Source: an uncultured Chloroflexia bacterium (GTDB lineage Bacteria > Chloroflexota > Limnocylindria > Limnocylindrales > CSP1-4). Taken from it: 64,000 nucleotides of DNA. Positions 1-64,000 of this stretch are shown here, piece after piece; positions within the stretch are counted from its first letter, which is position 1, and each line of letters begins with the position of its first letter. The stretch is taken from assembly GCA_963757055.1 (NCBI GenBank), contig CAVWPX010000008.1, positions 272,298 to 336,297 on the forward strand, written 5' to 3'. The translations under genes were made by a program, and so were the position numbers. The notes below the pieces were generated by a model. That model saw nothing but the letters and a program-made list of their open reading frames with translations. It did not search any database and was not told the origin of the DNA.

Positions 1-567
1 GGCCTCGACGGCGTCGTCGCCAAGCGGCTCGACGCCCCGTACCAGCCCGGCAAGCGGGCGATGTTCAAGATCAAGCACCAGCGGACCGCGGACTGCGCGG
101 TCGCCGGGTTCCGCTGGCACAAGAACGGGCCGGGCACGCACGTCGGCTCGCTCCTGCTGGGGCTGTTCGACGACGAGGGCACGCTGCACCACGTCGGCGT
201 CACCTCGTCGTTCACCTGGGACAAGCGCGAGGCGCTGGCCGCCGAGCTGGCGCCGCTTCGCGACGACGCGCTGGCGAACCACCCGTGGAAGGACTGGGCC
301 GAGTGGTCCGCCTTCGGGGAGGCCGACGCCTCGGGCCAGCGGCTGCCGGGCGCGACCTCGCGCTGGAACCGCGGCAAGGACCTCTCGTGGGAGCCGCTCC
401 GCGTCGAGCGCGTGGCCGAGGTCGCCTACGACCACCTCCAGGGCGACCGGTTCCGGCACGGCACGACGTTCAAGCGCTGGCGCCCGGACAAGGCGCCCGC
501 CGACTGCCGCTACGACCAGCTCGAGGAGACGGCCGCCTACGAGATCGCGCGGATCTTCGGGGCGTGA
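1..567 (+). CDS. ATP-dependent DNA ligase (LigC-like), C-terminal part; 5' end lies outside the window
   Basis: Frame 1 is open from base 1. It reads GLDGVVAKRLDAPYQPGKRAMFKIKH (end of the adenylation domain, motif V region), then an OB-fold tail ...GDRFRHGTTFKRWRPDK. TGA at 565-567. Confidence 0.85.
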   Translation, partial: GLDGVVAKRLDAPYQPGKRAMFKIKHQRTADCAVAGFRWHKNGPGTHVGSLLLGLFDDEGTLHHVGVTSSFTWDKREALAAELAPLRDDALANHPWKDWAEWSAFGEADASGQRLPGATSRWNRGKDLSWEPLRVERVAEVAYDHLQGDRFRHGTTFKRWRPDKAPADCRYDQLEETAAYEIARIFGA

Positions 568-1151
568 GGGCCGTCACCGCGCTGGCCGGGGTCGCGGCGA
601 TCGCGTCGGGCGTGGTCCAGGTCGGGGCCTTCTTCCTCGGCGGGCTCGGGCTCACCGTGGAGCAGGGGGTCCTGCTGTGGAACGTGCTGCTGATCCCGGC
701 GGCCCTGGTCCTCGGGGTGTCGCTCGTCCGGCGCGCACCGGTCGCGGCGACCATCGCGACCATCGCCGGTGTCGCGTCGTGCTCCCTGTGGGCGGCCGCC
801 GCGGCCAGCGGCGGAAGCTCGACGAGCATCCCGGAGTGGTCGTGGATCGGGCTCTCGGCCGTTTGGTGGCTCGCGCTCGGGGTCGCCCTGTGGCCGTCCC
901 ACCGTGCGCTCGGGGCCTTCACGTTCATCGTGGGCATCGCCGCGCTCGGCGACGTTGCCGTCACCCTGCCCGAGACGGCCGGGGTGGTCGTGCCGTGGGA
1001 GGTCTACGGCACCGTCGGCGGCGCCAAGCTCCCGCTGGCGATGTTGTGGGCGTTCGTGATCGGCGTGGCGATGGTGGTCGGCGCGGTCGGGCGGCTGCCG
1101 TCGGACGTCGCGGACACCGAGCCCGCCTTGGCGCCCGGATCGGCGGCGTGA
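564..1151 (+). CDS. integral membrane protein, unknown function
   Basis: GTG 564 overlaps the ligase stop (GTGA). About 195 aa with 5-6 hydrophobic spans (LLWNVLLIPAALVLGVSL, IGLSAVWWLALGVALW, LAMLWAFVIGVAMVVGAV). GC3-rich frame. Confidence 0.7.
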   Translation: MRAVTALAGVAAIASGVVQVGAFFLGGLGLTVEQGVLLWNVLLIPAALVLGVSLVRRAPVAATIATIAGVASCSLWAAAAASGGSSTSIPEWSWIGLSAVWWLALGVALWPSHRALGAFTFIVGIAALGDVAVTLPETAGVVVPWEVYGTVGGAKLPLAMLWAFVIGVAMVVGAVGRLPSDVADTEPALAPGSAA

Positions 1152-2155
1152 CTGCCGGCGGCGGGTCGCGGCTCCGGCTCGGGATCGTCGGGACCGGCTG
1201 GATCGCACAGACGCATCTCGCGCGACCTGGCCCGGCTCGGAGCGGACGGAGCTGGTCGGCGTCGTCTCCCGGACGCCCGAGGCGGCCGGCGCGACGGCCG
1301 AGACCTGGGGCGGCCGGCCGTACGCCGACGTGGACGCGATGCTCGACGATGCGCGCCCCGACGTCGTCTGCGTGTGCGTGCCGCCGCACCGCTCCGTGGC
1401 GATCGGCGAGCGGCTCGTCGAGCGCGGCATCCCGTTCCTCGTCGAGAAGCCGCTGGCCGCCGCCGATGCGGACGGTCCGGTGCGGCTCGCGTCGGCGATC
1501 GAGCGCGCCGGGCTGGTCGTCGCGGTCGGCTACCACTGGCGCGGGCTCGACCTGCTGCCCGCGATCCGCGAGCGCCTCGCCGCGCGGCCGCCGCGGCTGG
1601 TCATCGCCCGCTGGCTCGGCGGCACGCCGGCGCCGCCCTGGTGGGGACGGATCGACGAGGGCGGCGGCCAGGTCGTCGAGCAGGCCACGCACCTCCTGGA
1701 CCTCGCGCGGCACCTCGTCGGCGAGGCCGAGGTGATCGGGGCGACCTCGACCTACGACCCGGCGGCCTCGCCGCCGGAGGTCGAGGTCGCCGACGCGACC
1801 GCCGCCACGCTGCGCTTCGACACGGGCGCGATCGGCGCGTTCACGACCACGCGCCGGATCGTGGCGCCGATCATCGAGCTCGCGTTCGCGTCGGACGGGC
1901 TGATGACCACGCTCGCGCTGGAGCAGACCGATGGCCCGACCGGCGACCCCCGCGGCTGGGTGGTCCGCTTCGAGGGCGACGGCGAGCGCGGTCGAGCGGC
2001 GCGCCACGCGCGACCCGTACGAGGTCCAGGCCGAGGCGTTCCTCGATGCGGTCGAGGCCGGCGACCCGTCGCGCGTGCTCTGCACCTACGCGGATGCGCT
2101 GAGGACGGACCGGCTGACCCGGGCGATCGTGGCCGCGACGGGCCGCCCGGCCTAG
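1148..2155 (+). pseudogene. Gfo/Idh/MocA-family oxidoreductase; reading frame interrupted (three single-base shifts)
   Basis: The Rossmann N-terminus RLRLGIVGTGWIAQTHL is in the frame of GTG 1148 (GTGA overlap with the upstream stop). The body ELVGVVSRTPEAA..YADVDAMLDDARPDVVCVCVPPH..VEKPLA is in the 1330 frame. The C-terminus VERRATRDPYEVQAEAFLDAVEAG is in the 1931 frame, ending TAG 2153-2155. Junctions at about 1215, 1240 and 1990 each need one base skipped. Confidence 0.75.
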
Positions 2156-3686
2156 GTCGCGGCGCCGCCGTCGGCGGGCTCGGGCGGCGCGGCGTCCGCC
2201 GCGTCCGGCCTTCGGCTTCGGCTTCGGCTTCGGCTTCGTCCGCGGCGCCCGCTCGAGCTGGCCCGCCCGGTCCGGCCATTCGTAGCCGGCCCACGGGTCG
2301 TAGTCCACCTCCAGCTCGGCCTGCGCCGGCCGGTCCGCCTCCGGGCACGTGGATGAGGTTCACCCGGACGCGGTACCAGAGCGACGAGCGGCCGCGCATC
2401 CCGTCGACCAGCACGTCGGCCGGCTCGAGGAGGGGCGCCACCTCCGGATGCCGCTCCTTCCAGCGCTCGAGCCCCTCGAGCGCCTCGGCCTTCGTGGCCG
2501 CCCGGGCGATCTCGATGACCGGGATCGACGTCTTGCGCCGCCCGGTCGGGGTCGGGCGCGAGCCGGCCCACTCGGTCGGCAGGCCCGCGTTCGGGTCGCC
2601 CGCGGCGACCGCGGCCGCCCGCTCGGCCGCGACCTCGGGCGGCGGACCGCCGGCCTCGCCGCGACCCGGCTCGTACTCGTCGGGCTTCTTGCGCGCCTTC
2701 GACGGCTGGACCCGCGGCGGCTCGCCGGCCTGCTTCGCGTAGTTCGGCGGCCACGGCGCGTCGCCCTCGCCCTCGGCCTCGTGCTGCCGGCTCAGCTCGA
2801 GCAGCGCCTCGAGCGACCCGACCGCGTCGTCGATCCCGGCGCCCGGGTCGCCGATCTCCGCGTACCGCGCGGGCACGGTCTTGAGCGTGAACGCCTCGGC
2901 CTCGACGGTCGGGACCTCGTCCCAGGACAGCGGCGTCGAGACCCGCGCGTCGGGGAGCGGCCGGACCGAGTACGCGGAGGCCACCGTCCGGTCCTTGGCG
3001 TTCTGGTTGTAGTCGAGGAAGACGCCGTGGCGCTCCTCCTTCCACCATTTCGACGTGGCCGCGCCGGGCATCCGCCGCTCGACGTCGCGGGCCAGCGCCA
3101 GCGCCGCGCGGCGGACCTCGGGATACGTCCAGCGCGGCTCGATGCGGACGTTGATGTGGATGCCGCGCGACCCGGACGTCTTGGGCCAGCCCACCAGCCC
3201 GACCGCCTCGAGCGCCTCGCGGCAGCCGAGCGCGACGTCGCGGATCTGCGACCACGGCACGCCCGGGACCGGGTCGAGGTCCACCCGCAGCTCGTCGGGG
3301 TGGTCGAGGTCGTCGGCGCGGACCGGGTGCGGGTTGAGGTCGATGCAGCCGAGGTTGGCGACCCACGCGAGCCCGGCCGGCTCGTCGAGGACGATCTCGT
3401 CCGCGGTCCGTCCCGACGGGAACGTCAGCTCCGCGGTCCGGATCCAGTCCGGCCGGTTGTCCGGGGCGCGCTTCTGGAAGAAGGCCTCGCCGGCGGCGCC
3501 GTCGACGAAGCGCTTCAGCGCCATCGGCCGGCCGCGGACCCCGCGGAGCGCGCCGTCGGCGACCGCGAGGTAGTACTGGACGAGGTCCAGCTTGGTGTAG
3601 CCCGTCTCGGGGAAGTAGACCTTGGTCGGGTTCGAGATCGCGACCTCGCGATCGCCGATCCGGACGATCTCCTTGGGCGTCGCCAT
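2152..3686 (-). pseudogene. LigD-type polymerase/primase (AEP, Prim-Pol) domain protein with long C-terminal tail; tail frame interrupted twice
   Basis: MATPKEIVRIGDREVAISNPTKVYFPETGYTKLDLVQYY..KTSGSRGIHINVRI..FLDYNQNAKDRTVASAYSVRP matches the LigD PolDom family. ATG at 3686. GC3 shows the coding frame moving at about 2344 (GGG run on the plus strand) and about 2205. The tail reads ..NLIHVPEADRPAQAELEVDYDPWAGYEWPDRAGQLERAPRTKPKPKPKPKA..DAADAAPPEPADGGAAT, with stop TAG at 2154-2152. Confidence 0.8.
2210..2238. repeat. hexanucleotide tandem repeat (CTTCGG) x4.8
   Basis: CTTCGG is repeated four times plus CTTCG. On the minus strand it encodes the (KP)n stretch of the Prim-Pol tail. Confidence 0.9.
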
Positions 3687-3726
3687 CGAGGGACACGATA
3701 CCGCTCGACAGCGGTCGCGGCCGAGG

Positions 3727-4948
3727 ATGATGATGGAGGCCCCCACGGCCCGACGAAGGGACGCCATGCAGAACGCGCCGGAACCCGCCTGTCTGATCAT
3801 CGCCGACATCTCGGGGTACACGAGCTACCTCGCCGGCGTCGAGCTCGACCACGCCCAGGACATCCTGGCCGACCTGATGGACACCGTGGTCTCGGCGTTC
3901 CGGCCGACCTTCCGCCTGGCGAAGCTCGAAGGCGACGCGGCCTTCGTCTACGCGATCGCGGAGACCGTCGACGGATCGGCGCTCCAGGACACGATGGAGC
4001 GGACGTACTTCGCCTTCCGGCGGCGGCTGCGCGACATCGGGCAGGCGTCGCTCTGCGACTGCGATGCGTGCACCCGGATGCCCGCGCTCGACCTCAAGAT
4101 GGTCGCCCATCACGGCCCGATCGCCCGCCAGCGGATCGCCGGCCGCGAGGAGCTGGCCGGGAGGTCGGTCATCGAGGTCCACCGGCTCCTCAAGAACGAG
4201 GTCGAGGCGACGCTCGGGCTGCCGGCCTACGCGCTCTATTCCGACGCCTGCGTCGAGGCGATGGGTCTCGCCGATCCCGCGGCCGCGGGCCTGCTCGCCC
4301 ACCACGAGACCTACGAGCACCTGGGCGAGATCACGGTGTGGGTCCGTGACCTGCACGCGGCATGGGCCGAGGAGATGGGCCGGACGCGCGTCTACGTCGA
4401 GGAAGCCGACGCGATCTTCACGGCCGCGGCGTACCTCCCGGCGCCGCCCGCGATCGCGTGGGAGTACCAGACCTCGCCGGCGCGCCGGCCGCAGTGGCAG
4501 CACGGGGTGATCCGGATCGACGAGGCGACCACCGGCGGGCGCCGAGGGGTCGGCACGACCAACCACTGCGTCCACGGGAAGGACGCGGTCATCGAGGAGA
4601 TCGTCGACTGGCGAGCCGTACGAGTACTGGACGCACCGGGTCCAGGTGCCCGAGCCGGGCGTCCCGAAGTTCACGCTGATGTACGCCTTCGAGGCCGAGG
4701 GGGACGGGACCCGGCTCATCGCCAGGGTCCTCCGCCCGCGCACGGCCAAGGACCGCGCGATCTGGGCGATGGTCGAGCCGATCCTCGCCTCGTCGCTGGA
4801 GCACGGCGTGGCGGCGCTGGCGCCGGTGCTCGCCGAGGAGGTCGCCCGCCGCGCGGCCGAGAGCCAGGGCGCCGCCGAGCCGGAGATCGCGGTTTCCGCC
4901 GCGCGATACCTGACACCGGTCGAAACCGCGGGTCCCCGTTCGTCGTGA
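3727..4948 (+). pseudogene. DUF2652-like N-terminal domain fused to an SRPBCC (polyketide-cyclase-like) domain; one frame interruption
   Basis: ACLIIADISGYTSYLAGVELDHAQDILADLMDTV..LAKLEGDAAFVY in the 3622 frame (ATG 3727, alternative ATG 3766). After ..EEIVDW at about 4612 the protein continues one base downstream as EPYEYWTHRVQVPEPGVPKFTLMYAFEAEGDGTRLIARV.., ending at 4948. Confidence 0.65.
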
Positions 4949-4997
4949 TGACACGGGCCGCGTCGCGCGGCCGACCAGCCGAAGGAGCGATCGACCG

Positions 4998-5384
4998 ATG
5001 CGCTACGCCCTCCTGATCTACGCCCCCGAGGCGACGGACACCCCGCCCGAAGAGGCGATGGCCGAGTCGATCGGCGAATACGACAAGTTCACCCAGCACG
5101 TCCGCGACCGAGGCGCGCTCGAGGCCGGGGAGGCGCTCCACCCGACCACGGCGGCGACGACCGTCCGCGTCGTCGACGGGAAGACGCTCGCGACCGACGG
5201 CCCGTACGCCGAGACCAAGGAGGCGCTGGGCGGCCTGTACATCGTCAAGGCGGCCAACCTCGATGAGGCGATCGCGTATGCGGCGATGATCCCGGCGGCC
5301 CGCGACGGCGCCATCGAGGTGCGGCCGATCTGGGACTTCGGGGACGGCGCCGGGGACGAGCCCGCCGCGCTCGTCGTCGACTGA
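4998..5384 (+). CDS. YciI-family (DGPF-motif) protein
   Basis: MRYALLIY..TLATDGPYAETKEALGGLYIVKAANLDEAIAYAA. This is the typical partner gene upstream of long ECF-like sigma factors. Confidence 0.85.
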   Translation: MRYALLIYAPEATDTPPEEAMAESIGEYDKFTQHVRDRGALEAGEALHPTTAATTVRVVDGKTLATDGPYAETKEALGGLYIVKAANLDEAIAYAAMIPAARDGAIEVRPIWDFGDGAGDEPAALVVD

Positions 5385-5414
5385 CCCGACCGCCCGTCCG
5401 CCCGACGAACCCGC

Positions 5415-6716
5415 TTGCCGACGACCGAGGTCACGCACGAGGTCGTCGACCGCCTGTTCCGTGAAGGCTCGGGACGCGCGGTCGCGACGCTCATCCGCGT
5501 GCTGGGCGACTTCGACCTCGCCGAGGAGATGGTCCAGGAAGCGTTCGTGACGGCGCTGGAGACGTGGCCGGTCCGCGGCCTCCCGGACAACCCCGCGGCG
5601 TGGATCACCACCACCGCGCGGAACCGGGCGATCGACCGGCTGCGCCGGGACCGGCGGTTCGCGGAGCGCCTCGTCCTGCTGGGGCGGGACGCGGCCTTCG
5701 AGGAGGACCGGCGGGAGACGGCGATGCAAGCCATGACCGAGGAAGCGATGAGTCCGATCCCGGACGACCAGCTGCGGCTGATCTTCACGTGCTGCCATCC
5801 GGCGCTGCCGATGGACGGCCGGGTCGCGCTGACCCTGCGGACCCTCGGCGGCCTCACGACGCCCGAGATCGCCCGGGCCTTCCTGGTCCCGGAGCCGACC
5901 CTCGCCCAGCGGCTGGTCCGGGCCAAGCGCAAGATCCGCGACGCCGGGATCCCGTACCGCGTGCCGCCGGCCGAGCTCCTCCCCGAGCGGCTCGACGGCG
6001 TCCTCCACGTGCTCTACCTGGTCTTCAACGAGGGCTACGCGGCCACGTCGGGGGATGCCCTGATCCGGCGCGAGCTGTGCGCCGAGGCGATCCGGCTGGC
6101 ACGGGTCGTGGTCGCGCTGCTCCCCGACGAGCCCGAGGCGACCGGGCTGCTGGCGCTGATGCTGCTCCACGACGCCCGTCGCGACGCGCGGGTCCGCGAG
6201 GGCGGCGACCTCGTCCTGCTCGACGACCAGGACCGCTCGCGCTGGGACCACGCGGCGATCGAGGAGGGCCGCGCCCTCGTCGACCGGGCCGTGGCGGCCG
6301 GCCGTCCCGGGCCGTACCAGGTCCAGGCGGCCATCGCGGTCCTCCACGACGAGGCGCCCACCCCGGCCGACACGGACTGGGCGGAGATCGCGGCGCTCTA
6401 CCACGCCCTGATGCGGATGACGCCCTCACCGGTCGTGGAGCTGAACCTGGCCGCGGCCGTGGCGATGGCGGACGGCCCGGCCATCGGGCTCGCGATGATG
6501 GACGGGCTCGCGGCGAGCGGCGCGCTCGAGACCTATCCGTACCTGCACGCCGCCCGCGCGGACCTGCTCCGCCGGCTCGAGCGCTGGTCCGAGGCCGCGA
6601 TCGCCTACCGCCGCGCGCTCGCGCTCACCACGAATGCCCCGGAGCGGGTGTTCCTCGAGGGCCGGCTGCGCGAGGTCGAGGCGCGGACCGGCGGCGTCAG
6701 CCGGGCAGGATCCTGA
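5415..6716 (+). CDS. ECF-type RNA polymerase sigma factor with about 250-aa C-terminal extension
   Basis: TTG start. Region 2: [37 protein letters not shown]. Region 4 HTH: [35 protein letters not shown]. Long helical-repeat tail. Confidence 0.9.
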
Positions 6717-7356
6717 GCACGCGGACCTGCTTGGAGGTGGTGTCCTCGAGGTCGACGGTCGTCGGGACGACGTCCGTGGCGAGGGTCTCGAGGCCGTCCG
6801 TCGGCAGGTAGGCCCGCCCGAGGTCGCCGGTCAGGACGAGGGCGCCGCGACGGGCCAGCGCCCGGAGCCACGGCTCGATCCGGCGCGACACCTCGGACTC
6901 GTACCAGAGGTCGCCGACGAGCACGACGTCCCAGCCGTCGTCCGTGCCCGTCGGGTCGGCCTCGATCGGGTCGACGATGGCGGCGACCCCGTTCGCCGCC
7001 GCGTTGAGCCGGCAGGCTTCCACCGCGAAGGGCTCGATGTCGATGGCGTCGACGCGGGTCGCGCCGGCGAGCGCCGCGGCGATGGCCACGACCCCGCCGC
7101 CGGTCCCGATGTCGGCGGCGGTCCGGCCGCGGACCAGCTCGGGATGGTCGAGCACGTAGCGCGCCAGCGCCTGCCCGCCGGCCCACGGCCAGGCCCAGTA
7201 GGGCGGGGGGACGGCCGGTCGCATGTCGGTGAGCGCGGCGGCCTCCCAGAGGGTCATGGAGTCGCCGCCCTCGAGGAGGGTGATCTCCGGGACGATCGGC
7301 GGCGCCGTCGGGACGGCGTGCGCGGCGATGAAGATGCGTCGCTCGTCGGGGGTCAC
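6697..7356 (-). CDS. class I SAM-dependent methyltransferase
   Basis: Motif I is [20 protein letters not shown], followed by DIEPFAVE and [10 protein letters not shown]. The 3' ends overlap the sigma gene convergently by 20 nt. Confidence 0.8.
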
Positions 7357-7387
7357 CCGCGCAGCCTGACCGGTCGCACCGGCGGCA

Positions 7388-7841
7388 TCAAGCCGGCGTC
7401 GCGCGCCAGGTCGTGTAGCGGGGCGGCCACTCGTCGGCGCCCCGGCGGCCGAGGACGCACGAGTCGATCGCGAACTCGAACAGCGCGTAGTCGTCGTCGG
7501 CCTCGAACGGCCAGACGGCGATCGCCGCGGCCCGCCTCGCTTGGTCCCGGCACGAGCGTCGCCCGGCCCCGGATCGAGACCTCGTCCGGCGCCGCCAGGT
7601 CGACGTGCGAGTGCATCGCATAGCGGCCGTCGATCTCGAGGTCGCGTCGCTTCGGCCCGGCCAGGATGATGAACGCGAGCAGCTGCCCGTCGACGATCGC
7701 GACGGAGATCGGATGGATCCGCGGCAGGTCGTCGCCGCGGACCGTGGCGAGCAGCACCGAGCCGTCGCCGCTCCGGAAGATGAGCCGATGCGCCGCCGCG
7801 GCCAGGTCCGGTGCGGCGGCGTCGAAGGCGGCCCAGCTCAC
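7388..7841 (-). pseudogene. pyridoxamine 5'-phosphate oxidase (PPOX)-family protein; one frame interruption
   Basis: GTG 7841 (GTGA overlap with the upstream stop). Reads VSWAAFDAAAPDLAAAAHRLIFRSGDGSVLLATVRGDDLPRIHPISV..IRGRATLVP, then one base on (GGG run about 7548) DQARRAAAIAVWPFEADDDYALFEFAIDSCVLGRRG.., with stop at 7388. Confidence 0.65.
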
Positions 7842-8272
7842 AGCGGGACCACCACCGCGACGATCGCGACGGCGATGCCGACCGCGAAGCTCATCAGCCC
7901 GATCTGGCGCGCCTTCGCCTTGTCCATCGCCCGGGCCTCGTCGTCGACCACGTGCTCGGTCTCGCCGACGGTCCCGAAGTTGAAGACCCCGACCTGCCCG
8001 AAGCCGGCACAGAACCTGAGGTGCGCCTGGAGGTAGCCGGACGCGGCGATGACGGCCGGGAGCCCGACGAGCGCCCGCGTGATCGGCGGCGCGCCGACCG
8101 CCACGAGCACCGCGAAGAGCCCGACCGCGCCGATCGCCCCGATGTGGCCCGAACGGCGTCGGCGGCGGATCTCGTCCGGACCGATGTTGCACACGCCCGG
8201 CTGGTAGGCGGCGTCGGGGTCGATGCCGGCGATGGGCATCGGCGAGGGGCTGACGGCGAACGACGTGGTCAT
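7838..8272 (-). CDS. small membrane protein, unknown function
   Basis: 144-aa ORF with three hydrophobic spans (IGAIGAVGLFAVLVAVGA, LVGLPAVIAASGYL, LMSFAVGIAVAIVAVVV). GC3-rich. Confidence 0.6.
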   Translation of the reverse strand: MTTSFAVSPSPMPIAGIDPDAAYQPGVCNIGPDEIRRRRRSGHIGAIGAVGLFAVLVAVGAPPITRALVGLPAVIAASGYLQAHLRFCAGFGQVGVFNFGTVGETEHVVDDEARAMDKAKARQIGLMSFAVGIAVAIVAVVVPL

Positions 8273-8405
8273 CTCGGTCTCCTGGACGGGGGTCGCCCGG
8301 TCGCTCGGTCGCCGGACCGCCCCATTCTCGCGCGGTCGGGGGAACGGTGCCGCGGAGGCGGTCCGCGGGATCGTCCGCCAAGGGGCTTGACGGCATCCGC
8401 GGCCG

Positions 8406-8834
8406 GTGTATTATGCCGATAGGTTAATTAACCGGAAGGAGAAATGCAGACCTCAGCCCGATCCCCTCAGCACCACCTTCGCGGCGCTGGCCGATCCGAC
8501 CCGCCGCGGCATCCTGGCGCGTCTCGCCCAGGGGGAGGCGACGGTCACGGAGCTGGCCGCCCCGTACGACCTGAGCCTCCCGGCGATCTCGAAGCACCTC
8601 AAGGTCCTCCAGAAGGCCGGGCTCATCGAGCAAGGGCGGCAGGCGCAGTGGCGGCCGTGCCGCCTGACGCCGGCGCCACTCCGCGAGGTGAGCGACTGGC
8701 TCGGCCAGTACCGCCGCCACTGGGAGGCGAGCTTCGACCGCCTCGACGACTACCTCCAGGAGCTGCAGGCGGCCACGCCTGCCACGAAGCGCGGACCGAG
8801 CGGTCCGCGGCGAACGAAAGGAGCCGAACGATGA
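8406..8834 (+). CDS. ArsR/SmtB-family transcriptional regulator
   Basis: FAALADPTRRGILARLAQGEATVTELAAPYDLSLPAISKHLKVLQKAGLI. The ORF as given starts at GTG 8406, inside the AT-rich operator region. The SD-preceded ATG 8444 is one frame off and joins after the CCC run at 8457-8459 (MQTSA/DPLSTTFAAL). The true start is therefore probably 8444, with an extra base. Confidence 0.85.
   Translation: MYYADRLINRKEKCRPQPDPLSTTFAALADPTRRGILARLAQGEATVTELAAPYDLSLPAISKHLKVLQKAGLIEQGRQAQWRPCRLTPAPLREVSDWLGQYRRHWEASFDRLDDYLQELQAATPATKRGPSGPRRTKGAER
8409..8433 (+). promoter_or_regulatory. -10-like TATTAT plus perfect 12-bp palindrome GGTTAATTAACC (candidate ArsR operator)
   Basis: This is the only AT-rich patch for kilobases. 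TATTAT lies at 8409-8414 and the palindrome at 8422-8433. Both sit just upstream of GGAAGGAGAA and ATG 8444. Confidence 0.45.
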
Positions 8835-9328
8835 CGGCAGCACGACAGCTCGGCAACGAGCGGACGATGGTCTATCAGGACGGTCTGGAGCTCGTGTTCC
8901 AGCGCGTCTTCGACGCCCCGCGCGACCTGGTCTGGAAGCGTCATCACCGATCCCGCGCGGGTCACGAACTGGTGGGGTCCCCACGGCGACACCACGACGG
9001 TCGTGGAGATGGACGTCCGGACCGGCGGCCGCTGGAGCTTCATCAGCCATACCAGCGGCGGCGAGGACGTCCCGTTCCGCGGCGAGTACCTCGAGGTGGT
9101 CCCGCCGGAGCGGATCGTCCGCACGTTCATCGTCGACATCCCCGAGTTCGTCGACAAGTCCGGGCCACGAGACGCTGACGCTCGAGGACGTCGGCGGGCG
9201 GACCCGGATGACCGAGCGGAGCCAGCTTCGACACGCTCGAGGATCTCCAGACCCAGCTCGACGTCGGCATGATCGGCGGCGCGCTCGACACGTACGACCG
9301 CCTGGCCGAGGAGATCGCCCGGGGCTGA
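8831..9328 (+). pseudogene. AHSA1/SRPBCC-family protein (ArsR operon partner); three frame interruptions
   Basis: ATG 8831 overlaps the ArsR stop (ATGA). The segments are MTAARQLGNERTMVYQDGLELVFQRVFDAPRDLVWK / ITDPARVTNWWGPHGDTTTVVEMDVRTGGRWSFISHTSGGEDVPFRGEYLEVVPPERIVRTF / HETLTLEDVGGRTRMTERSQ / FDTLEDLQTQLDVGMIGGALDTYDRLAEEIARG. They lie in successive +1 frames (about 8940, 9163, 9225). TGA at 9326-9328. Confidence 0.7.
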
Positions 9329-9356
9329 ATCCTGGCGATCCCGTCCCGTCTGCGCC

Positions 9357-9381
9357 GGCCCGCATCGCGACGATGCGGGCC
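9357..9381 (+). terminator. hairpin downstream of the AHSA1 gene
   Basis: GGCCCGCATCG-CGA-CGATGCGGGCC forms a perfect 11-bp stem. Only a weak T tract (GCGTTTCCC) follows. Confidence 0.45.
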
Positions 9382-9424
9382 GCGTCCGCGTTTCCCGGTA
9401 TGCGGGACGACCGTTTCGCAACAC

Positions 9425-9453
9425 TTGCAACTGTCCTACTGGTCCTGTAGGGT
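9425..9453 (+). promoter_or_regulatory. sigma-70-like promoter candidate (TTGCAA - 17 nt - TAGGGT)
   Basis: -35 TTGCAA at 9425-9430 and -10 TAGGGT at 9448-9453 with a 17-nt spacer, in a 300-nt non-coding gap. Confidence 0.35.
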
Positions 9454-9459
9454 TTCTTC

Positions 9460-9626
9460 GTGATCGCCCACCGAACCTCCCGGGACATGTGTAGCCGGCG
9501 GCGGCCCTGCCGTGCGAAGGATGGGGTCCGGGTGTCGGTCGCAGCGAGCCGCATGCTCGCCTGAGCGAACCCCGGATCGAGGTTCCAGGGCCGGCGTCAC
9601 GAGGGATGACGCCGGCGTTTTTGTTT
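9460..9626 (+). ncRNA. candidate 5' leader / small RNA ending in an intrinsic terminator (class unidentified)
   Basis: About 165 nt lie between the promoter-like element and the strong terminator at 9590-9626, immediately upstream of the rhodanese gene. I recognise no known riboswitch consensus. Confidence 0.3.
9590..9626 (+). terminator. rho-independent terminator
   Basis: GCCGGCGTCA-CGAGGGA-TGACGCCGGC forms a perfect 10-bp stem, followed by GTTTTTGTTT. Confidence 0.7.
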
Positions 9627-9636
9627 CCTTCGACCG

Positions 9637-11040
9637 ATGCGGCGGGTGGCCGTCGATCCGCCCGAACCCACCCCGCAGCATCACGACTCCAGGAAAGGGA
9701 CGACCCATGACGGCGACGAACGACACCGGACCGCCAGCATCCAGCCCAGGGAGCTCAGCGGCCGCATCGACGACGCGACCACGACCATCGTCGATGTCCG
9801 GCCGCTGCCCGCGTACAACGGCTGGCGACTCAACGACGAGGCGCGCGGCGGCCACATCCCGGGCGCGACGAGCTTCCCGGCCGCCTGGCTCGGCCGGGTG
9901 GACGACGCCGAGATCCGGCGCGATCTCGATGACAAGGGGATCACGCCGGACCGCTCGATCGTGCTCTACGGCGACGACGCCGCGCAGGCACGAGCCGTCG
10001 CGGACGGGCTGGCCAGGTTCGGCCTGACCGGGATCACGGTCCTCGAGGGCGGCTTCCCGGCCTGGGCCGCGGACGACAGCCCTGCCGATCGAGGGGCTCC
10101 CGCGCTACGACCGCCTCGTCTACACCGCGTGGCTGCGCGACCTGCTCGCGGGCGAGCGACCGGCGGCCTACGACAACGACAAGTACCTGCTGCTCCACGT
10201 CAACTTCGGGGTGCCCGAGGAGTACGAGGAGAACCATCTCCCCGGCGCGCTCTACCTCGACACCAACCGTCTCGAGGACCCGGCGGACTGGAACCGACGC
10301 TCCCCCGCGGAGATCGGGGCGACGCTCGAGGCGCTCGGGCATCGCGCACGACACGACGGTCGTGCTGTACGGCCGCGACACGGTCGGCGACGCGAACGAG
10401 AAATGGCCGGGTCGTCGTGCGGGCCAGATCGCGGCCGCCCGGGCGGCGCTGATCCTGAGCTACGCCGGCGTGACGGACGTCCGGATCCTCGACGGCGGCT
10501 ACGACGCGTGGGTCACCGACGGCTACCCGCTCGAGACCGTCATCCGCGAGCCCTCGCCGATCGCCGACTTCGGCGTCGCGATCCCGCAGCACCCCGAGTA
10601 CATCGTCGACATCGACGACGCCAAGGCGATCCTGGCCGACCAGGCCGGGGCGGCGCTCGTCAGCGTGCGGACGTGGCGCGAGCACATCGGCAACGTCAGC
10701 GGCTACAACTACATCGGCCCGGCCGGCCGGATCGCCGGCGACGTCTGGGGCAACTGCGGCACCGACGCGTACCACATGCAGCACTACCGCAACGTGGACA
10801 ACACGATGCGGGCGTATCCCGGAGATCGTCGCCAACTGGGCCGAGGCCGGGATCACCCGCGACAAGTGGGTCGCCTTCTACTGCGGGACCGGCTGGCGCG
10901 CCGCGGAGACGTGGTTCTACGCGTTCCTGCTCGACTGGCCGCGGATCGCGGTCTACGACGGCGGCTGGTTCGAATGGAGCCAGGACCCGATCAACAACCC
11001 GATCGAGATCGGGGAGCCCGAGGACGGCGTCACCGCCTGA
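9637..11040 (+). pseudogene. multi-domain rhodanese-type sulfurtransferase; three frame interruptions
   Basis: The segments are IQPRELSGRIDDATTTIVDVRPLPAYNGWRL..HIPGATSFP..VLEGGFPAWAADDS / LPIEGLPRYDRLVYTAWLRDLL..HLPGALYLDTNRLE..ATLEALG / IAHDTTVVLYGRD..ILDGGYDAWVTDGYPLE..HYRNVDNTMRAY / PEIVANWAEAGITRDKWVAFYCGTGWRAAETWFYAF (active-site Cys loop). The shifts fall at CCC 10080-82, GGG 10337-39 and CCC 10818-20. TGA at 11038-11040. Confidence 0.75.
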
Positions 11041-11070
11041 GGCGGCGCCAGGCCATCGCCGGACCGCGGC

Positions 11071-11097
11071 GGCCCGCATCGGGGGAGGATGCGGGCC
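11071..11097. terminator. hairpin between the convergent rhodanese and araA genes
   Basis: GGCCCGCATC-GGGGGAG-GATGCGGGCC uses the same 10-bp stem sequence as the hairpin at 9357-9381. A second hairpin (CCGGGCC..GGCCCGG) follows. Confidence 0.45.
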
Positions 11098-11136
11098 GGG
11101 CCGTGGGAGGAGGACCAGGCCCGGCCCGCGGGATGA

Positions 11137-12669
11137 TCAGAGTCCGTTGGCGAGGTGGTAGTAGAGGTCGTTCCAGCGGAGCTGGTCGCGGAGCCGGTCG
11201 AGCCGGGTCTCCTCGTCGATCAGGACGAACTCGACCCGTGACATCGACGCGAAGTCCGCGAGGTGCTCGGGCGTGACCGCGTAGCCGAAGCCCGTGTGGT
11301 GCGAGCCGCCCGCGTAGATCCAGCCCGCGGCGTTGGTCGCGAGATCGGGCCGCGGCTTCCAGACGGCCCGCGCGACGGGCAGGCGCGGCAGCGGCTGCGG
11401 CGGGTCGATCACGTCCACGACGGTCGCCACCAGGCGGAACCGCGGGCCCATGTCCACGATCGAGGCGGCGACGGCCTGGCCCGGGTGCGCGTCGAACACG
11501 AGCCGGACCGGGTCGGCCTTGCCGCCGATCCCGAGGGGGTGGACCTCCAGCCGCGGCCGGCCCGCGGCGATCGACTCGCAGACCTCGAGCATGTGCGCCC
11601 CGAGGCTGAGGTCCCCGTCCGGGGTCATGTGATACGTGTAGTCCTCCATGAACGAGACGCCGCCCGGCAGGCCGCTCGACATCACCTTCATCGCGCGCAC
11701 CATCGCCGCGGTCTTCCAGTCGCCCTCGGCGCCGAACCCGTAGCCGTCGCGCATCAGCCGCTGGACGGCGAGGCCGGGCAGCTGGGTCATGCCGTGGAGG
11801 TCCTCGAAGGTCGTGGTGAACGTCGAGAACCCGCCGGCGTCGAGGAACCGGCGCAGGCCGATCTCGATCCTGGCCCCGTCGCGCAGCGAGTCGGCGCGCT
11901 CGGCACCGGGACGCAGGACCGGGTCGACGTCGTACTCGTCGAGGTACGTCGCGACGAGGGTGTCGACCTCGGCGTCGCTGCTCTCGGCGATGACCGCGAC
12001 GAGGTCGCCGACCCCGAAGGTGTCGACCCGGAAGCCGAGTCTGCGAGTGGCCTCCACCTTGTCGCCCTCGGTCACCGCGACGTCGCGCATGTTGTCGCCG
12101 AACCGGGCGATCCGCATCGTCTCCCAGTCGCGCTTCGCGGCGGCCGCCCGGGTCCAGGCCCCGACGCGCTCGTGGACCTCGGTCGTGGTCCAGTGGCCGG
12201 CCACGACCTTGTGCTCGATCCGCAGGCGGGCGGCCATGAACCCGAACTCCCGGTCGCCGTGGGCGGCCTGGTTGAGGTTCATGAAGTCCATGTCGATGGC
12301 GTCCCACGGGATCGCGCCGTGGTGCTGGGTGTGCAGGTGGAGGAGCGGCCGCTGGAGGGCCGTGAGCCCGCCGATCCACATCTTGGCCGGCGAGAACGTG
12401 TGCATCCAGGCGATGACGCCGATGCAGGCCGGGGTCGCGTTGGCCTCGAGGAACAGGGCGCGGATGCCGTCCGCATCGGTCACGACCGGCTTCGGGACCA
12501 CCCGGACCGGGATCGATGGCGCCGCGTCGAGCGCCGCGGCGACCTCGGTCGCGTGTGCCGCCACGGTCTCGAGCGTCTCCGGCCCGTAGAGGTGCTGGCT
12601 GCCGGTGACGAGCCACACCTCGTCCGTCCCGAGGTCGTGCATCGACGGACTCCTCGCCTCGCTGGTCAT
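11137..12669 (-). CDS. araA: L-arabinose isomerase
   Basis: 510 aa: [70 protein letters not shown] 12669 overlaps the araD stop (ATGA). Confidence 0.92.
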
Positions 12670-13506
12670 TGGCCGTACTCGGTCGTGTAGCGCCGGTGGA
12701 GCCGCTCGACGGCGTCGTCCGGGAGGGGTTCGGGCGTGCCGATCTGGAGCGCCGCCCAGACGGTCGCCGCGATGTCCTCGACCATCACCGCGGTCTTCAC
12801 CGCGGCCTCGGCAGAGGGACCCACCGTGAAGACGCCGTGCTGCTTGAGGGGTGGGGGTGTGTTTTTGTTGTTTGTTTTTTGTTGATTGGTTGTGGTGGAG
12901 CTGTGTGTTGGTTTCGTCGGGTAATGTTGGTGCCGATCTGGAGGGCCGCCCAGACGGTCGGCGGCGATGTCCTCGACCATGACGGCCGTCTTGACCGCGG
13001 CCTCGGCGGTCGGGCCGACCGTGAAGACGCCGTGCTGCTTGAGCAGGATCGCCGGGCTGTCGCCGAGGCCGTCGACCACGAGGGTCCCGATGGCCTCGTC
13101 GCCGATGAACGCGAAGTCCGCGCACGGGATCTCGGCACCGAACTCGTCCGCCTGGGCGGTCAGGTAGACCGGGATGGGGCGGCCCACGGCCGCGAAGGCC
13201 GTCGCGTAGCGCGAGTGCGTGTGCACCACGCCGTGCACGTCCGGCCGCGCGCGGTAGATGACGAGGTGGCTCGCGGTATCGGACGACGGCTTGTTCGTCC
13301 CCTCCACGATCGCGACCATCGAGGTCGAGCACGACCATCGACTCGGCCGTGAGGTCCTCGTAGCGGACGCCGGACGGCTTGATCGCGACGAGCCCGGTCT
13401 CGGGGTCGCGGACGCTCACGTTGCCGCCGGTCCAGACGACCAGCCCGTGGCGCGGGAGCTCCAGGTGGAGCCGGACGAGCTCCTCGCGGAGCGCCTCGAG
13501 CCGCAT
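12666..13506 (-). pseudogene. araD: L-ribulose-5-phosphate 4-epimerase; one frame interruption plus an in-frame internal duplication/insertion
   Basis: [59 protein letters not shown] from ATG 13506. One base on (about 13313) it continues [39 protein letters not shown]... The C-terminal [11 protein letters not shown](S/T)[16 protein letters not shown] segment is present twice, around a CA-rich linker. Confidence 0.8.
12736..13043. repeat. imperfect direct duplication (12736-12848 and 12930-13043; 11 mismatches plus 1 indel) flanking an 81-nt G+T tract (12849-12929)
   Basis: Read directly from the sequence. Both copies begin GTGCCGATCTGGAG and end GTGAAGACGCCGTGCTGCTTGAG. The tract between them contains 34 G, 40 T, 4 A and 3 C. 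Confidence 0.95.
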
Positions 13507-13507
13507 G

Positions 13508-15223
13508 TCAGGCCGGCACCGAGACGGGGACCGCCGGCGACATCGAGGCCTTGGCCTGCGCGCGGAGGCCGCGCAGGACCTTCATGACGTCGTTCTCGCC
13601 GCGGCCGAAGTAGTCGTGGAGGCGGACGTACTCACGGTAGAGGACCTCGTAGGCGTCGCGGTTCGCGGCGCTCGGCTCGTACACGACGTCCTTCAGCCGG
13701 GCCATCGCACGCGCCGCGTCCTCGATGGTGGCGTGGCCGCCGGCCGCCGCGCCGGCGGCGACCGCCCCGAACATCGCCGAGCCGAGCGCCGGGGTCTGGT
13801 CGGAGGCGCTGACGCGGAACGGGCGCCCGGTGACGTCCGCGTAGATCTGCAGCACCAGCGGGCTCTTCTCGGCCAGCCCGCCGCAGGCCACGATGTCGTG
13901 GACGGGGACGCCGTTGGCCTCGAGGGTCTCGATGATCACGCGCGTCCCGAACGCGGTCGCCTCGATCAGGGCCCGGTAGATCTCCTCGGGCGTGGTCGAG
14001 AGCGTCGCCCCGATCAGCAGGCCGCCGACCGCGGCGTCGACGAGGATCGAGCGGTTGCCGTTCCACCAGTCGAGCGCCAGCAGCCCGGACTCGCCCGCGA
14101 CCTGCCGGCCGGCCTTCTCCTGGAGCAGCTCGTGGATGTCGATGCCGCGGGCGCGCGCCTCGTCGTGGTACGCGGCTCGGCAGCCCCTGGTCGACGAACC
14201 AGCCGAAGTGGTCGCCGACGCACGACTGTCCGGCCTCATAGCCGATCAGACCGGGGATGATCCCGTCCTCGACGCGGCCGCACATCCCGGGCACCGTCCG
14301 CTCGTCCGGGCGCGAGGACCATGTGGCACGTGGAGGTGCCCATGATCATGACCATCGTGCCGGGCTCGGTGACCGTCGCGGCCGGCACGGCCACGTGGGC
14401 GTCGACATTGGCCACCGCGACCGCGGTCCCGGGCAGCAGGCCCGTCCAGGCCGCGGCCTCGGCCGAGAGCCCGCCGGCCCGCTCGCCGGCCTGGCGCAGG
14501 TCCCGGCGCATCTTCGTGTCGACGACATCGGCGAAGGCCGGGTCGAGGGCGCCGAAGTAGGCCGCCGTCGGGGAAGCCGTCGCGCTTCGACCACATCGCC
14601 TTGTAGCCCGCCGTGCAGGCGTTCCGGGTCTCGACCCCGGTCAGCTGCCAGACGATCCAGTCGGTCGCCTCGAGGAGGCGGTCCGCGGCGGCGTAGACCT
14701 CCGGCGCCTCGTCGAGGATCTGGAGGGCCTTCGCGAAGAACCACTCCGACGAGATCTTCCCGCCGTAGCGGTCCAGCCAGTCCTGCCCGGTCGCCCGCGC
14801 GACTTCGTTGATGCGGTCCGCCTCGGGCTGCGCGGCGTGGTGCTTCCAGAGCTTGACCCAGGCGTGCGGGTTCGAGCGGAAGGCCGGGAGCATCGAGAGG
14901 GCGGTGCCGTCGGCGGTCGCGGGGAGCATCGTGCACGCCGTCACGTCGACCCCGATGCCGATGATGTCGGCGGGGTCCACGGCGGCCTCGCGGATCACCG
15001 CCGGGACGGCGGTCTTGAGCACGTCGAGGTAGTCGTCGGCGTCCTGGAGCGCCCAGTCGGGCGGCAGGACCACGTCCTGGTCCGGGGCGGGGAGCCGCTC
15101 GTCGATGACGCCGCTGCGGTACGGCGTGACCGACGTCGCGAGCTGCCGGCCGTCGGCGACGTCGACGAGCACGGCGCGCCCGGACTCGGTGCCGAAATCG
15201 ACGCCGATCGCGTACTTGGTCAT
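13508..15223 (-). pseudogene. araB: ribulokinase (FGGY family); three frame interruptions
   Basis: The segments are MTKYAIGVDFGTESGRAVLVD..KLWKHHAAQPEADRIN..TAGYKAMWSKRDGFP / ..[35 protein letters not shown] / [39 protein letters not shown] / [40 protein letters not shown]. They lie in successive frames (about 14575, 14300, 14185). Stop at 13508. Confidence 0.8.
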
Positions 15224-15267
15224 GGCTGGCTGGTCCCTCGGTCTCGCGATGACGTGCTGCGGGTGGC

Positions 15268-15291
15268 CCGTTATCGTTCCCGTTATCGTTC
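15268..15291. promoter_or_regulatory. tandem 12-mer CCGTTATCGTTC x2 in the araB / regulator divergent intergenic region (candidate operator)
   Basis: Two perfect adjacent copies lie 8 nt upstream of the regulator ATG 15299 and 45 nt from araB ATG 15223. Confidence 0.4.
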
Positions 15292-15298
15292 ACGGACG

Positions 15299-16465
15299 AT
15301 GCTACCCTACGACGCCATGGCAAGGGAACCGACCCCAGCCGGGCACGGGATCACCATCCGCGAGATCGCGCGGATGTGCGGCGTCTCCACCCAGACCGTC
15401 TCGCGCGTCATCAACGAGCGGCCGGACGTGTCGCGCGAGACCCGCCTGGCGGTGGAGGCGGCCATCGCCGCGACCGGGTTCCGGCCGAGCGCCGTCGCGC
15501 GAAGCCTCGTCCAGCGTCGCTCGCGCACGCTCGGCGTCGTCGTCGCCGGCCTGCGCTACTTCGGCGTCGCCCAGACGCTCAACGGCATCACCGAGGAGGC
15601 GCAGGCGGCCGGCTACGGCGTCCTGCTCAAGGAGATCGAGAGCACGGAGACCGTCGACATCGCGCCGGTCATCGAGTTCATGATCGCGCACCGCGTCGAG
15701 GCGATCATCTTCGCCGCGCCCGCAGCTGGGGACGAACATCGCCCGGGTCCGCTCGCAGCTGCCGACCGCGTCGCCGCCGACCATCTTCCTGAAGTCCGAG
15801 CCGTCGCCGGACCACTCGACGATCCTGATCGACAACCGCGACGGCGCCCGGCAGGCGACGGCGCACCTGCTCGCCCTCGGCCGCCGCCGGATCGGGCACA
15901 TCGCCGGCCCGGCGCCATGGAGCGAGGCACGGGACCGCCAGGACGGCTGGAGCGCGACGCTCCGAGATGCGGGCGTCGAGCCGGGACCGGTCGTCGCCGG
16001 CGACTGGTCTCCGGCGAGCGGCGAAGCGGCCTTCGAGCGGATGCTGGCTGTGGCCCCCGACATCGACGGCATCTTCGTGGCGAACGACCAGATGGCGCTC
16101 GGCGTCATCCGTGCGGCGCACGCCCGCGGGATCGCGATCCCCGATGCCATCGCGATCGTCGGCTTCGACGGGCTCGACGAGGCCGCCCACATCACCCCGT
16201 CGCTCACGACCGTCGTCCAGCCGCTCTACGAGCTCGGCGAGCTCGGCGTCCGCGAGGTGCTGGCGGTCGCCAACGAGCGCGTCCGGTCCCGGCGCCGTCC
16301 GCAGCCTGACGCTCTCGACCCAGCTCGTGATCCGCGAGAGCGCACCGGCGATCGCCACGGCGGCGTCCGAGCTCCCCGAGGGGCAGGACCCGCGACCGCG
16401 CCATCGACATCGCCGGCCAGGAGGGGCATCCTCTCCCCGACGGCCGTCGCGGCCGTGTCGGATGA
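15299..16465 (+). pseudogene. LacI-family transcriptional regulator (likely arabinose regulator); three frame interruptions
   Basis: HTH: ITIREIARMCGVSTQTVSRVINERPDVSRETRLAVEAAIAATGFRPSAVARSL. The sugar-binding core RIGHIAGPAPWSEARDRQDGW..IFVANDQMALGVIRAAHARGIAIPDAIAIVGFD and the tail LTLSTQLVIRES are in successive +1 frames (about 15722, 16285, 16390). The end at TGA 16463-16465 is inferred from GC3 only. Confidence 0.7.
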
Positions 16466-16475
16466 GGCAGCAGCC

Positions 16476-17166
16476 ATGGACATCGCGCTGGTGCACGGCT
16501 CGTACCACGGGGCGTGGTGCTGGGATCGCCTGGCGCCGGAGCTGGAGGCGCTGGGGCATCGGGTCATCGCGGCGGACCTGCCGGTCTCGGACCCGTCGCT
16601 CGGGGCGTCGGCCTATGCGGATGCCGTCATCGAGGCGATCGCGACGATGCCGGAGCCCGTGCTCGTCGGCCATTCGATGGGCGGGCTGGTCACCCCGATC
16701 GTGGCCGCGCGCCGGCCGATCCGGCGGCTCGTCTTCCTCGCCGCCTTCCTCCCGCTCCCGGGTCTGAGCGCGAACGAGCAGCGCGCGACCGAGGCGCTCG
16801 CGGGCGACGTGGTCCCGACGACCGCCGAGTGGACCGATCTGGGTGACGACGTCTGGATGGTCGGGCCGAACACGGCGCGCGAGGTCTTCTACCACGACGC
16901 GACACCCGAGGTGGCGGCCTGGGCGGCCGCGCGTCTGCGCCCGCAGTGCTACCGGGTGATGAGCGAGACCACGCCGCTGGCGGCCTGGCCCGCGGTCGAG
17001 ATCGCGGACGATCGTCTGCCGCGACGACCGGGCGATCAACCCGGACTGGGTCCGTTCGGCGAGTCGCGACCGCCTCGGCGTGGAGGCGGTCGAGATCGAC
17101 GGCGCGCACTCGCCGTTCATGACCCGACCAGGGGAGCTCGCCGCGATCCTCGACGCCCTGGCCTGA
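16476..17166 (+). pseudogene. alpha/beta-fold hydrolase; one frame interruption
   Basis: MDIALVHGSYHGAWCWDRLAPELEALGHRVIAADLP..VLVGHSMGG (nucleophile elbow). After about 17005 it continues one base on as IVCRDDRAINPDWVRSASRDRLGVEAVEIDGAHSPFMTRPGELAAILDALA, with TGA at 17164-17166. Confidence 0.75.
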
Positions 17167-17245
17167 GTCAGCCGGGCGGCCCGTCAGACCCGGCGAGCCG
17201 GTCCAGGACGACGCGGCCGCGCACGGAGTTGCGCTGCGGGGCCGC

Positions 17246-18844
17246 GTGACATCCAATACGCCGATGCGTCGCCCACCGCTGCCCGCGTTCATCGGCGACC
17301 TGTTCGTCGACCCGGTCGCGAAGGGCGCGCTGCTGGCGGGCTCGCTGGCGCTCTTCGCCGCGGCGCTCGACCCGCAGGTCTGGAGTCCGGCGCTGCCGTC
17401 CGTCCAGGCCGCGGTCCGCGAGAACCCGCAGCTCGAGACGACGGTCATGCTCGCCTCCCTCAGCGCAGCCGCGCTGCTGCTGCTCGGTGGGGCGCTCGGC
17501 GACTCGCGGCGGTCGCGGCCGATCATCCTCGGCGGGCTCACGGTGGAGCTGCTCGCGGGCGTCGCCGCCCTGATCCTGCAGGACGGTCCGCTCTACGTCG
17601 CCACGAGGCTCATCGGCCACGCGGGCGCGACGTTCGTCATCCCGGTCTCGATCGCGCTCGTCGCGACCCGATATCGCGGACCGGTCCGCGCCACCGCGAT
17701 CGGCCTCGCCTACGGCGCCTACGGGGCGGCCGGCGCCGCCGGGCCCGTCCTCCTGCAGCTCATCCCGGGCGAGCGCTGGCCCGCCTACGTCGCGGCGATC
17801 GCCGCGTGCGCCATCGCGATCCGCGTCGCGTCCCGCCACGTCCTGGAGCTGCACCGGCCGTCGCTCGCCGAGCGGCCGCTCGTCGTCGGGGTCGCCGTGT
17901 GGGCCTTCGGGATCATCACGATGACCATCGGGCTCACCTGGATCGGCGGCGGCCTCGACAACCCGATCCGCTGGGCGATGATCGTGGGCGGGCCGGCGCT
18001 CGTGCTCTTCTACGACCGCCTCTCCCGGAGGCGGCAGGTCGGTCCCGTCGGGATCATCCGGCGGAACGTGGCGATCGCGCTGTTCGTCGGCGTCGTCATC
18101 GCCGTCTCGCAGACCGCCGCGATGCTCAACCTGCCGCTGTACTTCCGGCTCGTGCTCGGATACGGGCCGGTGCTTGCGGTGGCCGCGCTCGCGCCGCTCT
18201 TCGCCGCCCTGGTGCTCGCCGGCCCGGTCGCCGGCTACCTCCTCAGCCGCGTCTCACCGCGGTGGCTCGTCGGCGGCGGCGTGGTGTTCGTGGGGATCGG
18301 CAACCTGGTCCTGTCCGCCGTGACGACGCAGTCCGCCTCGTACATCGGGTTCGTCCTGCCGTGCCTGCTCATCGGGGCGGGGTTCGTCGTGGCCACGACC
18401 GTTCGAACGGCGATCATCTTCGCGAGCGTGCCGCAGGGATTGCCCGCGACGGCGGCGGCGCTCAACGAGGCGTCGATCTCGGTCGGGTCGCGCATCGGGA
18501 TCGTCGTGGTCAGCGCGCTCGTGGCCCAGGTCGCGACGGCCGCCTACACCGACTCGGTGGCCGCGCTCCCGGCCGCCGACGCGAGCGCCGCGATCGCGGC
18601 CTTCCGGGACGTGCTCATCGCGGTCGGCACCCCCTCGTTCAGCCAGGTCGCGACCACGATCGGCGCGGCCGACGTGCTGCCCTACATCGACGCCTACACG
18701 AGCGGGCTCCACGCGGCGTTCCTGTTCTGCGGCGTCATCGGCGTGGTCGGCGGGGCCATCGCGCTCCTCGCCTTCGGCCAGCAGGACCCGCTCAAGACGG
18801 TCTGGGACAGCAAGGACGAACGGGCGGCGACCGTCCCGGCCTGA
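17246..18844 (+). CDS. MFS transporter (about 14 TM, drug:H+ antiporter-like)
   Basis: 532-aa uninterrupted ORF with hydrophobic helices throughout (e.g. LLLLGGALGDSRRSRPIILGG, a loop 2-3-like motif). Confidence 0.8.
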   Translation: MTSNTPMRRPPLPAFIGDLFVDPVAKGALLAGSLALFAAALDPQVWSPALPSVQAAVRENPQLETTVMLASLSAAALLLLGGALGDSRRSRPIILGGLTVELLAGVAALILQDGPLYVATRLIGHAGATFVIPVSIALVATRYRGPVRATAIGLAYGAYGAAGAAGPVLLQLIPGERWPAYVAAIAACAIAIRVASRHVLELHRPSLAERPLVVGVAVWAFGIITMTIGLTWIGGGLDNPIRWAMIVGGPALVLFYDRLSRRRQVGPVGIIRRNVAIALFVGVVIAVSQTAAMLNLPLYFRLVLGYGPVLAVAALAPLFAALVLAGPVAGYLLSRVSPRWLVGGGVVFVGIGNLVLSAVTTQSASYIGFVLPCLLIGAGFVVATTVRTAIIFASVPQGLPATAAALNEASISVGSRIGIVVVSALVAQVATAAYTDSVAALPAADASAAIAAFRDVLIAVGTPSFSQVATTIGAADVLPYIDAYTSGLHAAFLFCGVIGVVGGAIALLAFGQQDPLKTVWDSKDERAATVPA

Positions 18845-18877
18845 GGGCCGAGCGTGCCGGCGGCCCCGTGCCGCTCG

Positions 18878-20134
18878 TCAGTCGAGTCGTCGACCCGGCT
18901 GCGGGAACCGTCGGCACAGCGCAGCGACCTGCTCCCGTGCGCGGGCGGCCACGCGCGCATCGTCGATCGAATGGAGGATGGTCGCGATCAGGCCGGCGAT
19001 CTCGAGGATCTCCGGGCGGCGCATGCCGCGAAGGCTGACCCCGGGCGTCCCGATCCGGATGCCGCTCGTCTGGCGGATCGGGGCCGGATCGAACGGGATG
19101 GCATTTCGGTTGCAGACGATCCCGACCGCTTCGAGGGCGGCCTCGGCGCGGTCGCCGGTCAACCCGTTCTCCCGCAGGTCCAGCAGCACCAGGTGGTTGT
19201 CCGTCCCGCCCGACACGGATCGGAACCCGGCGTCGGCCAGGGCGCCGGCGAGCGCTGCGGCGTTGTCCACCGTCGCCTGCTGGATGTCGCGGAACTCCCC
19301 CGTCCGGGCGTAGGCGAAGCAGACGGCCTTGCCGGCGATCTGCCCCATCGACGGTGTCCCCTGGGTCCCAGGAAAGACCGCGCGATCGATGGCCTTCGCG
19401 TGCTCGGCGTCGCAGAGGACGATCCCGCCGTGCGGGCCAAGGAGCGTCTTGTAGGTGGTCGACGTCACGAACTGGGCGTGCGGGACCGGGCTCGGAAGGA
19501 CGCCGGCGGCCACCAACCCCGAGATGTGCGACATGTCGACGAGCAGTGGCGCCGCGACCTCGTCGGCGATCGAGCGGAGCAGGGCGTAGTCGATGGCGCG
19601 GGGGTACGAGCTGCCGCCCGCGACGATGAGCCTCGGCCGATGCGCGAGCGATACGTCGCGGACCTGGTCGTAGTCGATCAGCTCCGTATCGGCGCGCACG
19701 CCGTACTGCCGGAAATCGTAGATGGCGCCCGTGATCGACGCCGACGCGCCATGCGACAGGTGACCGCCGTGCCGGAGGTCCATGCTCACGACCCGGTCGC
19801 CGGGTGCGAGGAGGGCTGCATACACCGCGACATTCGCCTGGACGCCCGAGTGCGGCTGCACATTCGCATGCCCGGCACCGAACAGCTCGGTCGCACGCGC
19901 GATCGCCAGCTCCTCGAGCTCGTCGGCGACCTCGCAGCCGCGGTGGTAGCGCCGCCCGGGATACCCCTCGGCCGGTTTGTTGTTGAACACCGACCCCAGC
20001 GCCCGGAGCACGGCGGGCGGCGCCGTGGATTCGGCCGCGACCATGTTCAGCGTGGCGTCCTGACGGGCGGCTTCCCGCTCGATGAGCGTCGAGACCACCG
20101 GGTCATCGAACGTGGTCGCGGCGATGAGCGACAT
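18878..20134 (-). CDS. glyA: serine hydroxymethyltransferase-family PLP enzyme (divergent)
   Basis: 418 aa: NMVAAESTAPPAVLRALGSVFNNKPAEGYPGRRYHRGCE..HANVQPHSGVQANV..VTSTTYKTLLGPHGG. Several canonical SHMT residues differ (see finding). Confidence 0.8.
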   Translation of the reverse strand: MSLIAATTFDDPVVSTLIEREAARQDATLNMVAAESTAPPAVLRALGSVFNNKPAEGYPGRRYHRGCEVADELEELAIARATELFGAGHANVQPHSGVQANVAVYAALLAPGDRVVSMDLRHGGHLSHGASASITGAIYDFRQYGVRADTELIDYDQVRDVSLAHRPRLIVAGGSSYPRAIDYALLRSIADEVAAPLLVDMSHISGLVAAGVLPSPVPHAQFVTSTTYKTLLGPHGGIVLCDAEHAKAIDRAVFPGTQGTPSMGQIAGKAVCFAYARTGEFRDIQQATVDNAAALAGALADAGFRSVSGGTDNHLVLLDLRENGLTGDRAEAALEAVGIVCNRNAIPFDPAPIRQTSGIRIGTPGVSLRGMRRPEILEIAGLIATILHSIDDARVAARAREQVAALCRRFPQPGRRLD

Positions 20135-20275
20135 CGGTCGTCCCTCTTGTCCGGGTGGGTCGCCTGACCCTCCTGATCGGAGGCTACCCGATGTCGGTGG
20201 CGCGACGGAGCGGCCGCCCGCACCGCCCTCGACCGGCTACGCTCCTGCTTAGCCGCCTGCTCGGAGGACGAACCG

Positions 20276-21175
20276 ATGGCATCACCCCAGACCGGGATCT
20301 TCGCCCTTGGCACGTCCTCGCACGCCTGGCTCGAGTTCGACGTGCTCGCATCCGCCTCGCCGGGCGATGCCGTCGCCCTCGTCGCCTCGCTGCGCGAGCC
20401 GCGGACCACCATCGACGGTGTCAACCTCGTGGTGGGCTACCGGCCGGAGGTCTGGGCATCGGTCGCGCCTGACGCCGCGCCGCCCGGGGCGCACGGCTTC
20501 GATGAGCCGGTCACCGGCCCCACGGGCAAGGTCATGCCGGCGACCCAGCACGACATCGTGGTCTGGCTGACCGGGCCTGGCTACGACGTCGTCTTCGACG
20601 TGTCGCGGGCGATCGTCGCGGCGCTCGCGGGTCACGCGAGGCTCACGCACGAGATCGTCGGCTGGCCGTACCACCACGACCGCGACCTGACCGGGTTCAT
20701 CGACGGGACCGAGAACCCCAGCCTGATCGAGGCGATGGCGCTCGCCCTGATCCCCGAGGGCGAGCCCGGTGCCGGCGGCTCGATCCTCCTGCTCCAGCAG
20801 TGGGAGCACGACATCTCGAGCTGGGAGGCGCTCTCGACGGAGGGCCAGGAGGCCGTGATCGGCCGCCGCAAGATGGACAGCGTGGAGCTGGACCCGCGAC
20901 CCGAGGGATCCCATGTGGCCCGGACCGACCAGGACGCCTTCGGCGACATCTTCCGGCGGAACATCGCGTACGGCTCGGTGACCACGCACGGGACGATCTT
21001 CGTCGGGTTCAGCGCGACCCAGGCCGTGCTCGCCGGGATGCTCGACAACATGGTCGGCCGGCCGGGGGGCCTGATCGACGACCTGATGAAGTTCACGACG
21101 CCGCTGACGGGCGGCTACTACGTGGTCCCCTCGGGCGACCGGCTCGCGGCGTTCGGCGGCGACGAGCGGGCCTGA
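20276..21175 (+). CDS. Dyp-type (dye-decolorizing) peroxidase
   Basis: QTGIFALGTSSHAWLEFD..DRDLTGFIDGTENP..HVARTDQ..IFRRNIAYG. Confidence 0.88.
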   Translation: MASPQTGIFALGTSSHAWLEFDVLASASPGDAVALVASLREPRTTIDGVNLVVGYRPEVWASVAPDAAPPGAHGFDEPVTGPTGKVMPATQHDIVVWLTGPGYDVVFDVSRAIVAALAGHARLTHEIVGWPYHHDRDLTGFIDGTENPSLIEAMALALIPEGEPGAGGSILLLQQWEHDISSWEALSTEGQEAVIGRRKMDSVELDPRPEGSHVARTDQDAFGDIFRRNIAYGSVTTHGTIFVGFSATQAVLAGMLDNMVGRPGGLIDDLMKFTTPLTGGYYVVPSGDRLAAFGGDERA

Positions 21176-21192
21176 CCCGGCCGGCGGCGAAT

Positions 21193-21690
21193 CTACGCCA
21201 GGTCCATCTCCATGAACACGACGACCGGACGGAAGCGCTCCGGGAAGCCGTCGGGTGCGGGCACCTCGCGGAAGCCGACGCCACGGTAGAGGTCGTGCGC
21301 CCGCGTCATCGTGATGTGGCTGTCGAGTACGAGGTGTCGATAGCCGGCGACGCGCGCCTCGGCCACGAGTCGCTCCACGAGGTGGCGGCCGATCTCGTGA
21401 CCGCGCGCCTCCGGTCGCACGTACAGCCGTTTCAGCTCGCCGGTATCGTCGTGGTGGGGCTTCAGCGCGAAGCAGCCGGCCGCCTCGCCGTCGAGGGTTG
21501 CGAGGAGCAATCGGCCGCGGGGTGGCCCGTAGACGCCCGGGAGCGTCGCCAGCTCGCGCTCGAGGCCCTGGAACGTCGGCGCCTCGTCGCTGTCCTTCTC
21601 GAGCGTCATGACCCATGTCGTGAACTCGCGGAGGATGGCGCCGACGGCGGCGATCTCGTCGGGCGTCCGGACCTGGTCGATCGTCAGCAC
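21193..21690 (-). CDS. GNAT-family N-acetyltransferase
   Basis: 165 aa. Acetyl-CoA motif: LYVRPEARGHEIGRHLVERLVAEARVAGY. Confidence 0.85.
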   Translation of the reverse strand: MLTIDQVRTPDEIAAVGAILREFTTWVMTLEKDSDEAPTFQGLERELATLPGVYGPPRGRLLLATLDGEAAGCFALKPHHDDTGELKRLYVRPEARGHEIGRHLVERLVAEARVAGYRHLVLDSHITMTRAHDLYRGVGFREVPAPDGFPERFRPVVVFMEMDLA

Positions 21691-21699
21691 CGGGCGATG

Positions 21700-22308
21700 C
21701 TACTCGGTCGCGGCGTGCTTCGACTTCGACTTGGGCTTCGACTTCGACCGACGGGCGGCCCCGTTGAGGAACAGCGTCGCGACCACGTCACTCGCCTCGT
21801 CGATCCCGAGCGTTCCCGGGAGCCCGGCGTCCATCGCGGCGATGGCCAGGCCGGCGAGTGACCGGCTCAGGAGGGCGGGGTCCAGCCCGCGCCGGACGGT
21901 GCCGTCGTCGATCCCACGCTGGAGGATGGCCCGCGACGGTGCCCAGACGACCCGCTCCATCTCGGCGCTCAAGTCCGATCCGGGGATCCCGGCTGGATGG
22001 CGTGTCAGCAGCACGAGCGCGTCGCTGGCCTCGAGGAACGAGCGCACGAGCCGTTCGATCGCGTCCAGGGCGGTCGCGTCGTCCCGGCCCGCGTCACCGA
22101 TCCGCGACGCGAGCACCTCCAGCGCCTCGGCTGTGAGCGCCGCCACGAGGACCTCTCTCGTCGGGAAGTACCGATAGACGGTGGCCCGTCCGACACCCGA
22201 GGCCGCCGCGATCTCGGCCATCGTGGCGTCGGGCCGCTCTGCGAGCACCGAGATCGCCATCGCCAGGATGGCCGAGGACGTCTCAGCGTGGCGGGAGGCG
22301 GTCGTCAC
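21700..22308 (-). CDS. TetR/AcrR-family transcriptional regulator
   Basis: HTH: ATMAEIAAASGVGRATVYRYFPTRE. GTG 22308 is preferred because the upstream in-frame ATG 22371 lies inside the operator palindromes. Lys-rich tail RRSKSKPKSKSKH. Confidence 0.85.
   Translation of the reverse strand: MTTASRHAETSSAILAMAISVLAERPDATMAEIAAASGVGRATVYRYFPTREVLVAALTAEALEVLASRIGDAGRDDATALDAIERLVRSFLEASDALVLLTRHPAGIPGSDLSAEMERVVWAPSRAILQRGIDDGTVRRGLDPALLSRSLAGLAIAAMDAGLPGTLGIDEASDVVATLFLNGAARRSKSKPKSKSKHAATE
21718..21747. repeat. hexanucleotide repeat CTTCGA x4 (+ CTTGGG variant)
   Basis: CTTCGACTTCGACTTGGGCTTCGACTTCGA encodes the SKSKPKSKSK tail of the TetR protein. Confidence 0.9.
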
Positions 22309-22328
22309 GCGATCATCGTAGCAGAAGT

Positions 22329-22378
22329 GAGACAATGCTGTCTCATCACAGAGACATGCTGAGACATGCATGTCTCAG
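22329..22378. promoter_or_regulatory. operator array: five GAGACA/TGTCTC half-sites, including a perfect 20-bp palindrome
   Basis: GAGACAatgcTGTCTCatcacaGAGACAtgCTGAGACATGCATGTCTCAG lies in the TetR / thioredoxin-like divergent intergenic region. Confidence 0.65.
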
Positions 22379-22451
22379 CCGCAGCGGACGCAGGATCGCA
22401 CGGGTACGCGATGATGCGTCGCACACGACCCGAATCAAGCGAGGACCTGCC

Positions 22452-23467
22452 GTGATCCGCTCGTTCGCCCATCGACCGGCCGACGACGCGCCGGCCCTGC
22501 CCGTCGAAGGGCAGCTTGGCTCGTTCGACGGCGCGACGAGCTGGATCAACTCGGACCCGCTGACCGCGGAAGGCCTGCGGGGGCGGGTCGTCCTGGTCGA
22601 CTTCTGGACCTACACGTGCGTCAACTGGCTCCGCACGCTGCCATACCGGCGGGCGTGGGCCGCGAAGTACGCGCCGGCCGGCCTGACCGTCATCGGCGTG
22701 CACACGCCCGAGTTCGGCTTCGAGCGCGACCTCGACAACGTCGTCCCGCGGACGCGCGCGCTCGGGGTCGAGTACCCGGTCGCGGTCGACAGCGCCTACG
22801 GCGTCTGGCGCGCCTTCGACAACCACTTCTGGCCGGCGATCTATCTCGCCGACACGCAGGGCCGGATCCGCTACCACCATTTCGGTGAGGGCGAGTACGC
22901 GATGACCGAGATGGTCGTCCAGCAGCTCCTGATCGACGCCGGGGCGCCGGACGTCGACCAGGACCTGGTCGACGTCGATGCCGCAGGGCCTCGAGGTCGC
23001 CGCGGACTGGCGGACGCTCCGGTCGCCCGAGACGTACGTCGGCTACGGCCAGGCGACCGGCTTCGCGTCGGCCGAACTGGCCGCGTTCGACCAGCCGCAT
23101 GCGATACGCGGCGGCCGCGGCGCTCCCGCTCAACGCCTGGGACCTGACCGGGACCTGGACCGTCGCGCGGCACGCCGGGATCCTCGACGAGCCCGGCGGG
23201 CGCATCGCCTTCCAGTTCCAGGCCCGCGACGTCAACCTCGTGATGGGCCCGGCGACGCGTGGTGCGTCCATCCCGTTCCGGGTCTACCTCGACGGGCGCC
23301 TCGCCACCGACGCGGTCGGGACCGATGTGGCCGGCGACGCCAGCGGGCTCGTGGACGCACAGCGCACGTACCAGCTCATCCGCCAGCCGGGGGCGATCGC
23401 CGAGCGCCGATTCGAGATCGAGTTCCTCGGTGCCGGCGTCGAGGCGTACTGCTTCACATTCGGCTGA
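22452..23467 (+). pseudogene. thioredoxin-like (DipZ C-terminal-type) protein; two frame interruptions
   Basis: GTG 22452 follows GCGAGGA. The segments are RGRVVLVDFWTYTCVNWLRTLPY..VIGVHTPEFGFERDLDNV..FWPAIYLADTQGRIRYHHFGEGEY / PQGLEVAADWRTLRSPETYVGYGQATGF / YAAAAALPLNAWDLTGTWTV..FRVYLDG..RRFEIEFLGAGVEAYCFTFG, in successive frames (about 22975, 23100). Confidence 0.7.
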
Positions 23468-23510
23468 TCGCGCAGGCGCAGAAGTGGCCCGGATGGCGTA
23501 GCGTGGCGTC

Positions 23511-23963
23511 GTGACCCGGGAAGCCGAAGACCTGAACCGGCGCCTGCTGCGCGCCCGCGACGCCATGGACCGTTCCTACGCGGAACCGCTCGACGTCCGC
23601 ACGGTCGCGGCGGTGGCGCACATCTCCGAGGCGCACTTCAGCCGGTGCTTCCGCCAGGTGTTCGGGGAGACGCCGCACCGCTACCTGCAGCGGCGGCGGG
23701 TCGAGCGGTCGATGTTCCTGCTCCGCGAGACCGACCGCAGCGTCACCGACATCTGCTTCGACGTCGGCTTCGGCAGCCTGGGGACGTTCAGCCGCACGTT
23801 CCGCCGGATCGTGGGAGAGACGCCGTCGACGTACCGCCTGGGCCACGGCCCGGTGGTCGCGCCGCATTGCGTGCAGCTGGCGGCGATGCGGCCACGGATC
23901 GCGGCCGATGAGACGGTGGGATCGAGCAGGTTCGGAGAAGCCGCCACGGCGATGGTCCCGTAG
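23511..23963 (+). CDS. AraC/XylS-family HTH regulator (short)
   Basis: VAAVAHISEAHFSRCFRQVFGETPHRYL..ICFDVGFGSLGTFSRTFRRIVGETPSTY. Confidence 0.85.
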   Translation: MTREAEDLNRRLLRARDAMDRSYAEPLDVRTVAAVAHISEAHFSRCFRQVFGETPHRYLQRRRVERSMFLLRETDRSVTDICFDVGFGSLGTFSRTFRRIVGETPSTYRLGHGPVVAPHCVQLAAMRPRIAADETVGSSRFGEAATAMVP

Positions 23964-24005
23964 GGTGACGGTCGTCCCCGCACCGAACCCGCAGAGGAGA
24001 GACCC

Positions 24006-24437
24006 GTGATCACCAGCCTCAACGTCGCCTCGATCTATGTCCTGGACAAGGAGGAGGCCCTCGACTTCTATGTCAACAAGCTCGGGCTCGAGAAAGGCAA
24101 CGACGTGCGCCAAGGCGACTATCGCTGGCTCACCGTTCGCGTCCCCGGGCAGCCGGGCACCGAGGTCTCGCTGGAGCAGCCCGGGTCGCCATTGCATGAC
24201 GACGCCACGGCGGCCCAGCTTCGCGAGCTGATCACGAAGGGAGCACTGGGCGGCCTGGTCTTCATCACGGACGACGCGAAGGCGCTCTACGAGACGCTCA
24301 AGGAACGCGGCGTCACCGATTTCACGCAGGAACCCACCGAGCACTTCTACGGCACGGACATGGGGGTGCGCGACCCGTTCGGAAACCCGATCCGCATCCT
24401 CCAGCAGGGAAAGGCCCAGCGAGGCGGGACGGCCTGA
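24006..24437 (+). CDS. VOC/glyoxalase-family protein
   Basis: ASIYVLDKEEALDFYVNKLGLE..FYGTDMGVRDPFGNPIRI. Confidence 0.8.
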   Translation: MITSLNVASIYVLDKEEALDFYVNKLGLEKGNDVRQGDYRWLTVRVPGQPGTEVSLEQPGSPLHDDATAAQLRELITKGALGGLVFITDDAKALYETLKERGVTDFTQEPTEHFYGTDMGVRDPFGNPIRILQQGKAQRGGTA

Positions 24438-24583
24438 CATGGCCGGAGGACTCGGCTTACGTGACTCCGCCGGCGTCCTTCGTGAACAGCGATCGGGGAT
24501 GCCTCAGGTGTGACGCGTTTTTGCAAGACATGCCGCGGCCTCTGCGGTCAAGCCTGCGACGTCCCACATCCACCGTCTCGAAT

Positions 24584-25108
24584 ATGACCTCGGCACACCG
24601 ACCGGGCCGCATCGGGCGGGCCCCGCGACGCTTCGGCAACCAGCGCCTGACCAACATCGCGATCGCCGCCATCCCGCTGCTGGTCGGCGCGGGCGGAGCC
24701 GCGGCGAGCCGTCCCGGTATCCGCGACTGGTACCGGACGATCCAACGCCCCGACTGGGATCCGCCGGACCGGGTCTTCGGTCCCGTCTGGACAGCCCTCT
24801 ACGCGATGATGGGCGTCGCGCTCGTCGAGGTGGTTCGGTCGGACCGTGAGCGCATCGCTCGTCAGATGGGGCTCGGACTGTTCGCGGTCCAGCTGCTCCT
24901 GAACTTCGGCTGGTCATGGATCTTCTTCGTCGAGCACGACCTGCGCGGAGCGCTCATCGAGATCATCGCGCTTTGGCTGGCGATCGTCGCGACCACCGTC
25001 GCCTTCGGCACTACCAGCCGTCGCGCCGGGCTCCTGCTTCTCCCATACCTTGGATGGGTCTCGTTCGCGGCGATACTGACCGCCGAGATCTGGCGCTTGA
25101 ACCGCTAG
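24584..25108 (+). CDS. tspO: TspO/MBR tryptophan-rich sensory protein
   Basis: WYRTIQRPDWDPPDRVFGPVWTALYAMMGVA..LLLNFGWSWIFF..LLLPYLGWVSFAAILT. ATG 24584 gives about 174 aa. Confidence 0.85.
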   Translation: MTSAHRPGRIGRAPRRFGNQRLTNIAIAAIPLLVGAGGAAASRPGIRDWYRTIQRPDWDPPDRVFGPVWTALYAMMGVALVEVVRSDRERIARQMGLGLFAVQLLLNFGWSWIFFVEHDLRGALIEIIALWLAIVATTVAFGTTSRRAGLLLLPYLGWVSFAAILTAEIWRLNR

Positions 25109-25210
25109 CCCCATCCGGGCGCGTCGATCGTTTGCGCGACTCGGATGACGGAATGTCACGACGCGCCCCCGAGTGCGTCAGCATTGCGCGCCGAGCGTGG
25201 AAGTCGCCGG

Positions 25211-25396
25211 TCACGCCTTCCCGGCATACTCCTGGCTGTGCTCCTGGCGGTCCTTCGCCTCGGTCCGCTCCATGATCTCGAGCGTCTCGGCGACCGATCG
25301 GCCGTTCTCGTCGGCGGCCCGCTTGATGTCCTCGTAGGTGATGTTCGACTCGCCCATCTCGAGATGGGCATCCATGCAGCCACAGGTCAGACACAT
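25211..25396 (-). CDS. small CxxCxC-motif protein, unknown function
   Basis: AAGGAG lies 8 nt upstream of ATG 25396. Translation: MCLTCGCMDAHLEMGESNITYEDIKRAADENGRSVAETLEIMERTEAKDRQEH... Confidence 0.6.
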   Translation of the reverse strand: MCLTCGCMDAHLEMGESNITYEDIKRAADENGRSVAETLEIMERTEAKDRQEHSQEYAGKA

Positions 25397-25521
25397 CGCG
25401 ATCGACTCCTTTCGATGTGCCCCCACGTTCGTCCGAGCGACGCCGATGCGGCGCGGTCGAACCTGCCGTTCTCGTGACAGCGGCGTGCCAATGTCGACGC
25501 GCCGTGGAGGCGCGCGAGCCC

Positions 25522-26160
25522 CTAGGTGCGGCGCGGGACCAGGAGCCCGCGCTCGTAGCCGGCCGCGACCGCCGCGGCGCGGTCGTTGACGTCGAGCTTC
25601 GCGTAGATGTGGAGGAGGTGCGTCTTGACCGTCGCCTCCGAGATGAACAGGCGGGCCGCGGCGCCGCGGTTCGTCTCCCCCTGGGCGATGAGCGTCAGGA
25701 CCTCGAGCTCTCGTTCGCTGAGCGCGTCATGCGCCGGCGCCCGCAGCTGGCTCACGAGCCGGGTGGCGACCGATGGCGCGAGGACCGCCTCATCGCGGGC
25801 GGCGGCGCGGATCGCGCGGACCAGCTGCTCCCGGGGCGCGTCCTTGAGCAGATAGCCGGTCGCACCGGCCTCGAGGGCGGGCACGACGTCGCTGTCCGAG
25901 TCGTAGGTCGTGAGCACGAGCACGCGGGCCTCGGCGCCCTGCTCGGCGAGCTGGCGGATGGCGGCGGCGCCGCCCATGCCCGGCATCCGCAGGTCCATCA
26001 GGATGACGTCCGGCCGGAGCGGTCCGACGAGGCGCAGCGCCTCGGCGCCGTCCGCGGCCTCGCCCACGACCTCGAGGTCCGGGTCGCCGGCGAGCATCCC
26101 GCGCAGGCCGTCACGGACGACCGGGTGGTCGTCGACGATCAGCAGCCGGATGGGGCTCAC
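25522..26160 (-). CDS. NarL/LuxR-family response regulator
   Basis: GTG 26160 overlaps the kinase stop (GTGA). Receiver domain: IRLLIVDDHPVVRDGL..DVILMDLRMPGMGG. HTH: LSERELEVLTLIAQGETNRGAAARLFISEATVKTHLLHIY. Confidence 0.9.
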   Translation of the reverse strand: MSPIRLLIVDDHPVVRDGLRGMLAGDPDLEVVGEAADGAEALRLVGPLRPDVILMDLRMPGMGGAAAIRQLAEQGAEARVLVLTTYDSDSDVVPALEAGATGYLLKDAPREQLVRAIRAAARDEAVLAPSVATRLVSQLRAPAHDALSERELEVLTLIAQGETNRGAAARLFISEATVKTHLLHIYAKLDVNDRAAAVAAGYERGLLVPRRT

Positions 26161-27405
26161 GGCGCGGCGACGACCGACGCGGTCCCGGCCGCGATCGCCG
26201 GCACGCGGGCCGAGACGGCCGTCCCGCCGCCCGGCTCCGATTCGATCGCGAGCGAGCCGGCGACGCGGGCCACCCGCTGGCGCATCGCCGCTCAGCCCGA
26301 ACCCGGCGCCGTCCCCGGACCCGGGCTCGTCGACGTGGAAGCCCGTCCCGTCGTCGCGGACGTCGAGGGTCACGACGTCGCCCATGTAGGACAGCGTGAG
26401 CCAGGCGTGCGCGGCACCAGCATGGCGGGCGACGTTGGCGAGCGCCTCCTGGGCGATCCGCAGGAGCGCGACCTCGATCTCGGGATGGAGCGCGACGACC
26501 TCACCGGTGACGGTGACCGCGACCGGGACCGTGTTCATCTCGGACCATTCGCGGGCGACATCGGCGATGGCGTCCGGCAGCGTCCCGGCCTCGAGGGCGG
26601 TGGGCATCGAGGCTTCGACCGAGCGGCGCGCCTCGGTCAGGCTCTCGCGCGCCAGCCGCTCGGCGTTGTCGAGGTGCCGGTCCCGATCCGCCGGCCGGTC
26701 GCGGGCCTGGTCCGCCGCCTCGAGCTGCGTGACGATCCCGATGAGGCCCTGGGCGATGGTGTCGTGGATCTCGCGGGCCATGCGCTGCCGCTCGTCGAGC
26801 ACGCCCGCCTCGCGGGCCTGGGTGAGCAGCTGGGCGTGGAGGCCGGCATTCTCGATCGTCGCCGCCTCGAGTCGCGCGAGCGCCTGCCGCCGCTCCTCGT
26901 TCTGCTCGGTGATCCGCTCGCCGACGTACACCCCGGCGCCGATCACGACGGTCTGCACGCTGATGATCACGAGGTAGAAGGTCCACGCCTCGGTCGTCTG
27001 CGGCAGCCCGATGATGAGGCTGTTCACGAGGATCGACGTGGCGCCCACCCCGACGACCGCGAGCGGGAGCGGCCGCAGGTACGACGCGTAGAAGAAGCCG
27101 CTGATCATGAAGACGAAGAAGACCGGCTGGCGGAGCATGAGGATCGATGCGAGGACCAGCACGCCCACGAAGAACACGGCCATGCGCACGCGGTCGTCCC
27201 GCCGCGGCTCCGGCATCCGCGTGAAGAGGACGTAGATCCAGGCGGCGGCCGCCACGGCGATGGCGAGGGTGGTGAGCCGGTCGGTCGTGTCTCCCGGTCC
27301 TTCGAGGAGCCCGAGGATCGTCGCCACCGCGAGCAGGACGTACCCGCAGCGCGCGACCAGCGTGTCGCCGAAGCGCTCGAACGCCGGTTTCGTCGTCACG
27401 CTCAT
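26157..27405 (-). pseudogene. membrane sensor histidine kinase (HisKA_3 / NarX-LiaS type); one frame interruption near the C-terminus
   Basis: Five to six N-terminal TM helices. H-box: ERQRMAREIHDTIAQGL. HATPase domain: ALANVARHAGA..DDGTGF..GFGLSG. One base on (about 26285) it continues MRQRVARVAGSLAIESEPGGGTAVSARVP, with stop at 26157. Confidence 0.8.
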
Positions 27406-27463
27406 GGCGCAACGCTACTCCACGGGCCGGCCGGCGAACGGACGGGCGCCGGCGGCCGGCCCG

Positions 27464-28198
27464 TCACTCCCACCGGAACAGCCGCACGGCCAGCGAGCCG
27501 ACGACGACCGTCAGCACGGCCATGCCCAGGAGCGGCGCCAGCTGCGGCGCGGTCCCCATCCACGCGTCCTGGAGGCCCTGCACGCCGGGGGGCGTGAAGT
27601 CGCCGATCCGGATCAGGGCGTCCGGCAGGTACACCCGCGGCAGGTAGACGCCGCCCAGGAACATCACCGCGAAGAACATCGGGATGGCGATGGCCGTCGC
27701 CGCCCGGTTCGACGGGGCGACCGCCGCGACGAGGAGCCCGATGGCGAAGAGCGAGGTCATGCCGAGGAGGAACGCCGCGACATAGCCGATCGGCTGGCGG
27801 GGCAGCGGCACGTCGAACGCGATGTTCGCGACGATGACCAGCAGGACCAGGGCGACGACCGAGAGGACGAGGTAGATGGCGAGCTGCGCCGCCAGCAGCC
27901 GGACGGGATGCGCGGGCGTGGTCGAGAGGCGCCGGAGCACGCCCTTCTCGCGATACGTCGCGAGGCGGATCGGCAGCGTCTGGATGCCGAGCGTGCCGAC
28001 CGTGATGACCACGAGCGACGGCACGAACACGTCGATGAAGCGCAGGCCGCCGAGCGCGGGATCGGGGGCGCTCGGCCCGAAGATCGAGCCGAAGATCAGC
28101 AGGATGACGGTCGGCAGGGCGATGGCCGCGAGCCACGTGACGGGCTCCCGGAACACCAGCTTCGCCTCGATGGCGATGAGCGCGCGCAGCTCCTTCAT
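27464..28198 (-). CDS. ABC-2-type transporter permease
   Basis: ATG 28198 overlaps the ATPase stop (ATGA). 244 aa with six hydrophobic helices. Confidence 0.8.
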   Translation of the reverse strand: MKELRALIAIEAKLVFREPVTWLAAIALPTVILLIFGSIFGPSAPDPALGGLRFIDVFVPSLVVITVGTLGIQTLPIRLATYREKGVLRRLSTTPAHPVRLLAAQLAIYLVLSVVALVLLVIVANIAFDVPLPRQPIGYVAAFLLGMTSLFAIGLLVAAVAPSNRAATAIAIPMFFAVMFLGGVYLPRVYLPDALIRIGDFTPPGVQGLQDAWMGTAPQLAPLLGMAVLTVVVGSLAVRLFRWE

Positions 28199-29122
28199 GA
28201 CAGCTCCTTCGCGGTGCGGTCGGACGGGCGTCCGGTGAGGGCGAGGTAGGCCTCGTCGAGGTTGGCCTGCTCGATCCGCAGGTCGTTGGCGATGATCTCG
28301 TGACGGGCCAGGACCGCGGTCACGGCGCCGATGAGGTTGCCGGTCCCGGTGACGACGACCGTCGGGCCGGTCCGCTGGACGCTCCGCACCTCGGGCAGGT
28401 CGGTGAGCAGGCGGTCCTCGATCGGCGCGGAAGGTCGGAAGCGGAGCCGCTGCTCCGGGTCGACCATCGAGACGATGCCGGCCGGGCGTGTCGAGCGCGA
28501 CCACCCGGCCGTCGCGGATCACCGCGACCCGATCGGCGAGGCGCTCGGCCTCCTCCATCAGGTGGGTGACGAGGACGACGGTGACGCCGCGGTCGCGGAT
28601 CGATTCGATGAGGTCCCAGGTGTCGCGGCGCGCCTGCGGGTCGAGGCCGGTCGACAGCTCGTCGAGGATCGCGACCCGCGGCTGGCCGATGAGCGCGAGC
28701 GCGATCGACAGCCGCTGCTTCTGGCCGCCGGAGAGGTGGCGGTACGCGGTGTCGCGCTTGTCCGCGAGGCCCAGGTCATCCATCAGGCGGCGTGGGTCCG
28801 CGGGGTCGTCGTAGAACGAGGCGAAGAGCTCGAGCGCCTCGCGGACGGTCATCCGGTCGGGCAGCTCGCTCTCCTGGAGCTGGACGCCGACGACGGCGCG
28901 GAGCCGGTCGCGATCCGCGCCGGGGTCGAGGCCCAGGACGCGGATCGTGCCCGAGTCGGGCGTCCGCAGGCCGACGATCGATTCGACGGTCGTCGTCTTG
29001 CCGGCGCCGTTCGGGCCGAGGATGCCGAAGATCTCGCCCTCCTCGACGGAGAAGGACACGCCGTCGACGGCGGCGCGGTCGCCATAGCGCTTGGTCAGGT
29101 GGGAGACTTCGATGACGTTCAT
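28195..29122 (-). pseudogene. ABC transporter ATP-binding protein; one frame interruption
   Basis: Walker A GPNGAGKTT, signature LSGGQKQRL, Walker B AILDELSTGLD. At about 28485 (a CCC run on the coding strand) it continues one base on as AGIVSMVDPEQRLRF..NLDEAYLALTG. Confidence 0.8.
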
Positions 29123-29365
29123 GACCCGAGCATCGGCCAGGGAGCGGGCCGCCGGCATCGGCGGGCCGGCCGGTTCTCGCGGCGCGGTCGGTCGATGCCC
29201 GGGTCAACCGAACGGTTGATGCGCGATGCGTTCGAAACGCCGTCCCCCATGCAGGCGGCTGCAATGGTCTGACGCGTCGCTGTGACAGGGATCGCCGGCG
29301 CGGCTGCCTATCGTCTGCAGCCGGGACGCGGATCGGACGGCGCCCCAGGGCCAAGGAGAGGTGCC

Positions 29366-29908
29366 ATGAGCGTGGAGCGGATCGCTCCGGGGCCGGCGAT
29401 CGCGAACATGAGCGCGCCGGACATCGATCCCGGCCGGCAGGAGGGCGAGGATCCCGGCGCGGGCGCGGTGCCCCTGTCGGCCGAGGCGCTCGAGCGGGCG
29501 TTCCTCGGCGATCCGGCGATCCTCGAGTCCTTCGTCGACGTCCTGCGGCGGGCGCTGCCGGACGGCACCACGATCATCCTCCGCGGCAGCGCGATCGCCG
29601 GACATTCCTACGAGACGGACGCGCCATTCGATGCCGACGGGCCGGGCACGAGCGATCTTGACGTCGTGGTGGTCGGCGAGGGCGTCGTCGACCTCTGGGA
29701 CGAGGACGCGCGGCTCGTGGGTGGGGTGAACACGCTGCCGTTGGGCGATTCGACGCCGTGCGCGGCGCCGGCGCTCGACCGCGCCCGGCGGGATGCCCAG
29801 GAGCTCGTGCGACGCCCGGTGAACATCCAGGGCATGGCGAAGTGGTTCCTCGACCTTCGTGGCGTCGTCCAGGGGACGCCGTACGCGGTGCTCAGCTCCG
29901 ACGCGTGA
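29366..29908 (+). CDS. hypothetical protein; possible minimal nucleotidyltransferase fold
   Basis: AAGGAGAGG precedes ATG 29366. The pattern RGSAIAGHSY..GTSDLDVVVVGEG resembles the GS..D.D nucleotidyltransferase signature, but with long spacing. Confidence 0.45.
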   Translation: MSVERIAPGPAIANMSAPDIDPGRQEGEDPGAGAVPLSAEALERAFLGDPAILESFVDVLRRALPDGTTIILRGSAIAGHSYETDAPFDADGPGTSDLDVVVVGEGVVDLWDEDARLVGGVNTLPLGDSTPCAAPALDRARRDAQELVRRPVNIQGMAKWFLDLRGVVQGTPYAVLSSDA

Positions 29909-30708
29909 GCCTTCGGATCGCGACATACAACATCCAGCGCGGGGGCCGAGCGCGCGTTCGCCTGCTCGGCACCGTCCTCGAGGCCATCGACCCGGACGTC
30001 GTCATCCTCCAGGAGGCCACCGATCCCGGCGTCGTGCGGGAGCTCGCCGATGTGGTCGGGGCCGACGTCCTGTCGAGCAGCCCCGGACGGTCGGTGGCCA
30101 TGCTCGCGCGCCCGATGCCCGTCGACGTCACGTGGCACGAGTGGGGCGGCGGGCATGGCGTCGCGGAGCTGCACCTGCTCGACCACGACATCCGCCTCTT
30201 CGGCGTCCATCTGACGGCCGGTCTCTCCGCGCGCGGGGAGCGTCGCCGGGCGTTGGAGGTCGATCGGCTCCTCGACCTGGTGGAGCGGCCACCCGGCCCG
30301 ACGCGGGCGATCGTGGCCGGCGACCTCAACGCGATCGCCCCTGGTGACGTGCTGGTCCGGGCGAGGCTTCCGACCTGGATCCGCATCCTCGTCCGGATCG
30401 ATGGCGGGATCGGCACGACCGTCATCGGGCGCCTCCTCGCGGAGGGATACACGGACGCCTATCGGCGGCAGCACGCCGAGGCGAGCGGGGCGACGATGCC
30501 CGCTGCCGCGCCGACGGTCCGCCTCGACTACTTCCTCCTCGGCCGCGGCATCGTGCCCGACGTGACGGCGTGCGATATCGCAGCGGATCGCCCCGAGCTG
30601 CGGGCGGCGTCGGACCATCTACCGCTCGTGCTCGACCTCGAACCGGGCCGAACTGTCATGCCGTCGATAGGCGGCGACACCGGGTCGCTTCTCGATCACC
30701 ACGGGTGA
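29905..30708 (+). CDS. endonuclease/exonuclease/phosphatase (EEP)-family protein
   Basis: GTG 29905 overlaps the upstream stop (GTGA). Motifs: LRIATYNIQ..VVILQEA..GDLNA..ASDHLPLVLDL. Confidence 0.8.
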   Translation: MSLRIATYNIQRGGRARVRLLGTVLEAIDPDVVILQEATDPGVVRELADVVGADVLSSSPGRSVAMLARPMPVDVTWHEWGGGHGVAELHLLDHDIRLFGVHLTAGLSARGERRRALEVDRLLDLVERPPGPTRAIVAGDLNAIAPGDVLVRARLPTWIRILVRIDGGIGTTVIGRLLAEGYTDAYRRQHAEASGATMPAAAPTVRLDYFLLGRGIVPDVTACDIAADRPELRAASDHLPLVLDLEPGRTVMPSIGGDTGSLLDHHG

Positions 30709-30778
30709 CGCGCCATGCTTCGAGCTCCGAGCGCGTGCCATCGCCGGGCCGCGAGCCGGAGACGGTCGAAAGGATCGG

Positions 30779-31583
30779 GTGACAACGATCAGCATCCATG
30801 ACTCGCCGCCGATCCAGCCGGGGGCATCGCTGGTCGCTGACGGCGCCCCGGCGGGCCTGCCCGCGGTCCCGAAGTCGCGCGGCACGCCGATCCTGATCGG
30901 CGTCGGCTTCGTGACCCTGTTCGCGTGCCTGCTGGCGTTCGGGCGGATCGCCGAGGAGATCCATCGCCAGGAGGCGATCGCGCTCGACGCCGTCGTGACC
31001 CCGATGCTCCACGGCTGGGCGACGCCGGCGCTGGATCAGGTCATGTGGACGATCACCACCATCGGGTCCACGGCGGTGGTCGCACCGCTCTTCGTCGTGC
31101 TCGAGCTGCTCCTGCTCCGCGTCCGGCGGCGCCGCGAGGCGCTGTTCCTCGCGGTGGCGATCCTCGGCAGCGTCCTGCTCAACACCTCGATGAAGCTGGT
31201 CTTCCAACGGCCCCGGCCGCAGCTGCCCTGGGCGCAGACGCCCTTGGATTACAGCTTCCCCAGCGGCCACACCATGAACGGCCTCGTCTTCTACCTCGCG
31301 GTCGCACTCGTCCTCTGGGTGGTCCTCGGCCCACGGATCGGGGTGGTCGCGACGGCCGCTGGCGACCGTGCTTGCCGTGCTCATCGGCATCAGCCGCATC
31401 TACCTCGGCGCGCACTACTTCACCGACGTGGCGGCCGGGTTCCTCGCGGGCCTCGCCTGGCTGCTCGTGGTCTCGACCGCGTTCGACGCGGGCGATTGGC
31501 TCGCCCGCTGGCGATCCCGTGGCACGGCCGCGTCCGGCTCGTCGCCGGCCTCGGTCAGGGCGGGCACCGATCCGCCGACCTGA
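30779..31583 (+). pseudogene. PAP2-family phosphatase (membrane); one frame interruption
   Basis: KLVFQRPRP..FPSGHTMNG in the first frame, then (about 31360) LAVLIGISRIYLGAHYFTDVAAG one base on. This gives the complete KxxxxxxRP / PSGH / SRxxxxxHxxxD signature. Confidence 0.75.
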
Positions 31584-31621
31584 CGGGAGCGCCGAGCGCG
31601 GCCCGCCTGACGGCGCCGCCC

Positions 31622-32464
31622 TCAGCGGCGGGGGACGAGGACCGTGAGGGCCAGCGGCCGGACCGAGATCGACACCGGGGTGCGCCCGACGACGCTGCCG
31701 TCCGTCTCGACCAGCCGCGCCGGGTCGGTCTCGATGCGGACCTCGCGAGCGCGTGCCCGGAACACGCGCCCACTGGCGCTTTCGCCGAGGTCCTGCTGCA
31801 GGAGCGCGTCCCATCCCGCGAGCAACGCCGGGATCGGCCCCGACGCGCGCAGGGCGATGACGTCGAGCAGGCCGTCGTCACCGCGGATCTTGCGGCGCGG
31901 CTGGACGACGGGCAGCATCTGCCCGAAGTTGGCGACGATGACCTCTGACGCGTCCATGGCATGGCGCGTCCCGTCGATGGTGATCACGTGTGGTACCGGA
32001 TGGAGGGCCCCGGCCTGCCCGATGGCGTTCGTCAGGTAGGCGAGCTTGCCCCAGTGCAGCTTCTGCTCCGGGTCGGTGGCGCCCATGACCTTCGCGTCGT
32101 ACCCGATGCCGCACGCGACCGTGAACGCGCGCTCCTTGCCGTCGATCGTGATGCAGCCGACATCGATCTTTCGTCCTCGCCCGGTCAGCAGCGTCCGGAT
32201 CGCGTGGTCGAGGTCCTCGGGGATCTTGAGCGCGCCGGCGAGCAGGTTCCCGGTGCCGGTCGGGATGACGCCGAGCTTCGTGTCCGTCCCTTGCAGCTCG
32301 GTGGCCGCCTCGAGCATCGCCCCGTCGCCACCGACGACGACGACGACATCGACGTGATGCGTGGTGGCCCGGCGCGCCAGCTTGCGCAGCTTGCGCTTGC
32401 GCACGACGACCCGGTCCTCCACCTCCCAGCCCTCCGCGCGAAGGGCTCGCGCGACCTGGTCCAC
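31622..32464 (-). CDS. diacylglycerol/lipid kinase (DAGK_cat, YegS-like)
   Basis: VDVVVVVGGDGAMLEA..LGVIPTGTGNLLA. The conserved first strand (RALVVGRRRKG) lies upstream of GTG 32464 with no ATG/GTG/TTG in frame. Confidence 0.8.
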   Translation of the reverse strand: MDQVARALRAEGWEVEDRVVVRKRKLRKLARRATTHHVDVVVVVGGDGAMLEAATELQGTDTKLGVIPTGTGNLLAGALKIPEDLDHAIRTLLTGRGRKIDVGCITIDGKERAFTVACGIGYDAKVMGATDPEQKLHWGKLAYLTNAIGQAGALHPVPHVITIDGTRHAMDASEVIVANFGQMLPVVQPRRKIRGDDGLLDVIALRASGPIPALLAGWDALLQQDLGESASGRVFRARAREVRIETDPARLVETDGSVVGRTPVSISVRPLALTVLVPRR

Positions 32465-32517
32465 GGTCTGTTCGTTCTGCCGGCCCTTCCGCCGTCGGCC
32501 GACGACGAGCGCGCGCG

Positions 32518-33513
32518 TCAGGAGCCGTCCGCGGGTCCGGTCGAACCGGGCAGCCGCGCCTCGTGCTCGACCTGCAGTCGGAGCCGATAGATCGTCGCCC
32601 AGTCGTCGTAGGGCATCGGCAGTCGCGTGAGGCTGTCGTCGATCGAGCGGAAGTCCGCGGCGGTCACGTGCCGCCGGTGGGAGATCTCGCGCAGGCGATC
32701 CTCGATCTCCTCGGATGTCTCACCGGTGGTCAGGTACACGTCCGAGAACGTGAGGCGTCGGGCGATGGCCGCCTTGGCCCGGGACGCCGCCGCCGGCTCC
32801 CCGAGGATGAGGGCCTCGGACGGGTACAGCACGATGTCGACGCCGTCACCCCGGAAGGCGCACAGCTCCTCCGCCGCCTCGTCGTGCGGCCGCCCACTCA
32901 CGGCCACGACCAGCCGGATGGGGATCTCCGCCGAACGCGGGGCCTTCACCCGGGCCACGGCAAGGCCGGCCTCCTCGAGGGCCGCGCCGATATCGTTCGA
33001 GACCGCGCCATATCGCCCCGGCTTGACGATCATGGGGATGTGCTCATCCTCCAGACCGTGTCGAGCCGCGCGGACCTGGCGCATCAGGCCGGCGACCGCG
33101 AGGAAGAGGATGGCGCCGGCGAGGACCGCCGTGAGCGGGTAGCCACGGACCATCTCGCCGAGCGAGGCAAGGAGGCCGGGTCGCCCGTCCGGCGCGAAGG
33201 CGATCCGCATCGAGAGCCCGATGATCGGCGGCAGCCCGAACGCGACGATGACCAGCGCCAGGCGCAGCCAGTCGATCGGGACGAAGCCGGGCCGGGGCAC
33301 CGATGAGATGAGCATCCCTCCGATGGTCGGAAGGACCACGGCGAGCACCGCGATGATCCAGACCAGCGACCCGAGGGCGACCAGCGACAACGTCGACTGC
33401 TTCGCCCTGGGGACGCGCCCATAGAGCAGGGCGATCGCCCAGCCGACCGTGGCGGTCGCGACGTCCCCGAGCAGGCGGTTCATCACCGCGACGATGCCGC
33501 TCAGCAGCGTCAT
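32518..33513 (-). CDS. membrane protein, unknown function
   Basis: 331 aa. N-terminal half has 5-6 TM helices and the C-terminal half is soluble. ATG 33513 overlaps the PhoD-like stop (ATGA). Confidence 0.65.
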   Translation of the reverse strand: MTLLSGIVAVMNRLLGDVATATVGWAIALLYGRVPRAKQSTLSLVALGSLVWIIAVLAVVLPTIGGMLISSVPRPGFVPIDWLRLALVIVAFGLPPIIGLSMRIAFAPDGRPGLLASLGEMVRGYPLTAVLAGAILFLAVAGLMRQVRAARHGLEDEHIPMIVKPGRYGAVSNDIGAALEEAGLAVARVKAPRSAEIPIRLVVAVSGRPHDEAAEELCAFRGDGVDIVLYPSEALILGEPAAASRAKAAIARRLTFSDVYLTTGETSEEIEDRLREISHRRHVTAADFRSIDDSLTRLPMPYDDWATIYRLRLQVEHEARLPGSTGPADGS

Positions 33514-35231
33514 GCCGCGACCTCCGCCTGCGGCCCGCTCGCAGCGAGGTCACGCCTCGCCTCCGGGATCGACTCGGTCACCGGGCCGGTCTCGGATTTC
33601 ACGGGGTGGTGGAGCTCGAAGGTCGCGTTCCGTCCGTGGAACGTGAGGGCGCCGAGATGATTGCCGAAGAACGGGCCGGCAGACGTCTTCCAGGTGACCG
33701 ACGCCGGGGTCACGCGCGCGAACCGGAACAGCGCTCGCGCTGAACGCTCGGCGCGGCCGCTCCATGCGGCCTTGAAGACCCCGCGCATCGGCAGCGGGAT
33801 GCTGTTGTGCAGCGGTGAGCAGGTCAGCTGGTACACCCGCGAGGCGACCGGCCGCCGGAGCGTCGCCTCGCTGACGTAGGTGTGGTGGACGTCGCCCGAG
33901 AGCACCGCGATCGTGGCCGGCGGGGGAGCCCCGTGGTCGCCCCGGCCGACCCGCTCGAACAGGGTGGCAAGCCGCTCGAACGAGGCACCGAACGCGCCCC
34001 AGTGCTCCAGGTCGACCTTGCGGCGGACCATTTCCGCGAGCCTCGCGACGAGGCGGCCGCGCGACCCGGCCGTGAGCGCTTCGTCGGCCGCCTCGAGATC
34101 GTGGAGGGCGCGTGGCAGGAGCCATGGGACGCTCGTCGCCACCAGCAGGTGGTCGTAGTCGCCGTCCTCCACCTGCGCCTCGATCCAGTCGAACTCCGGG
34201 TCGCTCACCATCTGGCGGTGGCCCTCGGTCAGGACCCGTCCGCATCTCGAGTCGATGACGAGGAGGCGCACCCGGCCGAAGTCGCGCCGGTACGACCAGA
34301 GGATCCCGGGGCCGCCGTCGGGCTCTCGGTCGGCGGCCTGGGCGAAGGCCCGGAGCCTCGTCTCACCGTCCGTCGCCGCACGGATCTCGCGATAGAGGTC
34401 GTTCGCGGCGAGCTCCGCCGGCGAGAGGTTGCCGAGGTGCTGGTAGATCCAGTAGGACATGAGCGCGCCTCCGATGCGGGCGCGCCACCAGCTCGTGGCC
34501 GTGATCTCGTCCCGCCACGACCGCGAGGTGTTCCAGTCGTCGAGGACGTCGTGGTCGTCGAAGATCATCGTGCTCGGGAGGACCGAGAGCAGCCAGCGGA
34601 CGTCGGGATCGCCCCAGGTCTCGGCGTAGAGCCGCGTGTACTCCTCGAAGTCGGCGACCTGCAGGTGGGGCGGCTGCCGGATATCGCGACGTGAGCGGAT
34701 GAACGCCTGGGTCTCGGGTGAGGTCTCGTCCGCATAGACCTGGTCGCCGAGGAGGAGCAGCGCGTCCGGCCACTCGTCCGTCGGCTCACCGGCCAGGCGC
34801 CGGGCGAAGGCGTCGAGGACGTCATCACCCGTGCCCAGCGGGTCCTTGACCTCGACCGTGGTGGGGGCCCGACACGACCCGAACACGAACCGGACCGGCC
34901 GCGTCGCGTCGATCGTGCGGATCACGCTCGGGGGGTAGGCCGTTCGGGGGTCGGGCCAGACGAGCTCCCCATCGATGCGGACCTCGTACGGCGTCGCGGT
35001 CCCTGCGCGGAGGCCATGGATGGCGACGATGGCGTACGTGTGTCCGGCGACGGTGAACGTCATCTCGCTGGCGACGGCATCCCCCGCGCGGATCTCGACG
35101 CAGCCCGCCTTGGACGTCTCGACCCAGATCGTGGCCTCGTGAGGACCGACGTAGCGCAGCACCGGCCCGAGGACCAACGGGTCCCGGGTGCGCGCGGCGG
35201 CTGGATCGATGGTGCTCACTGGGTCGACCAT
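33510..35231 (-). CDS. PhoD-like alkaline phosphatase/phosphodiesterase (metallophosphatase)
   Basis: 573 aa: LLLGDQVYAD..MIFDDHDVLDDWN..VLSGDVHHTY. Confidence 0.8.
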   Translation of the reverse strand: MVDPVSTIDPAAARTRDPLVLGPVLRYVGPHEATIWVETSKAGCVEIRAGDAVASEMTFTVAGHTYAIVAIHGLRAGTATPYEVRIDGELVWPDPRTAYPPSVIRTIDATRPVRFVFGSCRAPTTVEVKDPLGTGDDVLDAFARRLAGEPTDEWPDALLLLGDQVYADETSPETQAFIRSRRDIRQPPHLQVADFEEYTRLYAETWGDPDVRWLLSVLPSTMIFDDHDVLDDWNTSRSWRDEITATSWWRARIGGALMSYWIYQHLGNLSPAELAANDLYREIRAATDGETRLRAFAQAADREPDGGPGILWSYRRDFGRVRLLVIDSRCGRVLTEGHRQMVSDPEFDWIEAQVEDGDYDHLLVATSVPWLLPRALHDLEAADEALTAGSRGRLVARLAEMVRRKVDLEHWGAFGASFERLATLFERVGRGDHGAPPPATIAVLSGDVHHTYVSEATLRRPVASRVYQLTCSPLHNSIPLPMRGVFKAAWSGRAERSARALFRFARVTPASVTWKTSAGPFFGNHLGALTFHGRNATFELHHPVKSETGPVTESIPEARRDLAASGPQAEVAA

Positions 35232-35474
35232 GACCGCCGGAGTATCCGCGCTGCGGGTCGTGCGTCGTATCGCCGAGACCGTCCGCGCATATCAGTTGCA
35301 TGGCAGGTCGTGGCCGGTCGGCTGCACCGCTGGCCGCGACGCACCAGCCCGCTTGGTCGGGCTGCAACAAATCCGTGTCGTCGCGGCCGTCCGTCGGCGT
35401 ATGGACGTAGCCCGTCGAGCGCCACCCTGCCTCTATCCACCGGACGGATCCGAGGCAGGCGCTGGAGGTGATCG

Positions 35475-36218
35475 ATGGCGACCGGAGCGAGCGAACGCAC
35501 GGGAGCGCAGAACGCGGCCCTGGGCGTTCTTGCCCTCCTGGCCGCCACCGGATTTGCGGTCCTGACCTGGCTTGTCGCGACCGGCGTCGTGCTCCCATTC
35601 GATCGGCCGTGGCTCGCGACGGCGACCGCGTGGACGGCCCTCAACCCCGAATGGCATTTCCTCTCCGACGCCGCGAACTTCCCGTTGATCGGCATCGGCG
35701 TCGGCCTGGTCGCGGGACTCTTCCTGACGCATCACCGCCGTGAGGCGATCCTGGTCGTCCTGGTCCTGGCCCTCGCGACCGCCGGGAGCGAGCTCATCAA
35801 GCAGCTCGTGGCACGACCCCGTCCGCCGGGTGGTGATGTCGTGGTCCCGGGCGTCGTCTACAGCTACCCGTCCGGCCACGTCCTCGAAGCACTGACCATC
35901 TTCGGGATCATCGCGATCCTGCTCTGGCGGTCCGATCGACATCGATGGCTGGCGGCGGCCTTCGCCATCGCCACCGTCATCTTCGTCGCGCTCGTGGCCA
36001 CTGCGCGCGTCGCGCTGAACGCGCACTACCCGAGTGACGTCCTCGGCGGGCTGCTCGCGGGGATCGGCATCCTCGCCGCCTTCGCCATCCTCGTGCCACA
36101 CCGCTCGCCGGCGACCCACGGCGACGTCGTCGAGCCGACGCGCCGGACGCAACCCGCCGCCGCGACGGGGGCCGCGGCCACCGGGCAAGACATCGAGCAC
36201 CCCGCACACGCGGGGTGA
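35475..36218 (+). CDS. PAP2-family phosphatase (membrane)
   Basis: KQLVARPRPP..YPSGHVLE..TARVALNAHYPSDV. Confidence 0.85.
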   Translation: MATGASERTGAQNAALGVLALLAATGFAVLTWLVATGVVLPFDRPWLATATAWTALNPEWHFLSDAANFPLIGIGVGLVAGLFLTHHRREAILVVLVLALATAGSELIKQLVARPRPPGGDVVVPGVVYSYPSGHVLEALTIFGIIAILLWRSDRHRWLAAAFAIATVIFVALVATARVALNAHYPSDVLGGLLAGIGILAAFAILVPHRSPATHGDVVEPTRRTQPAAATGAAATGQDIEHPAHAG

Positions 36219-36260
36219 GGCATCCCACCCGCGCAACCAACGGAGCACAGGGAGAACCTG

Positions 36261-36467
36261 ATGGAGACGACGAACCGCGACCTCGGATCGGACATGGACC
36301 CCAGGACGAACGACGACGACGCCGACGCCGGGACCGTTGTCGTGGAGAAGGACAAGGACCTGCTCCGCGGCGGATCGGGCGAGCAGGGCCGATCCCGCCA
36401 CCCCGCGACCGACGAAGACCTCCTCAACGAAGGATCCGGCTGGTCGGAACCGACCGAAGATCGCTGA
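36261..36467 (+). CDS. small acidic hypothetical protein
   Basis: GGGAGAA precedes ATG 36261. 68 aa, GC3-rich, D/E-rich. No recognisable domain. Confidence 0.4.
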   Translation: METTNRDLGSDMDPRTNDDDADAGTVVVEKDKDLLRGGSGEQGRSRHPATDEDLLNEGSGWSEPTEDR

Positions 36468-36507
36468 CGCTCGCCCGCGCGTGAGGGCGCGGCCGAGCAG
36501 ACCGTGG

Positions 36508-37107
36508 TCAGGCTTGCCGGGCGAGCTCACCCGCCCGTCCGGCGGCGGTCGCGTCGGGCACCTCGATGAGGCGGCCGCTGCGGACGTCGTAGACGAACCC
36601 GTAGATCGGGATCCTGGCGGGGACGAGCGGGTGCGACCGGATGCGCCGGACGTCGTCGGTGACGCTGCCCGTCTGGTCGGCGATGGTCAGCCAGTCGATG
36701 TCGTCGCCGGCGGTCGAGCCGGGACCGGTCCCCACGTCGTAGAAGCCATCGGGCCCGAGGGCCGCGGTCTCGAGGCTGCTCGCGAGCAGGCCGCGGATCA
36801 CCTCGTTCGCGAAGAACTCCATGCCGCAGTCGGTGTGGTGGATGACGAACCACTCCGACGTGCCGAGCAGCTTGTACGAGATCACCAGGGAGCGGATGGC
36901 GTCATCGCTGGCCCGGCCGCCGGCGTTGCGGATCACGTGCGCGTCACCCTCGGCCAGACCGGCGTACTTGGCCGGGTCGAGGCGCGCGTCCATGCAGGTG
37001 AGGATCGCGAAGCCGCGGGCGGGTGGGAGGGCGAGCTGGGCCTCGGCGCCGAACGTTTCGGCGTACCGGTCGTTGGCGGCGATGACCTCGTCGAGGATCT
37101 GCGACAT
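36508..37107 (-). CDS. beta-class carbonic anhydrase
   Basis: [21 protein letters not shown] (Zn ligands C, D/R, H, C). GAAAGGAA precedes ATG 37107. Confidence 0.88.
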
Positions 37108-37151
37108 CGGGTCGTTCCTTTCGTCGTGTGGTGGCTTGGACGCCGGCGCGA

Positions 37152-37682
37152 TCAAGCGGCCGGGACGGTGACGAGCCCGATGTGGACCGCGGCGGGCCGC
37201 TCGAGCGTGTTGCCGACCGGAGAGGTCCGGACGACGTCGGCATGGAGCGCCTCGATCGCCTCGACTGGGGCGTCGCTGCGGAGGTAGACCCGGGCATCGA
37301 CGCGCTGATACCCGGCGTGGCCGTCCGCAAGCCCGAAGAAGACCGGCAGGTCGATGTTCCCGTCGAGCTCGATGCGCAGGTCGTCGATGGTGATCCCGCG
37401 GGCCACGGCCCCCGCGGTGTAGCCGATGGCGAGGCAGGCTCCCAGCGCGCCGAGGACCTGCTCGACCGGATTGGCGGCGGTGTCGGTGCCGCCGAGGATC
37501 TCGGGCTCGTCCGCGAAGGTCGGTGGCAGGTCGCGAACATGGATCTCGTTGCGGAAGCCGCCGCGCCAGCGGACCTCGGCGCGGAAGGGCGTGCCACCGG
37601 CGGGCGGCTCGTCGACGAGCTGTCGGGCGAAGTCGACCACCGCGGTCGCGTTCACGCCGTTGGGCAGGGTCTCGGTCGTCAT
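37152..37682 (-). CDS. OsmC-family peroxiredoxin-like protein
   Basis: 176 aa: [40 protein letters not shown] precedes ATG 37682. Confidence 0.8.
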
Positions 37683-37795
37683 TCGGTGTGTCTCCCTGGG
37701 GAAGCGACCACGACGGGCGGTCAGGGGGCGATCTGGTGGGTCGATGGTCCCGACCGGGCAGCGGGGTCGGCGGCGCACCGCGGAGGTGGTGGACA

Positions 37796-37824
37796 CAGAA
37801 AAGCCGCAGCCCTCTGGCTGCGGC
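37796..37824 (-). terminator. rho-independent terminator of the adenylate cyclase gene
   Basis: On the minus strand, GCCGCAGCC-AGAG-GGCTGCGGC is followed by TTTTCT. An adjacent 18-bp palindrome GGGACCGACGTCGGTCCC lies at 37828-37845. Confidence 0.6.
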
Positions 37825-37976
37825 CCCGGGACCGACGTCGGTCCCTTGCATCCCGCGGGATGGCTGGACCTAACGCCCTGTGTCCCCTCCATGGGGCCGC
37901 CAGGGCATACACATGTCGGCTGCTCGGGTGGTCGAACTCACGACTGGACTATAGGCGACGGGCCAACCAATGTCTA

Positions 37977-39272
37977 CTAAATCGGTCGATTTGCTGGGAC
38001 ATCGATGTCGCTCGCGGGCCGATGTGCCACGAAGGCGACCACCGTTCCGCGACCCTTCAGCTCGATCGGCCCCCGGCGTTCGGCGATGACGCCGCCCGAG
38101 CGCAGCCAGGTTGCCTCGCTCATCTGCACCGCACCCGGAAGCCCGTGGGATTCCAGCCGACTCGCGACATTGACCGTGTCGCCCCACAGGTCGTAGATGA
38201 ACTTCGATGTCCCGATGACACCGGCGACGACCGGCCCGGTGTGGACTCCGATGCGCACGTCGACGGGACGGTCCAGAGCTCGTGCGAGCGCGCTCACCGC
38301 TTCCAGCATGTCCAATGCCATCCTCACGACACGTGCCGGGTGATCGGAACTGACCTCCGGGACGCCGCCCACCACCATGTAGGCGTCCCCGATCGTCTTG
38401 ATCTTCTCCAGGCCATGGATCTCGGCCAGTCGGTCGAAGGCCGAGAACAGGCGATCGAGGAGCCGTACCGTGTCCGCCGGGCCGAGGGTCGAAGCCAGCG
38501 GCGTGAACCCGACCAGATCGGCGAAGAGCACGGTCGCATCGTCGTATGCGTCGGCGATGGTCGTCTCTCCGGCCTTGAGGCGGATCGCCACCGAGGCGGG
38601 AAGGACATTCAGGAGGAGCCGTTCGGAGGTCGCATGCGCCTCGGCCAGCTCGAGAGCCTGGTGCTCGATGAGCCGCCGCTGGGCGAAGACATCCCGCGCC
38701 CCGCGCTCGAGCTGGTAGGTGGCGGCGAGACCCGCGATGATCGCGCCGCCGACGAGAAAGACATCGAGCGCCGTCCCGCGAGCCGAACCGATCGCCACGA
38801 CGACGACGTAGCCGACGAGGTAGGTCCCGGCAGCCACGAGCGCGAAGACGAACCGAAGGCGGATGACCACGAACGCGAAGATGGCGATCAGCAGGAGCGC
38901 GGGCCCGGCGTATCGGTCGGTCGTACCTGAGACCGCGATGAGCGCCAGCACGGCCAGGCCAGCGAGACCGTTCAAGGCGAACCCGATCAGCTGCTGGCGA
39001 TCGAGCGTCGTAGCCCAGCGGGAGGCGATGACGCCGATCAGGTTCGCACCTGCCATCCCGACGCAGATCACAGAGACGGCGGCGCGATCGACATCGATCA
39101 CAGCAGGGATGATCAGGCCCGCGATGAGCCAGAGACCGATGGCCACGGCTGCGCCGACCCGTGCCTGTGGGCCGTTCGACGCGGCCATCTCTGCCTGGAA
39201 CTCGCGCTCGAGCCCGGGATCGAGGAACCGGAGCGTCAGTGGATCGCGCGTCGAGCCGTGGCTATCCTCCAT
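37977..39272 (-). CDS. membrane-anchored class III adenylate/guanylate cyclase
   Basis: About 190 aa of N-terminal TM helices, then TVLFADLVGFT..IKTIGDAYMVVGG..GVHTGPVVAGVIG..YDLWGDTVNVASRLES. Confidence 0.9.
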   Translation of the reverse strand: MEDSHGSTRDPLTLRFLDPGLEREFQAEMAASNGPQARVGAAVAIGLWLIAGLIIPAVIDVDRAAVSVICVGMAGANLIGVIASRWATTLDRQQLIGFALNGLAGLAVLALIAVSGTTDRYAGPALLLIAIFAFVVIRLRFVFALVAAGTYLVGYVVVVAIGSARGTALDVFLVGGAIIAGLAATYQLERGARDVFAQRRLIEHQALELAEAHATSERLLLNVLPASVAIRLKAGETTIADAYDDATVLFADLVGFTPLASTLGPADTVRLLDRLFSAFDRLAEIHGLEKIKTIGDAYMVVGGVPEVSSDHPARVVRMALDMLEAVSALARALDRPVDVRIGVHTGPVVAGVIGTSKFIYDLWGDTVNVASRLESHGLPGAVQMSEATWLRSGGVIAERRGPIELKGRGTVVAFVAHRPASDIDVPANRPI

Positions 39273-39361
39273 CGGCCGAAGCCTACGCCGCGCGATATGT
39301 CGGGGAAACGACAGGGATCAAGGACGACTGCGTCCGACCCGGCGGGCCTTCGATCGGTCCC

Positions 39362-40501
39362 CTATGCCATCGTCGCCGGCGCGCCCTCGCCGTCCGTGGG
39401 CGGAGACGACGCGCTGGGTCGGCCCAGCAGCTCCGCCAGGTGCCCGCCCCGCATGATGAGCAGCAGCACCCAGCCGATCGGGATCACCGCGAACCACTGC
39501 GCGATGCGGAACAGCATCACGCCGGCCGTGATCTGTTCGGTGAAACCGGGTCCGGCCACCGCCGAGAGGATGCCGATGTAGGCGACCTCGCTGACCCCGA
39601 CGGCCCCCGGCGTGAGCGGGATCAGGGCCACGATGCCGACGACTGCCATGGCCGACAGGACCACGGCCGGTGACAGCACGTCCGGGGTCACGCCGACGGC
39701 CAGCAGCGAGAGCTCGAGCACGAGGAACCACGCCAGCTTCGCGGCCACGGCCGCCACGAAGGCCAGGGCTCCGTGGCCCGCCAGGATGTCCTTCGCTCGC
39801 TCGCGGAAGTCGAGCACGCCATCGACGATCCCGGTCGGCGGCGTCCGCCGGACGAGCGTCCAGAGGCGGCGGGCGATCGAATCGAGCGCGCTCCCGATCC
39901 GGCGCGCGAGGGACTGCGAGCGGGCGACCGCGGCCAACAGGAGCGCCGCGATGACCAGGACCACCAGCCCGATCACCGCGAGCACGATCACCCGGGGCTC
40001 GCCGACGTTCCCGGTGGCGATCAGCCCGAGGCTTGCGATCACCGGCAGCACGAGCGCGGACAGGGGCTCGAACAGGCCGGCGAAGACGATCCCGGCGCTC
40101 GCCCGGTCGGCGGGGATGCCCCATTGCCGGTACAGCAGGAACCTGGTCGCGAGGTCCGTCGGCCCCGGGATCGTGCTGACGACGGCTCGGGCCGCCAGGT
40201 CCGCTCCGACCGCGTGCGGCCATGACAGCTCCGGCAGCAGGGCCTTGGCCGGTGCGGAGCCGGCGACATAGGCCAAGGCCGTGGCGCCAGCGAGGACGGC
40301 GAGCTGTCCGGCGGTCAGCTGCGCGAGCGTGGCACCGACCGCCTGGAGGTCGACGACGCGGGGCAGGACCACGACGAAGACGAACACGAGGATGCCGATG
40401 AGCAGCAGCATCCGCACGGCGATCTGGCGCCGACTCGGCCTGGCTCGCGCGGGTCGGGTCGCGGGGACCGCTGGCGGTCCGTCTGCCGTGGCGTCCGACA
40501 T
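39362..40501 (-). CDS. flippase-like / lysylphosphatidylglycerol-synthase TM-domain (UPF0104) membrane protein
   Basis: 379 aa and polytopic, with the C-terminal pattern LIPLTPGAVGVSE..GVMLFRIAQW typical of this family. Confidence 0.7.
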   Translation of the reverse strand: MSDATADGPPAVPATRPARARPSRRQIAVRMLLLIGILVFVFVVVLPRVVDLQAVGATLAQLTAGQLAVLAGATALAYVAGSAPAKALLPELSWPHAVGADLAARAVVSTIPGPTDLATRFLLYRQWGIPADRASAGIVFAGLFEPLSALVLPVIASLGLIATGNVGEPRVIVLAVIGLVVLVIAALLLAAVARSQSLARRIGSALDSIARRLWTLVRRTPPTGIVDGVLDFRERAKDILAGHGALAFVAAVAAKLAWFLVLELSLLAVGVTPDVLSPAVVLSAMAVVGIVALIPLTPGAVGVSEVAYIGILSAVAGPGFTEQITAGVMLFRIAQWFAVIPIGWVLLLIMRGGHLAELLGRPSASSPPTDGEGAPATMA

Positions 40502-40602
40502 GGCTACACGGTACGCACCCGCCGCAACCCGATCCCGGTGGGGGGGCGGGATAGCCCTATTCGGTAGTGGTCGTCGCCGTTCGGACGGCCTAGCCTCGGA
40601 GC

Positions 40603-41799
40603 GTGGATGCGTCTGCGCGTCGACTCCGCGTGCCCGACGGCCTCGTCGTCGTCGGCCTGTTCGGCGGCGTCATGGTCCTCGCAGCACTCGCGATCGTGGG
40701 CCTGGCCGGCACCGCCGCGGGCATGCCGGCGCCGGTCGCCCTGGCCGCAGCCGTGAGCGCGTGCGGCGTCGTCGTCGGCTCAGGCGTGGTCCTCGTTCGG
40801 CGGCTGCGCCATGCCGCGGCGATGCTCGAGCGGACCGCCCGCGAGGTCGAGGAGGCAGGCTCGCGCCTGCAGGTGCTCGTCGAGCACGTCCCCGCGGCGG
40901 TCTACATCGACATGGCCGACCCCGACGTCTCCGACGGTGGCCGACTCGCCTACATGAGCCCGCAGATCAGCGGGATCCTCGGCTATCGGCCCGAAGAGCT
41001 GGTGGACGACCCCGAGCTGTGGCCGAGCCGCATCCACCCGGACGACCGCGCGACCGCCCTCGCCGCCTACATGGTCCACTGGCAGACCGGCGCGCCGCTC
41101 CGGACCGAGTACCGGATGCTCGGACGCGACGGGACCGAGGTCTGGGTCAGGGACGAGGCCTACCGGATGCAAGGCGACACCCAGGGCAAGCGACAGGTCT
41201 CGCAGGGCCTGCTCGTCGACATCACCGACCGGAAGCGTCTCGAATCGAAGCTGATCCACGACGCTCTCCACGACCCCCTGACCGGGCTCGCCAACCGGGT
41301 GCTCTTCCGCGATCACCTCGAGCGTGCCCTGGCCCGCCGGGGTCGCAGCGGCGGGACGATCGCCCTGCTCTTCGTCGACCTCGACGACTTCAAGCGGATC
41401 AATGATTCCTACGGCCACGCGGCCGGGGATCAGATCCTCGTCCGTGTCGCCGAGCGGCTCGTGGGTGCGGTCCGGGCCGAGGACGTCACCGGCCGCCACA
41501 GCGGCGACGAGTTCGCGGTGCTCCTCGCGCATGTCCGCGACGCCGGGGAGGCGATCGTCTCGGCCGAACGGATCCTGGGCGAGCTGCGCCGGCCGATCCT
41601 GCTCGGCGCCAACTCGATCGTCGTCGGCGGCACGATCGGGATCGCCATCGCGACGGAGCCCGGCGCGACCGCCGAGGACCTGCTGACCCAGGCCGATGCC
41701 GCGATGTACGCGGCGAAGGCTGACGGCAAGGGCCGCCACGCCCTTTACGACCCGTGGATGCCGACCCGGACGTGGGCCGATCTCGAGGCGGCCGGCTGA
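40603..41799 (+). CDS. membrane-anchored PAS-GGDEF diguanylate cyclase (SGDEF active-site variant)
   Basis: PAS domain: ISGILGYRPEELVDDPELWPSRIHPDD. GGDEF domain: DPLTGLANR..FVDLDDFKRINDSYGH..GRHSGDEFAVLL. Confidence 0.88.
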   Translation: MDASARRLRVPDGLVVVGLFGGVMVLAALAIVGLAGTAAGMPAPVALAAAVSACGVVVGSGVVLVRRLRHAAAMLERTAREVEEAGSRLQVLVEHVPAAVYIDMADPDVSDGGRLAYMSPQISGILGYRPEELVDDPELWPSRIHPDDRATALAAYMVHWQTGAPLRTEYRMLGRDGTEVWVRDEAYRMQGDTQGKRQVSQGLLVDITDRKRLESKLIHDALHDPLTGLANRVLFRDHLERALARRGRSGGTIALLFVDLDDFKRINDSYGHAAGDQILVRVAERLVGAVRAEDVTGRHSGDEFAVLLAHVRDAGEAIVSAERILGELRRPILLGANSIVVGGTIGIAIATEPGATAEDLLTQADAAMYAAKADGKGRHALYDPWMPTRTWADLEAAG

Positions 41800-41897
41800 C
41801 GATCAGTCGGCCGCTGGTCCACGCAGTAGAGTGCTGCCGTTGGCGGTCCTGATGGCGCCCGGAACATCGCGTAAGGTCACGATCAGCGAGGTGAGAA

Positions 41898-42341
41898 GTG
41901 AGACGCGGGCTCAAGCCTTCCGACCTCGGCGACCTGTTCGAGCAGCCTTTGGCGGCTGTGATCTCGATCGGCCTCGCCGATGGATCGGTCTTCAGTCGGC
42001 CGGTGTGGCACCGATGGATCGACGGGAAGTTCGTCTTCCAGTTCCCGGCCGGAGATCGCAAGATCTCGATGCTCGGGCGAGACCCGAGGGCGACGGTCGT
42101 GCTGGCCGAGAACCCACATCCGTATCGAGCGATCGAGGTTCGCGGACGGATCGCCATGAGCCCTGATCGATACCACGAGATCGGCGCGGCGATCTGCCGG
42201 CCTTACGTCGAAGCGTTCGATCCGAACACGGATGTCGCGGCCTACCTCAGCGATGAGCCCGGGATGATCGGCGAGCTGGAGGCGGAGACCACCAACTGCT
42301 GGGACTACGCTGACGACTTTCTGATGCCGCCCATCAGCTGA
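41898..42341 (+). CDS. PPOX-class (F420/FMN-binding split-barrel) protein
   Basis: LAAVISIGLADGSVFSRPVWHRWIDGKFVF..RATVVLAENPHPYRAIEVRG. Confidence 0.7.
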   Translation: MRRGLKPSDLGDLFEQPLAAVISIGLADGSVFSRPVWHRWIDGKFVFQFPAGDRKISMLGRDPRATVVLAENPHPYRAIEVRGRIAMSPDRYHEIGAAICRPYVEAFDPNTDVAAYLSDEPGMIGELEAETTNCWDYADDFLMPPIS

Positions 42342-42361
42342 CTGACGGAGCGTGTCGCGCT

Positions 42362-42787
42362 GTGTCGGCTATCCACCCTGATCGAGGAGGACGTGCACGA
42401 TGGACCTCAGGATCGAAGTCGTTCCCGTGCCCGGTCTCCGACGTGGACGCGGCAAAGGCGTTCTATGTCGACCAGGTCGGGTTCCACCTCGACCACGACG
42501 TCCGTCCGAACGACCGGATGCGGGTCGTGCAGATGACCCCGCCAGGGTCGGCCTGCTCCGTCGTCATCGGCGTCGGGCTGCCGCTCGGCGAACCAGGCAC
42601 GCTCAAGGGCGTCCAGATCGTCGTGGAGGACATCGACCTCGTCCGCGCCACGATGGCCGAGCGGGGGGTCGACATCACCGAGGTCCAGCAGCTGGGTCCC
42701 GAAGGACAGCCCGGCTCCCGCTTCGCCTTCTTCAACGACCCGGATGGCAACACCTGGGCGATCCAGGAGATGAAGCGCTCAGGCTGA
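42362..42787 (+). CDS. VOC/glyoxalase-family protein (N-terminus probably frame-interrupted)
   Basis: VSDVDAAKAFYVDQVGFHLDHD..FFNDPDGNTWAIQE. The SD-preceded ATG 42400 (GAGGAGG) is one frame off and joins after the CCC run at 42430-32 (MDLRIEVVPVP/VSDVD). Confidence 0.8.
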   Translation: MSAIHPDRGGRARWTSGSKSFPCPVSDVDAAKAFYVDQVGFHLDHDVRPNDRMRVVQMTPPGSACSVVIGVGLPLGEPGTLKGVQIVVEDIDLVRATMAERGVDITEVQQLGPEGQPGSRFAFFNDPDGNTWAIQEMKRSG

Positions 42788-42936
42788 CGCCAGGTGGGTG
42801 GTCGGGCGGGGGAGGAGCGCGGTCACGCCGGTGGCGTCCTCTCGACGCGCGGCTCCGGTCGGCACGACGCTGCGACGCGGATCAGCAGAGCAGGCGGACG
42901 TAGGTCCAACCGGCGATGGCCTCGCGGTCGCCCCTC

Positions 42937-43764
42937 TCAGTCGAGCGTGGCCGATAGCTTGATGCTGTCGACGACCGGCTGCGCGATCGGGGCGAACGTC
43001 GTCGCGTCGACGACGTTGTAGACGATGTACAGCATGTGAGGCCCGTCGCCGATCTGCGCCAGGAACAGCCGCGTCTTCATGTCGCTCGCGATCGCCCACG
43101 GTTCATGAAACTCCGGGAACGTGAAGATCGCGGCGCAGGCGCGCGTGGGGCAGCCTGGGTCACCGTTCGGCGCGTCTTCTGCGACGGCGATATCCATCGC
43201 AAGCGCAGGGAGCTTGCCCTCACCGATAGTCGTCTGCGTGGCCGGCGAGACCGTGAGCTCGCGGACACCATGCAGCCACTCGCTGACGGCGCTTGGCGTG
43301 TTGGCCACCCCCGCGACCGGTTTGCCGTCCCAGGTGACCGGGCTCATGTCGAGCCAGAACACGATCGAGTCGCCTTCTCCGTGGGTGCCGGCGACGTCCA
43401 ACGCGAACTCCCCCGTGCTGTCCTCGTGGCTGGACCATCTGTCGTTGAGCGTCACCGTCAATCCGCCTGGGTAGAAGTTCACCGTCGTGTACTTCCCGGC
43501 TGGCAGCGCGCCAGGCTGGGTGAGCGCGGGCGGTTGCATCCGCATGAGGAGGCAGGCGGGACTGCACGAGGGCGTCGGGGCGGAGGCTGACGGTCGTGCG
43601 GCCTGGGTCGCCACGGCGCTGGCGACCGCGGGCGACGAGGGCGCCGGGAGGCTCGCGACCGCGGGTGACGAAGGCGCCGGGAGGCTGGCGGCGGGACTGG
43701 CACAGGCCGTTGCGAGCAGCGCGATCAGCGTCGCGACGCGCCAGCGTGACTCGAGATGACGCAT
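42937..43764 (-). CDS. secreted (lipo)protein, unknown function
   Basis: Signal peptide MRHLESRWRVATLIALLATAC. Tandem ASLPAPSSPAV x2 linker. 275 aa. Confidence 0.7.
   Translation of the reverse strand: MRHLESRWRVATLIALLATACASPAASLPAPSSPAVASLPAPSSPAVASAVATQAARPSASAPTPSCSPACLLMRMQPPALTQPGALPAGKYTTVNFYPGGLTVTLNDRWSSHEDSTGEFALDVAGTHGEGDSIVFWLDMSPVTWDGKPVAGVANTPSAVSEWLHGVRELTVSPATQTTIGEGKLPALAMDIAVAEDAPNGDPGCPTRACAAIFTFPEFHEPWAIASDMKTRLFLAQIGDGPHMLYIVYNVVDATTFAPIAQPVVDSIKLSATLD
43622..43687. repeat. 33-bp tandem repeat x2 inside the lipoprotein gene
   Basis: GCGACCGCGGG(C/T)GACGA(G/A)GGCGCCGGGAGGCT(C/G) appears twice, with three differing positions. It encodes the repeated ASLPAPSSPAV. Confidence 0.9.
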
Positions 43765-43795
43765 GGCTACCTGCTACCCATCGCTCGCGGCGGGA

Positions 43796-43844
43796 GAGTG
43801 GAGCCGACACTCGGACTTGAACCGAGGACCTGCTGTTTACGAAA
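43796..43844 (-). repeat. orphan 3' half of tRNA-Thr (att-like direct repeat; identical to 60263-60311)
   Basis: The 49 nt GAGTGGAGCCGACACTCGGACTTGAACCGAGGACCTGCTGTTTACGAAA are identical to the tRNA-Thr gene from the anticodon loop to CCA, plus 3 nt. The 5' half is absent. Confidence 0.9.
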
Positions 43845-44033
43845 TCCGAGGGTCGGTTGTCTACAAATTCTACACTCACCTGGCCTGCCGATCGGTGTGG
43901 TAGTTGCTGACGGAACAGCTGGCTGCAGCGGTACACCACTGCCGATGGCAGTCAAGGAATCTCCCCGCTTTGTACGTGTGACCTCCCGCACATATCGACG
44001 ACATCTGGACATCGGCGGGCGTAGGCTCGGCCA

Positions 44034-44648
44034 ATGGATGAATGGCCCGATGCCCAGCGTCCCGCCTCAGCCAGGTTGTCCCGCGAACTCCACAGCGCCC
44101 AGCGCGCGTCGAACCTGGTCACAAAGGCCGGATCCCTTCTTCGTCTCGCGCGACTGAGTCATGCCGACATGGCTACCGCTGACCTCGATCGCGTCCTCAT
44201 CGCCTTCTACGGTGTCGTGATCTTCGGGCGGTCGGTGCTCTACTCGATGGAGGAGCTGGGCAGAATCGGCTACGCGGACGACGACTACCGCCGGTGGTAT
44301 GCGGCCTGGCAGCCCTTTGAAGAGGATCCGCTCGTTAGGTACTTCAAGAGGATTCGCAACGATGTGGTTCACCCGAACAACCGGATGGTCGGCATCGTCC
44401 TCATCGATTGGAGCGCTGATGCCGACAGGCGCGTGAGACCGGCCGGTGAGATCACGTTCGACGCTCTCGAGCCTCCGGCAACGCACCGGGGCACGGTCAT
44501 CACCGACCACTCGATGAAGGCTCTGTGCGGCCTGTATCTCGAGCACCTCCATGAGATGCTCGACACCTTTGCCCCCGTGGCGTTCGCCGTGTCGGACAGG
44601 CGACTGGCTCAGTTGCATGCACGTCGGGAACGGATCGCTCGTGGCTGA
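44034..44648 (+). CDS. hypothetical protein with a possible HEPN-like Rx4H motif
   Basis: 204-aa ORF (alternative ATG 44169) in lower-GC DNA. The motif FKRIRNDVVHPNN contains R-x4-H. No other recognisable domain. Confidence 0.45.
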   Translation: MDEWPDAQRPASARLSRELHSAQRASNLVTKAGSLLRLARLSHADMATADLDRVLIAFYGVVIFGRSVLYSMEELGRIGYADDDYRRWYAAWQPFEEDPLVRYFKRIRNDVVHPNNRMVGIVLIDWSADADRRVRPAGEITFDALEPPATHRGTVITDHSMKALCGLYLEHLHEMLDTFAPVAFAVSDRRLAQLHARRERIARG

Positions 44649-45453
44649 CGATCCAGGCTCCCTCGAGGGCCAAGAGACCGCAATCCGCAAGTGGCTGGCG
44701 GGCGAAGGCTATCCAGTCGAGTACGCGACCGCCCGCACCTTGAAGCGCACCGGATTCGAGACGGAGCAGGGCCACTACTTCGTCGACTTCGGTGGTGGGC
44801 GACAGGCCCCGATTGCGCGCGAGATCGACGTCGTCGCGCGCATCGCGGGGAATCCTTTCGTGTCGCTGGTCGCCGAATGCAAGAACCCGAAGCAGCCATG
44901 GGTCGTCATGGTGGAGCGACGACCGCTATCGATCGAAGAGACGATCGATGCCCTCGCCGCAACCTCGAACGCCACGGCGATCCTCCGGGAGCGTGCCACT
45001 CGTGCGGTCGGTGCCGGCAATCCCGTCCCCGACTACCTTGCAGCGCGGGACTCGTTTGGCTTCGCTATAGAGGAAGCCAAACCTCGGAAAACGGGAGACG
45101 CTGACAAGGCCGTGCCCACTCCGTATTTCGCGCTACGGAAGGCTGTGGGCGCCGCGATGCACGAGATCTCGCTGCGACAGTTCCAGTCCGCGGTGGTCCT
45201 GGTCGCGGTCGTGGTCGATGGGCCTCTTTGGCAGCTCACTTACGACGACGCGGGCGCGGAGATCGTGCAGCCCGTCCGGTGGCAGCGTCTGCTGTGGCGA
45301 GGCTCTTCCCGCCCCACCATCGTCGACGTGGTGCACATCGACGCAGTCGAGGCACACGCCCGCTTGATTCACGCAGCCGCTACCCAGATAGCGGGCGCTT
45401 TGATGGCAGCAGGTGAGGATGAGAGGCCCATGGAAATCGGCGAAGGCGCTTGA
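44617..45453 (+). CDS. PD-(D/E)xK (restriction-endonuclease/Mrr-like) fold protein
   Basis: GYPVEYATARTLKRTGFE..REIDVVARIAGNPFVSLVAECKNPKQPWVV (D-x15-E-x-K). The start is uncertain (ATG 44617 or GTG 44641, both overlapping the upstream gene end). Confidence 0.55.
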   Translation: MHVGNGSLVADDPGSLEGQETAIRKWLAGEGYPVEYATARTLKRTGFETEQGHYFVDFGGGRQAPIAREIDVVARIAGNPFVSLVAECKNPKQPWVVMVERRPLSIEETIDALAATSNATAILRERATRAVGAGNPVPDYLAARDSFGFAIEEAKPRKTGDADKAVPTPYFALRKAVGAAMHEISLRQFQSAVVLVAVVVDGPLWQLTYDDAGAEIVQPVRWQRLLWRGSSRPTIVDVVHIDAVEAHARLIHAAATQIAGALMAAGEDERPMEIGEGA

Positions 45454-45541
45454 CACGCGTTGCGGTGATTAGGCCCGTCGACGATCCAGGTTGGACCGCG
45501 TTTCGCGTCCAAGGAGTGAACGCGGCACACAGTCCGTCGCC

Positions 45542-46711
45542 ATGACGGCAAACGACGATCACGGGCCGCTTCCGGAGCACGCCGAGCGTCTGCTGGTCAT
45601 TCTCGAGACGATTGGAACGCATAGCGTTCATGGCAAGGTCGGACACCACCAGCACACCGAGTTCGAGCGTCGGGTGGCTCAGTTGGCGCAGCACCTTCGC
45701 GCTGCACAGCTACTGAGCGATCACCGGCTGTATCCGAGCGCGCTCGTTGTCATTCGCGCAGCGCTCGAGCATCACCTGATGGATCGCCTGATCTTGCTTG
45801 CGAACCGATACGTCGTCGTCCATACGAACGCCAAGGAGAAGGACAAGGCGAAGTGGGACGCGGAGCTCGAAGCCGCGCAGGCGGCGGACGCATCGGACAT
45901 CGACACCTGGTTCTGGGACCGGGAGCACCACCTGAACGTGGTCCGTCGAGGGCTCCATAGCGACAAGTCGAAGAAGGGAAGGGGCCAGGTGGTCTCGAAC
46001 TACTACTTCGAGATCGATCACTACGACCCGTTTCTCGGACCGAAGTGGCATTCCCATCGCCTGGCGGCGCCGTTCTGGGAGAAGTCCGTCATCACGCAGC
46101 TGGCCGATGAGCAGAGGTCTCGCTGGAAGTACCTCTTCCGCTGGTCGGCGGTCATGAAGGCGCTGCGGGTGAACAACCTCCTAGTCGGCAGGCACATGCA
46201 GGTCGACGTGCACTACGCATTCCTCAGCGGTTTTACTCATCCTTCGAAACGTGGCTACGAGGCGATCTTCGGGGGCAACTGGCCCGACCGGATGGGCATG
46301 TTCGATCACTACGCGAGCGAGCTGGTCCTCCTCTACATCATCGCGATCGCCGCGGCCGAGATCGAGACATGGGGACGGATGGCTCGACGGAGTCCGCGCC
46401 TCGAGTTGCGCGACTGGGACAAGGTCATGGGCGAGGTTGTGGCCGCCCAGCAGTCGACGTCCTACTTCTGGTTCCTGTCCGGCGCACCCGAGGCATACGA
46501 CCAGATCGAAACGGTCCACACGCCGGTTGGCGACAAGCCGCCGAAGTGGGGTCGGCCCCGGCGGGATCCCGCGCGGATCCGACCTGCACGCGTCCACTAC
46601 TACCGCAACCCGCTCCAGCGATTGATCGAACTTCACCAGAGTCGGAGTGAGATGAGCACGGGTCTCGTGTACCGCTCGCCCTTCGAGCGATCTGATGCCC
46701 GGCTCAGGTAG
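45542..46711 (+). CDS. hypothetical protein (389 aa), no recognisable family
   Basis: Long uninterrupted ORF in lower-GC DNA with a W/H/Y-rich, non-repetitive sequence. ATG 45542 (the ORF opens at TTG 45491). Confidence 0.55.
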   Translation: MTANDDHGPLPEHAERLLVILETIGTHSVHGKVGHHQHTEFERRVAQLAQHLRAAQLLSDHRLYPSALVVIRAALEHHLMDRLILLANRYVVVHTNAKEKDKAKWDAELEAAQAADASDIDTWFWDREHHLNVVRRGLHSDKSKKGRGQVVSNYYFEIDHYDPFLGPKWHSHRLAAPFWEKSVITQLADEQRSRWKYLFRWSAVMKALRVNNLLVGRHMQVDVHYAFLSGFTHPSKRGYEAIFGGNWPDRMGMFDHYASELVLLYIIAIAAAEIETWGRMARRSPRLELRDWDKVMGEVVAAQQSTSYFWFLSGAPEAYDQIETVHTPVGDKPPKWGRPRRDPARIRPARVHYYRNPLQRLIELHQSRSEMSTGLVYRSPFERSDARLR

Positions 46712-46741
46712 GCACGGTTAGACGGCGCGAGTCATGAAGGG

Positions 46742-47005
46742 TCAGCGCTTGGAGCGTGTGCGCTGCTCTATCAGCGTCGCCAGCGCCTCGGTCGCGTCGT
46801 CGCCCACCCGGACGCTGGCGAAGCCCTGCCGGTCGACGACGGCGTCGATGTGCTTGAGGTACTCGCTGAAGGGCGGGCGCTCGTCGCCGCCCCACTGGCC
46901 GTGCTCGGCCATGAGCTGGTCGACCCGCTGGTGGGAGATCCCGAGGACCCGCGCCGCATCGCGCATCGACAGCCCGCGCTCGCGCACCAGCGCCCGCGTG
47001 AGCAT
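46742..47005 (-). CDS. small HTH DNA-binding protein
   Basis: MLTRALVRERGLSMRDAARVLGISHQRVDQLM is a helix-turn-helix. 87 aa. The rest of the 46742-48097 ORF upstream of this Met is junk. Confidence 0.6.
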   Translation of the reverse strand: MLTRALVRERGLSMRDAARVLGISHQRVDQLMAEHGQWGGDERPPFSEYLKHIDAVVDRQGFASVRVGDDATEALATLIEQRTRSKR

Positions 47006-47335
47006 GCATCCATGGTTCCTTGCGCAATGACTTGGGCTTGGCGTGGACCCGGTTCGTCGAAGGACGGATGTTGTATCGACGGACCGACCTTGCTTGACAC
47101 GGGCATGCACTGACTGCACAATCCTGCATGGCTGTGATTGCGAAGTCCCCTCGCGACGGGTCGGACGACGCGCCGACGGTGTCGCCGGCGCGGACCATGC
47201 CCGGGCAGCCTCGCAGGGCTGATGGCTGAGGAGTGCAGGGCTTGGCTGACGTCGACGCAACCGGTCGGCCGGCGAAGACCGCCCCCCGCTATCGACGTAT
47301 GCCGGGTGTGCGCCGCGAGCGCGGGGGAAGGACTC

Positions 47336-47821
47336 ATGAAGATCGGCCTCGGCTCGGACGAACCCGGTCAGGTCCTGCGGACCGCGATCGAGGATCACCT
47401 CGCACGCGAGTTCGAGCGCGCGAACACCGTGGTCGACATCGCCTGCTCGACGGACGGGACGACGTTCGGGCCCGAGCTGGCGGAGGCGATGGGCCTGGCC
47501 ATCCTCAACGGGTCGATCCATTGCGGCATCCTGGTGTGCTGGTCGGGGGTGGGGCTCGCTATCGCGGCGAACAAGGTCCCCGGCATCCGTGCAGTGTTGT
47601 GCTCTGACATCGATACCGCGGTTCATTCGAGAAAGAGCGGCGACACACAGGTGTTGGTCCTTGGCCGCAACTCGGTGAGCGCACCGCTCGCGCTCGAAAT
47701 CGTCGACGCCTGGCTCGCGACCCCTTTCGAGCCGAATGACCGCCGCCGTGCCAGGCTCGAGCTCCTCAATGGGCTCGAGCGTCGGTACATGCAGCAGGCG
47801 CATAAGGAGCGAGACAGTTGA
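47336..47821 (+). CDS. RpiB/LacA/LacB-family sugar-phosphate isomerase
   Basis: GGGGGAAGGA precedes ATG 47336. Translation: MKIGLGSDEPG..GILVCWSGVGLAIAANKVPGIRA..HSRKSGDTQVLVLG. Confidence 0.85.
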   Translation: MKIGLGSDEPGQVLRTAIEDHLAREFERANTVVDIACSTDGTTFGPELAEAMGLAILNGSIHCGILVCWSGVGLAIAANKVPGIRAVLCSDIDTAVHSRKSGDTQVLVLGRNSVSAPLALEIVDAWLATPFEPNDRRRARLELLNGLERRYMQQAHKERDS

Positions 47822-47926
47822 CCGACCAGCACGACGACCACACGCGTCGGACCAGGCCCGCAGGAGGGCCTGCAGCCGACGACTTCCCGACGGCCCGGGC
47901 CGTCGGCGTCCGGTAAGGACAGCAGC

Positions 47927-48931
47927 ATGCAGCGAATCATCGACGACCCGATGCTGGTCGTTGAGGGGATGCTCAAAGGCGTGGTGGCGGCCAGGCCGGA
48001 CCTGCTTGCCCCCACGGCCAACGTGCGCGTGCTGAAGGCGCCCTGGGCGCCGATCGAGGGAAAGGTCGGCATCGTCACGGGCGGTGGCTCCGGCCACGAG
48101 CCGTCGTCGCTGGGCTACATCGGGCGGAACATGGTCGACGCCGTGGCGGTCGGCGAGGTGTTCACGTCGCCAGCCGCCCAGGCGTTCGCGGACGCCTTCC
48201 GGGCGGCCGACGGGGGAGCCGGCGTCGCCTGCCTCTTCGGCAACTACGCCGGCGACAAGATGAATGTGACGCTCGCCCGCCGGATGGTCCAGCGCGAGGG
48301 CATCCGCGTCGAGACGGTGATCGCGAACGACGACGCCGCGTCGTCGCCACGCGACGAAGCCGACAAGCGACGGGGCCTGGCCGGCGAGATCCTGATGTGG
48401 AAGGTCGGCGGGGCCACGGCGGCACAGGGCGGCGACCTCGATACCGTCATCGCCGCCGCCCAGAAGGCCAACGACTGGACGCGCAGCATCGGGGTGGGGC
48501 TAGCGCCGTGCACCATCCCCGCGGTCGGGCATCCCAACTTCGAGATCCGGCCAGGCACGATGGAGCTCGGCATCGGGCATCACGGCGAGCCGGGAGTTCA
48601 AGTCACGGACCTGCGTCCGGCACGGGACATCGCCCGGCTGATGCTCGACATCGTGCTCCCGGACCTGCCCTTCGTCGCCAACGACGAGGTGGTGGTGCTC
48701 GTCTCCGGCTTGGGTGCGACGCCCCTGATGGAGCTCAACATCCTGTACGGCCACATCGCGGAGATGCTGGCCGACGCGAAGCTCAATGTCTGGCGTGCCT
48801 ACGTCGGGAACTACTTCACGTCGCTCGACATGATGGGCGTGACGGTCACCGCGATGCGCCTCGACGAGGAGCTCAAGGCATGCCTCGCGATGCCGACCGT
48901 GAGCATCGCCCTGACGCAGGTCGCGGGTTGA
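47927..48931 (+). CDS. dhaK: dihydroxyacetone-kinase-family DhaK subunit
   Basis: GIVTGGGSGHEPSSLGYIG..VFTSPAA..LFGNYAGDKMN..GIGHHGEPG. Confidence 0.88.
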   Translation: MQRIIDDPMLVVEGMLKGVVAARPDLLAPTANVRVLKAPWAPIEGKVGIVTGGGSGHEPSSLGYIGRNMVDAVAVGEVFTSPAAQAFADAFRAADGGAGVACLFGNYAGDKMNVTLARRMVQREGIRVETVIANDDAASSPRDEADKRRGLAGEILMWKVGGATAAQGGDLDTVIAAAQKANDWTRSIGVGLAPCTIPAVGHPNFEIRPGTMELGIGHHGEPGVQVTDLRPARDIARLMLDIVLPDLPFVANDEVVVLVSGLGATPLMELNILYGHIAEMLADAKLNVWRAYVGNYFTSLDMMGVTVTAMRLDEELKACLAMPTVSIALTQVAG

Positions 48932-49575
48932 GCGAGGGCCGCGTTCCGATCGAGGGCGGGCGGGCCGTGGTCGCGGCGCTCGCGGCGGCCATCCACGAGC
49001 ACGCGGCCGAGCTGAGCGCGATCGACGGCGCCATCGGCGACGGGGACCACGGGGTCAACCTGGACAAGGGGTTCGCGAAAGCCCTCGACCGCATCGGCGA
49101 GGAACCGGTACCCGTCGCACGCGGGCTGCGGACGATCGGGGAGACGCTCCTCGATGACATCGGGGGATCCACCGGGCCGCTCTACGGGATGTTCTTCATG
49201 GACATGGCCGACGCGTGCGCTGCGGCGACCGCGATCGACGCCGGGACCTTCGCGGCGATGCTCGATCGCGGGACGGCCGCTGTGCTGGACATCGGCGGGG
49301 CCTCGGTCGGCGACAAGACGCTCGTGGACGTGCTGGTGCCCGCGCGCGATGCCTTCTCCGCTTCGGTGAAGCGCGGAGACCCGTTCCGGCAGGCGCTCGG
49401 GCAGATGGTCGAGGCTGCCGAGCAAGGCAAGGAGTCGACACGCGACATGGTGGCGCGTATCGGCCGGGCGAGCCGGCTCGGTCCGAGGTCCCGCGGCGTG
49501 CTCGACCCGGGGGCGACGTCATGTGCCCTGATCCTGACGGTCCTCGCTATGTCCTTCATGCAGGTCATGGAGTGA
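48928..49575 (+). CDS. dhaL: dihydroxyacetone-kinase-family DhaL (ADP-binding) subunit
   Basis: TTG 48928 overlaps the dhaK stop (TTGA). Motifs: AIDGAIGDGDHGVNLDKGF..GGSTGPLYG..VGDKTLVDVL..RASRLG. Confidence 0.85.
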   Translation: MSEGRVPIEGGRAVVAALAAAIHEHAAELSAIDGAIGDGDHGVNLDKGFAKALDRIGEEPVPVARGLRTIGETLLDDIGGSTGPLYGMFFMDMADACAAATAIDAGTFAAMLDRGTAAVLDIGGASVGDKTLVDVLVPARDAFSASVKRGDPFRQALGQMVEAAEQGKESTRDMVARIGRASRLGPRSRGVLDPGATSCALILTVLAMSFMQVME

Positions 49576-49611
49576 CCGGTTCCTACGATGGGTCCGATGG
49601 AGGGTCGCGTG

Positions 49612-50743
49612 ATGGCTGACAAGGTCCGTGTCGCAATCGTCGGGCTGGGGTTCGGCGCCGAGTTCATCCCGATCTACCAGGCGCACCCCAACGCGGAGCT
49701 CGTCGCCGTCTCGCAACGCTCGTCCGGACCGCTAAAGGAGTTGGCCGAGGCCTTCGGAATCGAGCGCCGCTACACCCGGTTCGAGGATCTCCTCGCGGAT
49801 CCGGAGGTCGACGCGGTCCACATCAACACACCCATCGCGTTTCACGCGGAGCAGTCGATCGCGGCCCTCGAGGCCGGCAAGCATGTCGCGTGCACCGTGC
49901 CGATGGCGGTGTCGGTCGAGGACTGCCGTCGGGTGATCGCCGCCCAGGTCGCGTCGGGCAGGAACTACATGATGATGGAGACGGCGGTCTACACCCGCGA
50001 GTTCCTGTACGCCAGGGACCTCGTCGAGAGCGGTGCCCTCGGGCGCATCCAGTTCCTCCGCGGCGCGCACATCCAGGAGATGGCCGCGTGGCCGGACTAC
50101 TGGCGGAAGCTGCCCGCCGATGCACTACGCGACCCACGCCGTCGCGCCGCTGCTGGCCCTGGCCGGCCGCGAAGCCGCGTCGGTCCGCTGCCTCGGGTCC
50201 GGACACGTCGACCACGAGGTCGAGCCGGGGCTGCCGTCGCCCGCGGTCGAGACGGCGTTGTTCCGGCTCAAGGATTCGGACCTCGCGATGGAGGTCTCCA
50301 GATCCCTGTACCAGGTCGCGCGCGGCTACGTCGAGAGCTTCAACGTCTACGGGACGCTCATGAGCTACGAGTGGCAACAGCTCGAGGACGAGGATCCTGT
50401 GGTCTACACGGGCGAGCACGGCGTGCGGGCGCAGATCCCGGATCGCGCCGATCTCCTGCCAGCTGAGATCGGTCATTTCACCACACATGGCGTGTACGAC
50501 GCGACCTCGAACCAGCATCTCTCGTTCACCCAAGGCAGCGGGCACGGCGGATCCCATCCGCACCTGGCCCACGAGTTCATCGCGAGCATCGTCGAGGGCC
50601 GTCGGCCCTTCCCCGACGCCTTCGCCGCGGCCAACTGGACGAGCGCGGGACTGTGCGCCCACCAGTCGGCCATGACCGGTGTCGAGGTTCGGCTGCCCGA
50701 CTTCAGCGACATCCGCATCCGAGGAGCAAACCGTGGTCACTGA
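49612..50743 (+). pseudogene. Gfo/Idh/MocA-family oxidoreductase; one frame interruption
   Basis: MADKVRVAIVGLGFGAEFIPIY..DAVHINTPIAFHAEQSIAALEAGKHVACTVPMA..PDYWRKLP. It then continues (about 50113) one base on as PMHYATHAVAPLLAL..GSGHGGSHPHLAHEF. Confidence 0.78.
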
Positions 50744-51597
50744 CGTGTCGCGCGACCTGTCGATCCAGGCCCGCGCCGAGGGCGTCGCCGTCTTTGCTGC
50801 CGGCGTCCCGGAACCGATCGTCACCCAGAACGCACCGGCCGAATCGGCGGCCGTTCATTCACCCGATCCTCGCTCCGGGTGGAAGCGGCACGGTGACCGA
50901 AAATTCCCCGGGCCACCACCCCTGGCAGCACGGGCTGTACACGGGGATGCACCACGTCAACGGGTTCGGGTTCTGGCTCGAGGGCCTGAAACCGGAACAC
51001 GCCGAGGTGGACGGCACCTTCCATCCGCGGATCGTCGGCACGCCCGAAGCCCGCGGGCACCGGGCGTCCTGGGAAGTCCGCACCGAGTTCCGAGACCCCG
51101 CCGGCGACGTGGTCGTGCAAGAGACGCAGCGCTGGGAGCTGGCGAACCTCGGCGACGCGTACGTGCTGGACCTGCGCTGGATCCTGGCCGCCGACAATGG
51201 CCCTGTTCATTTCGGCAGGCACGACTACGGCGGCCTATTCCTGCGCATGCCGTACCGCGGCGAGTCGGGTGGGTCCGTCCTCAACAGTGCAGGGCAGCGG
51301 AACGCAGAGGCCGAGGGGCAGCGCGCCACCTGGATCGCCGTGCAGATGCCGATCGCGGGGAATCGCGACGACGCCGTCGTGGTTGTCATGGACCACCCAT
51401 CGAACCTGGAGCACCCGGTTCCGTGGCGTGTGGACGAGGAGCTGGGCGTGGCGCCGAGCGTGTGCATCGCGGGGCCATGGCAGATCGAGGCGGGCGCGGA
51501 GCGTCAGCTTCGACACCGCGTGGCCGTCTTCGGATCCCCAATTCCGCGGTCAAGGGTCGACGCGCTCTGGACCGACTTCAGCGAGGGGGCGGAGTGA
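50733..51597 (+). pseudogene. PmoA-family (DUF6807-like) protein; one frame interruption
   Basis: GTG 50733 follows GAGGAG. VVTDVSRDLSIQARAEGVAVFAAG..TQNAPA, then (about 50845) RPFIHPILAPGGSGTVTENSPGHHPWQHGLYTGMHHVNGFGFW..HDYGGLFLRMP. Confidence 0.65.
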
Positions 51598-51598
51598 C

Positions 51599-52621
51599 AT
51601 GCGAACCGCGGTTGTCGCCAGCGCCGACTTCGAGTGGCACTGGCCGTTCGCGGTCGATCGCGTCGTCGCCATGCTCCGGTCGCTGGCCGAGGTCGACCTC
51701 ATTCGGCTGGAGTCCGGCCTTGACAAGCCCCTCGCCTCGGCGGTCGCGGACCCGGGACGGGTCGAGCGCCTGCTCATATTCGGCGTGCCGATCGAGGAAG
51801 CGGAGCTCGATGCCTTCACCGCGCTTCAGGAGGCCTTCATCGGCGAGGCGTACGAGTCGCCCGGCGAGTGGGACGCGCCGCTTGCCGCCCGTGGCATCCG
51901 GCGCCTCAAGCAACCTTCGGAAGGCTTCTGGGGACAGTCGGTGTCGGAGTTTGCGCTGGGCTTGACCCTGGCCGGCCTGCGCCGGATCCCGCAGGCCCAC
52001 AGCGCGATCCAGACAAGCCAGGATGAGTGGGTTCGTCGCTTCGAGCAGTTCAGCGACGACCCGCGGTTCACCAACGGCACGGTCGAGGGTAAGCGGGTCC
52101 GCGTCGTTGGCGCGGGCAACATCGCCAGCCGGTACGCGAGCTTCGCGCACTTCCTCGGCGCGGACGTAGCCGCCTGGGATCCGTTCGCGCTCGAGCCGGC
52201 GTTCCATCGCGCCGGTGCCCGGCGCGAGTGGCACCTCGCGAAGCTGGTCGCCGACGCGGAGATCTTCGCTCCCCTGGTGCCCCTCACGCCGACGACGGAG
52301 GGCCTCGTGACGGCCGAGCACATCCGGGCCTTGCCGGCCGGGTGCCTTGTCGTGCTCGCGACCCGCGCGCGCATTGTGGACACCAACGAGCTGCGCCGGC
52401 GCGTGCTGGCCGACGAGCTCAGCCTGGCGGCCGACGTGTTCGACGTCGAGCCGCTCGCCCTCGACGACCCGCTGCTGGGTCGCCACAACGTGGTCCACAC
52501 GCCGCACATCGCTGGTCGGACGATGGACTCGAACCTTCGGTGGGCGGAGATGCTCGTCGAACAACTCGACGAGTACGACCCGCGACGCGTGCCTCCTTCG
52601 CCGGGGGCGCGCCAGGCCTGA
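51599..52621 (+). CDS. D-isomer-specific 2-hydroxyacid dehydrogenase-family protein
   Basis: VRVVGAGNIASRYA (NAD-binding site)..LVPLTPTTEGL..DVFDVEPL..VVHTPHIAGRT. Confidence 0.8.
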   Translation: MRTAVVASADFEWHWPFAVDRVVAMLRSLAEVDLIRLESGLDKPLASAVADPGRVERLLIFGVPIEEAELDAFTALQEAFIGEAYESPGEWDAPLAARGIRRLKQPSEGFWGQSVSEFALGLTLAGLRRIPQAHSAIQTSQDEWVRRFEQFSDDPRFTNGTVEGKRVRVVGAGNIASRYASFAHFLGADVAAWDPFALEPAFHRAGARREWHLAKLVADAEIFAPLVPLTPTTEGLVTAEHIRALPAGCLVVLATRARIVDTNELRRRVLADELSLAADVFDVEPLALDDPLLGRHNVVHTPHIAGRTMDSNLRWAEMLVEQLDEYDPRRVPPSPGARQA

Positions 52622-52633
52622 AGGAACTCCTCC

Positions 52634-53506
52634 TCAGCCGCGTAGCCCGCTGAGCTTGACGCCCTCGACCATGCGGCGCTGCAGGAAGAGGTAGACCAGC
52701 AGGACCGGGATCAACGCGATCACGGAGGCCGCCATGATCAGGTTCCACTGCGTGCGGTGTGCGCCCGTGAACTGCTGCACGCCGACCTGCACGAGCCACA
52801 TGTCACGCGTCCGGGAGACGATGAGCGGCCACAGGAACAGGTTCCAGTTGGCGAGAAAGTAGAGCGCGCCCAGCGCCACGAAGATCGGTGCCGAAAGCGG
52901 TACCGCCACCTTGCGGAAGACCTGCACGTGGCTCGCGCCGTCGACGACGGCGGCCTCCTCGAGTTCCTTCGGCAGCGAGAGGTAGAACTGGCGGAACAGG
53001 AAAATCCCGTAGGCGTTCGGCAGGAGCGGGACGATCAGGCCGGCGTAGGAGTTCAGCCAGCCGAGCTCCCGCACGATGATTGCGAGCGGCACGATGAGCA
53101 CCGTGAACGGCACCATCATCGTGGCGAGGATCGCGACGAACAGGGCGTTGCGTCCGGGGTAGCGCAGGCGTGCCAGCGAGTACCCGGCCATCGAGTGCAG
53201 CACGAGCGAGCCGATCGTCACGGCGGTGGCGACGATGAGCGAGTTGACCATGTAGCGCAGGAACGGGACCTGCTCGAAGACCGCTCGATAGTTGCCCCAC
53301 TGGGGATCGGCGGGGAGGAGTCGGGGCGGGTATGCCAGGACCTCGTCGGGCGCCATCAGCGACGTCGAGACCATCATCAGCAGCGGGCCTGCCATGAGGC
53401 CGAGGCCGGAGATCGCCACGACGTACAGCAGCACGCGGGAGGCACGGGGTCCGCGGCGCCGGGAGGCGCGGGCCGATGTCGTCGACGTGGTCCGGGTGCT
53501 GGCCAT
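52634..53506 (-). CDS. carbohydrate ABC transporter permease
   Basis: EAA loop: LEEAAVVDGASHVQVFRKVAVPL. Six TM helices. Confidence 0.88.
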   Translation of the reverse strand: MASTRTTSTTSARASRRRGPRASRVLLYVVAISGLGLMAGPLLMMVSTSLMAPDEVLAYPPRLLPADPQWGNYRAVFEQVPFLRYMVNSLIVATAVTIGSLVLHSMAGYSLARLRYPGRNALFVAILATMMVPFTVLIVPLAIIVRELGWLNSYAGLIVPLLPNAYGIFLFRQFYLSLPKELEEAAVVDGASHVQVFRKVAVPLSAPIFVALGALYFLANWNLFLWPLIVSRTRDMWLVQVGVQQFTGAHRTQWNLIMAASVIALIPVLLVYLFLQRRMVEGVKLSGLRG

Positions 53507-53516
53507 GGATCCCTCC

Positions 53517-54410
53517 TCAGTCGGGCGAGTGTTGGCGAAGCAGGCGGAGCAGCAGCAGCGCGATCACGAAGATGATGGTGAAAAGCACGACCGACATCGC
53601 GCACGCATAGCCGACGTTCAGGTACTCGAAGGCGGTCTGGTAGATGTAGTACACGGTGGTTGTGGTGGCCCTCGCCGGACCGCCGTGGGTCATGACGTAC
53701 ACGATGTCGAAGACTTGCAGCCCGCTGATCACGGCGGTGATGACCACGAACGCCGTGGTCGGTCGCAGCAGCGGCATGGTGAGGTGGCGGAACTTCGTCC
53801 AGGCCCCGGCGCCATCGACCCCGGCGGCCTCGTAGTACTCGCGGGGGATGTCTTGTAGCCCGGCGAGCTGGATGATCATCGTGAAGCTGGCGGCCTGCCA
53901 GACCGCCACCACGGCGACCGCGATCAGCGCGCTGTCGGGGTCGCCCAGCCAGCGCACGGGGTCCAGCCCGAGCGTGGTCGCCCAGGCGTTGAGCAGCCCG
54001 CCGCGCTCATCGAAGACGAACGTCCAGACGATGGCGGCCACGGCCGGGGAGACGAGCGCCGCGAGGAAGTAGGCCGAGCGGAAGAACCCGTTGGCCCGCA
54101 TCCGCTGGTTGACGATGATCGCGAGCCCCAGCGACAGGACGTATAGACCGATGACGTACACGATGGTGAACGTCGCCGTCGTGACCAGCGACCGGAGGAA
54201 GTTGGAGTCCGTCAGCAGGGCCTGGTAGTTCTCCAGCCCGGCGAACGAGGGGTCGGACAGGCCGGTCCAGCGGTAGAAGCTCAGCACGACGGCGGCGATG
54301 GACGGCACCACCAAGAACAGCAGGAGCCCGAAGACGTCCGGAAGGACCAGGCCATAGCCGACGGCCCGTTCCTGGCTGCGCCACGAACGGGCCGTCGAAC
54401 GTTCCTTCAT
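53517..54410 (-). CDS. carbohydrate ABC transporter permease
   Basis: EYYEAAGVDGAGAWTKFRHLTMPLL. Six TM helices. Confidence 0.88.
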   Translation of the reverse strand: MKERSTARSWRSQERAVGYGLVLPDVFGLLLFLVVPSIAAVVLSFYRWTGLSDPSFAGLENYQALLTDSNFLRSLVTTATFTIVYVIGLYVLSLGLAIIVNQRMRANGFFRSAYFLAALVSPAVAAIVWTFVFDERGGLLNAWATTLGLDPVRWLGDPDSALIAVAVVAVWQAASFTMIIQLAGLQDIPREYYEAAGVDGAGAWTKFRHLTMPLLRPTTAFVVITAVISGLQVFDIVYVMTHGGPARATTTTVYYIYQTAFEYLNVGYACAMSVVLFTIIFVIALLLLRLLRQHSPD

Positions 54411-54470
54411 TCCAACAATCGTAGCGGGGGCTGACGGAGGAGCGGCGAGCCAGGGTCCTCCGTCGATGGG

Positions 54471-55877
54471 TCAGTGCGCTCCCTTGTAGGTCCCCAGGAA
54501 CTGGTCGATCTTGTCGGCCGCTTCCGCACCCGCCTCGTGGCCCGTCTTGCCGCCGAACATCGTCGCTTGGATGGCGTCCGAGACCGGCTGCACGATCTGG
54601 TTCGGATAGCGGGGCTCGGCCCGGCCGAGAGGGAGGACCTTGTCCACGATGTACTGGAGATGTGGGTCGGCCCACAGACCCTGCCCGGCGCACTGGTCGG
54701 CGATGCTGAGACGAGGTGGTAGCTCCGTCCGCCAGCCGCAGGCCCAGCCCTTCGCGAACCAGTCGTTCTGGATCCAGAGCCAGGCCGCGAACTTCTTGGC
54801 TGCATCGAGGTGGGCCGACTTCGCGTTGACCATCTGCCTCGAGCCACCGACGACCGACACCGACTGCTGGCCGTCCGGATGCGGCAGCGGCACGACGCCG
54901 TAATCGACCTTCGGGAAATCTGTTGCCATCTGGCCGACCGCCCACGAGCCGAGCACCTGGAAGGCGGTCTCCTCACGACCAAAGGTCGCGGCGTCGAAGG
55001 TTCCCGTTGCGAGCTGGCTGGGCGAGAGCCCGTCCTTGATGAAGTTGCCCCAGAGATCGAGGGAATTCGCGGCCTCGTCCGACCGCATCAGAGACTTCGT
55101 CCAGTCCGCGTCCACCACTTCGCCCTTGGCGCTCCAGAGGAACGGGTACCAGGTGAAGTTCTGGTAGGCGCCGGGCGCTGGCTCGAAGATGAAGCCACTG
55201 CGCTTGTCGGTCTTTGTGGCGCGTGCCGCGGCGACCAACTCGTCCCACGTCGTCGGCGGCTGGAGGCCGGCGTCGCTCAGGATCTTTTTGTTATAGAAGA
55301 GCGCGACCGGCTCCGCCTCGTACGGGATGGCGTAAATATGCCCGTTGACCGTGGCTGCCTCGATGGTGAATGGCCGGAAGTCGCTCAGGAACGGGGCTAG
55401 GACGTCGTCCAGCGGCGCGGCGAGGCCGTTGTTGATGTAGTCCATGAAGCTCGCTGGGCTCATGGAGTACAGGTCAGGCCCCGCGCCCGAGGCGAACGCT
55501 GTCGTCAGCCCCGATCCGTAGTACTCGTCGTACGGCATCGGCTCGTACGAGACCTGGATGTCGGGATTGGCCGCGTTCCACTCGGCGACCGCCTTCGTGA
55601 ACTGGGGGTCGTTCTTGTCCTCGAAGTAGGTGGCCATCTTGATGTGGACCACCTCCCCGCTGGTGCTCGGGGAAGCTGCCGGCGAGGCATCGGCGGAAGG
55701 CGTGCCCCCTCCGCCGGCGGAGGAGGGGCCGGCGGAGGGGTTGCCATTCGACGAACCCGCGGGAGCCGCCGATGTACACGCGGCCAGCGTGACGGTCAGC
55801 GCCAAGCCCAGCAGCTGAGACAGGCGAACTCGTTGGGTCGGACGACCGTTCAACTGCCGCACCACGACTCTTGCCAT
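54471..55877 (-). CDS. ABC transporter sugar-binding lipoprotein (solute-binding family 1)
   Basis: AGGAGAAG precedes ATG 55877. Lipobox LTVTLAAC, then a Ser/Gly/Pro linker and a typical SBP body (WNAANPDIQVSYEPMPYDEYY..). Confidence 0.85.
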   Translation of the reverse strand: MARVVVRQLNGRPTQRVRLSQLLGLALTVTLAACTSAAPAGSSNGNPSAGPSSAGGGGTPSADASPAASPSTSGEVVHIKMATYFEDKNDPQFTKAVAEWNAANPDIQVSYEPMPYDEYYGSGLTTAFASGAGPDLYSMSPASFMDYINNGLAAPLDDVLAPFLSDFRPFTIEAATVNGHIYAIPYEAEPVALFYNKKILSDAGLQPPTTWDELVAAARATKTDKRSGFIFEPAPGAYQNFTWYPFLWSAKGEVVDADWTKSLMRSDEAANSLDLWGNFIKDGLSPSQLATGTFDAATFGREETAFQVLGSWAVGQMATDFPKVDYGVVPLPHPDGQQSVSVVGGSRQMVNAKSAHLDAAKKFAAWLWIQNDWFAKGWACGWRTELPPRLSIADQCAGQGLWADPHLQYIVDKVLPLGRAEPRYPNQIVQPVSDAIQATMFGGKTGHEAGAEAADKIDQFLGTYKGAH

Positions 55878-56204
55878 CGCGTCTTCTCCTGTGCGCATCG
55901 GGAAGCATGACCTGACGGGGACGCTGAGACCGTTGTCAGCCGGGTCTGGATCGGATCGACAACACGCGGTCCTAGGGTCGGTCCCTCCCGCGTTGCAGAA
56001 TTGTGCAAGGTGTGCACAGCCTTGTCAAGCGCGTGTGATCGCCGAAGCCCAAACGACGTGCTGTTGAGTGGGACATGTGAAGATGAAGGTCCCAGGCCGC
56101 GAGCGACTCGCGGCTACAGTAATGTGCACCGTCTGAACAATGCTGCGACCAAGTACCCGCGCAGCCGCCGTGTCGGCGACCAGTCTGGAAATGGAGCCAC
56201 TGCG

Positions 56205-57362
56205 ATGACGCCCCTGTTCCGGTCAGTCATCCACGAGGCGACTGAGCGGGTGCATGAGATGTATGGCAAAGCGATCGGTCGGCACCGGGCCGAGCTCGTG
56301 ACCCCAGCCCTCGTCCTCGACATCGAGGCCGCGCAACGCAACATCGACGGGATGGCCGCGCGGATCCGCGAGCTGCCGGCGGTCATCCGCCCGCACGTGA
56401 AGGCGCACAAGAGCCCGGAGCTCGCCCGGCGCCAGCTAGCGGCCGGCGCTCCGGGCCTGTGCACGGCGACGGTGTGGGAGGCGGCGGTCATGGGCGAGGC
56501 CGGCCTCGACGACCTGTTCGTCGTCAACACGGTCGCGGGGCGGGAGAAGATCGGCGCGCTCGCGGCCCTGGCCCGCGACTCCCGAATCCGCGTCGCCGTC
56601 GACGAGGCCGCCAACGCCGACGCGATCTCGGCGGCCGCGGTGCGAGCGGGATCCACGCTCGGGGTACTGATCGAGGTCGATACCGGCATGGACCGGGCCG
56701 GCGTCAACGACGCCGCCGCGGCGCTGTCGCTCGCCCGGCACGTCGTCAAGCTTCCGGGCCTCCGCCTCGACGGCCTGACGGGATACGAGGGGCACTGCGC
56801 TCGGACGCCCGACCCTGATTTGCGGCTGGCCAGCCAGCGGTCGGCCATGGAGCTGTTCACTGGCGTGGCCGATGTCCTCGCGGCCGCCGGCATCCCGGTG
56901 CCGGTCCTGTCGGCCGGCGGGACCGGGACCTGGGAGTGGACCGCCTCGAACCCGCGCATCACGGAGGTCCAGGCCGGCACCTACGTGGTCATGGACACCG
57001 TGCACGGCCGGATGTCACCCGGTTTCGAGCACTCGCTGACGGTGGCCACGACGGTCGTGAGCCGCACGCCCGGGAGGCTGGTCGTCGACGCCGGAAACAA
57101 GTCCGTGGCCGGTGGTGACCAGGCGATCGTGGTGGGCCATCCGGGCCTGGAGTCGCTCCGGTTCGACGAGGAGCACGGGATCTTCGCGGTGACCGAGCCG
57201 TGTCCACTCACGGTCGGCGACGTCGTGGCCCTGGTGCCCGGCAGCTCGCCCGGCACGGTCAACTGGTACGACGCGTATCACGTGGTCGATGACGACGTGG
57301 TCGTGGACGTCTGGCCCATCGTGCCGCGCGGTCCGGGTCATGCCGGTCTGCTGGCCGGGTGA
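56205..57362 (+). CDS. alanine-racemase-N-domain PLP enzyme (D-serine dehydratase DSD1 / D-threonine aldolase-like)
   Basis: TPALVLDIEAAQRNI..IRPHVKAHKSPELA (PLP Lys)..GLTGYEGH..VQAGTYVVMD. Confidence 0.75.
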   Translation: MTPLFRSVIHEATERVHEMYGKAIGRHRAELVTPALVLDIEAAQRNIDGMAARIRELPAVIRPHVKAHKSPELARRQLAAGAPGLCTATVWEAAVMGEAGLDDLFVVNTVAGREKIGALAALARDSRIRVAVDEAANADAISAAAVRAGSTLGVLIEVDTGMDRAGVNDAAAALSLARHVVKLPGLRLDGLTGYEGHCARTPDPDLRLASQRSAMELFTGVADVLAAAGIPVPVLSAGGTGTWEWTASNPRITEVQAGTYVVMDTVHGRMSPGFEHSLTVATTVVSRTPGRLVVDAGNKSVAGGDQAIVVGHPGLESLRFDEEHGIFAVTEPCPLTVGDVVALVPGSSPGTVNWYDAYHVVDDDVVVDVWPIVPRGPGHAGLLAG

Positions 57363-57459
57363 ACCCGTGGCGCCAAGCGTGACGGTCGGGATGCCCGGTC
57401 GGACCGGCTCGCCGTGGAAACCGATCGCCATCTTCTGACGCGCCGACCCCCCCGCCCTC

Positions 57460-58218
57460 CTAGTGCATGCCGCGGCCGCCGGCGACGATGAGCAGCTCGC
57501 CGGTCACGAAGGCCGCCTCGTCCGAGGCCAGGAACAGCACACTATCGGCGACCTCCCGGGGCGTTCCCCACCGCTTAAGCGCGGTCTCCTCGAGGATCCG
57601 CTGGTGCAGCGCCTCGTCGTCGTCGTTGTTCATCTCGGTCCCTCGGATCCACCCGGGACATACCGCGTTCACCGTGATGCTGGGGCCGAGCCGGAGCGCC
57701 AGCGCCTTCGTCAGGCCGTTGACGCCCGCCTTCGAGGCCACGTACTCCACCCAGCGCATGGCCGACGGGTGGTACAGGCCGGAGTTCGACGAAACCATGA
57801 CGATCCGGCCGTATCCTTGGCGCTCCATGATCGGAGCGACGGCCCGGGAGCACAGGTAAGGAGCCTTCAGGTTCACGGCCATCGTGCGGTCCCAGTCGGC
57901 CTCGGTGGTGTCGGCCAGGTCCCGGGCGATGTGCACGCCGGCGTTGTTCACCAAGATGTCGATACGCCCGAACCGGTCCACGGTCTCGTCGACCAGCCGC
58001 TGGACGTCGCCAACCAGGGACACGTCCCCCTTGATCGCTACCGCCTGGCCGCCGGCGCGCGCGATGGCTTCGACTGCGTCCGCGGCCTCGGCGTCTCTCG
58101 ACGCGTAGTTGACGACGAGAGTGGCGCCCTCCGCCGCGAACCGCTCGGCGATCGACCTGCCGATACCCCGCCCGGAACCGGTGACGATCGCGACCCGCCC
58201 ATCCAGCCGACCGCTCAT
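57460..58218 (-). CDS. short-chain dehydrogenase/reductase (SDR)
   Basis: AAGGAGGG precedes ATG 58218. Motifs: VAIVTGSGRGIGRSIA..NNAG..YVASKAG. Confidence 0.88.
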   Translation of the reverse strand: MSGRLDGRVAIVTGSGRGIGRSIAERFAAEGATLVVNYASRDAEAADAVEAIARAGGQAVAIKGDVSLVGDVQRLVDETVDRFGRIDILVNNAGVHIARDLADTTEADWDRTMAVNLKAPYLCSRAVAPIMERQGYGRIVMVSSNSGLYHPSAMRWVEYVASKAGVNGLTKALALRLGPSITVNAVCPGWIRGTEMNNDDDEALHQRILEETALKRWGTPREVADSVLFLASDEAAFVTGELLIVAGGRGMH

Positions 58219-58378
58219 GTCCGCCCTCCTTGCATGGAACCGCTTTCGGATCGGCCCGCCGCGCAGGCACGTTTGCAAATAGATGCCGTGAGCGCAATAT
58301 ATTTCATGCGCCCCTCGTGGGTAGCCCCACCGTCGTCGACATCGCTCCACCGCCGTTGGGAGCACCATCTCAGGACCC

Positions 58379-59164
58379 TTGGCCGGACTACCGTTCCTCG
58401 TCGATTTGACAAGTCGCCGCGCTTCCAGCTGGGACCGGTCCGGAGGCAACGACGACGTCTCGATCATCGGGCCGGGTGCCGTGTTGCCGCTCGCCGAGAT
58501 CGCGGAGCCGGGCGTCATCCGCCATCTCTGGATGACCGCTGAGTCCGCCGACCCGCAGTTCCTGCGCAAGGTCGTGCTTCGCGCGCGCTGGGACGGCGAA
58601 CCCTCGCCGAGCATCGAGGGGCCCCTCGGCGACTTCTTCGGCATGGGCCACGCGATGATCCGTACGTTCTGGTCGTTGCCGCTGCAAATGAGCCCCGAGG
58701 ACGGACGGGGCTTCAACTGCCGGTTCCCGATGCCGTTCGAGACGGCGGTCGTCTGGGTCGAGAACCATTCGGACCGCCCGGTGACGCTGTTCTACTACGT
58801 CGACTACGAACTCGCGGTGGCGTCCGGCATCCGGGAGCAGGGACGATTCCACGCCCAGTGGCGGCGCCAGGCGTGCGTCGGGATCGACGAGGGAGACCTC
58901 ACGAATGAGGAGTTCCAACGAGGCGGCGTGAACCTCAGCTGCGACGGTAATTACCTGATCCTGGAGGCCGAAGGACGAGGCCACTACGTCGGGTGCAACT
59001 TGAACATCGAGAACCGGCGCGACGTCCCGCTCGACGTCTTCAACTGGTACGGGGAGGGCGATGACACGATCTTCGTGGACGGCGAGCCGTTCCCGCCGTC
59101 GGTCGGGCGTCGCGGCCGGTTGTCGGCGAGGCCTTCCTTCGCGGCACGCCGGATGCGACGATAG
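58379..59164 (+). pseudogene. DUF2961 / GH172-like protein, 3'-truncated remnant
   Basis: RRASSWDRSGGNDDV..GVIRHLWMT..GDFFGMGH..NWYGEGDDTIFVDGEPFPPS. The sequence then degenerates (VGRRGRLSARPS..) and stops 7 nt before the SorC gene. The usual C-terminal third is missing in all frames. Confidence 0.6.
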
Positions 59165-59170
59165 GGGTCT

Positions 59171-60221
59171 ATGGACGTGGCAACGGGCAACGAGACGAAC
59201 GCGGACGGTGGGCGCCGGGATGGTCCCCTCGGCGCCGGTGGGGTGCGACACGCGGACGGCGGCGACGCGTTCCTCCTGGCCGAGATCGCGCGCCAGTACT
59301 ACATCGTCGGCCGGACACAGGCGGAGATCGGCCGCGATCATGACCTGGACGCCTCGACGGTCTCGCGCCACCTGAAGCGGGCCCGCGAGGAAGGGATCGT
59401 TCGCATCGAGATCCCGACCGCCCCAACGACGGGTCGTGGACCCGGGGCTCGGACGGGAAGTGGCCGCCCGCTTCGGACTCAAGCGCGCGATCATCGCAGC
59501 GCCGGAGTCCACGAGCCCGGTGCCGGTGATCGCGGCCGAGTACGTGGGGAGCATCCTCGAGACGGGTATGCGCCTCGGAGTCGCGTCCTGGAGCACGACG
59601 ATCTCGAACGTGGCGCGCGCCCTCGAACCGGGATCCGTGTCCAACCTGAGCGTCGCCGCGCTTGCGGGTGGCGTCAGCGACCCGGTGCTCGGCGCGGAGC
59701 AGCGCGAGCTGGTCACGTTCGTCGCCGGCCTGTATCCCGACAGCATCGCCTTCTACTTGCATGCGCCCTTGATCCTCGACTCGCCCGCCGTTCGGGAGGC
59801 GCTCGTCGCGGAGAGTTCCGTTCGTGCCGCCCTGGCGGCCGCCGCGCAAAGCACTGTTGGTCTCGTCGGCATCGGCGAGCTCAGCTCGCAGGCAACCGTG
59901 GTCCGTGCGAGCGTGGTCAGCCGGGAGGATGCCGTCGGGCTCACCAAGGCGGGCGTGGTTGGCTCGCTGTGTGGGCACTTCTTCGACGCGCAGGGTCGCC
60001 CGGCCGGGCATCTCGAACCGCGCACGATCGCCCTGACTTGGGAGGAGCTGCGGAGAATCCCCCGGGTGATCGCCGTAGCCTACGGGCCCGAGAAGATCGA
60101 CGCGATCGCCGGCGCGCTGCGGTCCGGCGTCGTTCATATTCTCGTCTCCGACATGCCGACGGCCACGGCCCTGCTCGCCCTGGAGTCGATCGCCCAACTC
60201 CGAGCGGTGGGACGTGACTGA
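59171..60221 (+). pseudogene. SorC/DeoR-type sugar-binding transcriptional regulator; one frame interruption
   Basis: HTH: LLAEIARQYYIVGRTQAEIGRDHDLDASTVSRHLKRAREEGIVRIEI. It then continues (about 59425) one base on as VVDPGLGREVAARFGLKRAIIA..GIGELS..VIAVAYGPEKIDAIAGALRSG. Confidence 0.78.
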
Positions 60222-60265
60222 CCCTTCGCGGGCGCGCCAGGCAGAGGCCCAGGTTCGAGGGGGAG

Positions 60266-60340
60266 TGGAGCCGACACTCGGACTTGAACCGAGGACCTGC
60301 TGTTTACGAAACAGCTGCTCTACCACTGAGCTATGTCGGC
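60266..60340 (-). tRNA. tRNA-Thr (anticodon CGT)
   Basis: I folded this by hand. The acceptor GCCGACA/TGTCGGC has 7 of 7 pairs. D arm is GCTC-AGTGGTA-GAGC. The anticodon stem GCTGT/ACAGC carries the loop TTCGTAA. T arm is CTCGG-TTCAAGT-CCGAG. Discriminator T is followed by an encoded CCA. Confidence 0.93.
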
Positions 60341-60585
60341 CCGGGTTTCACGCTCAGTCACCGCTGATGACTGGCGATTCCACCGATTCCGGTTGACGCA
60401 CAACGCTCGAATAGCGGATGAGTGTGCACCAGTCATGGCGACACAACGAGCGAGTTCGAGACATCCGGCGACCTCCGGCGCTGCCGATCTTAGCGCACCC
60501 GGTGATCCGACCCCAACGCGGCTTCCTTCGCCCGCTATCTCAGGGTGGCCAATATCGCGCCGGCGACCCTCAAGGTCATGACTCA

Positions 60586-61500
60586 TCAGGTATGAGGAGC
60601 GAGCCGATCCTCGACGAGCTCCCACAACTCCGGTGGGATGGCGAGGGTAGCGTTGCGCACGAGCTCGTCGATCCGCTGTGGTGCGCTGACGCCGACGACG
60701 GTCGAACGGATGCGCGGGTCGCGGGTCGAGAACTGCAGCGCGAGCGCGGCCAGCGGGACACCGAACGTGCCGCAGATCTGATGCAACCACTCGACCGTCG
60801 CCACCAGCGTCGGAGACGGTGCTCGGTATCCGTAGCGCGGGCTTGACGCGAGGGGCTTCGCCAGGATCCCGCTCGCATAGGGCGCGGCATTGACGAACGC
60901 CACACCGGCGGAGACACAGTCCGTGATCAGCGGACTCGCCGAACGGTCCAGGAGCGTGAAGCGGTTGTGGTTCAAGATGACGTCCAGCAGGCCGGTGTCA
61001 AGGTAGCGACGCATCTCGCCCAGATCGCCGCCGGCGACACCGATGAGACCCACCAGTCCCTGGGCCTTGAGTTCGCGGATCGCGTCCAGGGAGCTGCCGG
61101 GTCTGACCATGTCGGCGAAGTCGAACCTCTCCGGGTCATGGAGGTAGTAGACGTCGAGCCGATCGACGCCCAGGCGGGCAGCGCTCTCAGCGAACGATTC
61201 GCGTACCCGGTCGCCGTCGAGGATGCCCTTGGCCCGCGCGGGGTCTGCCTTGGACGCGATGACGACCCGCTGCCCGCTGGCGCCCGACGCACGCAGCACG
61301 GTACCGATCCGGCGTTCGCTCTCGCCGTCACCATATTCGTTCGAGGTGTCGATGAAGGTGAGACCACGATCGAGGGCGTGACGGATGGTCGCGACCGCTT
61401 GAGCCTCGTCGACGTCGTACCCATAGATGTCAGGCATGCCGCCGAGCGGGCTCGTTCCCAGGCAGATCTTCGGCATCGAGAAACCGTCTAGCTCGGACAA
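60586..61500 (-). CDS. aldo/keto reductase (L-fucose / D-threo-aldose dehydrogenase-like)
   Basis: 304 aa: LGTSPLGG..FIDTSNEYGDGESE..LDVYYLHDP..ILNHNRFTLL. Confidence 0.8.
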   Translation of the reverse strand: MSELDGFSMPKICLGTSPLGGMPDIYGYDVDEAQAVATIRHALDRGLTFIDTSNEYGDGESERRIGTVLRASGASGQRVVIASKADPARAKGILDGDRVRESFAESAARLGVDRLDVYYLHDPERFDFADMVRPGSSLDAIRELKAQGLVGLIGVAGGDLGEMRRYLDTGLLDVILNHNRFTLLDRSASPLITDCVSAGVAFVNAAPYASGILAKPLASSPRYGYRAPSPTLVATVEWLHQICGTFGVPLAALALQFSTRDPRIRSTVVGVSAPQRIDELVRNATLAIPPELWELVEDRLAPHT

Positions 61501-61571
61501 GCTCTGCCTTTCACTTCGCGTCGATGACGACCACGGGGATCACGCCCAGGTCGCCCGGACGGGTGAGCCGC

Positions 61572-62336
61572 TCACCGACCGAGCCATCCCCCGTCGACCG
61601 GCAGGACGATGCCGTTGACGTAGTCCGAGGCGGCGGACGCGAGGAACACGGTCGCCCCCGCGAGATCGGATGGTTGACCCCAGCGACCGGCCGGGATGCG
61701 TTCCAGGATCGAGCGGTGCCGGTCGGGGTCGTCGTACAACGCCTGGGTGTTGTCGGTGGCGATATACCCGGGCGCGATCGCGTTGACGTTCACGCCCTTC
61801 GACGCCCACTCGTTGGACAGCGCCTTGGTGAGCCCGACGAGGCCGCTCTTGGCGGCGGTGTAGCCGGGCACGTTGATCCCGCCCTGGAAGCTCAGCATCG
61901 ACGCCGTGAAGATGACCTTGCCGCGTCCGCGGGCGATCATCGAGCGGCCGATCTCACGGGTGAGGACGAACTGGCTCGTCAGGTCGACCTGCAGGACGCG
62001 GTCCCAGTCCTCGTCGGTGTGCACGGCCGCGGGTGCGCGCGCGATCGTGCCTGCGTTGTTGACCAGGATGTCCACCGGCCGTGCGAGGTCATCCAGCAGC
62101 TGGGCCAGCCTGCGTACGTCCTCCGGGTTCGCGAAGTCGGCCGCGAGCCCGGTGAACTCGCGCCCGCACGCTCGTACTCGCTGCTCGAGGACACTGCCCT
62201 CGGCCTCCATGGAGGCGCTGACACCGATGATGTCGGCGCCGGCTTCGGCGAGGGCCTCCGCCATGGCCCGGCCGATGCCGCGGCGGGCGCCCGTGACGAC
62301 GGCGAGCCGGCCGCTCAGGTCGAAGAGCCCGCTCAT
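61572..62336 (-). CDS. SDR (KduD / 2-keto-3-deoxy-L-fuconate dehydrogenase-like)
   Basis: ATG 62336 overlaps the upstream stop (ATGA). Motifs: VAVVTGARRGIGRAMA..NNAG..YTAAKSG..VNAIAPGYIAT. Confidence 0.85.
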   Translation of the reverse strand: MSGLFDLSGRLAVVTGARRGIGRAMAEALAEAGADIIGVSASMEAEGSVLEQRVRACGREFTGLAADFANPEDVRRLAQLLDDLARPVDILVNNAGTIARAPAAVHTDEDWDRVLQVDLTSQFVLTREIGRSMIARGRGKVIFTASMLSFQGGINVPGYTAAKSGLVGLTKALSNEWASKGVNVNAIAPGYIATDNTQALYDDPDRHRSILERIPAGRWGQPSDLAGATVFLASAASDYVNGIVLPVDGGWLGR

Positions 62337-63376
62337 GCGTCGGCGCTCGCTCGGCAGTCGATGAGGACCTTCATGACTCCGCCGCCACGTTCGAGCTGCA
62401 CGAAGGCGTCGGCGGCCTCCGACAACGGCACCACGGCGGAGATCAGGGCGTCGGCGGGGACGACCCCCGCGGCGACGAGGTCGACCGCGCGCTCGTAGTC
62501 GGCACGTTCGTAGACACGCGCGCCGATGACCGTCAGCTCCCGCCAGAACAGCCGGAACAGGCTGACCGGGCGGGCCTGAGGGTGGATGGCGACGACGACG
62601 AGCCGGCCGCGCACACCGAGGGCATCGATCGCCGTGTCCAGTCCGGGTTGTGAACCGGACACCTCGAACGCCAACGGGACGCCGGCGCCCTGCGTCCATG
62701 CTTCCAGGTGGCCGGCCACGTCGTCGGTGGTCGGGTCGAGCACATCGAAGCCGAGCTCGGCGATGACCGACCGTCGGTGGGCGTCGACCTCGAGGACAAG
62801 GACCTCACCGCCGGCCTCACGGGCGACCACCGCGACGAGCAACCCGACGGGACCGCCACCGACCACAAGGACCTTCTCACCCGGCGAGAGCTGGGCTCGT
62901 CGGACGTCGTGAACGGCCACGGCCGTGGGTTCCACGAGAGCTGCGTCCCGCAGCGAGATCTCGTCCGGCAGCCGGACGAGGATGCGTGATGGGACCGTCC
63001 ATGAGGACTGCATGGCACCAGGGGAGTCGATGCCGACGAAGATGAGTCGCTGGCAGATGTGTTGGTGGCCTGCCAGGCAGGCGGGGCAGGTGCCGCACCA
63101 CTCGAGGGGCATCACCGTCACGGGGTCGCCCACCGACCACGTGTCGACTCCCGGTCCGATCTCGGCGATCCGTCCGGACATCTCATGACCAAGGACAGCT
63201 GGCACGGTGACGCGCTGATCCATGTCCCCGTGCAGGATGTGCAGGTCGGTCCCGCAGATGCCGGTAAAGGCCACGTCGATCCGGACCTCTCCCGGTCCTG
63301 GGGCCTGTCGAGCGACGGGGGCGACATCGATGGCGTGACCGCCGACGTAGCGGGCAGCCGTGGTCTCGGTCGTCAC
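62333..63376 (-). CDS. Zn-dependent medium-chain alcohol/polyol dehydrogenase
   Basis: [50 protein letters not shown] 63376 overlaps the fucD stop (GTGA). Alternative ATG at 63397. Confidence 0.85.
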
Positions 63377-64000
63377 GACTTCCCCTGAGACGCCCATACG
63401 CGTCCGTCGGGGAACTGATAGTCCTCGAGGGTCGCGGGAAGCATCTGGCTGCTGAACCCCGGCATGGTGGGCGCGACGTAGTGCCCGTGCAGGAGCACGG
63501 CCGGGTCGAGGAAGTGCTCGTGGAGGTGGTCGACGTATTCGATGACACGCCCTTCGGTGCTTCCACTGACGGCGACGAGGTCGAACATCGCCAGGTGCCG
63601 CACGAGCTCGCACAGCCCGACCCCACCCGCATGCGGGCAGACCCGAACCCCGAACTTCGCCGCGAGCAGGAGGATCGCGATGTTCTCGTTCACCCCGCCG
63701 ACCCTGGTGGCGTCGATCTGCAGGATATCGAGGGAGCCGGCGGCGAGCATCTGCTTGAAGACGACGCGATTGGCGACGTGCTCGCCGGTCGCGACGAGCA
63801 CCGGGGCGACCTCAGCGCGGATCGCGGCGTGGCCCAGGACGTCATCGGGGCTGGTCGGCTCCTCGATCCAGTAGGGGTCGAATTGGGAGAGCTTGTTGAT
63901 CCAGTCGATGGCCTCGGCGACCTCCCATCGCTGGTTGGCGTCAACGGCGATCGCGATGTCCGGGCCGACGGCAGCGCGCGCGATCGCCATCCGTCGGACG
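63373..64000 (-). CDS. fucD: L-fuconate dehydratase (enolase superfamily), C-terminal part; 5' end lies outside the window
   Basis: [85 protein letters not shown]. This closely resembles FucD/ENOSF1-type sequences as I remember them. Confidence 0.8.

Follow-up and report, generated by a model that had tools for sequence, protein, structure and literature searches.

Why does a single araD gene appear to end twice? In the stretch of DNA analysed here (64,000 nt of a 341,850-nt contig from a Chloroflexota metagenome, hereafter the window), the 3' part of araD occurs as two diverged direct repeats, separated by a tract that is nearly free of cytosine on the forward strand. Such an arrangement might record an unusual event in a bacterial cell, or it might have been produced on the way from reads to contig. 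The comparisons described below make it highly probable that the araD duplication and its tract came about through an error of assembly and base-calling that left two overlapping haplotypes uncollapsed, together with a miscalled read segment. The duplicated araD end is most likely not a real gene feature.

The repeated araD end and its reading frame

Realignment confirmed the originally predicted repeat, of 113 nt in copy A against 114 nt in copy B; the two differ by 11 mismatches and by the single base that copy B has in excess (coordinates in Table 1). This pair is the sole close direct repeat of at least 40 nt within the 64-kb window. Nine of the 11 differences fall at codon position 3, and by type they are G/C (8), T/C (2) and T/A (1), in agreement with the prediction of mostly third-position G/C swaps. 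If the extra base is placed synonymously, a single Ser/Thr codon is the only protein change between the copies.

Table 1. Positions of the ara genes, the two araD copies and the intervening tract in the window
Feature	Position	Strand	Remarks
araA (L-arabinose isomerase)	11137..12642	-	intact, 501 aa; clean sequence left of junction
araD (L-ribulose-5-phosphate 4-epimerase, Aldolase_II)	12666..13506	-	three frames as assembled; 3' part present twice
Copy A	12736..12848	-	araD codons ~157-194; adjoins normal araD 3' end (12666-12735) and araA
81-nt tract	12849..12929	-	G+T on + strand, C+A on coding strand
Copy B	12930..13043	-	araD codons ~157-194; adjoins araD body; extra base at ~12959-12961
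+1 insertion (A)	13310	-	frameshifts araD; absent from L001, L082, L084, L090 and L091
araB (ribulokinase)	13508..15223	-	split by window-specific +1 insertions at ~14566, 14311 and 14177
lacI-type regulator	~15.3-16.3 kb	divergent from ara genes	Pfam; split

The two copies are only ~90% identical to each other, whereas each is 93-96% identical to real alleles of related loci (L088, L089, L087): copy A shows 93.8% identity to the L088 allele and 92.9% to L087, and copy B 94.7% to L088 and 95.6% to L089. At the variable sites each copy is a mosaic of states found among relatives. Since the differences between the copies lie almost entirely at synonymous third positions, copies A and B are, judged by their sequences, two natural alleles, which is what the original prediction had proposed in calling them diverged alleles. 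Divergence filtered by selection cannot follow a duplication inside a broken gene. With two haplotypes represented in the duplicated segments, a simple duplication is excluded. A tandem duplication by replication slippage was rejected on the same grounds, the ~10% divergence being nearly all synonymous and the two units tracking different natural alleles. Elsewhere in the window we noted a 33-nt tandem repeat at 43618-43690 (2.2 copies, 90% matches) and a (CTTCGG) repeat at 2210-2238 (4.8 copies).

The reading frame of araD was mapped by tblastn with the AraD proteins of L001 and L002. AraD residues 3-67 correspond to 13506-13312 in frame -2, residues 68-184 to 13310-12960 in frame -3, and residues 185-194 to 12958-12929 in frame -1; residues 157-216 then reappear beyond the tract, at 12848-12669. 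The insertion at 13310 cuts the first 65 araD codons (13506-13312) off from the remainder. An open reading frame of 217 aa (12666..13319), which starts at an internal ATG, does run through copy B, the linker and copy A as had been predicted, but the accompanying claim that araD stays in frame does not survive the insertion at 13310, and similar single-base insertions also riddle araB, lacI and other genes. With only 4 T on its coding strand, the linker contains no stop codon in any of its three frames. An open linker is expected from this composition, and the open frame is therefore unremarkable; its continuity depends only on the 195-nt (65 x 3) spacing of the copies, a 1-in-3 chance.

Several other observations concern the same locus. 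A longer open reading frame of 789 aa (11137-13506, minus strand), reaching from the araD start to the araA stop, consists of araA and an out-of-frame read-through of araD; it is no gene and is open owing to the high G+C content. A window-specific insertion of 12 nt that keeps the frame (TCGATGTCGCCG) lies at 13535-13546, where the C-terminal tail of araB is variable, and has the look of natural variation in length. The araB-lacI intergenic region differs from that of relatives by several multi-base indels. At 15267-15291 in this region a 12-nt unit (CCCGTTATCGTT) is repeated exactly in tandem (2.1 copies), and may be an operator for the LacI-type regulator.

The tract between the copies

On the forward strand the tract comprises 34 G, 40 T, 4 A and 3 C. 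Elsewhere in the 64 kb an 81-nt window holds 28.1 +/- 3.8 C; the minimum of 3 occurs only at the tract, and the maximum of T in the same scan (41) is reached there as well. The C depletion on which the original prediction was built is therefore real, and extreme for the window.

The origin of the tract became visible only when the alignment was anchored in register, or when the L088 allele was used as the template. In the anchored test the alignment was fixed at the copy-B end and coding-strand G>A was tolerated. Over its first 35 nt the tract scored 15.5 against the native araD continuation, compared with 5.4 +/- 3.0 in the null, of which a fraction of 0.0008 scored as high; for the first 50 nt this fraction was 0.008. 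When both strands of the window were searched without an anchor and with C and T treated as equal, the native site scored 32 against a mean of 26.2 +/- 3.7, which is not significant (rank ~935 of 12,728). The anchored result over 35 nt supports the proposal that the tract is a degenerate, C>T-changed copy of the araD 3' end. The allele that it follows is not the one found after copy A. Over its first 40 nt the tract scored 26.5 against the L088 allele (the stretch CCCTTGCCCGACGAGGCC..GTCGCGCGGCTCCACC); the sequence that follows copy A gave 16.5, and nine further alleles gave 14.5-19. It tracks the L088-type allele (CCCTTGCCCGACGAGGCC..GTCGCGCGG) and not the window's own continuation. On this evidence the tract carries on the copy-B allele in register, though in degraded form, from the 3' end of araD roughly as far as the araA start.

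Aligned to L088, the tract covers ~100 nt of template, reaching approximately the araA start, with ~19 nt deleted. On the coding strand G>A accounts for 22 of the 32 non-identical aligned positions, the other 10 being different substitutions, and 27 of 30 G are lost without preference for sequence context. Counted outward from copy B in thirds of 27 nt, G>A changes number 7, 6 and 9, and other errors 2, 2 and 6. All three retained G lie within the first 29 nt from copy B, and the last third has no T. Read along the + strand, the sequence is near-garbage at 12849 and improves until it is perfect at 12930, a gradient that resembles a decaying base-call more than deamination.

The original prediction had called for a search for further C-depleted tracts. 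The 64-kb window has no further tract depleted in C or G, and 816 kb of related loci yielded none of the sort. The one loosely similar tract among the related loci is a C-depleted, G+T-rich stretch of 70 nt at 9630-9699 of L071 (29 G, 25 T, 14 A, 2 C); it has no flanking duplication, and its contig belongs to an Anaerolineae MAG with a SPAdes-style name ('NODE_'). The possibility that the tract is a structured RNA or has some other function was also rejected: Rfam gave no match in the tract region, and the predicted fold is not more stable than that of shuffled sequences (z-score +1.57; 193 of 200 shuffles fold as well or better). A tRNA gene at 60269-60340 on the minus strand is the sole Rfam match at gathering score in the window. 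An adapter or linker origin was rejected as well. Local alignments to adapter sequences (ONT LSK109/LSK114, the rapid transposase adapter, barcode flanks, SMRTbell, Nextera and TruSeq) were no better than those of composition-matched shuffles (p = 0.19-1.0).

Related loci and the surrounding consensus

The nearest genomes are uncultured Chloroflexota/Limnocylindrales MAGs, many of which have 'MFD' isolate names. In all of the ~30 relatives in which araD and araA are neighbours, both halves of the window structure map to overlapping coordinates of one copy, the overlap being 113 nt in subject coordinates, and the 81-nt tract matches nothing in these loci. Copy A aligns with the single araD copy of every relative examined. 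The gene is likewise single in L081-L084 (JGI), in L086 and L087 (ENA) and in L088-L091; the last four are 95.6, 95.3, 92.0 and 89.1% identical in DNA to the window on the araA side, and lie on contigs of at most 7.2 kb, of which only that of L088 has a short-read-style (MEGAHIT-like) name. Intact genes for LacI (363-371 aa), AraB (566-567 aa, FGGY kinase), AraD (214-216 aa, Aldolase_II) and AraA are present in L081-L082 and L090-L091, and the rhodanese protein of L091 (443 aa) is intact as well. The structure was found nowhere outside the source contig, either in the relatives examined or in a collection of ~15 billion proteins, where the 217-aa linker ORF forms a one-member cluster from one contig. 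A 31-mer from the tract was absent from JGI metagenome contigs.

A wholesale chimera of two 10%-diverged genomes is not supported at the kilobase scale, as sliding-window identity to L087 and L086 shows no kb-scale step at the junction. The haplotype difference is visible only in the ~150 nt that are present twice.

The consensus around araD contains further anomalies. Multiple alignments with relatives revealed at least 10 window-specific +1 insertions, at 10340, 10822, 11052, 12959-12961, 13310, 14177, 14311, 14566, 15718 and 16274-16278; at least 8 of them fall in araB, lacI and a rhodanese gene. In these alignments all small indels within genes are +1 insertions and single-base deletions are lacking; araA itself has no window-specific indel. 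By Pfam, the genes for LacI, a rhodanese protein and a GFO/IDH/MocA oxidoreductase (the last at ~50.11-50.14 kb) are split. At 10340, 10822 and 12959 the inserted base falls at a site that is G/C-polymorphic among relatives, and the window holds both alleles side by side, from which we infer the signature of a mixed-strain consensus.

It could be argued that the ara operon is a true pseudogene cluster. The in-frame pieces of AraB and AraD are 91-100% identical to L001, compared with 92% for the intact AraA; the broken pieces are as conserved as the intact protein, and the interruptions are therefore errors and not gene decay. True pseudogenisation was rejected for this reason and also because only +1 insertions occur in the genes, unrelated genes of the window are broken too, and sister assemblies break elsewhere while other relatives are intact. 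Among those sister assemblies, L085-L087, which are independent ENA records and the closest long relatives (ERZ250395xx, with Flye-style names, 'contig_N'), have a split araB, araD, araA or lacI, at positions that differ from those in the window. In a separate observation, the araD genes of the independent assemblies L086 (~5670) and L087 (~4896) have in common an extra C (ATCGG[C]GACGC) that is absent from L088-L091 and from other aligned relatives; the shared base may reflect a systematic base-calling error tied to local context, such as a methylation motif.

Origin of the structure and its known parallels

We propose that the structure arose when a contig was built from a strain mixture. 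The source contig most likely represents a consensus of long reads that came from two or more related, co-occurring strains. A ~210-nt overlap of two haplotypes, extending from araD codon ~157 to about the araA start, would have been concatenated and not merged. The haplotype running into araA would have given copy A and the normal gene end, and the haplotype with the araD body and araB would have given copy B. The tract would then be the remaining ~100 nt of the copy-B haplotype, badly called, forming a poor first part on the + strand in which bases drifted to T/G (A/C on the coding strand) and some were dropped. A mixed-strain consensus join of this kind would explain by one cause the single copy elsewhere, the two haplotypes in series, the decaying spacer and the insertions that retain both alleles. 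Of the causes originally put forward, a chimeric or mis-basecalled assembly junction had been named third; it is the one favoured by the single copy in relatives, the alleles, the error gradient and the local insertions.

Several relatives belong, by their 'MFD' names, to the Microflora Danica MAGs, and the window likely comes from such data. For that long-read catalogue, Nanopore reads were assembled by metaFlye and polished once with Medaka, with no short-read polishing (PMC12313526). The platform behind the window, the exact software step behind the join and an absence of read support for it are what we infer. Some points speak against an artefact. A polisher such as Medaka usually deletes a 195-nt insertion when many reads show it as a gap, and for this one to survive, local coverage must have been low or ambiguous. 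The tract is unlike ONT, PacBio or Illumina adapters, there is no kb-scale identity step to L087/L086 across the junction, and no second such tract, which would make this a recurrent class of artefact, occurs in the window or in the 816 kb of related loci. To our knowledge, no C>T-biased miscall of ordinary non-repetitive sequence has been documented.

The main alternative places the change in the cell: a real tandem duplication or illegitimate-recombination junction in araD, at which exposed single-stranded DNA was hit by cytosine deamination, through a DNA deaminase or spontaneous decay, or resynthesised with C->T changes. That the tract matches the araD 3' end in register fits this, as do the predominance of G>A and the fact that the change is strand-coordinated and densest beside 12848/12849; moreover, as assembled the operon is already non-functional, so that a null allele would be tolerable. 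We nevertheless consider it quite unlikely. The near-total conversion without context preference differs from known deaminase clusters, which alter a minority of C. The non-C>T substitutions and the ~19 nt of deletions, both growing toward the junction, are not deamination products and tell against cytosine deamination as the cause that had originally been suggested. Since the duplicated segments are different haplotypes, an import of foreign DNA would be needed in addition; the structure is absent from every other assembly examined, and the nearby frameshifts look like consensus errors, not decay. The narrower claim that the structure existed in the cell, where ~100 nt of single strand, either exposed or newly made, at a break-induced duplication or recombination junction in araD lost nearly all its cytosines, strikes us as very improbable; a processive DNA cytosine deaminase, or synthesis under dCTP depletion, would be its cause.

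A recombination scar, for which we likewise see a very slim chance, would have been left by a related-strain fragment carrying araB, araD and copy B that entered by homology on one side and by an illegitimate join on the other. That the copies are two natural alleles, that the tract follows the allele type of the independent contig L088, and that the community contains several related lineages of 88-99% identity all agree with such a scar. Its particulars, namely ~210 nt duplicated and a tract that is real but was later mutated, or is filler DNA, are just as improbable, and they leave the extreme composition of the tract without explanation. No identity step to L087/L086 is seen on either side of the junction, the structure is private to one contig, a scar would need several independent rare events, and the many small insertions on the same contig that keep both alleles point to a consensus problem. 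Least probable of all is that a single molecule was read twice, its strand stalling in the pore, being pushed back by ~200 nt and read again, after which polishing by reads of another strain would have set the copies apart. The direct orientation, the short spacing, garbage exactly between the copies and the gradient of call quality would be natural outcomes of a re-read, and so would a raw-looking +1 insertion in copy B beside a clean copy A. However, the allele of the tract differs from the sequence after copy A, which polishing of the good copy alone cannot account for. We know of no documented instance of a stalled, pushed-back strand being re-read.

In this lineage araD is an ordinary gene present once and, read as an assembly join, the structure has no importance as biology. 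Its practical worth lies in showing what a long-read consensus of a mixed-strain metagenome can contain: both alleles of a SNP kept as single-base insertions, and a block of ~200 nt kept twice with a strand-biased miscalled stretch between. From such sequence gene callers yield a plausible 217-aa 'fusion' ORF, which is now a singleton in public protein collections. Anyone searching such assemblies for gene fusions, hypermutation tracts or novel repeats has to filter this pattern out. If, on the other hand, the structure were real, it would document one of the rare natural cases in which cytosines were lost in a cluster, from one strand only, beside a rearrangement junction in bacteria, and in-cell loss would make it a bacterial counterpart of kataegis, caught in a natural population of soil Chloroflexota.

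Kataegis, known from cancer genomics, consists of strand-coordinated C>T clusters at rearrangement breakpoints, made by cytosine deaminases acting on single-stranded DNA. The tract resembles it in adjoining a structural junction, in being strand-coordinated and in having its highest density there. Unlike kataegis, conversion here is near-complete regardless of context and is joined by many other substitutions and deletions; there is no second cluster in 64 kb, and the structure lies on one error-prone contig only. Hypermutation of this type, by which only C>T (G>A) would be expected, was rejected on the 22 G>A, 10 other substitutions and ~19 nt deleted. A diversity-generating retroelement also has two diverged direct repeats (TR/VR), one of them at a gene 3' end. 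There the differences fall at template adenines, whereas here 8 of 11 are G/C swaps and the spacer is degraded; none of the differences (G/C, T/C or T/A) fits A-to-N mutagenesis, and this candidate was rejected too.

Closer parallels come from sequencing itself. In their treatment of telomere repeats, Tan et al. 2022 (Genome Biol 23:180, PMC9414165) report long strand-specific nanopore miscalls. The tract has in common with that case a block of systematic miscalls on one strand in place of scattered random errors. The published case concerns long repeats with ambiguous current, whereas here the sequence is unique and coding, deletions occur as well and worsen along the tract, and the nanopore source is presumed. 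The telomere miscalls reportedly include G>A blocks, with (TTAGGG)n read as (TTAAAA)n, a direction that would be the one seen here on the coding strand.

The false 'heterotype' duplications of genome assemblies, in which two haplotypes are said to stand in series, often beside a gap or junk, offer a further comparison. They differ in that the mixture here is one of bacterial strains in a metagenome and not a diploid genome, that the unit is only ~210 nt, and that the spacer is a degraded self copy and not a run of N. What the two have in common is a tandem locus with allele-like copies (~10% diverged, synonymous), an unalignable spacer, and an assembly made from a haplotype mixture. A single copy in relatives, allele-like differences between the copies and other signs of a poor consensus are all found at this araD locus, as they are at such duplications.
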